Source of the DNA: a bacterium
GTDB taxonomy: Bacteria; Patescibacteriota; Microgenomatia; Levybacterales; UBA12049
Direction of reading: 5' to 3'
DNA length: 34,110 nt
NCBI GenBank assembly: GCA_041691355.1
Contig: JBEPUU010000001.1
Location: forward strand, 1 to 34,110
This document shows positions 1-34,110 of this stretch, piece after piece. Below the pieces are notes generated by a model. It worked only from the letters and a program-made list of their open reading frames with translations, was not told the DNA's origin and did not search any database. The translations under genes and the position numbers were made by a program. Within the stretch, counting starts at the first letter, position 1. Every line of letters starts with the position of its first letter.

Positions 1-1017
1 GACAGGGGTAAATAGTGCATATGCACCAAGAACGATAATAGGCATTGTCATAAAGAGAATAAATCGTGGATAAATAACCTTCCCAAAAAATGCCAACGCG
101 ACAAGAGGAAGGACAAACCAAATAAGAAGAAATAATTTCTCTTTCCAAAACTTCTTATCAACCACAAAAGAAGATATCGAGAGAACAAGAAAAGGAACTG
201 TAATATATCCAATAAACCACCCTCCCAATCCCTTCATATTGCCGGTGAAAAAGGCGAATGGTTGACGTATCCAGTCATTGAACGAATAAATGAAGGTCAA
301 ATTCTTTTGTCCGATGATGTAAAAAAATGGAGACAAGCGAAGTATTTGATACATCGCATTTGCGATAATGACAGCAACTAACGCAAAAATAATAAATCTG
401 AAAAGTCTATTCTTATCAAAGTGTTTTTTAAAAGGAAAAAGTAAAAGAGAAAACGGCAACAGAATAAATCCAAAATCTGCATCAGTCTTTGTTAACATAC
501 CAAGTCCCATAACCATTCCCAATATCATTCCAAGGTCAAGACGGACATGCCGTACCAAAAGTACAGTAAAATATAAAATCCAAATCATAGACACCGCGAC
601 AAGCGAATCATAGACTGCTAATTTGTCATAGACTAAGGAAAATGGATACAAGACATAAAGAAGACTGGAAAGCAGGCCTATTTTTGTATTCCGAAATATT
701 TCTCGGCCTAGGAAGAACATACCAATCATTGAAAAAAATCCTGCACCTATTGAGACAGCTCTTCCAGCTAGCAAGGGCTCTTTGATTATCTTGAGAAGAA
801 GCATAGCAATCCATACAAACATAGGTTGCTTACCATCAGTCAATGAAATAAATCGCCAGCTGGCATCATTGCTTGCAATTTGTGACCAGCGAATATAAAT
901 CGCCTCATCGGTAAAAATAGGCAGTGTAAGTATGTGAAATAGCCGTGTGATTAGATATAAAACAATAAGTGCGGCAAAACTGAAGAACAGATAATATTTT
1001 TTTATAAAAAAAAGCAT
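1..1017 (-). CDS. GT-C fold membrane glycosyltransferase, ArnT/PMT (GT39/GT83)-like; C-terminus cut by window edge
   Basis: Absent from the ORF track because it has no in-window stop. Hand translation of the minus strand from ATG 1017..1015 stays open to base 1: MLFFIKKYYLFFSFAALIVLYLITRLFHILTLPIFTDEAIYIRWSQIASNDASWRFISLTDGKQPMFVW... An acidic DEA motif right after TM1 plus a long run of hydrophobic helices is the ArnT/PMT pattern. Track ORFs 368..613(+) and 626..814(-) lie inside it in other frames. Confidence 0.8.
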   Translation of the reverse strand, partial: MLFFIKKYYLFFSFAALIVLYLITRLFHILTLPIFTDEAIYIRWSQIASNDASWRFISLTDGKQPMFVWIAMLLLKIIKEPLLAGRAVSIGAGFFSMIGMFFLGREIFRNTKIGLLSSLLYVLYPFSLVYDKLAVYDSLVAVSMIWILYFTVLLVRHVRLDLGMILGMVMGLGMLTKTDADFGFILLPFSLLLFPFKKHFDKNRLFRFIIFALVAVIIANAMYQILRLSPFFYIIGQKNLTFIYSFNDWIRQPFAFFTGNMKGLGGWFIGYITVPFLVLSISSFVVDKKFWKEKLFLLIWFVLPLVALAFFGKVIYPRFILFMTMPIIVLGAYALFTPV

Positions 1018-1115
1018 ATATGCAAACTACTCGTCTAGACAAATTATATGAAAAAGCCAAGCTATAAGCAAATCTCTTTTAAATATTCATGCAAATGATA
1101 TAATTAAGCTGTACT

Positions 1116-2843
1116 ATGGAAAAAGTCAGACAATATTGGCAGAAGTTTATTACAGAGCGACATTATTTTACCGTATTTTTTGTGCTAATCATGCTTGGGA
1201 TATTTCTTATCAACGGCATGCATGAATCATACCCAGACGAATTTGATAATATTCTCGGCGGCTGGTACATCCTTCATGGACGGTTTATTTATTCAGGATT
1301 TTTTACCCATCATGGGCCTGTTGCATATTTCTTAGCAGCACTTGTTGAAATTTTCAGTGGACGCTCATTTGTAAGATTTCGCATCGTCTATTCAATTTTT
1401 CTTCTTGGATACTTCTTATGGTCATATTTTTTCTTGAGAAATCGTGTAGGAATTATCAAATCCCGTCCTTATCTCTTTTTTATCCCTGTAATTGGAATTG
1501 CAGCGACATATTTTTGGGGTCATATGCTCTTGGCAGATAGCATTTCAGGATTTTTCTTAACTCCTGTATATGTTTTTTTGCTTCTAAAGATACTATACCG
1601 CGAAAATCTCATCAAAAAAGATTTCATTTTTATCTCAGTTCTCACATCTCTTGCACAGCTTTCTTCATTGACATATACCTATCTCATTTTTATAATCGCG
1701 ATTTGTAGTCTCGGTTACTACATTTTTTACCAACCTATTAGACCTTTTAAGAAAAAAACTATACTTGAAATCCTGGGAATTTTTCTCGCACCGTATATTA
1801 TTTTCTTTTTATATTTAATTGTGACAGGAAGTCTGTTCGATTATATGTATCAGGCAATTACGTTCAACGAAAAATATTATATTTATAACTATCCTCGCCC
1901 ACCTGGAGTTACACATATCAATCCCATCCGCTACGCAATTGTTATCGCACATAATATATTGACAGCTTTTTTCTCACTTGCTACTCAAATAAAAGATTTT
2001 AATTTTAGTTACCCATTCAATGCAACATTGCTTTTGGCAAATCTCGTCCTTCTTATTTATCTGTTATTCAAACGCAACTACTATTTTGCAGTATTTCTTG
2101 TTCTCTTTCTTATTTACTCCAACGCAAGAAGCGATCCATTAAGCTCCAAAGAAACAGATTATCAATCCGCAGTCTATATGATGTTTTCGTTATTTAATAT
2201 TTGTTTTGTGATTCCCACACTTTATAAAGAATTAAATACAACATTGTTACTTAGCAAACGCGTCATATTTGTGGGTTGCTTTGCTCTTATCTCACTTTAT
2301 TCACTGTTTACCGGAATATATCTTTTCAATTCTTGGATGAATAAAGCATATACCAAATATATGGGAACATCTCCACTCATTTATGATCGACCCATTGTTG
2401 CGCCGGTAATTAACTCTGTTGTTTCTCCTGGAGATTATATGTGGATTGGACCATTTGCATTTGAGGATTTATTTTATGCTAACGGTACTATCCCTTCACA
2501 ATATCAGATTCTTATTCCAGATATGGGACAATCACAGAAAATTGAAGATGGAATCATTTCTGAATTTAAAACACATAAACCAAAAGTAATTTACTTTGAT
2601 AAACAATTCTTTGTGCTGGGAAGAGCACCTGAAACATATGGGCAATTTTTCATAGATTTTCTCAACTCAAATTATATAACACTATTCAATTACCACAATG
2701 GTGATACAAAATATATTTCTGTCGCACCTGTAACATTGCAACTTGATCTGGAAACAAAGCTCTATATAAATAAAAATAATATACACGAGGTTATTCAGAA
2801 GTTGGTGCAGGGCAATTATATAAAGGCAGTACCTATTAAATGA
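1116..2843 (+). CDS. polytopic membrane protein with hydrophilic C-terminal domain, possibly a GT-C-type glycosyltransferase
   Basis: 575-aa ORF with about 10 or more hydrophobic helices in the first ~400 aa, then a ~170-aa hydrophilic tail. Acidic YPDEFDN motif in the first loop. Extended -10 TGaTATAAT at 1096..1104 lies 11 nt before the ATG, with no SD. The family assignment is a guess. Confidence 0.6.
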   Translation: MEKVRQYWQKFITERHYFTVFFVLIMLGIFLINGMHESYPDEFDNILGGWYILHGRFIYSGFFTHHGPVAYFLAALVEIFSGRSFVRFRIVYSIFLLGYFLWSYFFLRNRVGIIKSRPYLFFIPVIGIAATYFWGHMLLADSISGFFLTPVYVFLLLKILYRENLIKKDFIFISVLTSLAQLSSLTYTYLIFIIAICSLGYYIFYQPIRPFKKKTILEILGIFLAPYIIFFLYLIVTGSLFDYMYQAITFNEKYYIYNYPRPPGVTHINPIRYAIVIAHNILTAFFSLATQIKDFNFSYPFNATLLLANLVLLIYLLFKRNYYFAVFLVLFLIYSNARSDPLSSKETDYQSAVYMMFSLFNICFVIPTLYKELNTTLLLSKRVIFVGCFALISLYSLFTGIYLFNSWMNKAYTKYMGTSPLIYDRPIVAPVINSVVSPGDYMWIGPFAFEDLFYANGTIPSQYQILIPDMGQSQKIEDGIISEFKTHKPKVIYFDKQFFVLGRAPETYGQFFIDFLNSNYITLFNYHNGDTKYISVAPVTLQLDLETKLYINKNNIHEVIQKLVQGNYIKAVPIK

Positions 2844-4040
2844 TTATTTTTTCCTCTTTATTTTTTTATAAACAAAAATCGAACCTATCAAAATTGCAGA
2901 GACTACATAACTTGTAAGCATAATATCTAGTAATATCCTTGGAATTGGAGGATCCCAATTTCCTGTATAAATGAATGGAACATATAATAACAATGCGAAA
3001 ATGGAAATAATTACTGACGGGATAAGTACATAATATTTGTGAGAAAGAAAAACTGCAAATGCCAATGGTCCAATCAAATACCAAGCCTGAAAATTGTAAC
3101 TTTGTTGAGTTTCAATATATACCCCAATTAATAATAAAACCAAACTTAAACCAATTATTCCATCAAAATTAATTTTTTTCTTTTTCCACTGAAGAACATG
3201 GATCCATATAAAAAATGGCAGCATCATACCTGTTAAAAATTTAATACCAATTGAAATAAGCAGAGAAATATATGCTCTCCCATATTTTTTTTGTAAAAGT
3301 AAATAAAACGCCATCAATGAAAAAAACATCATCGTGATATCTATATGCGCCGAAACTAAACCTTCTACCAGAATCAACGGACTTAATCCAAAAAAAATAA
3401 GAGCAAAAGCTTCATTTTCAGGTTTTATTTTCTTAACTATTTTGCCGATAAAATAAATCGAACCAATGAAGCTAGCCGATGCGAGTATCTTAAAAAGAAA
3501 AAATGTAGGAAGAAAAAATTGTAATCCAATAAAAGATAATGGCACAGTCAGAGCAAGCCAGATGGGTCCATATGGATAAACACGTTGTGTCCAATGCATA
3601 AATGAGAGCATCGGATCACCTGGATAATCAAGCGCTTTATGCATAAACGGATTTGCATGATAATGGGTTATAATTTTTGCATCAAAAATATAGTTAAAAA
3701 CATCATATGAAAATGCATTATATGAAAAAGTTAATAAAATAACTCCCACAAAAATAACTTTCCAGACAAATTTTTTGTCCACTTTCTTTTTTGCTGCAAG
3801 TGATAGTAACAGTATATATAAAATGCTAAGAGCAATTACAATAAGTAAGTATAAAACTGTTGAAAACGGTCTATTAAAATAGCCAATATACTGAAAAGCT
3901 TTTTCTATAGCATAAAAAAATTTGAAGTGAGAAATTACCAAACCAAGATCAATTTGTGTAAAGGAGTATAAAAATAGTCCGAGGAAAACAAGAAGGTAGA
4001 CCCAAAAAATAACATTAATTTTTAAACTATAATTTTTCAT
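2844..4040 (-). CDS. polytopic membrane protein, putative polyprenol-dependent GT-C glycosyltransferase (DUF2029/GT87-like)
   Basis: 398-aa ORF with ~11 hydrophobic helices and the loop motif RVYPYGPIWL. A weak SD GGTGGGA lies 8 nt before ATG 4040. Its stop codon directly abuts the stop of the convergent 1116..2843 gene. Confidence 0.55.
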   Translation of the reverse strand: MKNYSLKINVIFWVYLLVFLGLFLYSFTQIDLGLVISHFKFFYAIEKAFQYIGYFNRPFSTVLYLLIVIALSILYILLLSLAAKKKVDKKFVWKVIFVGVILLTFSYNAFSYDVFNYIFDAKIITHYHANPFMHKALDYPGDPMLSFMHWTQRVYPYGPIWLALTVPLSFIGLQFFLPTFFLFKILASASFIGSIYFIGKIVKKIKPENEAFALIFFGLSPLILVEGLVSAHIDITMMFFSLMAFYLLLQKKYGRAYISLLISIGIKFLTGMMLPFFIWIHVLQWKKKKINFDGIIGLSLVLLLIGVYIETQQSYNFQAWYLIGPLAFAVFLSHKYYVLIPSVIISIFALLLYVPFIYTGNWDPPIPRILLDIMLTSYVVSAILIGSIFVYKKIKRKK

Positions 4041-4054
4041 CTATTATTTCCCAC

Positions 4055-4072
4055 CAAAAGCGAGGCTCGCTC
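4055..4072 (-). terminator. weak intrinsic terminator candidate after the GT2 gene
   Basis: The minus strand reads AGCGAGCCTCGCT (5-bp stem, 3-nt loop) followed by TTT, 15 nt after the GT2 stop. It is a GC-rich island in an AT-rich spacer. The stem is short. Confidence 0.3.
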
Positions 4073-4086
4073 TTAGAGGCTCATCT

Positions 4087-4851
4087 TTACCGATATTTTC
4101 CAGTAAAAATATTTCTTTTTATGCGTAAAAGATCAAGAACTCCCTGCGCAGAATCGGTAATAGGATTTACACGCCTTGTTTCAACATGAAGCCATTTAAT
4201 AGGTACTTCTTTTATTTTATACCCATGTTTCTTCGCTAAATACAAAATTTCTATGTCCGACCCATAAGTAATTGCAGTTCCTTTAATTTTTTCAAAACCA
4301 TGTTTGAGTTTTTTGTATCGATTAAAAATATCTTCTGTTGCATGACTCGTAAATAATTTAAAACCGCACTGTGTATCTGAAATCTCTTTAAGGCCAATTA
4401 TATTTTTTCGAAGAAGAACTGAACTCAACGAGATAAAGAGACGAATTGCAGGTGCACCCTTTCTTTTATCATCTCGTGAACCAATCGCGATGTCATATTC
4501 TCCACTTTCCAAAAAAGGGAGCAACTTATCTACCTCTTCAATTGGAGTTGCCTGATCCATATCGGTAAAAAGTCTATATTCCCCTTTTGCTTGCAACATC
4601 CCTGTAGTAACTGCACCGATTTTTCCGTAGTGTGGATTTTTGATGAACGTAAAACGCGGATTTTCTTTACAAAATTGTGCTATAAACTCTACACTTCCAT
4701 CTTTTGAGCCATCATCTGCAACAATCACTTCATATGAAATCTTTTTTTTGCTGAGAAAGTGCTCAATTTTATCAAGAACACCTTTCTGAAGATTGGCCAT
4801 CTCGTCGTAGCAGGGGATGATAATTGAAAGATAAATAGTATCCACGCTCAA
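4087..4851 (-). CDS. GT2 family polyprenol-phosphate glycosyltransferase (DPM1/Ppm1/ArnC-type catalytic domain)
   Basis: 254-aa ORF with LSIIIPCYDE and VIVADDGSKDGS (the GT2 DXD region) and no TM helix. The track start is TTG 4851. TATAAT at 4857..4852 lies 6 nt from GTG 4845, which may be the real start. Confidence 0.8.
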   Translation of the reverse strand: MSVDTIYLSIIIPCYDEMANLQKGVLDKIEHFLSKKKISYEVIVADDGSKDGSVEFIAQFCKENPRFTFIKNPHYGKIGAVTTGMLQAKGEYRLFTDMDQATPIEEVDKLLPFLESGEYDIAIGSRDDKRKGAPAIRLFISLSSVLLRKNIIGLKEISDTQCGFKLFTSHATEDIFNRYKKLKHGFEKIKGTAITYGSDIEILYLAKKHGYKIKEVPIKWLHVETRRVNPITDSAQGVLDLLRIKRNIFTGKYR

Positions 4852-4888
4852 ATTATACTAAAAAACTCTTCTGTCAACAAATGATAAA

Positions 4889-5794
4889 TTACCTTTTGTT
4901 AAAAGTAAGAATTTTTTGTTGTCTTGCTTGGACTTTTCGGTATGCATAATGCTGCTCTTTCAAATCATTATGGGCAACCAAAGTTATTCCATTTGCAGTG
5001 AGATGTCTCTTAACATCCGAATCTGTAAGAAGCCTTAACGCATTGTGTCGAGGCGTAAGGAATTTTTTATTCCCAGTTGCGCTTTCTATAGCCAAATGAC
5101 AAATAAATTCCGTTGTACCTTCAGGTAATTTGTTAAGTATATTAAGAAGTTCTTTGCTGGACAAATCTTTCCCCCAATTAATGTCGTAAAATCTATTAAT
5201 TTCATAAAGATGTTTACGATCTGCATGTCTTAAATTGCTGAGAAGCAAAGCTGAATTTACAATGACTTGCGTTACAATAGGTTTTTTCCAAACCCCAAGA
5301 GTTAGGTTCCAACTATTAAAATAATTTCCTCGTAGCGATTGAATTTTTTCTTTATTGGCAAAAGCACTTACAATTTTAAAGACGGAAGGATAGAGATGAA
5401 TATGATGATGACTATCAATATGCGTAATTTGCAGTCCGGTATTTTTTAATGCCGTATATTGTGCTTTTAATTCCTTTTCAATTTCTGTCCGGCTTATAGC
5501 CTTGGAAGCCACTCTTGAAATGAGTTGTGGCCAATAATAAAACGAATCGTCCTCTCGAATAAGATTTTTTGCATCTTTTGGAAAAATAAGAGATTTCCCC
5601 TCGGTAAGGTTGAAATGCAAACCAACTGATACTCGAGGGTGCTTTTTTAGATATGCTATTGCATCCTGAAAGAAGGGCATATTCACCATTACAGAAACAC
5701 TTGTAATAATTCCTTGCTCAATACCTTCTTTTGTACCTTCGTTTACTTCCCTACTCATGCCGAAATCATCGGCGTTAATTATCAATTTTTTCAT
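4889..5794 (-). CDS. YdjC/ChbG-family carbohydrate deacetylase
   Basis: 301-aa ORF. The N-terminus MKKLIINADDFGMSREVNEG and later ITHIDSHHHIH match the YdjC family signature (DDFG plus a His cluster). It lies 37 nt upstream of the GT2 gene on the same strand. Confidence 0.8.
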   Translation of the reverse strand: MKKLIINADDFGMSREVNEGTKEGIEQGIITSVSVMVNMPFFQDAIAYLKKHPRVSVGLHFNLTEGKSLIFPKDAKNLIREDDSFYYWPQLISRVASKAISRTEIEKELKAQYTALKNTGLQITHIDSHHHIHLYPSVFKIVSAFANKEKIQSLRGNYFNSWNLTLGVWKKPIVTQVIVNSALLLSNLRHADRKHLYEINRFYDINWGKDLSSKELLNILNKLPEGTTEFICHLAIESATGNKKFLTPRHNALRLLTDSDVKRHLTANGITLVAHNDLKEQHYAYRKVQARQQKILTFNKR

Positions 5795-5859
5795 TATATT
5801 GCCCTAACATTGCCAAACTCTTATCGTATACTTAAAATAACCTATATCTGATAGAATAA

Positions 5860-7317
5860 TTGAGTATGCTACCACTGTCAAGGGTTAAGAAGTTTTTGCC
5901 ATATATTATATGCTGCATTTTTTTTATTGCATACTCTACATTATCAATTGTCAAACATGATCATTATCAATCATACGGGTTTGATTTGGGAATTACAGAT
6001 CAAATAGTCTGGGAATATAGCAAATTTGATGCACCCATTACCACAGTTCATTATTACCCATATACATCTATTCTTACTGATCATGTCGAATTCATTTATG
6101 CACTACTTAGTCCTTTTTACTGGATTTGGGATGATCCACGAATGCTTTTATTTTTACAGGCAGCGGCAATTTGTTTTGCTGGGCTACCGTTATATTTCTT
6201 AGCACAAAGTAAAAAGATAAAACCTATTGTCACCTATGCTCTTCTTCTTAGCTATCTGACTTTTTATGGTTTGCAAAATGCAATTTGGTTTGACGTTCAT
6301 AGTGAAGTATTTGGTGCGAGTTTTCTTCCATGGTTTATTTATTTTTTGGATAAAAAGAAGAAGTATTGGTGCTTAGTTTTTTTTCTTCTAACCATTTTTT
6401 GTAAAGAAAATATGGCATTTTTGACACTTCTGATAAGTGGAGTATATTTTCTAAAACGAAAAAGTAAAATCGACTTCATCTATATTTTTCTCTCCGCATT
6501 TTATCTATTTATTATCTTTGCTATTTATTTTCCTTATTTCACCAAATTAGGATACGAATATGCAAATACCCGTGGACTTCTTGAGAGTATTGATTTGAGA
6601 AATTTTTTTAATACGTCAAATAAAAAAGAAGTATTTCTGGTAAGCCTTGGCTCATTCGGCTTTTTACCTATCTTATCTCCCTTATCACTTATACCCTTTA
6701 TAGGAGATCTTTTTAGTTATTTTGTTGTCGGCAATAACATAAAGGAAGCAAGTGGACTTTTTATGCATTATAGAGTTACATTGGGAGCACTTTTGGAATG
6801 GAGTACAATTCTTACACTTGCAAAATATAAATTTTTTAATAAATGGTATACAGCGTTATATCTTTTTATACTGATTATAGTTTTTCAGTTTACATTGCAT
6901 CTGCCACTTAGCTATTTGACCAAACATTGGTTTTGGCACCAACCACCAGCCGCCACAAATATTACTCACCTACTAACGTACTTGCCTCCAAACGCATCTG
7001 TTGTTTCTCAAAATAATATTACTCCTCATATAACCCAACGATATAATATTTTTACTTTATGGCCGGAGATTAAAAAATTTAAAAATGATTCTCCGTGCAG
7101 TAAAAAAGTTTGCGATTGGTTATCTTGGCGTGGAGGCAAACCGACATATATAATTGTAGATACTTCAAGAAATTGGGATATTAGACATTTTTTGACCGAC
7201 AGACCAATCTTTCTAGATGCTTTAACTAACATGGAAAAATATGGAGAAATTTCCAAACAAAAACAAATAGGCAATGCTATACTTTATAAAATTAACTATA
7301 AAAAATTAGCTAATTAA
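5860..7317 (+). CDS. DUF2079-family polytopic membrane protein (GT-C-like)
   Basis: 485-aa ORF. SYGFDLGITDQIVWEY and LLFLQAAAICFAGLPLYFLAQ resemble the DUF2079 N-terminal motifs, and there are many TM helices. The track start is TTG 5860. ATG 5866 sits 8 nt after the extended -10 TGaTAGAAT (5849..5857) and is the likelier start. Confidence 0.7.
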   Translation: MSMLPLSRVKKFLPYIICCIFFIAYSTLSIVKHDHYQSYGFDLGITDQIVWEYSKFDAPITTVHYYPYTSILTDHVEFIYALLSPFYWIWDDPRMLLFLQAAAICFAGLPLYFLAQSKKIKPIVTYALLLSYLTFYGLQNAIWFDVHSEVFGASFLPWFIYFLDKKKKYWCLVFFLLTIFCKENMAFLTLLISGVYFLKRKSKIDFIYIFLSAFYLFIIFAIYFPYFTKLGYEYANTRGLLESIDLRNFFNTSNKKEVFLVSLGSFGFLPILSPLSLIPFIGDLFSYFVVGNNIKEASGLFMHYRVTLGALLEWSTILTLAKYKFFNKWYTALYLFILIIVFQFTLHLPLSYLTKHWFWHQPPAATNITHLLTYLPPNASVVSQNNITPHITQRYNIFTLWPEIKKFKNDSPCSKKVCDWLSWRGGKPTYIIVDTSRNWDIRHFLTDRPIFLDALTNMEKYGEISKQKQIGNAILYKINYKKLAN

Positions 7318-7388
7318 TTTAAGAATCTCAATATTAAGAATAAAAGTATTGACATTTATATTTATTTGATGTAAATTAAGTATTATAA

Positions 7389-8828
7389 ATGCAAAATTTA
7401 ACTACTTCTCTTAAAACCTTTCTTGAAATCCCCTACGACAAACTTGAGGAGATGAATTTATCCCTAAGAAAAAAGACTCACACACTAACTTCAAGTGAAA
7501 TACAAAAAGAACATTTTACATATTTAGTTAAAGAAACCAAAATTAAAGCAATCACAGTCTGTTTTACCGATATTGAAGGACGATTTCAGATGCTTGATTA
7601 TGATAAAAAATTCCTTTTGGATTCTTTAGAAAATTTAACATTTGATGGATCTTCAATACGAGGATTTTCTGCTCAGTATGAATCCGATTTGCGACTTGAT
7701 ATAGATTGGGGCTCGCTCCGCTTTCTTCCTGCAGATGTCTTCGGTCCTGGCAAAGTCCTTGTCTTTGCATCTGTTCTTGATAGAGATCGTCAACCATATA
7801 TTTCCGATTTTAGAGGACAATTAAAACTTTATTCTGAGCAATTACTAAAGAAACAAGGAATTACGGCATATGGTTCAACGGAAATTGAAGGCTTTATCGT
7901 TGACGGCATAGAATCTGAACAAGAATATACATCACGCAATGAGTTTAAACTTATCTCAACAGGCGGATATTTTCATTCCCTTCCATTGGACAAACTCCGT
8001 GAATTTATCGATCGAGCTGCCGAAGCACAAAGGGCAATGGGATTCAGAAATGAAAAAGATCATCCAGAAGTTGCACCATCGCAGTTTGAGATGAACTTTT
8101 CTTACACTGACGTACTCAACGCAGCAGATCAAGTACAGTTATATAAACTTGTCTGTCGACAAGTTGCAAGGAACATGGGATTGACCGCGACGTTTCTTCC
8201 CAAACCTGTTATGGGAATCAATGGATCAGGAATGCACACAAATTTTTCGGTTGCAAAAAACGGTAGAAATATTTTTTATGATACTAAAGGTCAGGATGGA
8301 TTATCCGAAGTTGCTTGGGAATATATTTCAAAGCTTCTTAATCATGCTCCCGAGATTTGTTTGATACTCAATTCATCAGTAAATGCATACAGAAGACTTG
8401 ACCCGCATTTTGAAGCGCCGAATCAAATCAAAGTCTCTCCAATTGACAGAGGATCAATGATACGCATTCCCGTTGCAAATGAAAAAACCGCACGAATTGA
8501 AATCCGCTCTGTTGCACCTGATGCAAATCCTTATTTGGTATTTTACACAATTTTAAAAACCGGAAATGAAGGGAATAAATTAGTAACAAACGAAGAGAAA
8601 CGTCAACGATCACGTTTCTTGCCTGATAATATCAACGACGCGATCCGAATCTTTAAATCCAGCGATTATATTACCTCACTACTGGGCGAGGAAAACAAAG
8701 ATAAATATATTGCGTTCAAACAAGCTGCTGCGGATCGAAGTCCGAAAGAGCTCGGAACTCTAATAAAAGAATCTGAAATTCTCTATCATCACGAAGTCAC
8801 CAATCAGATTCTCTGGAACATGTTTTGA
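7389..8828 (+). CDS. glnA: glutamine synthetase family enzyme
   Basis: 479-aa ORF with GS catalytic motifs TEIEGF, HPEVAPSQFEMNF, ATFLPKPVMGINGSGMHTNFS and RIEIRSVAPDANPYL. The promoter is TTGACA (7349..7354)-17-TAAATT (7372..7377), 11 nt before the ATG, with no SD. Confidence 0.85.
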   Translation: MQNLTTSLKTFLEIPYDKLEEMNLSLRKKTHTLTSSEIQKEHFTYLVKETKIKAITVCFTDIEGRFQMLDYDKKFLLDSLENLTFDGSSIRGFSAQYESDLRLDIDWGSLRFLPADVFGPGKVLVFASVLDRDRQPYISDFRGQLKLYSEQLLKKQGITAYGSTEIEGFIVDGIESEQEYTSRNEFKLISTGGYFHSLPLDKLREFIDRAAEAQRAMGFRNEKDHPEVAPSQFEMNFSYTDVLNAADQVQLYKLVCRQVARNMGLTATFLPKPVMGINGSGMHTNFSVAKNGRNIFYDTKGQDGLSEVAWEYISKLLNHAPEICLILNSSVNAYRRLDPHFEAPNQIKVSPIDRGSMIRIPVANEKTARIEIRSVAPDANPYLVFYTILKTGNEGNKLVTNEEKRQRSRFLPDNINDAIRIFKSSDYITSLLGEENKDKYIAFKQAAADRSPKELGTLIKESEILYHHEVTNQILWNMF

Positions 8829-8955
8829 TTGGTCGACAAAAAATTGCACTAGTGAGCTCTAGTATACAAGGTCAGGTCGAAATTTCGACGAATGGCTGTT
8901 GTTTTATTGAAAATAAAAACTAATTTGACCACGGATTTGGTATACTCTTTTTGCA

Positions 8956-9996
8956 ATGACAACCTTCGCAACTCTTCCTTCAGAAATTATAACCATAATT
9001 TCCGACATATTATCTCAACAAAATTCATCAGAATGGATACAACATGCTGTCTCACTTCATGAACAGTATGCAACACGGGAGAAATTTCATAGACGGATTG
9101 CGTTGAAAGAATATGATGATCTTCTTGCCTACCTCGCAATGCGTGTACCGGCAACATATGCGCAAATATATAGTGTTTTTTCAACTATCAAAGAACTCCT
9201 ACCATTATGGCAACCCAAAAACATACTTGATCTAGGTTGTGGACCAGGTACGGGAAGTTGGGCAGCACAACAAATATGGCCTTCACTTATCGAAAGTACT
9301 TCAGTCGATCAACATGATGACTTTTTTTCGCTCGGTGAAAAAATTCAGAATTCACTTAATGAAAATATTACCATAACATGGCAAAAAAGTGATCTCAGTA
9401 AAAAAATTATGCTTGAAGAAAATAAATATGACATAGTTCTTCTTGCCAATGTTCTCAATGAGATAAATCCTTCTCTAATTGACAAAATCATTGGACAAGC
9501 ATTCAATAATTGCCGTGGGATGCTCGTTATCATTGAACCTGGTACACCTTTTGGAAGTAGTATTATTCAAAATGCAGCTAGAAAACTCTCCAAAGCAGGA
9601 ATACTTCTTGCACCGTATATTAATAGTACATTCACTTCTGATGATGAGTATTATCTTCATTTTCCGCAGCGATTTATTAGACCAAATTTTCAACGGCGCA
9701 TCCGCCAATATATGAGAGATTCATCACTTATGGCATCGGATTGGGAGGAAACAAAGTATTCATATACGGTTATCAGTAAAATAATTCCAAAAACAAATCC
9801 ATGGGGGAAATGTGTTGGTCCAATACGTCTACAAAAAGGATTTCTTGAGGTACCAATACTTACACAAGTTGGCATAGAAAAAATAAAAGTGATGAAGCGT
9901 CATAGTGAGCAATATTTCTATGTTAAAAATCTTAAATGGGGAGAATATATCGAACGAAAGGAATTAGTAGAGGTTGCATTGCCTTCGAAGCCTTGA
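8956..9996 (+). CDS. SAM-dependent methyltransferase, Rsm22-like (predicted small-subunit rRNA methylase family)
   Basis: 346-aa ORF. SAM motif I is ILDLGCGPGTGSWAA, followed later by IVLLANVLNEI. The overall layout resembles the Rsm22/COG5459 family. Extended -10 TGgTATACT at 8938..8946 lies 9 nt before the ATG. Confidence 0.6.
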   Translation: MTTFATLPSEIITIISDILSQQNSSEWIQHAVSLHEQYATREKFHRRIALKEYDDLLAYLAMRVPATYAQIYSVFSTIKELLPLWQPKNILDLGCGPGTGSWAAQQIWPSLIESTSVDQHDDFFSLGEKIQNSLNENITITWQKSDLSKKIMLEENKYDIVLLANVLNEINPSLIDKIIGQAFNNCRGMLVIIEPGTPFGSSIIQNAARKLSKAGILLAPYINSTFTSDDEYYLHFPQRFIRPNFQRRIRQYMRDSSLMASDWEETKYSYTVISKIIPKTNPWGKCVGPIRLQKGFLEVPILTQVGIEKIKVMKRHSEQYFYVKNLKWGEYIERKELVEVALPSKP

Positions 9997-10020
9997 TAAG
10001 GTAAAATAAAGCCTGTGACT

Positions 10021-10094
10021 GGCCCCATCGTCTAGTGGCCTAGGACGTCAGGTTCTCATCCTGAAGATCGCGGGTTCAAATCCCACTGGGGTCA
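10021..10094 (+). tRNA. tRNA-Glu (anticodon CUC)
   Basis: Cloverleaf folded by hand. Acceptor stem GGCCCCA/TGGGGTC (one G-U pair). D arm GTCT-AGTGGCCTA-GGAC. Anticodon stem TCAGG/CCTGA with loop TTCTCAT (anticodon CTC). Variable loop AGATC. T arm GCGGG-TTCAAAT-CCCAC (one C-A mismatch). Discriminator A. CCA is not encoded; CCT follows. Confidence 0.85.
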
Positions 10095-10102
10095 CCTAAC
10101 GG

Positions 10103-10130
10103 GATAATATTCTTTTAAGAATCAATTATC
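10103..10130 (+). other. AT-rich inverted repeat immediately after the tRNA
   Basis: GATAAT-ATTCTT-tt-AAGAAT-ca-ATTATC forms two 6-bp stem segments with a 2-nt bulge, followed by TCTCTTT. It could be a tRNA transcript terminator or an old recombination site. Confidence 0.25.
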
Positions 10131-10233
10131 TCTTTAAATCAATCTAAAACTTAGTCTCACCTTATCTTCTTGACCTTTTTATCTTTGCTTCAATTATATT
10201 GATACCCTAAAGAGATTTAAGCTCCAATATATA

Positions 10234-10262
10234 TTGACAATATGTACATATTGTACTAATAT
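10234..10262 (+). promoter_or_regulatory. promoter with embedded 18-bp perfect palindrome (operator) of toxin-antitoxin locus 1
   Basis: TTGACA (10234..10239), a 17-nt spacer, TAATAT (10257..10262), then 6 nt to ATG 10269. The perfect palindrome ACAATATGTACATATTGT at 10237..10254 overlaps the -35 and the spacer. Confidence 0.7.
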
Positions 10263-10268
10263 AAAGTT

Positions 10269-10547
10269 ATGGTTGTAACAGTTTCAGTAAGTGAATTAAG
10301 AAATAATATCTCAAACTATTTGGAGAAGGTTATGAAAGGTACTCGTGTGCTTGTACGTGATGAAAAGCGAGATATAACTATTGCAGAGATCATTCAGACA
10401 TCTTCATTTGATAAAACTACCTACGAAAAAGCTCTCCAAAAAGCAGCAGGGATTTTTTCTCAAGAGAATCATCCTGAATGGAAAACAAAAAAAGATGTTG
10501 TTGATTGGGTTAGTAAAAATCGTTTATCTGATCAACGATCCTTTTAA
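10269..10547 (+). CDS. Phd/YefM-type antitoxin
   Basis: 92-aa ORF. The N-terminus VSVSELRNNISNYLEKVMKGTRVLV is typical of Phd/YefM antitoxins. Its stop lies 2 nt before the PIN toxin ATG. Confidence 0.75.
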   Translation: MVVTVSVSELRNNISNYLEKVMKGTRVLVRDEKRDITIAEIIQTSSFDKTTYEKALQKAAGIFSQENHPEWKTKKDVVDWVSKNRLSDQRSF

Positions 10548-10549
10548 TT

Positions 10550-10930
10550 ATGTATCTCCTTGACACAGATGTTTTAATTTGGGTTCTACGTGGTAAGAAA
10601 GAGATAGTTGAAAAAGTTTCTCAATTAAAAGATGAGTCTTCTCTTAGTATCTCTGTAATTTCAATTGCAGAAATTTATAAAAATATTTTCCCATCAGAGT
10701 TAACAGCAACAGAAGATTATCTTTCTCAACATATTCAACTTGATACTAATCAAAAAATAGCAAAAATTGCAGGACTATATTGGCAAGAATATGCAAAACA
10801 ACTAAAGGCACTTAGCCTTACAGATTGTCTAATTGCTGCAACAGCCAATGTACACAGTGCAAAACTCGTAACGCTTAACATAAAGCATTTTCCAATGAAA
10901 GATATTTCAGTAATAAATCCAGCCTTATAA
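10550..10930 (+). CDS. vapC: PIN-domain toxin (VapC-like ribonuclease)
   Basis: 126-aa ORF. MYLLDTDVLI (first Asp), SIAEIY (Glu), LTDCLIAATA (Asp) and TLNIKHF give the canonical PIN acidic pattern. Confidence 0.8.
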   Translation: MYLLDTDVLIWVLRGKKEIVEKVSQLKDESSLSISVISIAEIYKNIFPSELTATEDYLSQHIQLDTNQKIAKIAGLYWQEYAKQLKALSLTDCLIAATANVHSAKLVTLNIKHFPMKDISVINPAL

Positions 10931-11001
10931 AATTAATCCTCTTATCTCTATTGATATACATCCATTAACTTCGCAAAATGAGCAAAAATCTCAATCAGAA
11001 G

Positions 11002-11030
11002 GGGTTCAAAATAATTTGCACTGGGGTCAC
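11002..11030 (+). repeat. degenerate copy of the tRNA-Glu 3' end (att-like direct repeat)
   Basis: GGGTTCAAA (11002..11010) and CACTGGGGTCAC (11019..11030) repeat tRNA positions 10072..10080 and 10084..10095 exactly. The tRNA has 3 nt (tcc) between the two blocks; this copy has 8 nt. Confidence 0.65.
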
Positions 11031-11078
11031 TTGTGTTTAATACTACTTGAGCTATTTTGAATTAGTACTGGTGAGAAA

Positions 11079-11741
11079 TTATTGAAAGACAACTTCTGTA
11101 AAATCTCTAACACAATAGTCTGCTGCTTTAAGATCCTCTTCCGAATGAGTCGTCATAATCCCTACAACTTTCATGTGAGCATTCTTCCCGGATTCTACGC
11201 CTGGAGGACTATCTTCAAATACAAGACATCTCTCAGGAATAATGCCCAGGCGTTTTGAGGTTTCTATATAAATTTCAGGATCAGGTTTGCCCTTTTCCAC
11301 ATGTTCATCACCTAAAATAACAGAGAATGAATCAGTAAGATGTAAAGCTTCCAAACAGAAATCTCTATTTTTTTTGGGAGCGGTTGTGGCAATTGCAAGT
11401 TCTTTGTGAAATGATTGCAAAACTTTTATTGTAGATAGTAAGCCCGGCACTTCTTTAATATCAGGCGCATACAATTCTCGATAAATTCCCTCTTTTTCTT
11501 CAGTATATGAAACAATTTCTTCTACCGAAAGCTCTTTATTAAAAATCATTTGGAAAATCTGATTATTTTTCTTGCCCGAAAATTTCTCTTTAAATTCTTC
11601 TTCAGAAAAATGTTGTCCATGTCTTTTGGCAAACTCCATCCATGCTTTTTTATGATAGTTCATGTTATTAATCATTGTCCCATCCATATCAAAAATAACA
11701 GCGCCAAAGTCTTTAAACTGAATTTGTATAGTATTGTGCAT
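11079..11741 (-). CDS. HAD-superfamily hydrolase, beta-phosphoglucomutase-like subfamily
   Basis: Motif I is VIFDMDGTM and motif IV is VFEDSPPG, with a capped HAD layout. The track start is TTG 11744. ATG 11741 lies 7 nt after TATAAT (11754..11749). Confidence 0.8.
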   Translation of the reverse strand: MHNTIQIQFKDFGAVIFDMDGTMINNMNYHKKAWMEFAKRHGQHFSEEEFKEKFSGKKNNQIFQMIFNKELSVEEIVSYTEEKEGIYRELYAPDIKEVPGLLSTIKVLQSFHKELAIATTAPKKNRDFCLEALHLTDSFSVILGDEHVEKGKPDPEIYIETSKRLGIIPERCLVFEDSPPGVESGKNAHMKVVGIMTTHSEEDLKAADYCVRDFTEVVFQ

Positions 11742-11793
11742 CAATAGAATTATAAACGATTCCTGTAATCAATGATTAGTCAAATACTCGTCT

Positions 11794-13809
11794 ATGTATC
11801 ATAAAAAATCTTTGCTACAATACTTCCAGATGGAGCAAAATAGTAAATCCAATAGACTGCATGCACTTGATGGACTTCGCGGAATTGCAATCCTCATGGT
11901 TTTTTTGAGCCATATCAATGCTACATATATTGATCGTTCTTCCTTGTGGGGTAGTTATATTTTTAATAGTGGAGTGTTGGGTGTATCATTTCTTTTTATT
12001 CTTTCCGGCTTTTTAATGGCTTATTTATATCCACAACCTAAAAGTGGATTCGCATTTATACAAAAAAGATATACTCGTATATTTCCTTTATTCCTAACGC
12101 TATGTTCCACAATTTTTGCTCTCAGATTTATACCAGAAAATCATTGGTATTTCTCGCTTGGTATTCTTATAATTTTTGCAATTATTGCTCATTTGATATG
12201 GGTTCATGGCATACAACGGTTTGTTAAAAACAAATTTACAAAAATACTTTTTTTTGCGTTTATCACTTTTCAAATAGTGGTTGGTATCTATTACCTCTGG
12301 GTCATGCATCATCCAGCTGTTTATTATTATCAACAAATGCCTCTTACTACTCGTTTTCTTACAGATTGGTTTGTGAACGCAACACTTACGTTGCCGATTG
12401 GAAAATATGTTACCCCACTTGACCCAGTTTACTGGAGTCTTGCAGCAGAGGTATTATTTTATCTTTTATATCCTTTTATCTGCGCACCAATAATTGCATA
12501 TATGTCTCCAAAAAAGAGGATAAGTAAAATAATTTTGCTTGTGTGTTTGCTTCCTTTATTTGTAGGTCTTGCTATACTCGCACAGCATGTTTTGAATCTA
12601 AGCTTGTTGCGTTTCCAATTATTTTATTATTTTGTTACAGGTATGACTCTTGGATATCTTTATCGTAAATATCCTAATGCGTTATTAAAAATTGGCAAAG
12701 TATTCACAGGTAAAATGTCGTATCTAACCATTGTGTTATTCTTTGGATGTATTCTATTTGCACAGTTATTAGAAACTGCTTTTGCAGGTCAGATAATCTG
12801 GGTACAAGCGTTTTTGGCTCTTCCTTTTACTTTTTTACTTGCAATCGCATTAATAAATAAAACAGCATTGGCGGAACTATTCAGATCAAAAATCCTTGTA
12901 TTTATTGGAACAATAAGTTATTCAATTTATTTGAGTCACATGTTTATTCTTGACCTAGCAATTGATATTACCAGACAACCACATAGTGCGCTTACTACAA
13001 CCTTGTATATCCTAGCTACATTAGCAATAACAATAAGTATCTCAAGTATTTTATATTTCTTACTTGAAAAACCATATTTCATACGCAAACAAATAGAAAA
13101 AAAAGTAAAACTTGCAAGTTATGTACAAAATCCTTATGTCCCTATGATGGTTGGCGGTATAGGGTTAGGATTTCTTATTGTCACATTTATGGTATACCAA
13201 TCTAATATAAATTTTTTCACGCTTAATGAGCCATATAAGAACATTATTACCTCTTCTGCGGGTGAAAATCAGTTGATCTCTCTTCAACAGCATTCTGCAG
13301 TAACGATGCTGCTTACAGCAAAGTATAATAACTTTGGCGTTCTTTCACTAAACCTTATTCATAAAACAATACCAAAGAAAAAATTTATTCAGCAACGGAT
13401 TGAATTTCGTATTAAAGAGAAAGGTGCAGATCAATGGCTTTCAACCTCTCGCTATACTATAAGTAGTAAATCTGAAACGTTACCTGTTTCGTATGGATTT
13501 CCACTGATACCCAATTCTATCGGAAAAACATACGTTGTTTCACTTAAACAAGAAGTAGCATCTTCTTCTGAATATGTTTTATTAGATGCAAAAGACAATA
13601 CCATCAAGGGAGTTTTCTTTGTTGATAAAAAAATGCTCATTAAAGATCCACAAAAGTTATTTGCTTTTATTGAAAATAAATTAACAACAGTTATTGATAA
13701 TCCAGAAGCACAAGAAGTGGTGCAGTTATCCTTACCATTTATTCTTTTTACTTTGTATTTACTTATTACTAATAAACATCTTTTCGTTAATAAAAAATAT
13801 CATTTGTGA
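11794..13809 (+). CDS. acyltransferase-3 (OafA/YrhL-type) membrane O-acyltransferase with uncharacterised C-terminal domain
   Basis: 671-aa ORF. The N-terminal signature is RLHALDGLRGIAILMVFLSH, followed by ~10 TM helices and then one extra TM. A ~170-aa hydrophilic beta-rich segment follows, then a final TM (LSLPFILFTLYLLI). I see no GDS(L)-type SGNH motif in the extra domain. Confidence 0.8.
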   Translation: MYHKKSLLQYFQMEQNSKSNRLHALDGLRGIAILMVFLSHINATYIDRSSLWGSYIFNSGVLGVSFLFILSGFLMAYLYPQPKSGFAFIQKRYTRIFPLFLTLCSTIFALRFIPENHWYFSLGILIIFAIIAHLIWVHGIQRFVKNKFTKILFFAFITFQIVVGIYYLWVMHHPAVYYYQQMPLTTRFLTDWFVNATLTLPIGKYVTPLDPVYWSLAAEVLFYLLYPFICAPIIAYMSPKKRISKIILLVCLLPLFVGLAILAQHVLNLSLLRFQLFYYFVTGMTLGYLYRKYPNALLKIGKVFTGKMSYLTIVLFFGCILFAQLLETAFAGQIIWVQAFLALPFTFLLAIALINKTALAELFRSKILVFIGTISYSIYLSHMFILDLAIDITRQPHSALTTTLYILATLAITISISSILYFLLEKPYFIRKQIEKKVKLASYVQNPYVPMMVGGIGLGFLIVTFMVYQSNINFFTLNEPYKNIITSSAGENQLISLQQHSAVTMLLTAKYNNFGVLSLNLIHKTIPKKKFIQQRIEFRIKEKGADQWLSTSRYTISSKSETLPVSYGFPLIPNSIGKTYVVSLKQEVASSSEYVLLDAKDNTIKGVFFVDKKMLIKDPQKLFAFIENKLTTVIDNPEAQEVVQLSLPFILFTLYLLITNKHLFVNKKYHL

Positions 13810-13946
13810 CCCGCACATTCTAGTTCAACAAATGAATGTTAGTGGTCAAGCTCAATTGCAAAATCAGTCTAGAAGAAATTACGACGCTTTGAAAAAGCTA
13901 GTGCCCTTGTGGCATATCTTCTCAAAACTCTATAAGTTGGGTCTAC

Positions 13947-14561
13947 TCACGGTTTTCGAACATGGGGATGAATAGGATAATGCACACAGTAGTTTGAGAT
14001 ATTGAATGGTAGAAAGAAAATCCACAGCATACTTATTATTAAAAGAGAAACAATTATCCAAACTCTTTTTTTAAAATTTCCATAACTGAGAAATTGATAA
14101 ATACCGTATAAAGAAAAAACTGTAAATGGCAACCATAAATAGATACTTTTTATCTGCAAAGATACTTGTGGGGCAAGAAGAATTTCAATACATGGAAAAA
14201 TAATTAGCATGGATAAAACAAACCAATGATACATTTTTTTCTTTTTATTTGAAATAATATAATAAAATCCCGCAAAAATCCCAAAATATCCAATAAGTGA
14301 AAACCAGTTAATTCCAAAACGTACATCCCAAAATTGTAGATACACTCGTAAAAAATTAATAGGATCTTGAACTAGCTTATTGTGAAATAAACGGATTAGC
14401 CAAAAAGGTTTACCCTTAAAAGCATTGATATATGTCCCTAACTGAAATACAACATCAATTGAACCGAAATGGAATATATCTGTAAAACGTTGACAGACAA
14501 ACCATCCCTGTAATGTCAGCAATTCAGTAAATGCTGTAAGAATAATGATATTTTTTTTCAT
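13947..14561 (-). CDS. membrane protein of unknown function
   Basis: 204-aa ORF with several hydrophobic helices. Its ATG overlaps the stop of the upstream ORF (ATGA at 14558..14561), suggesting translational coupling. I recognise no motif. Confidence 0.55.
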   Translation of the reverse strand: MKKNIIILTAFTELLTLQGWFVCQRFTDIFHFGSIDVVFQLGTYINAFKGKPFWLIRLFHNKLVQDPINFLRVYLQFWDVRFGINWFSLIGYFGIFAGFYYIISNKKKKMYHWFVLSMLIIFPCIEILLAPQVSLQIKSIYLWLPFTVFSLYGIYQFLSYGNFKKRVWIIVSLLIISMLWIFFLPFNISNYCVHYPIHPHVRKP

Positions 14562-15427
14562 TCTTTTATATTCAGTAGTTGTGCAAAAACTTCAGGATAA
14601 ATCTTTGGCAAGTACACATTTTCAACTAAATTATTCGGCTTCATGTGACCAAAATAAGGTCGAATATACAATACTGTATCTTTTTTCCAAGCATTTGGTT
14701 CTGACCAGCTTGGTGGTACCATAACAAATAAAATTGAAGAATCATAAAAATGGAAATAGACTGGTGCATACGGCAACGAAGTGTCTATGACGATATGTTT
14801 GTAATTATTTTTTACTTTTCCTGTTGCTTGAACAAGTTGTTCATATCCGCCTCCCCAATCAGGAACATTTTCTTGCGGATAATTAATATAATAAAACTGA
14901 AGATATAAAGCGAATTCAAAACAGGCAAAAAGTGTAATGAGAAGTATTGTTGCCAATTTATATCTATAATTTTTAATGTGTTGCAATAAAAATAAAATTC
15001 CGACAGAAATAAGTATTATACTAGGGATAACAAGTGGTAACGAACGTAGAGAATGAGGACTTGGCACTGCAACAGCACCCACAATTGGAACAATAAAAAA
15101 AAGAAAAAAAGCTATGCGCTTAGTAATAGATTTTTTTATTCGTAACAAAAAATAAATGCCACTTAAGAAAAACGGCAGTTGCCACCGATAAAGTTCTCCG
15201 AAATCCTGCACTTGGTGTCTACCAATTCCGTCTCCAAAACTAAATAGAAAGTCCAAAGAAAAAAAGGATAAGTAATTACTAATATACGTAAGTGGATAAA
15301 AAAGAATATGTAGATATATATTTTTTGCTTCAATTTGACTAAAAGTAGACGTTGCGGTAAATCGTTCACTTCCTTGAGATGATAGTGAAAAAAGCACAAG
15401 CGGCAAAATCAATAATAGAGCAACCAT
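14558..15427 (-). CDS. C-terminal part of a frameshifted ArnT/PMT-like GT-C glycosyltransferase
   Basis: 289-aa ORF that starts inside a hydrophobic stretch with no promoter or SD. It contains FSLDFLFSFGDGIGRHQVQDFGELY, a loop motif that I recall from memory, unverified, as occurring in full-length GT39-like proteins. Its frame stays open far upstream of the listed ATG. Confidence 0.6.
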   Translation of the reverse strand: MVALLLILPLVLFSLSSQGSERFTATSTFSQIEAKNIYLHILFYPLTYISNYLSFFSLDFLFSFGDGIGRHQVQDFGELYRWQLPFFLSGIYFLLRIKKSITKRIAFFLFFIVPIVGAVAVPSPHSLRSLPLVIPSIILISVGILFLLQHIKNYRYKLATILLITLFACFEFALYLQFYYINYPQENVPDWGGGYEQLVQATGKVKNNYKHIVIDTSLPYAPVYFHFYDSSILFVMVPPSWSEPNAWKKDTVLYIRPYFGHMKPNNLVENVYLPKIYPEVFAQLLNIKE

Positions 15428-16089
15428 GATGGGATAAAATGATTTTTGTGCTTGTAAAATTGTTCGTTGAATGCAATATATATCAATGTTACTGGTGAAA
15501 GAATACGAAATGTATCGTAGGTATACATAGCAAGAAGAAAAGAAAAGATAAAAAGAAAAACTGATATGACATTATGTTTTTGTTTAAATAATAGATAGAA
15601 ATAGCACCCTAAAAGATAAAAAAATATCCCCATCGTAACTTCAAATCCTCCCCTGGAAAACTGCAAATGCCATGTGGATATTGACAATAAAAAAGATGCG
15701 AGTAGCGGCATATACTTCATTTTTTTTCGCAAATTTTTATCTGTTTCGAGTTGAAGTAGTTTATCCAAAAAAAGAAATAGTAAAGGAATAGTAAATGTAC
15801 CTGTTAATACTGAAGGGATGCGAACAGCGAATTCTGTCTTACCAAATAACGCCATTGAAGAAGCAACTGCGTACATATAAACCGGCATTTTATAATCTCC
15901 AAATGAACGAAACCAAAGTGGATGCGTACTACCATATTCATCCTTTCCTGTGGTCAAAATAGTGTATGCGTTATATCCGATAGATGCTTCATCGATATAC
16001 AGCCCAGGCGGGTCATTCGAAACATCTATGATTCGTAAAAAAAATCCGAGGAGAGTAAACAAGGCTAAAAGAAGGAAGTGTTTTTTCAT
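15409..16089 (-). CDS. N-terminal part of a frameshifted ArnT/PMT-like GT-C glycosyltransferase
   Basis: 226-aa ORF. GLYIDEASIGYNAYTILTTGKDEYG is the classic GT39/83 first-loop motif. It ends at TGA 15411..15409 and overlaps the next ORF by 19 nt in the -1 frame. Confidence 0.7.
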   Translation of the reverse strand: MKKHFLLLALFTLLGFFLRIIDVSNDPPGLYIDEASIGYNAYTILTTGKDEYGSTHPLWFRSFGDYKMPVYMYAVASSMALFGKTEFAVRIPSVLTGTFTIPLLFLFLDKLLQLETDKNLRKKMKYMPLLASFLLSISTWHLQFSRGGFEVTMGIFFYLLGCYFYLLFKQKHNVISVFLFIFSFLLAMYTYDTFRILSPVTLIYIAFNEQFYKHKNHFIPSWLLYY

Positions 16090-16098
16090 AGAATCACT

Positions 16099-16461
16099 CT
16101 ATCTCAAATTTTTTTTAATTGCTTGTAACAACTCTTCTGTTTCAAATGGTTTTGCCAAAAAATCGTCTGCCCCAAATTGCACATATTCTTTTACTGCGGA
16201 AGGATGAGCGGACATCATGATAACTGGAATTGACGAAGTATGGGTATCAGCTTTTAAATTTTTGCATATTATTCTACCGTCACTTCCTGAAATTAAAACG
16301 TCTAAAATAATAAGATCAGGTTTGTACTCATTTACTTTTCGATATGTTTCTTCTCCCTTGGTAGTTGCTAAAACTTCGTAATTTTCTCTCTCCAAAATAA
16401 TTTGTATTGCATCGAGAATATCTGTATCGTCTTCAACAATAAGTATTTTTTTCTTTGTCAT
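16099..16461 (-). CDS. single-domain response regulator (receiver only)
   Basis: 120-aa ORF with KILIVEDD, DLIILDV, VIMMSA and LAKPF. This is a complete REC domain with no output domain. Confidence 0.9.
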   Translation of the reverse strand: MTKKKILIVEDDTDILDAIQIILERENYEVLATTKGEETYRKVNEYKPDLIILDVLISGSDGRIICKNLKADTHTSSIPVIMMSAHPSAVKEYVQFGADDFLAKPFETEELLQAIKKNLR

Positions 16462-16475
16462 AAATAGAGTATGAT

Positions 16476-18860
16476 TTAATTTTGATCAAGCTGCAAGCTG
16501 AAATAAAAGATAGAACCTTTTCCTTTTTCACTCTTTACCCACATTTTACCGTTATGTCCTTTAACAATCTCTTTTGAGATGTACAGTCCCATTCCAAGGC
16601 CGGGAAATGTCCTTTCTTCATGATCAGTTACTTGATAAAGCTTTTCAAAAATTTTTTGCTGCTTATCTTTTGCAATGCCAATACCAAAATCTTTTACAGA
16701 TACGATTGCTTGGTCATTTTTTGCTTTCGCTGTAATAACGATTTTATCACTTCTTGGAGAATATTTTATAGCATTATTTAATAAATTGGTAATAACCTGA
16801 TAAATACGAAACTTATCTCCATATACTGGTAATGAATTATTTGCAATGAACTTTAGCTCATGCTTTTTCGCAGCAGGTTGAATACTTTCTATTGTATCTT
16901 GCACTATTTTATCTAATTCAAATTTCTCCTTACGAAAGCTCAACTTTCCAGTACCGATACGCGATACATCTAGTAGATCATTAACCAAATCTCTCATTTT
17001 ATTTGTTTGATCATTTATTCTTTTTACATATGTTTGTGCTCCGCTATTTTTTTCTCCAAGATAGCTACTTAATATATCAAGAAACATTTTCATGCTTGTT
17101 ATTGGTGTTTTAAGCTCATGGGATGCCATTGAAATAAATTCATCTTTTAATTTTTCCTGCTCTTTTTGTTCAGTTATATTTCTAGCAATTGCGGAAATTC
17201 CGACTATTTTCCCTTGAGGGTCATTCAACGGTGAAACTGTCATTGAAACATCAATCTTTTTTTTATCTTTTGTAATGCGTACGGTCTCCAAACCATCCAT
17301 TTGTTCCCCACGTATTATTTTTTTAACCATTTCCTCACGTTCTTCCATCTTTTCTTGTGGAACTATAAAATCTACAATATTATGTCCAACTACTTTCTCT
17401 GCTTTAAATCCATACATCATCTCTGCACCTTTATTCCAACTCACTATTATATTATCAAGAGTACTACTCCAAATTGCATCAGAACTTGATTCAACAAGTG
17501 ATGCTAAATGAGCTAATTCGTTTTCTATTTTTTTCTTATCACTAATATCGCGAGCTATTTTTGATGCACCAATTATTTTTCCTTGACTATTTTTAATTGC
17601 GGAAATCGTAAGTGAAACAAAAATTTCTTGTCCATCTTTCCGGATGCGTACTGTTTCATAATGATCAATATGTTTCCCTTTTTTTATATTACTAATAATC
17701 GTATTTTCTTCTGGCAAAAGTTTTTTAGGAATAAGCATTCGAATAGATTTTCCTATAGCTTCTTTTGATGTATATCCAAATACTTTCTCTGCAGATTTAT
17801 TCCAACTAGTAATAGTGCCATCTAGTCTTTTACTAATAATTGCATCATCTGAAAAAGCAACGATTGCTGCTAATTGTTCTTCTGCTTCGATTGTTTTTTG
17901 CGACCGCATATAAAGTCTAGAATTTTCAATAGCTGATGCAATACGCTGTGCGACCTCCTCTGCAAAACGTAAATCATCTTTTGTATACATTCTATCTTTT
18001 CGTGCTGATGAAAAGGTAAGAGCACCAATAATCTTACCTCGTATCTTAAGTGGTACACCCATATACGAAGTCAAACCTAGTACATTAATAATTTGTTGGA
18101 GCGAATTATCTTTATTATTATATTTTTTAACTAACGCCGGAGTTACTTGTTCAAAAATTTCAGATTTCCCCTTTGACAATATATTTCCTACACCATATGT
18201 GACACCGGATCTATTTCTATATGCCTCATACAGCTTTTTTACGTAGCCAAGTTTATTTGGATCAGCGTGATACGAAACCTCTTCTGAAATAGTACCATTT
18301 TCATCAACTAATATTATGCGACTATAATCTGCAATTGAGGGCACAATACTCTTGACAACGTTTTCAATAGTGGTTTTATAGTCAATTGAAGAACTAAGTA
18401 ACTTACTCAGATTATTAATAAAAGATTGTCGATCTTCTTCTTTTTTTCTATCTGTAATGTTGCGCAAAATAGCAAGAATTGCAGGTTCACCTTGATAAAT
18501 AAAAGGCACAGCCTTTGTTTCAGCAAAAATAATCTCTCCATTCAAATCAATAAATTTTTCAACCACAAATGGAGCAACTTTCTTTTTATGTAAAATTCGT
18601 TTTATTCTTTCTTCAATAAGGGGAACTGAATCCGAATGGATAAACTCCATAACAGATTTTCCTATAATCTCGTTTTCATTTTTAGCGGATATTAATTTTT
18701 TGGCAACGGAATTTATATAAACTATTTTGCCTTTACTATGAATAATAATTGCTTCAGGAGCCAGTTCAATAAGATGCTTATAGAATACTGGATTCTCAGT
18801 AAATATATTCTCGATACCGTCAGTTTTTATAGAACGTTTAACTGTTTTTGACATCACCAC
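16476..18860 (-). CDS. soluble PAS-GAF-PAS-PAS sensor histidine kinase
   Basis: 794-aa ORF with no TM helix. H-box SHELKTPIT, N-box LLNNAIKYS, G-boxes DFGIGI and GLGMGL. There are three PAS-like blocks and one GAF-like block upstream. The start is GTG 18860 (7 nt after TGgTATAAT at 18876..18868) or ATG 18854. Confidence 0.9.
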   Translation of the reverse strand: MVMSKTVKRSIKTDGIENIFTENPVFYKHLIELAPEAIIIHSKGKIVYINSVAKKLISAKNENEIIGKSVMEFIHSDSVPLIEERIKRILHKKKVAPFVVEKFIDLNGEIIFAETKAVPFIYQGEPAILAILRNITDRKKEEDRQSFINNLSKLLSSSIDYKTTIENVVKSIVPSIADYSRIILVDENGTISEEVSYHADPNKLGYVKKLYEAYRNRSGVTYGVGNILSKGKSEIFEQVTPALVKKYNNKDNSLQQIINVLGLTSYMGVPLKIRGKIIGALTFSSARKDRMYTKDDLRFAEEVAQRIASAIENSRLYMRSQKTIEAEEQLAAIVAFSDDAIISKRLDGTITSWNKSAEKVFGYTSKEAIGKSIRMLIPKKLLPEENTIISNIKKGKHIDHYETVRIRKDGQEIFVSLTISAIKNSQGKIIGASKIARDISDKKKIENELAHLASLVESSSDAIWSSTLDNIIVSWNKGAEMMYGFKAEKVVGHNIVDFIVPQEKMEEREEMVKKIIRGEQMDGLETVRITKDKKKIDVSMTVSPLNDPQGKIVGISAIARNITEQKEQEKLKDEFISMASHELKTPITSMKMFLDILSSYLGEKNSGAQTYVKRINDQTNKMRDLVNDLLDVSRIGTGKLSFRKEKFELDKIVQDTIESIQPAAKKHELKFIANNSLPVYGDKFRIYQVITNLLNNAIKYSPRSDKIVITAKAKNDQAIVSVKDFGIGIAKDKQQKIFEKLYQVTDHEERTFPGLGMGLYISKEIVKGHNGKMWVKSEKGKGSIFYFSLQLDQN

Positions 18861-18881
18861 TTAGGATATTATACCACCAAT

Positions 18882-19418
18882 CTATTTATTCAGTTCTTTC
18901 ATTACTTTTTTCAGCAGAGGGTCTGTAATATGCATATTTGCATTTTCAAAAAACTCTGGAAGATTTTTATTTTGTTTTTCTTCATATTCTTTGGCCTGCA
19001 TAGCCATTTCTAGTTTGTCCAATTGCCAAAAAATTTTTGCCTCTTTTGTTTCTCTTGCTATCATCTCATGAAAAATAATTTTATATTTTTTATCAAATTT
19101 TTTAAACATAGTCCCTATACCTTTTTCTTCAAGCTTTTCTTTCTCCTTTTTATATTTTTCATTTACCTTCCTACCTCTTTCAACAACAAGATCTCCAGTT
19201 ATTGTTTCTCCAAGATCATGAATAATTGCCATCTTAACGAGTTTCTCCGTATCCACTTCAAGATATTCTGCCAGTACCATTGCCAAAACTACCAGACGAA
19301 AACTATGCTCGGCAACGCTCTCTGGATTGGCTATACTTTCCAATAACCAACCAGTGCGCTTTATTCTTTTTGATTTATTTACTTCCTTTGCAAATGTAAT
19401 AATATTTTTTGCATTCAT
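18882..19418 (-). CDS. HD-domain phosphohydrolase, YfbR/HDDC2-like 5'-nucleotidase family
   Basis: RTGW...ESVAEHSFRLVVLAMVLA...IIHDLGETITGD gives the H..HD..D metal site of the YfbR family. The track start is TTG 19466. I prefer ATG 19418 because TTGCAA-18-TATAAT (19454..19425) ends 6 nt before it. Confidence 0.75.
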   Translation of the reverse strand: MNAKNIITFAKEVNKSKRIKRTGWLLESIANPESVAEHSFRLVVLAMVLAEYLEVDTEKLVKMAIIHDLGETITGDLVVERGRKVNEKYKKEKEKLEEKGIGTMFKKFDKKYKIIFHEMIARETKEAKIFWQLDKLEMAMQAKEYEEKQNKNLPEFFENANMHITDPLLKKVMKELNK

Positions 19419-19579
19419 ACCGGTATTATAGACTCTTCCTACTGCATTTTGCAATTTTTTCAACAAATTATATTGTAAAATCGGTCTTATGCTCTTTCAA
19501 TACTCAAAAAGTTAGGTATAACATTATTTTTATGATGTAGCAGAATTTTTTTGTAGCAATGGAGTTAAGATTTTTATAA

Positions 19580-21040
19580 CTAATCGAAGCTTACTTGGTG
19601 GCGGACTGATGATTGAACTTCTTTTGTACTTTTTGGATGTTTCTTTTGCTTAATAACTGTAATTGCAAGAACTACTGCAAATAGCATAAAGATTACAGCA
19701 ACTAGAAATGCAGTATCATATCCAGAGACAGTTGCCTGAAGTTTGTTCATATTCACAGAGGACGCACTTACTGCAGCAGCAACTCCTGAAAGCACAGACA
19801 ACCCCAACGCTCCTCCCATTTGTTGTGACGTATTGATAAGTCCTGACGCTAGCCCTGTCTGGTTACTTTTCACTCCTGATGTAGCTGCGGCGATGATTGG
19901 CATGAAGGTCATTCCCATTCCCAGCGGCATCAATAATACTGAAGGCAAGACATTAAAAATATAATTACCATTTACAGGTAATATAGCTAATAATCCTATA
20001 CTAATAGTGATTAATGATGGTCCTATGATTAAAAAACGTTTAAAACCATATTTTGAAACGAAATGTGAAATACGAGTTGAAGTGTAACCCATGATAATTG
20101 GGAATGGTAAAAAACTTAGGCCCGTAAGCACAGGAGAATAATGTAAAACATTTTGAATATAAAGTGAGAGCAAAAAGAAATTCCCAAACATTGTTGCGGC
20201 AACAGGCGCCATCATTAAATTTGCTCCGACTACATTTCTCACTGTAAAAATCGAAAGCGGAACGAGTGGGTGTTTACTTTTCGATTCATTAAAAACAAAT
20301 GCACTCAGAAGTATTGCTGCAAGGACAAATAGACCAATTGATGGAAGACTAAAAATACCCCATAAAGGTGCTTGGCTAATAAAAAATACAAAAACTATCA
20401 AAGCGCCAGTAATTAACGTTGCTCCAGGCAAATCTAAATCATTGTGTTCTGTTTCACTTTCATGAAGTGGTACAATTTTTGAGATAGCATATGCGATAAT
20501 AATTCCTACAGGAACGTTAATGAAAAAATTCCAGCGCCATCCTAGATACTGAGTAAGTACTCCACCAAGTAAAAGACCCACTGCTGCACCACCGGTGGCA
20601 ACTGTTGACCAATATCCTAATGCTTTATTACGGTCATTTCCTTCATGAAATGTAGTAAGTACAATTGAGAGCGCGGATGGAGACATAAGGGCTGCAGCCA
20701 AACCTTGAAGTGCTCGCAAAATAATGAGTTCAATTGCAGTTTGAGAAATTCCTATCAAAAATGAAAATACGGTAAATCCAATCATCCCGATCAAAAGAGT
20801 TTTTCTTCGACCGAAAAGATCAGCAGCTCGTCCTCCTAAAAGAAGAAATCCGCCAAACGTCAATGCATATGCTGTAATAACCCATTGCAGAGAATCTGTT
20901 GAAAAATGTAGTGACTGTTTAATTGTAGGCAAAGCAACATTGGTAATGGAGATATCTAGAACTACCATAAATTGTGCTATTGCTACGAGTATAAATATAA
21001 TCCAAGATGATCGTTGCTTCATAATATTTTTAGTATTCAA
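19580..21040 (-). CDS. MFS transporter, DHA2 (EmrB/QacA-type, 14-TMS) family
   Basis: 486-aa ORF with ~14 hydrophobic helices and MFS motif A GGRAADLFGRRKTLLIG. The track start is TTG 21040; ATG 21022 is an alternative. Confidence 0.85.
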   Translation of the reverse strand: MNTKNIMKQRSSWIIFILVAIAQFMVVLDISITNVALPTIKQSLHFSTDSLQWVITAYALTFGGFLLLGGRAADLFGRRKTLLIGMIGFTVFSFLIGISQTAIELIILRALQGLAAALMSPSALSIVLTTFHEGNDRNKALGYWSTVATGGAAVGLLLGGVLTQYLGWRWNFFINVPVGIIIAYAISKIVPLHESETEHNDLDLPGATLITGALIVFVFFISQAPLWGIFSLPSIGLFVLAAILLSAFVFNESKSKHPLVPLSIFTVRNVVGANLMMAPVAATMFGNFFLLSLYIQNVLHYSPVLTGLSFLPFPIIMGYTSTRISHFVSKYGFKRFLIIGPSLITISIGLLAILPVNGNYIFNVLPSVLLMPLGMGMTFMPIIAAATSGVKSNQTGLASGLINTSQQMGGALGLSVLSGVAAAVSASSVNMNKLQATVSGYDTAFLVAVIFMLFAVVLAITVIKQKKHPKSTKEVQSSVRHQVSFD

Positions 21041-21075
21041 TCATTATATTATTAAATAGTTTAGTTTGTCAAGTA

Positions 21076-21104
21076 TTTACATTGTAAGAATTTTGGTGTA
21101 GAAT
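21076..21104 (+). promoter_or_regulatory. marR promoter with inverted repeat operator
   Basis: TTTACA (21076..21081), a 17-nt spacer, TAGAAT (21099..21104), then 6 nt to ATG 21111. The inverted repeat TTACA-T-TGTAA at 21077..21087 overlaps the -35. Confidence 0.55.
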
Positions 21105-21110
21105 AATAGT

Positions 21111-21560
21111 ATGGTAAATCCAACTTTGCAAAATAATTTATATTGGCAACTATTAAAAGTTGCTATTAATGCCAAACATGGCCTCATGAATATTGCGGAA
21201 AAACATAATTTGACAGTTATGCAGATGTATACGCTCTGTCTTTTAGAATCTGATAATTCAATTCCTATGAATTTACTTTCTTCTATGCTTAACTGTGACG
21301 CATCAAACGTCACAGGACTTGTAGATAAATTATTTCATCATAAATATATTAAGAGAGAAGAAAATCCACATGACCGCCGCGCAAAAATGATTACTCTTAC
21401 ACCCAAAGGAGCCAAACTTTGTGAAAAAATTGTTCTTGCTCTTGCATCGTATCAACCTACAAGTGTCAGCGAACTTACAGATTCTGAAAAACAGGAACTT
21501 CTTAATCTTCTAAGTAAAATCTCATTGCCATCAACAATTTCCTCATCGCAAACTAAATAA
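21111..21560 (+). CDS. MarR-family transcriptional regulator
   Basis: 149-aa ORF. The winged-helix region is NVTGLVDKLFHHKYIKREENPHDRRAKMITLTPKG. It is divergent from the MFS gene. Confidence 0.85.
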   Translation: MVNPTLQNNLYWQLLKVAINAKHGLMNIAEKHNLTVMQMYTLCLLESDNSIPMNLLSSMLNCDASNVTGLVDKLFHHKYIKREENPHDRRAKMITLTPKGAKLCEKIVLALASYQPTSVSELTDSEKQELLNLLSKISLPSTISSSQTK

Positions 21561-21573
21561 TAGACCTCTAATC

Positions 21574-22623
21574 TCATTTCAAGTACTTATTAAAGAACGT
21601 TACTGTTGATGCCATAACAGAAGCTGTATCTGGAGCAAAATTGTGATCTGCTCCAGAATAAACATGATAGTCTACGGCTTTACCAGCATTTTGTAAGGAA
21701 TCGCGTAAGGATAGTGAAAAATCAGTCGGAACTTCTTCATCAGCACTTCCAACTTGAATTTGCACAGGTATATTTATGAAATTAAGAAATTTTGTCGAAT
21801 CAACTGCATTCCAATATGTCGGATTAGTACTTGGAGTCCCATTATCTTTCATCATTTGCTCAACAACTTGTGATGTATCCAAATCGTTCCCAACTATACT
21901 ATGCGCAGCAATACGATTCCTCCACCATTGAAGAATTGAGGATTCATCTCCTATGACACCTGCATCAAGTGTGGCGGCTTTAAAGTCATGGGTTATCACA
22001 AGTTCATGTAATGTGATATTGCCTCCCATTGAATGCCCGAAAACTCCGATATTGTTGCGATTGGCATCTTTATAATTTTTGATTGATGCCAGTGCATTCA
22101 TACTATCTGTGACATATGCGGGTGAGATATATGACTGCATTGGTGTCCCTTCAGAGTTATCATTACCTCGATAATCAGGAGCAAAAACAATATAACCTGC
22201 CGCTGCCAGCGGATTAATCATCACAGCATAACTACTCGCCGTTGAATAGGATGCAGGCGGAATATACCCATGATTAAAAAGAATTACTGGCCAACCATTT
22301 TTTGGTTTGGGACCATCTGGGACAGTAAGAAGTCCGTAAATTTTCAATCCTTCAGATTGATATGAAACAACATATCGATTATAAGTTGAAGTTGAAGTTA
22401 ATGTCTGTTCAATAATAAGAGAGCTTCCAGTATATGATTTCTGCCGCATATTTAAAATTGCTAAGGGTGATGAAATTATTTGAGGCTTTGAAGTTGCTAT
22501 CGGTCGGATTTTTGTAACCTGCGTAGAAACTGCATGAGGCGTCGAAGTATGCTTCAGAGTTGTATAGCCAACTCCCCCGATCAGAAGAACCAAAACGAGA
22601 AACATGAGGATTATATTTGCCAT
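21574..22623 (-). CDS. membrane-anchored alpha/beta hydrolase (S9/dienelactone hydrolase-like)
   Basis: 349-aa ORF with an N-terminal TM (ILMFLVLVLLIGGVGY), the nucleophile elbow GHSMGG, and later GSADEEVP and GADHNF. TATAAT at 22636..22631 lies 7 nt before the ATG. Confidence 0.8.
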   Translation of the reverse strand: MANIILMFLVLVLLIGGVGYTTLKHTSTPHAVSTQVTKIRPIATSKPQIISSPLAILNMRQKSYTGSSLIIEQTLTSTSTYNRYVVSYQSEGLKIYGLLTVPDGPKPKNGWPVILFNHGYIPPASYSTASSYAVMINPLAAAGYIVFAPDYRGNDNSEGTPMQSYISPAYVTDSMNALASIKNYKDANRNNIGVFGHSMGGNITLHELVITHDFKAATLDAGVIGDESSILQWWRNRIAAHSIVGNDLDTSQVVEQMMKDNGTPSTNPTYWNAVDSTKFLNFINIPVQIQVGSADEEVPTDFSLSLRDSLQNAGKAVDYHVYSGADHNFAPDTASVMASTVTFFNKYLK

Positions 22624-22663
22624 TGGCCTGATTATAAGCTATCAAAGGAGAAATGTAAAAACT

Positions 22664-23068
22664 CTAGTCTATTAAATTTTTTTTCTTGAGATCTTCAAAG
22701 ATGAGTTTATCAACTTCAGATGAAATGTCTTTATCTTTATACGATAAGAAACCAAACGCTTCTACTTCTGCACGTGCTTCAAATACTCCCAGGAACTCAC
22801 CTGTATAGCATGTCATTCTTACAATAGTTCCTTCCGGCTCTCCGTGAGCTTGTGCCTCAAAAATTCCATATAGTTGGATCTTTTCTCTATATAAATCAAC
22901 ATTTAGTTCTTCTCGAACTTCACGAACAAGTGCTTGTTGATCACTCTCCCTTTCTTCTCGTTTGCCCCCTGGAATATACCATACATCCTTTCCACGACTT
23001 CGAGTTGAGAGAATTTTACGATTTTTAATATAAATCCAAGCGAGTTTGTCGATAAATTGCTTTTCCAT
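22664..23068 (-). CDS. Nudix hydrolase
   Basis: The Nudix box GGKREERESDQQALVREVREELNV fits GX5EX7REVXEE. The track start 23116 overlaps the upstream gene. ATG 23068 lies 1 nt after the receiver gene stop (TAAtATG) and is preferred. Confidence 0.8.
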   Translation of the reverse strand: MEKQFIDKLAWIYIKNRKILSTRSRGKDVWYIPGGKREERESDQQALVREVREELNVDLYREKIQLYGIFEAQAHGEPEGTIVRMTCYTGEFLGVFEARAEVEAFGFLSYKDKDISSEVDKLIFEDLKKKNLID

Positions 23069-23069
23069 A

Positions 23070-23489
23070 TTAAGACATGTTGAGGACTTCTTTAACTTTG
23101 GTGACAATTGCTTCAAGAGTAACGTTTGACTTAATTAAATAATACGCCGGCTTTTGATCAAGGATACTTCGAATTGTTGCATCTGCTTCAGGATTAAGAT
23201 TGGTTAAAATAATTACAGGCACATCATGTCCCCATACATCACTTCTCAATGTTTCAAGCATTGTAAGACCGTCCATTTTTGGCATAAAAATATCAAGAAG
23301 TATGAGATCTGGATGTTCTTTAAGTGCAATTTCCAAACCATCTTTACCGTTATCCGATGTCAGTATTGAAAATTTATGCTGAGACAATGTAGCTACGATT
23401 GCCTCACGCATTGGAGGTTCATCTTCAATTACCAATATTTTTTTTCCATTAGTCTCTTCCATATCATTGAGTATATACTGAGCAATCAT
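23070..23489 (-). CDS. single-domain response regulator (receiver only)
   Basis: KILVIEDE, DLILLDIFMP and VIILTN define a REC domain with no output domain. The alternative start ATG 23462 (MEETNGKKILVIEDE) lies 7 nt after TATACT (23475..23470). Confidence 0.85.
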   Translation of the reverse strand: MIAQYILNDMEETNGKKILVIEDEPPMREAIVATLSQHKFSILTSDNGKDGLEIALKEHPDLILLDIFMPKMDGLTMLETLRSDVWGHDVPVIILTNLNPEADATIRSILDQKPAYYLIKSNVTLEAIVTKVKEVLNMS

Positions 23490-23505
23490 CTGAATGCAAG
23501 ATATA

Positions 23506-25035
23506 TTATGTCGTTAAGAGTGTTCCTTTGTTCGATGAAACAAAAGGAAGCGCTATATTAAATGTCGTTCCCTTATTCTCTTCAGATGTAAACCAAATCT
23601 CTCCACCATTCAACTCAAGAATGAGTTTAATAATAAAGAGTCCAAGACCTGTGCCGCCCATAACTTTTGCTTTAGCATTGGTAGCTCGAAACATTTTGGT
23701 AAAGATTTTTTCCTGTTCGCTTTTTGGAATACCATATCCAGTATCAGCAATCGAGAGCAAAAATGTATTTGTATGTGATGGATCAACAGAAATAGTCATC
23801 GTTATTGTGCCTTCAGGGGGAGTATAACTGATCGCATTTGAAATTAGTTCATGGAAAATTGTTTTAAGAAGAAAAAGATCAGTCACAATTTCGGGAAGAT
23901 CTCCTGAATAGACTTCTTTAAAGCTAATTTTTTGTTCAGCAATTTTGTGATCGTAATCCTCCAAAACTCGCTTTGCAATTTTAGGAAGTGACAAACTTTC
24001 AGGTTTGAAAGGCATACGCCCAAGCTCAAGTTCTGAAACCGTCAGAATATCATTTGTAAGACGCACTGTCCTTTTACTTGCGTTATATAATTCCTGAATA
24101 TATTTTTTTTGAGTATCACTTAGTCCTTCAGACTGAGATTGAAGTAGCATCTCTGCATGCCAATTTATTGTAGTTAGTGGTCCTCTCATTTGATGCGAAG
24201 CAACCGATAGAAATTGTGTCTTTACTTGATCAAGCTCTTTTTCACGTGTAATATCATGCATTGTTCCTACCATACGAATAGGTTGGTGGTTGTCGTCATA
24301 GAATGTTTTATTTCGACTGTGAAACCATCTAATTTTATTGTCCTCAGGATCGACAAAACGAAAATCTAGTACACCTGAACCATCGGCAATGGACTGAGTA
24401 ATAAAATTTTTTACTTTTTCTTTATCTTCTTCATGCACATGTGCAAGCAGAACCTCTTGATTTACGGGAATAGATTGTGGTTCCAATGCAAATAACTGAT
24501 ACATCTCATCTGTCCAATGAAATTTATCCGAGGAGATATCCCATTCCCAACTTCCAAAATGTGCAATTTGCTGCGCTTCCGCGAGCTGTTTTTGTGCTTC
24601 CTTTACTTGTTCAAGTTCTGATAGGTGTGGTGTGATATCATGAACAACCACCACAATTTCCTTTGGGGCTCCCTGACTATCACTAAAAAGAGATGCACTC
24701 GCAGAAATCCGAAGAAATGATCCATCTTTTTTAACTCCGTTGCATTGTAAACCCGTTATACTTTTTCCTTGGAGAACTTCATGGAATGCAGTCTGAACAT
24801 TTTGCTTATCTTGATCAGCAATCAGATCAAAACCCAACTTACCAATAATCTCCTGCTCGCTTTCCCAGCCAAACATCGTGAGCGTTTGTTTATCAATTCT
24901 GGTAATAATCGCATTGGTATCAAAGACAAGAATTGCTTCAGGGAACAGAATAACTGTTTTTTGATAATTTAGATTAAGTACCTGAGGAGTATCACTCATA
25001 AATGCTTGATATAATAAGCATATGATATATTGCAA
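23506..25035 (-). CDS. soluble PAS-PAS sensor histidine kinase
   Basis: 509-aa ORF with no TM helix. H-box SHQMRGPLT, N-box ISNAISYT, G-boxes DTGYGI and GTGLGL, and two PAS-like blocks. The track start is TTG 25035; ATG 24999 (MSDTPQ) is an alternative. Confidence 0.9.
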   Translation of the reverse strand: MQYIICLLYQAFMSDTPQVLNLNYQKTVILFPEAILVFDTNAIITRIDKQTLTMFGWESEQEIIGKLGFDLIADQDKQNVQTAFHEVLQGKSITGLQCNGVKKDGSFLRISASASLFSDSQGAPKEIVVVVHDITPHLSELEQVKEAQKQLAEAQQIAHFGSWEWDISSDKFHWTDEMYQLFALEPQSIPVNQEVLLAHVHEEDKEKVKNFITQSIADGSGVLDFRFVDPEDNKIRWFHSRNKTFYDDNHQPIRMVGTMHDITREKELDQVKTQFLSVASHQMRGPLTTINWHAEMLLQSQSEGLSDTQKKYIQELYNASKRTVRLTNDILTVSELELGRMPFKPESLSLPKIAKRVLEDYDHKIAEQKISFKEVYSGDLPEIVTDLFLLKTIFHELISNAISYTPPEGTITMTISVDPSHTNTFLLSIADTGYGIPKSEQEKIFTKMFRATNAKAKVMGGTGLGLFIIKLILELNGGEIWFTSEENKGTTFNIALPFVSSNKGTLLTT

Positions 25036-25072
25036 AATGATTCAAGAGGAAAAACATTAAACTGAGACATTC

Positions 25073-25102
25073 TTGACAAAATGTATATTTAAATGTACAT
25101 TT
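25073..25102 (+). promoter_or_regulatory. promoter and operator of toxin-antitoxin locus 2
   Basis: TTGACA (25073..25078), a 17-nt spacer, TACATT (25096..25101), then 6 nt to ATG 25108. The spacer holds the tandem 12-mers AAATGTATATTT (25079..25090) and AAATGTACATTT (25091..25102); the second is a perfect palindrome. Confidence 0.65.
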
Positions 25103-25107
25103 ACTAT

Positions 25108-25377
25108 ATGGACTATATTACGACGACTGATTTACGAACAAAATCATCACTGCTTATTAAAACTCTTAAAAAAGGTACAAAAGTATCCTTGGTTCATCGC
25201 TCAAAAGTAGTGGGAGTAATTTCACCCAAAGAAGAAACAATAACATTTACCAAAGAAAGTATTAAGAAATTGAAAGAACTTGCAAAAAAACAAAAACTTC
25301 CTGATCTTTCTTATGAAGAAAGAGATCGAATTTATCGAAAACAATTAGAAAAAAAATATGGCAAAGGTATTTCTTGA
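25108..25377 (+). CDS. Phd/YefM-type antitoxin (paralog of 10269..10547)
   Basis: MDYITTTDLRTKSSLLIKTLKKGTKVSLV aligns with the N-terminus of antitoxin 1 ([ST]-[ED]-L-R, then KGT.V). The track start 25093 lies inside the promoter, and ATG 25108 fits the -10 geometry. It overlaps the toxin gene by 20 nt. Confidence 0.7.
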   Translation: MDYITTTDLRTKSSLLIKTLKKGTKVSLVHRSKVVGVISPKEETITFTKESIKKLKELAKKQKLPDLSYEERDRIYRKQLEKKYGKGIS

Positions 25378-25729
25378 TGTAAATTATTTTATAGATGCTG
25401 TTCACAGAAAACCTGAGAAAAAAATTCTTGAATCCCTTGAGAATAATATAATTTATCTCTCTCCACTCACTATTCATATTTTTTGTTACACTTTCAAACT
25501 AAAAATGCCAAATAATATAGTTAAAAAACAAATTGAAAAGTTCCAATTTGTTGAATTTTCCGATAATATTGTGGAGCGTGCATTGGATGGACCGACTAAC
25601 GATTTTGAAGATAATGTTCAACTCCACAGTGCAGCCGAAGCAGAATGCGATATCTTCTTAACAGCAGATAAAAAATTGCTAGATATAAAATTCTTTGGTA
25701 AAGTCAGGGTAGAAGCAAAATTAGCATAA
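25358..25729 (+). CDS. PIN-domain toxin
   Basis: 123-aa ORF with VFLDVNYFID (first Asp), DFEDNVQLHSA and IFLTADKKL, a PIN-like acidic pattern. It is coupled to the antitoxin by overlap. Confidence 0.7.
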   Translation: MAKVFLDVNYFIDAVHRKPEKKILESLENNIIYLSPLTIHIFCYTFKLKMPNNIVKKQIEKFQFVEFSDNIVERALDGPTNDFEDNVQLHSAAEAECDIFLTADKKLLDIKFFGKVRVEAKLA

Positions 25730-25746
25730 TAATAAGTAGGTATAAA

Positions 25747-26604
25747 TTACAAAGAAAAATACTTGAAGATATCCAAAATTCCATTTTCATCAACCGAACC
25801 CTTACTGACAAAATACGTTCCCTCTACTTTAGACTTGACTAGCTGTTTTAATTCATTTGTCCCATTTGCCAGTGTTGCAGCATAACCACATAGTCGCATA
25901 AATTTCCAATCACTTGTACTGTCCCCAATCCCCAAAACTTCATCGAATGAAATATGCAAACTTTCAACTATAGTTTCAGCACCTTCTTTTTTAGAACTTC
26001 CTAGTACGGTAACTATACCGAATTGTAATGGAAGTGCCACCGGATGAACTCCCCAAGTAATAGATGCTTGCGTTTTAAAAGTTTCCAAAATACGTGAGAC
26101 TCGTAGCATGTCAACGCTGTTAAGAGCGATTGGCATAATTTTCGTAATCTCGAAATTGCTACTTTCTTGAACTATTGATGAAACTGTAATTGGCTTTTTT
26201 TGTAAAATATGAGTATGTTTCTGTGTTATTTCAGATGCTTGATTCTCTTGAATAAAATAGTCAGCTACCGTATAACACTCTACATACACATTTTCAGCCA
26301 CAAGTTTATCTAAAATCTTAGATGCAAGTTCTTTCTTAAGAACATGTTTTTCAATAACCATATTATCTATGGGATCAATAATAACAGCTCCCGCATCCGT
26401 TATATGCGGATTATGAAGATTTGCTTTTTTAATGATTTTGGCAATTGCATAGTAAGGTTTTGCGGTACAAAGACAGATTGCTACACCTTCTTCACGGAGT
26501 TTTTTTAACGAATTCAAAACGTCTATATGTGGATGTGGAGAATTGTATCCAACTTTCTCGCCAATAATAACTCCATCAATATCCAATATAATTGCCTTAA
26601 TCAT
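25747..26604 (-). CDS. HAD-superfamily hydrolase, Cof/IIB-type phosphatase
   Basis: 285-aa ORF with motif I IILDIDGVI, a large cap region, and motif IV GIGDSTSD. Extended -10 TGaTAAAAT (26622..26614) lies 9 nt before the ATG. Confidence 0.8.
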   Translation of the reverse strand: MIKAIILDIDGVIIGEKVGYNSPHPHIDVLNSLKKLREEGVAICLCTAKPYYAIAKIIKKANLHNPHITDAGAVIIDPIDNMVIEKHVLKKELASKILDKLVAENVYVECYTVADYFIQENQASEITQKHTHILQKKPITVSSIVQESSNFEITKIMPIALNSVDMLRVSRILETFKTQASITWGVHPVALPLQFGIVTVLGSSKKEGAETIVESLHISFDEVLGIGDSTSDWKFMRLCGYAATLANGTNELKQLVKSKVEGTYFVSKGSVDENGILDIFKYFSL

Positions 26605-26639
26605 CGCGTAGTTATTTTATCACAGTTGGGTAAAATAGA

Positions 26640-29012
26640 TTAATATGCAGCGGGCATGATGGGCATATCTATTGGTGTTCTTCCGCTTTTATTTTTCGCC
26701 GGCAATACTTTTAAGGGTTTGGTCAATGCAATCTTTAATACTTCATCCATATGCGAGACAAATTTAAAATGCAAATCTTTAAGAACTTCCTTTGGAACAT
26801 CTTCTAAATCCTTTTTATTGTCTTTTGGCAAAATGATAGTCTTGAGACCTGCACGATGAGCTGCTATGACCTTTTCTTTGACTCCACCGATCTCAAGTGC
26901 TCGACCTCTAAGTGTCGTTTCACCCGTCATAGCGACTTTACGGTTAACTGGAATCTTCGTCAATGCTGAGACAATTGCTGTTGTAATTGCAAGTCCTGCT
27001 GAAGGACCATCTTTGGGTACTGCACCTTCAGGAACATGGACATGCACATCAATTTTTTGATAGAAATTCTCAGGAATTCCGAAATCTTTCGCGCGCGCTC
27101 TAATATATGACATTGCTGCCTGACAAGATTCTTTCATTACATCTCCTAGCTGTCCAGTCAAAATAAGTTGACCTTTTCCTGGCATTAGAGCGACTTCAAT
27201 AAAGAGAATTTCTCCTCCTGCCTCAGTCCATGCAAGTCCTGTTGTCTGTCCGATTTCATCGTTCTTTTCAAGAACATTTGCATGAATTCGTTCAGGGCCA
27301 AGATATTTTGGTATATCTTTATCTGTAATAGTAACTTTTCCTTTTTCGCCTTCAGCTACTTTTTTGGCTACTTTTCGAAGAACTGACGCGATTTTTCTTT
27401 CCAAGTTTCTGACTCCTGCTTCACGAGTGTAATGATGAATGATAAATTGCAATGCTTTATCAGTCAATTCAATTTGACTATTTTTCAATCCATGATTTTC
27501 CAGTTGCTTTTTAATGAGAAAATCATGAGAAATTCTGAACTTTTCATCATGTGTATAGCCTGAAAATGTTATAATTTCCAAACGATCTCGAAGTGCCGGC
27601 GGAATAGTATCCAAAACATTGGCAGTGGTTATGAACATCACATTTGAAAGATCAAATGGAACTTCGAGATAATGATCTGAGAATTGTCCGTTCTGTTCAG
27701 GATCAAGAGCTTCCAGAAGCGCGCTTGATGGATCTCCACGGAAATCAGAGCCTACTTTATCAATTTCATCAAGCATAAAGACAGGATTTTTTGTTCCCGC
27801 ATCTTTAATTCCTTGAATGATACGTCCTGGCAATGCTCCGACATACGTTCTTCTGTGACCTCTAATCTCAGCCTCATCTCGGATGCCTCCTAATGAAACC
27901 CTAACAAATTTACGGCCTAGTGCTCGTGCGATTGATTTACCGATTGATGTTTTACCTACACCCGGTGGTCCTGCAAAACAAAGAATCGGACCTTTCATTT
28001 TGCCTGATAATTTGTGAACCGCCAGATATTCAACAATTCTCTCTTTTGCTTTTTGCAAGCCATAGTGATCTTCATCAAGGATTTTTTCTGCAGATTTGAT
28101 ATCCGAACCGTCTTTACTTTCTTTACCCCAAGGCAATGCAACCATTAAATCAAGGTAATTACGGATGTAACCTGCTTCAGGATTGAATTGATTCATGTTC
28201 TGAAGTTTATTGAGTTCTTTCTTTGCCTTTTCTTCAACCTCTGCAGGCATCTTAGCATCTTTTATTTTATTAAGTAAAACGCGGATTTCGGAATTTTCTT
28301 CTTTATCACCAAGTTCTTCTTCAATTGTTCGCAAACGTTCCCTAAGCATTGCTTCACGTGCGCCTTTTTCAAATCGTTCTTGCGTCTTTGATGCAATTCT
28401 TCTTTCTAATTCAAGAATTTTAATTTCTTTTGCAAGCAAATCTGACAATTTTTGTAGTCTTGCCTTAACATTTGTCATTTCAAGTAGATCCTGCTTTTCG
28501 CTTGGTTTAAGATCCAGTGCAGAGGCTATCAAATCTGATAACTCTGCGGGAGAGGTCTCAGACATAATGTTCATAAAGAGGAGAAAGTCAGCGGATTTTC
28601 CAAAATTCATTGCTTTTCTGAATTCGTTGGTGAGATGATTGCAAAGAGCTTTTATTTCTTCATTATTTTCACTTTCTTCGACGAGCTCTTCGACTTTTGC
28701 AAGGTAATATGAGTCATGTTGTTCATAAGATAGTATTTTAACGCGAGACAAGCCACGTACTTGTGCATTTATTTCCCCGTCTGTTCTGATCATCCTCTCA
28801 ATTCGTGCGAGAGTTCCAATTTCATATAAATCATCGGTTGTGGGATCATTTAGACGAGCGTTTTTCTGAAGGACAAAACATACAATTCGCTCTTTTTGAA
28901 ATGCTGATTCTAGTGCTGCAAGACTCTTTGGTCTACCAAACGTTAAAACTGAGTCTGTACTTGGGAAGATGATTCCGTCTCTTATTGGGATTATAGCTAC
29001 TACTTTTTCCAT
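26640..29012 (-). CDS. lon: ATP-dependent Lon protease (LonA)
   Basis: 790-aa ORF with a Lon N-domain, Walker A GPPGVGKTS, Walker B FMLDEIDK, the protease serine PKDGPSAGLAITTA and the lysine region GGVKEKVIAAHRAG. Confidence 0.95.
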   Translation of the reverse strand: MEKVVAIIPIRDGIIFPSTDSVLTFGRPKSLAALESAFQKERIVCFVLQKNARLNDPTTDDLYEIGTLARIERMIRTDGEINAQVRGLSRVKILSYEQHDSYYLAKVEELVEESENNEEIKALCNHLTNEFRKAMNFGKSADFLLFMNIMSETSPAELSDLIASALDLKPSEKQDLLEMTNVKARLQKLSDLLAKEIKILELERRIASKTQERFEKGAREAMLRERLRTIEEELGDKEENSEIRVLLNKIKDAKMPAEVEEKAKKELNKLQNMNQFNPEAGYIRNYLDLMVALPWGKESKDGSDIKSAEKILDEDHYGLQKAKERIVEYLAVHKLSGKMKGPILCFAGPPGVGKTSIGKSIARALGRKFVRVSLGGIRDEAEIRGHRRTYVGALPGRIIQGIKDAGTKNPVFMLDEIDKVGSDFRGDPSSALLEALDPEQNGQFSDHYLEVPFDLSNVMFITTANVLDTIPPALRDRLEIITFSGYTHDEKFRISHDFLIKKQLENHGLKNSQIELTDKALQFIIHHYTREAGVRNLERKIASVLRKVAKKVAEGEKGKVTITDKDIPKYLGPERIHANVLEKNDEIGQTTGLAWTEAGGEILFIEVALMPGKGQLILTGQLGDVMKESCQAAMSYIRARAKDFGIPENFYQKIDVHVHVPEGAVPKDGPSAGLAITTAIVSALTKIPVNRKVAMTGETTLRGRALEIGGVKEKVIAAHRAGLKTIILPKDNKKDLEDVPKEVLKDLHFKFVSHMDEVLKIALTKPLKVLPAKNKSGRTPIDMPIMPAAY

Positions 29013-29031
29013 AAAAATTATTATTTTGTAA

Positions 29032-29065
29032 TTAGCAATCTATCATACATTCTGCTAATTGTCAA
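29032..29065 (-). promoter_or_regulatory. lon promoter overlapped by a CIRCE-like inverted repeat
   Basis: The minus strand reads TTGACA (29065..29060), a 17-nt spacer, then TAGATT (29042..29037). Within it lies TTAGCAGAA-N9-GATTGCTAA (29058..29032), which matches 14 of 18 positions of TTAGCACTC-N9-GAGTGCTAA. Both outer hexamers match and the spacing is exact. ATG 29012 lies 24 nt after the -10. Confidence 0.6.
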
Positions 29066-29131
29066 CTGTATCTTTTTCGAGGAACGGATTACAGTTTGTT
29101 GCTATCAATGTAACAAGGAAACTCATGACTG

Positions 29132-29494
29132 TCAACTTTTTATATATTTTCTTACAATATAGATTAAGTCATCTATATTAAAAGGTTTCAAAAGAAAATC
29201 ATTTGCGCCTACTTTTTTGGTAATTCTTTCTGTTTCATTATTTGCAGACATAAGAACAATTGGTATATGTTTGGAATGAGGAGTCGCCTTAATCTTCTTT
29301 GCTATCTCACCACCATCTTCTCCATATAACCAAATATCTAGAAGAATCATATCGGGTTTTTGTTCTTTTATTATCTTATGAACTGTTGCCCCTTGATCCG
29401 CAGTAAATACCTCGTAGCCTTCACTTTCAAGGATAATTTTTACAACATCGATTATTGCTTTATCGTCTTCTGCGACGAGTATTTTTTTCTTCAT
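29132..29494 (-). CDS. single-domain response regulator (receiver only), paralog of 16099..16461
   Basis: 120-aa ORF with KILVAEDD, DMILLDIW, IVLMSA and LLKPF. It has the same length as 16099..16461 and is roughly 40 percent identical by eye. TATAGT (29506..29501) lies 6 nt before the ATG. Confidence 0.9.
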   Translation of the reverse strand: MKKKILVAEDDKAIIDVVKIILESEGYEVFTADQGATVHKIIKEQKPDMILLDIWLYGEDGGEIAKKIKATPHSKHIPIVLMSANNETERITKKVGANDFLLKPFNIDDLIYIVRKYIKS

Positions 29495-29535
29495 ACAAAT
29501 ACTATACTCTTTTTAAACTCACCATACTGGGTATA

Positions 29536-30150
29536 TTAATTTTCAGAAACCAGCTTTGAATAGACTACCAATCTATCCGAATAATTTTTTGAAGTTTTAT
29601 CCCATGTACCATTGCAGGTAATGAGATTTAGCATAGGCACATCTGATGCCGCGAAAACGTGCTTAATTGGGAATGTATTATAGGGATACCTTTTAATTTC
29701 ACTAACAGCAAATGTATATTTTTTGCCGTTATCCTCGGTAACACTAATCGTATCGCCCATGGTTAATAGTTTTAAGTTCCAGAAGACAGCAGGCGCACCT
29801 GTTACTTGATCCAAATGTCCATCAATAACTGCGCTTCCATTCATACCGGGTTTGAAACCTGGACTGTACCATGCTGTGTCAGTAGCATTGGTTGGTACTG
29901 CCATTCTTCCCAGACTATCCATACCTACCGATTCGACTTTAGCGCTGACATGTATCTTTGGAATGGTAATTGTTTCCGGAACTCCTGGGGATAGTGTGGG
30001 TGCTGTATTTGCTCTTTCGTTTTGTACAACTGTGTGATCACCAAGAACCTGCTTATTTCTATTAATAGCATGATGAGAAGTACCATATCCGATACTAATT
30101 CCCGCTATAATTCCTATACTAATAATAAATAGAAATAATGTATTCTTCAT
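29536..30150 (-). CDS. sortase-family transpeptidase (class E/F-like) with N-terminal membrane anchor
   Basis: The catalytic triad context is AVIDGHLD (His), LNLITCNG (Cys) and SDRLVVY (Arg). The track start GTG 30177 lies inside a hairpin arm, so ATG 30150 (MKNTLFLFIISIGIIAG) is preferred. Confidence 0.85.
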   Translation of the reverse strand: MKNTLFLFIISIGIIAGISIGYGTSHHAINRNKQVLGDHTVVQNERANTAPTLSPGVPETITIPKIHVSAKVESVGMDSLGRMAVPTNATDTAWYSPGFKPGMNGSAVIDGHLDQVTGAPAVFWNLKLLTMGDTISVTEDNGKKYTFAVSEIKRYPYNTFPIKHVFAASDVPMLNLITCNGTWDKTSKNYSDRLVVYSKLVSEN

Positions 30151-30162
30151 CAAAATGTATAT

Positions 30163-30212
30163 AATGGAGCAAAACACATTATCTAATGAAAAGAAACGTA
30201 TTTTGCTCCATT
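30163..30212 (-). promoter_or_regulatory. intercistronic stem-loop between the small peptide gene and the sortase gene
   Basis: A perfect 12-bp inverted repeat: AATGGAGCAAAA (30163..30174) and TTTTGCTCCATT (30201..30212), with a 26-nt loop. It ends 12 nt before the sortase ATG. There is no clean U-tract, so it is not a textbook terminator. Confidence 0.6.
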
Positions 30213-30240
30213 TTGCATAAAAAACGACTAAATAATGTAA

Positions 30241-30423
30241 TTAGTTTACGCGACCTGTATTTGGTGCTGAAGTAGGAGCACTTACAGCAGTGGTCGGAGT
30301 GACTGTGACTGTCGTTGCGCCACTAGTAGGTGATGGTGTTGCAGTTTGTGCAAACGTCATTGTTGCTACAGCCATTGCTGAAACAGCAAATACACCTGTT
30401 GCGATTACGGCTTTCTTGATCAT
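30241..30423 (-). CDS. 60-aa secreted Thr/Pro-rich peptide ending in APNTG-RVN (candidate sortase substrate)
   Basis: A strong SD GGAGGTGA (30435..30428) lies 4 nt before ATG 30423. The product is MIKKAVIATGVFAVSAMAVATMTFAQTATPSPTSGATTVTVTPTTAVSAPTSAPNTGRVN, with a signal-peptide-like N-terminus. The track start TTG 30441 would translate the SD itself. Confidence 0.7.
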   Translation of the reverse strand: MIKKAVIATGVFAVSAMAVATMTFAQTATPSPTSGATTVTVTPTTAVSAPTSAPNTGRVN

Positions 30424-30687
30424 ATACTCACCTCCTTTCAAGTTTCTTAAGAATCACAAATTACTGTATAGTAGATATCAAGTGAAGTCGACTTTATCCT
30501 AACACCATATTATTTTATAGTCAACCATATGGCACTTTTCTTACACACAGTTAAACCTAAATCATATATATCTCATACAATCAGGCATAGAGAAAAACTC
30601 TTGCATATTCCTTACCGGATTTTGGTGGTTCTCTTAAGCAACCATACTATTATAAGAATATAAACGAAAGGAGGTGAATTACATACT

Positions 30688-30864
30688 ATGGCAACAAAAA
30701 GTAAAGGACGTGGATTTGCATCCATGGATAAAAGTAAACAACGAATGATCGCAAGTAAAGGTGGAAGAGCTGCTCATCAAAAAGGGACAGCACACACATG
30801 GACTAGCGAAGAAGCAAGAAAAGCTGGAAGACTCGGCGGTCGAGCTCGACAGAAGAAACAATAA
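30688..30864 (+). CDS. KGG-repeat general stress protein (YciG/GsiB-like)
   Basis: Not in the ORF track (58 aa). SD GGAGGTGA lies at 30670..30677. The product is MATKSKGRGFASMDKSKQRMIASKGGRAAHQKGTAHTWTSEEARKAGRLGGRARQKKQ. GFASMD...IASKGG.A.H is the KGG stress-repeat consensus. The track ORF 30679..30882(-) is its antisense shadow. Confidence 0.8.
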   Translation: MATKSKGRGFASMDKSKQRMIASKGGRAAHQKGTAHTWTSEEARKAGRLGGRARQKKQ

Positions 30865-30928
30865 TGTGAAGCGGACTCTCAACCGTTAAAAATGAGAAAC
30901 ATCATGCACCATGATTGGAGGTGAACAA

Positions 30929-31183
30929 ATGAATATTTTATCGTGGATTCTGTTCGGTTTAATAGTAGGGATTGTAGCAAATGCAGTTGATTCTACACCA
31001 AAAGGTAGTTTTACAGGATCAGTGCTCTTAGGAATTGTTGGCGCACTTGTTGGAGGTTTTCTGGCAAACCTTATCTTTGGTGTCTCAGTAACTGGATTTA
31101 GTGGATCTGCATTTTTAGTAGCAATAGCAGGCTCATTACTTTTATTATTCTTTGGGAAAACAATGAATAGAGCACAGCCATAG
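30929..31183 (+). CDS. GlsB/YeaQ/YmgE-family stress membrane protein
   Basis: MNILSWILFGLIVGIVANAV...GIVGALVGGFLANLIFG has Gly-rich TM helices typical of the family. SD GGAGGTGA at 30917..30924 places the start at ATG 30929 rather than 30911. Confidence 0.8.
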   Translation: MNILSWILFGLIVGIVANAVDSTPKGSFTGSVLLGIVGALVGGFLANLIFGVSVTGFSGSAFLVAIAGSLLLLFFGKTMNRAQP

Positions 31184-31420
31184 CTTGTCATAGAGAACTT
31201 TGTTGATCTAACAGGAATGAGACTTTTAGAATTCAAAAGCGAAAAGCTATGGTGTGAAAGGAGCAAGTGCTATAAATAAGTTTGGTAGTATTATTGTGCT
31301 TGCGAGAAATATTTCAACTAACATATAGTTCCACAGAGCCACTTACTCCCCTTTTCAATTTGTATTTTCTATCAATTACTAAAAGTCTTACATGGAGTTA
31401 GCTAAAAATAGTTAAAATAG

Positions 31421-31441
31421 TAAGAACATGATAAGAACATG
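31421..31441 (+). repeat. tandem direct repeat TAAGAACATG-a-TAAGAACATG (11-bp period), candidate response-regulator binding site
   Basis: The exact 10-mer occurs at 31421..31430 and 31432..31441. The repeat ends 10 nt upstream of the -35 of the kinase promoter. Confidence 0.6.
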
Positions 31442-31451
31442 TCTAAAACTG

Positions 31452-31479
31452 TTGAAACTTTCTTATTTTTTGGTAAGAT
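31452..31479 (+). promoter_or_regulatory. promoter of the GAF histidine kinase gene
   Basis: TTGAAA (31452..31457), a 16-nt spacer, then TGgTAAGAT (extended -10, hexamer 31474..31479), 9 nt before ATG 31489. Confidence 0.5.
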
Positions 31480-31488
31480 AACAATACT

Positions 31489-32664
31489 ATGAAAAATATA
31501 AGTTTATCACAAATTAATAAATCGATGATTGCGCTTGTGGATACAAAGGTAGATAACCAACTCTATATCCACATAAGCGAAACTGCAAAGAATCTTGTTG
31601 GCGCTGATTATGTTAAATTGTGTCTTGTTATTAAGGATCGCCTCAAAAATAGCTACTGTTCCGACGAAGTTATTAAACCATATACTCTCATCTCAAATAA
31701 AAATTTTACAAAACTTCTTTCAGCACAGAAAATTTTATCTCTTACTCAGAAAGATATACAAAAATTACAAGTTAAAAAATTTCCACGGGAAATTAAGTCG
31801 ATTTTAGTAGTACCTCTTTTTCATTCAAAGGAAATGTTGGGAACGATTTTTTTGTACTTTCTTAATGAGAGATCAAAGCTTACACAAAACGAGTATGAAC
31901 TTTTAGCTCTTTATAGCCACGCGGTGGTATTGGCACTAAACAAGGCCAAGCTTCAAGAAGAGTCACATAAGGCTTTGGAGATCAGAGACCGTTTTATTTC
32001 CTTGGCTTCTCACGAACTTCGTACCCCACTTACCTCAATTCATGGATATATTCAGTTGTTACACAAACGAATGAAGGATAAAGACACGCTTGAATCCCGA
32101 TGGACTAACGAACTCTATATCGAAAGTATTCGTTTAACGACACTGGTAAAAGAGCTTCTTGACGTAAATCGTATCAAACAGGGTCAATTTGATTTTGTCT
32201 TTAGTGAAGTACCGCTTCAAGAAGTAGTAACGCGCGCCCTTGATAGATATCGATTCACTGACTCAACCCATAACTTCGAATTTCAATGCAAACTTACCAA
32301 TCATGAGTCTAGAGTCGTTGGGGATTTTGATAAGTTGGTGGAGATGGTTTCCGGTCTTTTGGGAAATGCAATAAAGTTCTCCAAACCAGGTGAGAAGATC
32401 ACCATTGTCCTCAGAAATGATCATGGAATGCTTTCTCTTGAGGTAACGGATAAGGGAAAAGGAATTTCTAAACACGATTTGAATTCAATCATGAATGGTT
32501 TTTATAAACCTGAATATGCAAGCTATATTGAAGGTATGGGAGTAGGGCTTATGCTGGCCCATCATATTATTGAAAATCATCGTGGAAAGCTGAAAATAAA
32601 ATCGAAGGAAAATATCGGAACCGCAGTTACGGTCAGCTTACCTACAATTAAACAAGCTAACTAA
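31489..32664 (+). CDS. soluble GAF-domain sensor histidine kinase
   Basis: 391-aa ORF with no TM helix. The N-terminal ~150 aa are GAF-like. H-box SHELRTPLT, N-box LGNAIKFS, G-boxes DKGKGI and GMGVGL. Confidence 0.9.
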   Translation: MKNISLSQINKSMIALVDTKVDNQLYIHISETAKNLVGADYVKLCLVIKDRLKNSYCSDEVIKPYTLISNKNFTKLLSAQKILSLTQKDIQKLQVKKFPREIKSILVVPLFHSKEMLGTIFLYFLNERSKLTQNEYELLALYSHAVVLALNKAKLQEESHKALEIRDRFISLASHELRTPLTSIHGYIQLLHKRMKDKDTLESRWTNELYIESIRLTTLVKELLDVNRIKQGQFDFVFSEVPLQEVVTRALDRYRFTDSTHNFEFQCKLTNHESRVVGDFDKLVEMVSGLLGNAIKFSKPGEKITIVLRNDHGMLSLEVTDKGKGISKHDLNSIMNGFYKPEYASYIEGMGVGLMLAHHIIENHRGKLKIKSKENIGTAVTVSLPTIKQAN

Positions 32665-32672
32665 TCTATATA

Positions 32673-33344
32673 TTATTCTTTAATAACATATCCAAACCCT
32701 CGGACGGAGTGGAGTAATTTTTTCTCTTTGTCAGAATCAATTTTCTTTCTGAGATATCCCATATATACATCAACCACTCGTGTCTCAACATCGCTTGAAT
32801 AGAGCCAGATGCGTGAGAGAATCATTTCTCGAGTGAGGATACGGCCTTTGTTGCTCATTAGATATTGTAGAAGTTTAAACTCCTGAGGAGTAAGCTGAAT
32901 TGAGTTTCCATCTCTTTTTACTTCCATCGTTTTACTATCCAATTCAAGGTCTGCGACTTTAAGTACTGTGTCGTTGTTCATTTGTTTACGGAACCTTGCT
33001 TTAATCCTTGCAAGAAATTCATCCGCAACAAATGGCTTGGTTATATAGTCGTCTGCTCCCAAGTTGAGTCCTTCTACAATGTCGTTAATTGAATCTTTTG
33101 CTGTTAAAATAACAATTGGAAGATCTTTATATTTCTTTCGTATCTCGCGGCAAACTGCTTCACCGGACATAACTGGAAGTCCTAAATCAAGTACTACCAA
33201 ATCAGGCACAGCCTTTTTGAAGTAATCCAACGCAGCGATTCCATCAGAAACTGTTTGTACTGAATAGCCGTTATCTAACAACAGTTCTTTGAGGTATTTT
33301 TGAAGCCCTCGATCATCTTCCACCACCAATACAGTCTGCGTCAT
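32673..33344 (-). CDS. OmpR/PhoB-family response regulator (REC plus winged-helix DNA-binding domain)
   Basis: 223-aa ORF with VLVVEDD, DLVVLDLGLP and ILTAK. The C-terminal LTPQEFKLLQYLMSN...VVDVYMGYLRKKID...VRGFGYVI is a winged-helix domain. Confidence 0.9.
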   Translation of the reverse strand: MTQTVLVVEDDRGLQKYLKELLLDNGYSVQTVSDGIAALDYFKKAVPDLVVLDLGLPVMSGEAVCREIRKKYKDLPIVILTAKDSINDIVEGLNLGADDYITKPFVADEFLARIKARFRKQMNNDTVLKVADLELDSKTMEVKRDGNSIQLTPQEFKLLQYLMSNKGRILTREMILSRIWLYSSDVETRVVDVYMGYLRKKIDSDKEKKLLHSVRGFGYVIKE

Positions 33345-33355
33345 AATTAACCAAT

Positions 33356-33384
33356 ATTATAACAATTTCTGTAAGAACAAACAA
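33356..33384 (-). promoter_or_regulatory. promoter of the OmpR-type regulator gene with one TAAGAACA copy in the spacer
   Basis: The minus strand reads TTGTTT (33384..33379), a 17-nt spacer, then TGtTATAAT (hexamer 33361..33356), 11 nt before ATG 33344. The plus-strand TAAGAACA at 33372..33379 lies within the spacer and reaches the -35 edge. Confidence 0.5.
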
Positions 33385-33573
33385 CTAATAAAATAAAATG
33401 TATATAATAAAAGTAAGAAACAATTTTGCTATATAGTAATATTATTTCACAAGTATAAACTTCTTTTATTGCCTGAATGTTGAAATATCTGAAATCTCGG
33501 TCGGCTTATATAAAAAAACTCTTGCACACTTACATAACTCTTACCATATTATAACGTAATTTTTATATAGGTC

Positions 33574-33602
33574 TTGACAGTTTGTTTTCACGTAGGTATA
33601 GT
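33574..33602 (+). promoter_or_regulatory. near-consensus sigma70-type promoter
   Basis: TTGACA (33574..33579), a 17-nt spacer, then TATAGT (33597..33602), 12 nt before ATG 33615. Confidence 0.6.
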
Positions 33603-33614
33603 GAATATCCTGCC

Positions 33615-33761
33615 ATGATAAATAAATTTCTTAACTCTCTTGAATTTACCCCAAGTCACCTAAAAATCTTCCTTGTAACGTTTATCGCAATGACTATTAT
33701 GGTATTCCTCCAACACGCGGGTGTACACTCTCCTCTCCCGTTTCTTTCCATTGACAAATAA
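33615..33761 (+). CDS. hypothetical 48-aa small membrane protein or leader ORF
   Basis: Not in the ORF track. The product is MINKFLNSLEFTPSHLKIFLVTFIAMTIMVFLQHAGVHSPLPFLSIDK, with one hydrophobic helix. It follows a strong promoter and precedes the PAS sensor gene by 30 nt. There is no SD and I recognise no homology. Confidence 0.3.
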   Translation: MINKFLNSLEFTPSHLKIFLVTFIAMTIMVFLQHAGVHSPLPFLSIDK

Positions 33762-33791
33762 TTCATAATTCATCAAGATAAATAAGGAGCT

Positions 33792-34110
33792 ATGTTTTTT
33801 CTAGCAATTTTTGTTGCAATTATTTTTATTGGTATCACTGTTTTTATTATTAACTACAGTTATACTCAGGCTGTCAAAAAAGCTCAGGAACAACTCATAA
33901 TGTCGCTGAATGAAGCAGCTATTGTTGTGAATGAAAAGCAGAAAATTATCTTTTTTAATAAAGCTGCTGAAGCTATGATGGGCATTATTGCAAAAAATGT
34001 TATCGGACAATCTATAGACGAGATCGTAAAATTTTATAATAATGAATCTGCTGTAACATATGCGTTATATAGTGTTTCTCTTGATGATGGAAGTTCTCTT
34101 AATCATACTC
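33792..34110 (+). CDS. membrane-anchored PAS-domain sensor protein, 5' part only (runs off the window)
   Basis: Not in the ORF track because it has no stop. AAGGAG lies just upstream. The product begins MFFLAIFVAIIFIGITVFIINYSYTQAVKKAQEQLIMSLNEAAIVVNEKQKIIFFNKAAEAMMGIIAKNVIGQSIDEIV...; this is one TM helix followed by a typical PAS start. Confidence 0.7.
   Translation, partial: MFFLAIFVAIIFIGITVFIINYSYTQAVKKAQEQLIMSLNEAAIVVNEKQKIIFFNKAAEAMMGIIAKNVIGQSIDEIVKFYNNESAVTYALYSVSLDDGSSLNHT

Follow-up and report, generated by a model that had tools for sequence, protein, structure and literature searches.

The window, i.e. the whole stretch of 34,110 nucleotides that was analysed, carries on its minus strand a gene for a 60-residue mini-protein (30241..30423, stop codon included), which is followed by an intercistronic stem-loop and by a gene for a class-F-like sortase of 204 residues (29536..30150). 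The mini-protein gene runs from the ATG at 30423 to the TAA at 30243..30241, and its product, as translated from the minus strand, is MIKKAVIATGVFAVSAMAVATMTFAQTATPSPTSGATTVTVTPTTAVSAPTSAPNTGRVN. A Shine-Dalgarno site, GGAGGTGA (30428..30435, minus strand), can be read directly in front of the gene, with its GGAGG core 7 nt 5' of the ATG; strong sites of this kind precede only two of the 32 genes of the window, the peptide gene among them, and to judge from the window the genome makes hardly any use of them. Residues 1-25 (30349..30423, minus strand) show the n-h-c layout of a signal peptide, consisting of MIKK, a hydrophobic core and a TFA|Q junction, at which the peptide is predicted to be cleaved. 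The h- and c-regions together comprise ~21 residues, which is long enough for a membrane span. The C-terminal part includes the extended sorting motif A49-P-T-S-A-P-N-T-G57 (30253..30279, minus strand), delimited by alignment and family positional counts, and R-V-N (30244-30252, minus strand) are the sole residues after the motif Gly. The mature peptide is free of Lys and Arg; Arg58, the one charged residue, belongs to the presumed leaving group. A preliminary description of this DNA had placed the Shine-Dalgarno site, the ATG, the stop codon and a 60-residue product ending in APNTG-RVN at these same minus-strand positions, and all of them are confirmed. Neither the 60-residue nor a 66-residue form of the peptide has an exact record in the gene and protein collections in which they were looked up. 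Upstream of the gene a consensus scan picks out a promoter-like site (TTGACT, a 17-nt spacer and TG-TAGGAT; 30496..30524, minus strand), which has 9 of 12 consensus matches plus the extended -10 TG but is a pattern match only, promoter-like sites being no more numerous in this region than expected from shuffled sequence.

The sortase and the intercistronic stem-loop

The downstream protein matches the Pfam Sortase profile (PF04203, peptidase C60) over positions 1-125 of 125, with 73.5 bits against a cut-off of 26.6 (E = 1.6e-20). Its AlphaFold2 model (pLDDT 81) contains an N-terminal membrane helix (residues 3-23; 30082..30144, minus strand), a disordered linker (residues 25-51) and a barrel (residues 58-203), the helix and linker being delimited by secondary structure and the pLDDT profile. 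A Foldseek search with this model gives a probability of 1.00 and target-normalised TM-scores of up to 0.77 for solved SrtA, SrtE and SrtC structures. A sequence search of the PDB yields no close solved relative, the best match being SrtD from C. perfringens (E = 1e-7). The catalytic residues are His112 in IDGH (29815..29817), Cys179 in LITC (29614..29616) and Arg193 in DRLVV (29572..29574, all on the minus strand), and each occupies an invariant column in an alignment of 31 sortase sequences; the start codon at 30150 and these three motifs had been correctly recognised in the preliminary description. By profile, triad and fold the protein is a member of the sortase superfamily, and the invariant triad, the normal sortase barrel and the membrane helix suggest an intact enzyme. 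The NCBIfam profile class_F_sortase (NF033748) is matched over its full length with 140.1 bits, below the curated cut-off of 166 bits; class E reaches 24 bits, more than 100 bits less. The protein is labelled here as class-F-like because its score lies under the cut-off, yet class F is the best class by this wide difference. Close relatives that are named 'class F sortase' in NCBI records score 136-148 bits against the same release of the profile.

Between the two genes lies a perfect 12-bp inverted repeat (30163-30174 and 30201-30212). As noticed in the preliminary description, this repeat is indeed present, and on extension it acquires longer arms of 18 nt (30195-30212 and 30163-30180, minus strand) with 89% complementarity. 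Repeat search, folding and covariation all identify this stem-loop: the intergenic RNA folds with -30.4 kcal/mol (z = -6.2), none of 200 shuffled sequences being as stable; 24 of the 28 homologous loci in which the genes lie 30 nt or more apart have a hairpin with z < -3; and compensatory changes are observed at 10 of the 15 stem pairs. In 11 loci the intergenic distance is only -1 to 12 nt, and these have no hairpin. No U-run follows the hairpin in the window, nor most of the homologous hairpins, which rules out an intrinsic (Rho-independent) terminator, and a terminator scan gives no call. Occlusion of the sortase start codon was considered as well, but the hairpin covers this codon in the fold of the window only and not at other loci. 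In Rfam 15 no family exceeds its gathering threshold; the best match, the Plastid-psbA-2 3' UTR (37.6 bits versus 55.8), probably reflects a generic AT-rich hairpin shape.

The two genes differ strongly in their ribosome-binding sites, with AAGGAGGTGA-type Shine-Dalgarno sites preceding the peptide ORF in 38 of 39 loci and the sortase in 5 of 39; the sortase of the window has none. To judge from these sites, the peptide is probably translated at a very high rate. The asymmetry and the conserved hairpin, with its compensatory changes, fit the earlier proposal that the substrate is made in excess over the sortase, and the hairpin itself may serve attenuation, transcript stabilisation or something else. 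Comparable stem-loops are known from the Rhodobacter puf operon and from plastid psbA 3' UTRs, where they likewise accompany a small, highly expressed gene and lack a U-run, and in the puf-type intercistronic arrangement the downstream gene is likewise needed in lower amounts. Hairpins of the puf type set the stoichiometry of small, abundant subunits; for the window hairpin the resemblance is one of layout, and RNA processing or differential stability would be hypothetical there.

Distribution and conservation of the peptide family

The preliminary description had suggested looking for the small ORF in front of orthologous sortases, and there it is found: 38 of 80 related sortase loci, each from a different genome, have the same short ORF immediately in front of the sortase gene and in the same orientation, and the layout of peptide, hairpin and sortase recurs across independent genomes. 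One genome record of the clade, OZ246394.1 (1.61 Mb), carries two cassettes; CAZFRF010000001.1 and JACRJL010000003.1 are other complete or near-complete examples. Further metagenomic contigs also carry the ORF upstream of a sortase. This recurrence is far above chance. The sortase is the only gene that co-occurs with the peptide in all 39 loci, a third conserved gene being absent from the cassette; a Lon protease gene and two-component genes that lie near it are kept only among close relatives. The peptide-linked sortases form a single clade, in which ~10 sortases, among them a Roizmanbacteria sub-clade, lack a neighbouring peptide of this type. A profile search with the peptide family retrieves at least 302 protein clusters, and all 120 clusters that were inspected end in [A/P]PxTG and only 1-6 further residues, mostly three. 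An exhaustive phmmer search with the single peptide sequence gives 10 matches, all from the same family and none beyond the profile search.

In the alignment of the family Gln26, Pro54, Thr56 and Gly57 are invariant and Pro50 is nearly so, and the sequences are otherwise 30-80% identical. Positional counts over 150 sequences yield the motif consensus V-P-[ST]-G-A-P-A-T-G, with PxTG in all 150 and Ala at motif position 1 in 141. Directly after the Gly at most one Arg or Lys is found, and Phe, Met or Leu stands there in ~45% of the members. The N-terminal parts conform to the layout for Sec signal peptidase I, both in sequence reading (n-, h- and c-regions) and in the family counts for small residues at -3 and -1: among the 147 members scored, position -1 is Ala (129), Gly (16) or Ser (2), and position -3 is Val (54), Ala (42) or Thr (40) in 136. 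Position +1 is Gln in 149 of 150 sequences; position +2, scored in 147, is Thr or Ser in 139. A helix-breaking Gly lies within the h-region, and a lipobox Cys is absent. The loci encode few other secreted proteins with which the A|Q junction could be compared. The middle of the peptides, a Thr/Pro/Ser/Ala stretch of 14-53 residues, is of low complexity and varies in both length and sequence, and Thr makes up 34% of the residues in the mature regions. This combination of invariant residues and a variable middle indicates that selection acts on the peptide at the protein level. Charged residues are rare: Lys occurs in the mature region of only 14 of 147 relatives, and not in that of the window peptide, and only 59 of the 147 have any charged residue in the mature peptide.

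The preliminary description had envisaged a dedicated enzyme-substrate pair of an undescribed kind, and this proposal is borne out in so far as Pfam, NCBIfam and the searchable literature contain no such pair. Neither Pfam nor NCBIfam holds a family or a name for the peptides, and none of their LPXTG-anchor models matches them; the openly readable full-text literature yielded no natural tail-less or APxTG sortase substrates. Scans of 38 aligned peptides against both collections also returned assignments to WGxxGxxG (E = 0.01 or worse), 'New_glue' and S-layer glycoprotein models, which were rejected as composition-driven and far under the cut-offs. Nine of ten peptides checked are absent from a collection of 15 billion proteins, i.e. 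they are missed by gene callers. Tryptic proteomics would seldom detect the peptide either, because its mature region has few or no charged residues. A possibly major envelope component of CPR bacteria may have stayed invisible in this way. The peptide-sortase pair is conserved, and unannotated, in hundreds of these uncultured ultra-small bacteria.

Relation to tailed class F substrates

The class F sortase genes on plasmids of Planococcus lenghuensis, Streptomyces sp. NBC_01324 and Rhodococcus sp. WAY2 are each immediately preceded, on the same strand, by a substrate gene, as found in the clade of the window sortase as well; for class F this rule is empirical, derived from three annotated loci, and is not a curated criterion. 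The two groups also share NF033748 as the best-matching sortase class, over the full-length profile, and an xPxTG motif that continues into small residues or Gly (..PDTGFGG and ..PETGAGG versus ..APATGFGG). In the tailed substrates the motif regions read EMPDTGFGG, GGVETGGGS and GHPETGAGG and run on into a hydrophobic transmembrane segment of ~20 residues and a basic Arg/Lys tail; their passenger domains comprise 250-500 residues. In contrast, the peptides of the window family have the 14-53-residue low-complexity stretch as their only passenger, carry Ala at motif position 1 and an extra conserved Pro four residues upstream, and end 1-6 residues past the Gly; CPR peptides such as ..APATGFGG* stop where the transmembrane segment of the tailed substrates would begin. 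A bridge between both forms is found in a Paceibacterota locus (L073), in which the same mini-peptide, with the same N-terminus as the tail-less peptides, has a full canonical tail and adjoins its sortase. These sequence comparisons show that the cassette descends from canonical class F substrate-sortase pairs. The biochemically studied class F sortase is SrtF from Cutibacterium acnes. The physiological role of class F sortases has been called unknown, and deletion of all four in Actinoplanes gave no phenotype (2026; PMC13251363).

With canonical SrtA substrates the window peptide shares the Sec signal peptide, a C-terminal PxTG pentapeptide in which Thr-Gly is the expected scissile bond, and a Thr/Pro-rich, wall-spanning type of segment before the motif. 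By textbook accounts natural sortase substrates need a motif, a hydrophobic segment and a charged tail. Measured against the canonical LPXTG anchor (TIGR01167 type), the window peptide has the pentapeptide (APNTG), and it misses the hydrophobic segment and the charged tail, i.e. two of the three defining parts. A large conserved family that keeps the motif alone departs from this three-part rule. Canonical sorting signals are not found in the window either, a stretch of 34 kb that has little power for the genome as a whole, and tailed substrates elsewhere in the genome may also use this sortase.

Possible reactions of the peptide

We consider it probable that the locus is a two-gene cassette of Microgenomates-type CPR bacteria (Patescibacteria), in which a dedicated sortase anchors a mini-substrate with a truncated sorting signal to an amine of the envelope. 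Pairing, motif, ribosome-binding site and hairpin are conserved across the aligned loci, whereas the site of cleavage (T|G), the accepting amine and the function of the product in the cell are inferred. The first gene would encode a Sec signal peptide that can be cleaved off, ~30 residues of disordered Thr/Pro/Ser/Ala sequence and the truncated signal V-P-x-G-A-P-x-T-G plus 1-6 residues, without hydrophobic segment or basic tail. The second would provide the membrane-anchored class-F-like sortase at a lower expression level, behind the stem-loop and without a Shine-Dalgarno site. Following export by the Sec pathway, Cys179 of the sortase would attack the T56-G57 bond, thereby freeing G-R-V-N, and the Thr carboxyl would be transferred to an envelope amine, most probably that of a peptidoglycan precursor. 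The motif peptides VTPTTAVSAPTSAPNTGRVN and VPSGAPATGRAN would accordingly be expected as substrates, with cleavage between Thr and Gly. The wall would in this way acquire a covering of short Thr/Pro-rich peptides, which begin with Gln or pyroglutamate and may be glycosylated.

Against this scheme, removal of the hydrophobic or the charged tail in S. aureus, as reportedly shown by Schneewind and colleagues in the early 1990s, abolishes anchoring, so that a tail-less signal needs a compensating mechanism, which is postulated here. The C-terminal retention could be replaced by the shortness of the peptide, which would keep the motif close to the membrane for as long as the signal peptide remains engaged, by the longer recognition motif and by the excess of substrate. 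In living S. aureus cells, SrtA builds externally added LPETG peptides without a hydrophobic segment into the wall, although only at ~0.1-1 mM (PMC4723074), which fits the need for a high substrate level. These peptides resemble the window peptide in being short and soluble, without a membrane segment, and in being offered to a membrane sortase in living cells; they are, however, artificial and supplied at 0.1-1 mM, whereas the window peptide is genetically encoded, conserved and predicted to be exported.

Four other readings were weighed against this wall-anchoring scheme. The amine of Gln26 in one mature peptide might act as nucleophile for another or the same copy, the invariant Gln-Thr thus serving as acceptor; the product would be a macrocycle or an encoded, possibly glycosylated, head-to-tail surface polymer rich in Thr and Pro, comparable to a mucin- or extensin-like fibre or brush. 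The conservation of Gln at +1 and of Thr/Ser at +2 exceeds what signal peptidase needs, the near absence of Lys from the mature region leaves the N-terminus as the only amine, a passenger domain is missing, the substrate is apparently in large excess over the enzyme, and a chain growing as an acyl-enzyme would need no transmembrane tail. Yet to our knowledge N-terminal Gln is not among the nucleophiles of sortases, and it is prone to cyclisation into pyroglutamate, in which the amine is blocked; moreover, both L073 and the tailed class F substrates suggest that the ancestral reaction was ordinary wall anchoring, and the low complexity and variable length of the sequence speak against a macrocycle with a specific bioactivity. 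We therefore regard head-to-tail ligation as unlikely. If true, it would represent a natural sortase polymerisation without pilin lysines or membrane tails, and the polymer would be a proteinaceous counterpart, in ultra-small bacteria, to teichoic acids or mucins. A sortase-assembled pilin was rejected, as the window peptide has neither a pilin-motif Lys nor a folded or Ig-like domain. The membrane-to-wall tether is likewise unlikely: here the N-terminal helix would stay uncleaved and the C-terminal Thr be linked to peptidoglycan, by analogy with Braun's lipoprotein (Lpp). The length of the h- and c-regions would allow it, a membrane-held N-terminus would make a C-terminal anchor needless, and, like Lpp, which is cross-linked by L,D-transpeptidases, the peptide is a small, probably abundant envelope protein with a presumed C-terminal link to peptidoglycan made by a Cys-transpeptidase. 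Lpp, however, is helical, carries its lipid anchor on an N-terminal Cys and is joined via the side chain of a Lys, by an unrelated enzyme, whereas the window peptide has no Cys, hence no lipobox, and resembles a substrate of signal peptidase I. The preliminary description had named such an uncleaved helix as one possibility for membrane retention; the small residue at -1 in 147 of 147 members, Val, Ala or Thr at -3 in 136 of 147, the near-invariant Gln at +1 and the Gly in mid-helix point to a cleavable signal peptide instead, and the tailed homologue L073, with the same N-terminus, needs no anchor there. A transient, kinetic retention by the signal peptide is possible.

An improbable role for the sortase is that of a maturation protease, which clips the last 1-6 residues with transfer to water or a small amine, the peptide being secreted to act, for instance, as adhesive, matrix component or signal. 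With no tail to retain it, the peptide would be released by default, and sortases hydrolyse their substrates when a nucleophile is missing; several members, in addition, match the low-complexity 'glue' family of Pfam weakly, probably through composition. Trimming three residues off a disordered peptide would nevertheless have no obvious purpose, all characterised sortases that we know of are transpeptidases in vivo, and the homologous class F pairs have full anchoring signals. Most strongly disfavoured, and very improbable, is a regulatory leader, in which the Thr-codon-rich ORF and an attenuator hairpin would control the sortase in the manner of the thr-operon leader. The high Thr content of the mature region and the stable hairpin between the ORF and the downstream gene would suit such a leader, but the signal peptide, the A|Q junction and the PxTG at a fixed distance from the stop are kept while nucleotides and length vary, the hairpin has no U-run and is absent from the 11 closely spaced loci, and the downstream gene is unrelated to threonine supply.

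A sortase family has been reported to be near-ubiquitous in Microgenomates (PMC6744442), and the CPR clade offers a pair of one enzyme and one substrate that is open to synthesis and assay. For the ligation of histone H3, S. aureus sortase had to be engineered towards the APxTG motif (PMC8248031 and others), and the sortases of the clade may be natural APxTG-specific enzymes that accept soluble substrates.

The peptide-sortase pair and the peptide family

The peptide ORF runs over 60 codons on the minus strand, from ATG 30423 to TAA 30243..30241, and encodes MIKKAVIATGVFAVSAMAVATMTFAQTATPSPTSGATTVTVTPTTAVSAPTSAPNTGRVN. Its Shine-Dalgarno sequence GGAGGTGA (30435..30428, minus strand, read directly) ends 4 bases before the ATG. 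The next ORF after the hairpin, on the same strand (ATG 30150 to 29536), encodes the 204-aa sortase. The intervening inverted repeat contains 12 perfect base pairs, with arms at 30163-30180 and 30195-30212 when extended to 18 nt at 89% complementarity. Both the peptide ORF with its Shine-Dalgarno site and the 12-bp repeat are as the preliminary description had them.

The same description proposed a search for short PxTG ORFs ahead of orthologous sortases; a same-strand short ORF of the same architecture is found directly upstream of the sortase in 38 of the 80 best genome loci. Locus L080, where the peptide precedes the second of two tandem sortases, provides the 39th case, and L012 the 40th. 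A profile search built from the peptides retrieves at least 302 protein clusters at E ≤ 0.01, and all 120 of those listed end in [A/P]PxTG plus 1-6 residues, most commonly three. Two of these clusters were checked on long contigs, where the peptide again immediately precedes a sortase and the neighbourhoods are otherwise unrelated. An all-against-all comparison of 39 loci reveals no third conserved gene, and about ten sortases of the peptide-linked clade have no peptide. Taken across genomes, peptide and sortase are a conserved pair rather than the product of a chance ORF.

Residues were counted across 150 distinct peptide sequences, 147 of which were scored for some positions. The predicted signal-peptidase site is followed by Gln at +1 in 149/150 peptides, and preceded by A, G or S at -1 (147/147) and by V, A or T at -3 (136/147). 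The mature part, from this Gln to the Thr of the motif, spans 14-53 residues (median 29) and consists of 34% Thr, 21% Pro, 13% Ala and 12% Ser, with Lys in 14/147 and Cys in none. The C-terminal consensus is [TS]-V-P-[ST]-G-A-P-A-T-G-[RFM]-[GA]-x, in which the pentapeptide's Pro, Thr and Gly never vary and an extra Pro occurs four residues upstream in 138 of the 150. The middle of the peptide is free to vary in length and sequence while the anchor points are constant, so selection is at the protein level. The mini-protein is conserved, looks exported and carries an extended PxTG motif that is invariant and sits at the very C-terminal end. No Pfam or NCBIfam family covers the peptides and none carries a name; a collection of 15 billion predicted proteins lacks nine of the ten that were checked, including that of the window. 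The peptides have mostly been overlooked by gene callers.

Several genomes show further arrangements. Class-F-like sortase genes occur in tandem in some of them (L031, 2186-3492; L080, 2830-4480), with the tail-less peptide of L080 between the two genes; the L031 peptide ORF reads ...PSGAPSQNSN, and its motif looks frameshifted or decayed. The complete 1.61-Mb chromosome OZ246394.1 carries two separate cassettes (L006 and L010) with about 300 kb between them, so duplication of the pair inside one genome is possible. Many CPR/Microgenomates-type contigs (L002-L004, L006, L010, L014-L016 and others) are titled 'uncultured Gammaproteobacteria', and others Methylomirabilota, Limnocylindrales or Lysobacterales; the records were apparently mislabelled or mis-binned.

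The sortase and the expression signals of the cassette

The sortase matches Pfam PF04203 with 73.5 bits. Among NCBIfam models, class F sortase fits it best, with 140 bits across the entire profile; this is below the curated cut-off of 166 bits, yet more than 100 bits over any other class. His112, Cys179 and Arg193 show no variation in an alignment of 31 homologues, bearing out the earlier assignment. In the AlphaFold2 model (pLDDT 81), residues 3-23 form a membrane helix and residues 25-51 a disordered linker, ahead of a normal sortase barrel. Among solved structures, Foldseek matches the model to sortases of classes A, C and E; a sequence search of the PDB found no solved structure of a close relative (best match E = 1e-7). 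The protein is an intact membrane sortase and is class-F-like. Homologues occur in CPR/Patescibacteria metagenome-assembled genomes (Levyibacteriota, Roizman-, Davies- and Gottesmanbacteria, and 'Saccharimonadales' labels) and in Chloroflexota. Another 204-aa ORF of the window (13947-14561, minus strand), equal in length to the sortase, belongs to no Pfam family and was ruled out as a second sortase.

Sites of the AAGGAGGTGA type precede the peptide ORF in 38/39 loci, whereas a recognisable Shine-Dalgarno sequence precedes the sortase in only 5/39. Within the window, strong sites occur at 2 of 32 genes, and a perfect GGAGGTGA only at the peptide and at a divergent 58-aa KGG-repeat stress protein (PF10685; 30688-30864, plus strand). 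Also divergent from the peptide gene is that of a 90-aa GlsB/YeaQ/YmgE 'transglycosylase-associated' membrane protein (PF04226; 30911-31183, plus strand), present in 6/39 compared loci. A TATAAT-like box lies shortly before the start codon of most other window genes, in many of them at a distance of 5-15 nt (e.g. 4851, 5860, 16476/18860, 19466, 21040 and 33344), which suggests that mRNAs in the window are mostly leaderless or very short-leader. Since Shine-Dalgarno sites are scarce here, a sortase gene without one is normal and the site of the peptide is exceptional.

The 106-nt intergenic RNA folds with -30.4 kcal/mol, against a shuffle mean of -12.9 (z = -6.2). Hairpins with z < -3 (median -5.3) are present in 24 of the 28 loci with a gap of at least 30 nt; they are built from differing sequences, and an alignment of 12 loci shows compensatory double changes at 10 of 15 consensus pairs. 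In 11 loci the two genes nearly abut, without a hairpin. A terminator scan did not call the hairpin, and a U-run after it is rare across loci. We infer that it is a device for differential expression, acting by partial termination or by 3'-end protection of the upstream transcript. The hairpin (30157-30214, minus strand) resembles the Rfam Plastid-psbA-2 3' UTR at 37.6 bits, below the gathering score of 55.8 (E = 1.5e-5), which probably reflects a generic AT-rich hairpin shape. psbA itself is a highly expressed gene, and its stem-loops stabilise the transcript.

Proposed export and attachment of a tail-less substrate

The canonical cell-wall sorting signal has three defining parts, of which the peptide has one and lacks the other two; the 34-kb window contains no canonical tailed substrate. 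Searches of full-text literature turned up no natural sortase substrate that is tail-less or of the APxTG type, and with no Pfam or NCBIfam family either, the suggestion of an undescribed enzyme-substrate pair stands. Recent papers describe class F sortases as having no known physiological role (PMC13251363; PMC8225981), and a sortase family is reported to be near-ubiquitous in Microgenomates, with its substrate unnamed (PMC6744442). Acting on APxTG, as in histone H3 A29-P-A-T-G33, required the evolution of S. aureus sortase variants (PMC8248031); the CPR clade may supply natural APxTG-specific sortases.

In the proposed mechanism the peptide would be exported by Sec, Cys179 would cleave the Thr56-Gly57 bond, and the Thr/Pro peptide would be moved to an envelope amine, most likely of a peptidoglycan precursor, as with other housekeeping-type sortases. 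Retention without a tail could be explained by a short peptide that keeps the motif near the membrane-tethered enzyme for as long as the signal peptide remains engaged, by a recognition motif exceeding five residues, and by an excess of substrate. The expression signals favour the peptide over the sortase, which fits the earlier reading of a substrate made in excess, as the peptide appears to be. Such a need for excess matches the behaviour of S. aureus SrtA, which puts tail-less LPETG peptides into living walls only at 0.1-1 mM (PMC4723074). As a small exposed peptide, the product would be capped by pyroglutamate formed from the conserved Gln at +1; in a rival, less likely reading, this Gln could serve as an acceptor site, its amine acting as the sortase nucleophile in a head-to-tail polymer of mature peptides.

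Relatives and descent of the pair

In a neighbour-joining tree of catalytic domains the peptide-linked sortases form one CPR clade, and its sister clades have other partner genes directly upstream of the sortase. In L053, L067, L064, L079 and L077 the partner is an ordinary protein that has a transmembrane segment and a basic tail as well as the motif. The annotated plasmid class F sortases of Planococcus, Streptomyces and Rhodococcus share the gene order of the cassette, with the substrate gene upstream. The C-terminal motif regions of their substrates read EMPDTGFGG, GGVETGGGS or GHPETGAGG and continue into a canonical hydrophobic segment and an Arg/Lys tail, whereas the CPR peptides (e.g. 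...APATGFGG) stop at the point where that segment would begin. In the Paceibacterota locus L073 (2559-2777), directly upstream of a class-F-like sortase, lies a 72-aa protein, MNTKKIVSTFALASLLLAGAASA followed by QTTTPEVTTPGVPETGAGG, with the same signal peptide, an AQTTTP start, a PGVPETG motif, a transmembrane segment and RKGVRE. It is the same mini-substrate with a full tail, apparently an evolutionary intermediate. These sequence comparisons show that the peptide-sortase pair descends from canonical pairs. The simplest history, to which the tailed plasmid pairs and the L073 intermediate point, starts from a class F substrate-sortase pair: its passenger would have shrunk to a Thr/Pro linker, and the anchor would then have been lost.

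The Chloroflexota partners are Tat-signal ferritin-like (Ferritin_2) proteins ending in MPxTGRGG plus 11-21 non-hydrophobic residues (L048, 1581-2366; L057, 1634-2305; L060, 1804-2478; L066, 1864-2538; L068, 2210-2410). These endings are a second, independent kind of predicted sorting signal without membrane segment, and the passenger is folded and probably metal-binding. His/Asp-rich proteins (HDDHD..HHEHHDHDE) also lie beside class-F-like sortases in L053 (2181-2756) and L067 (2346-2828). They carry canonical [LM]PxTGGGF sorting signals and may be wall-anchored metal-binding proteins; the L067 protein gives a weak ZrgA-like hit.
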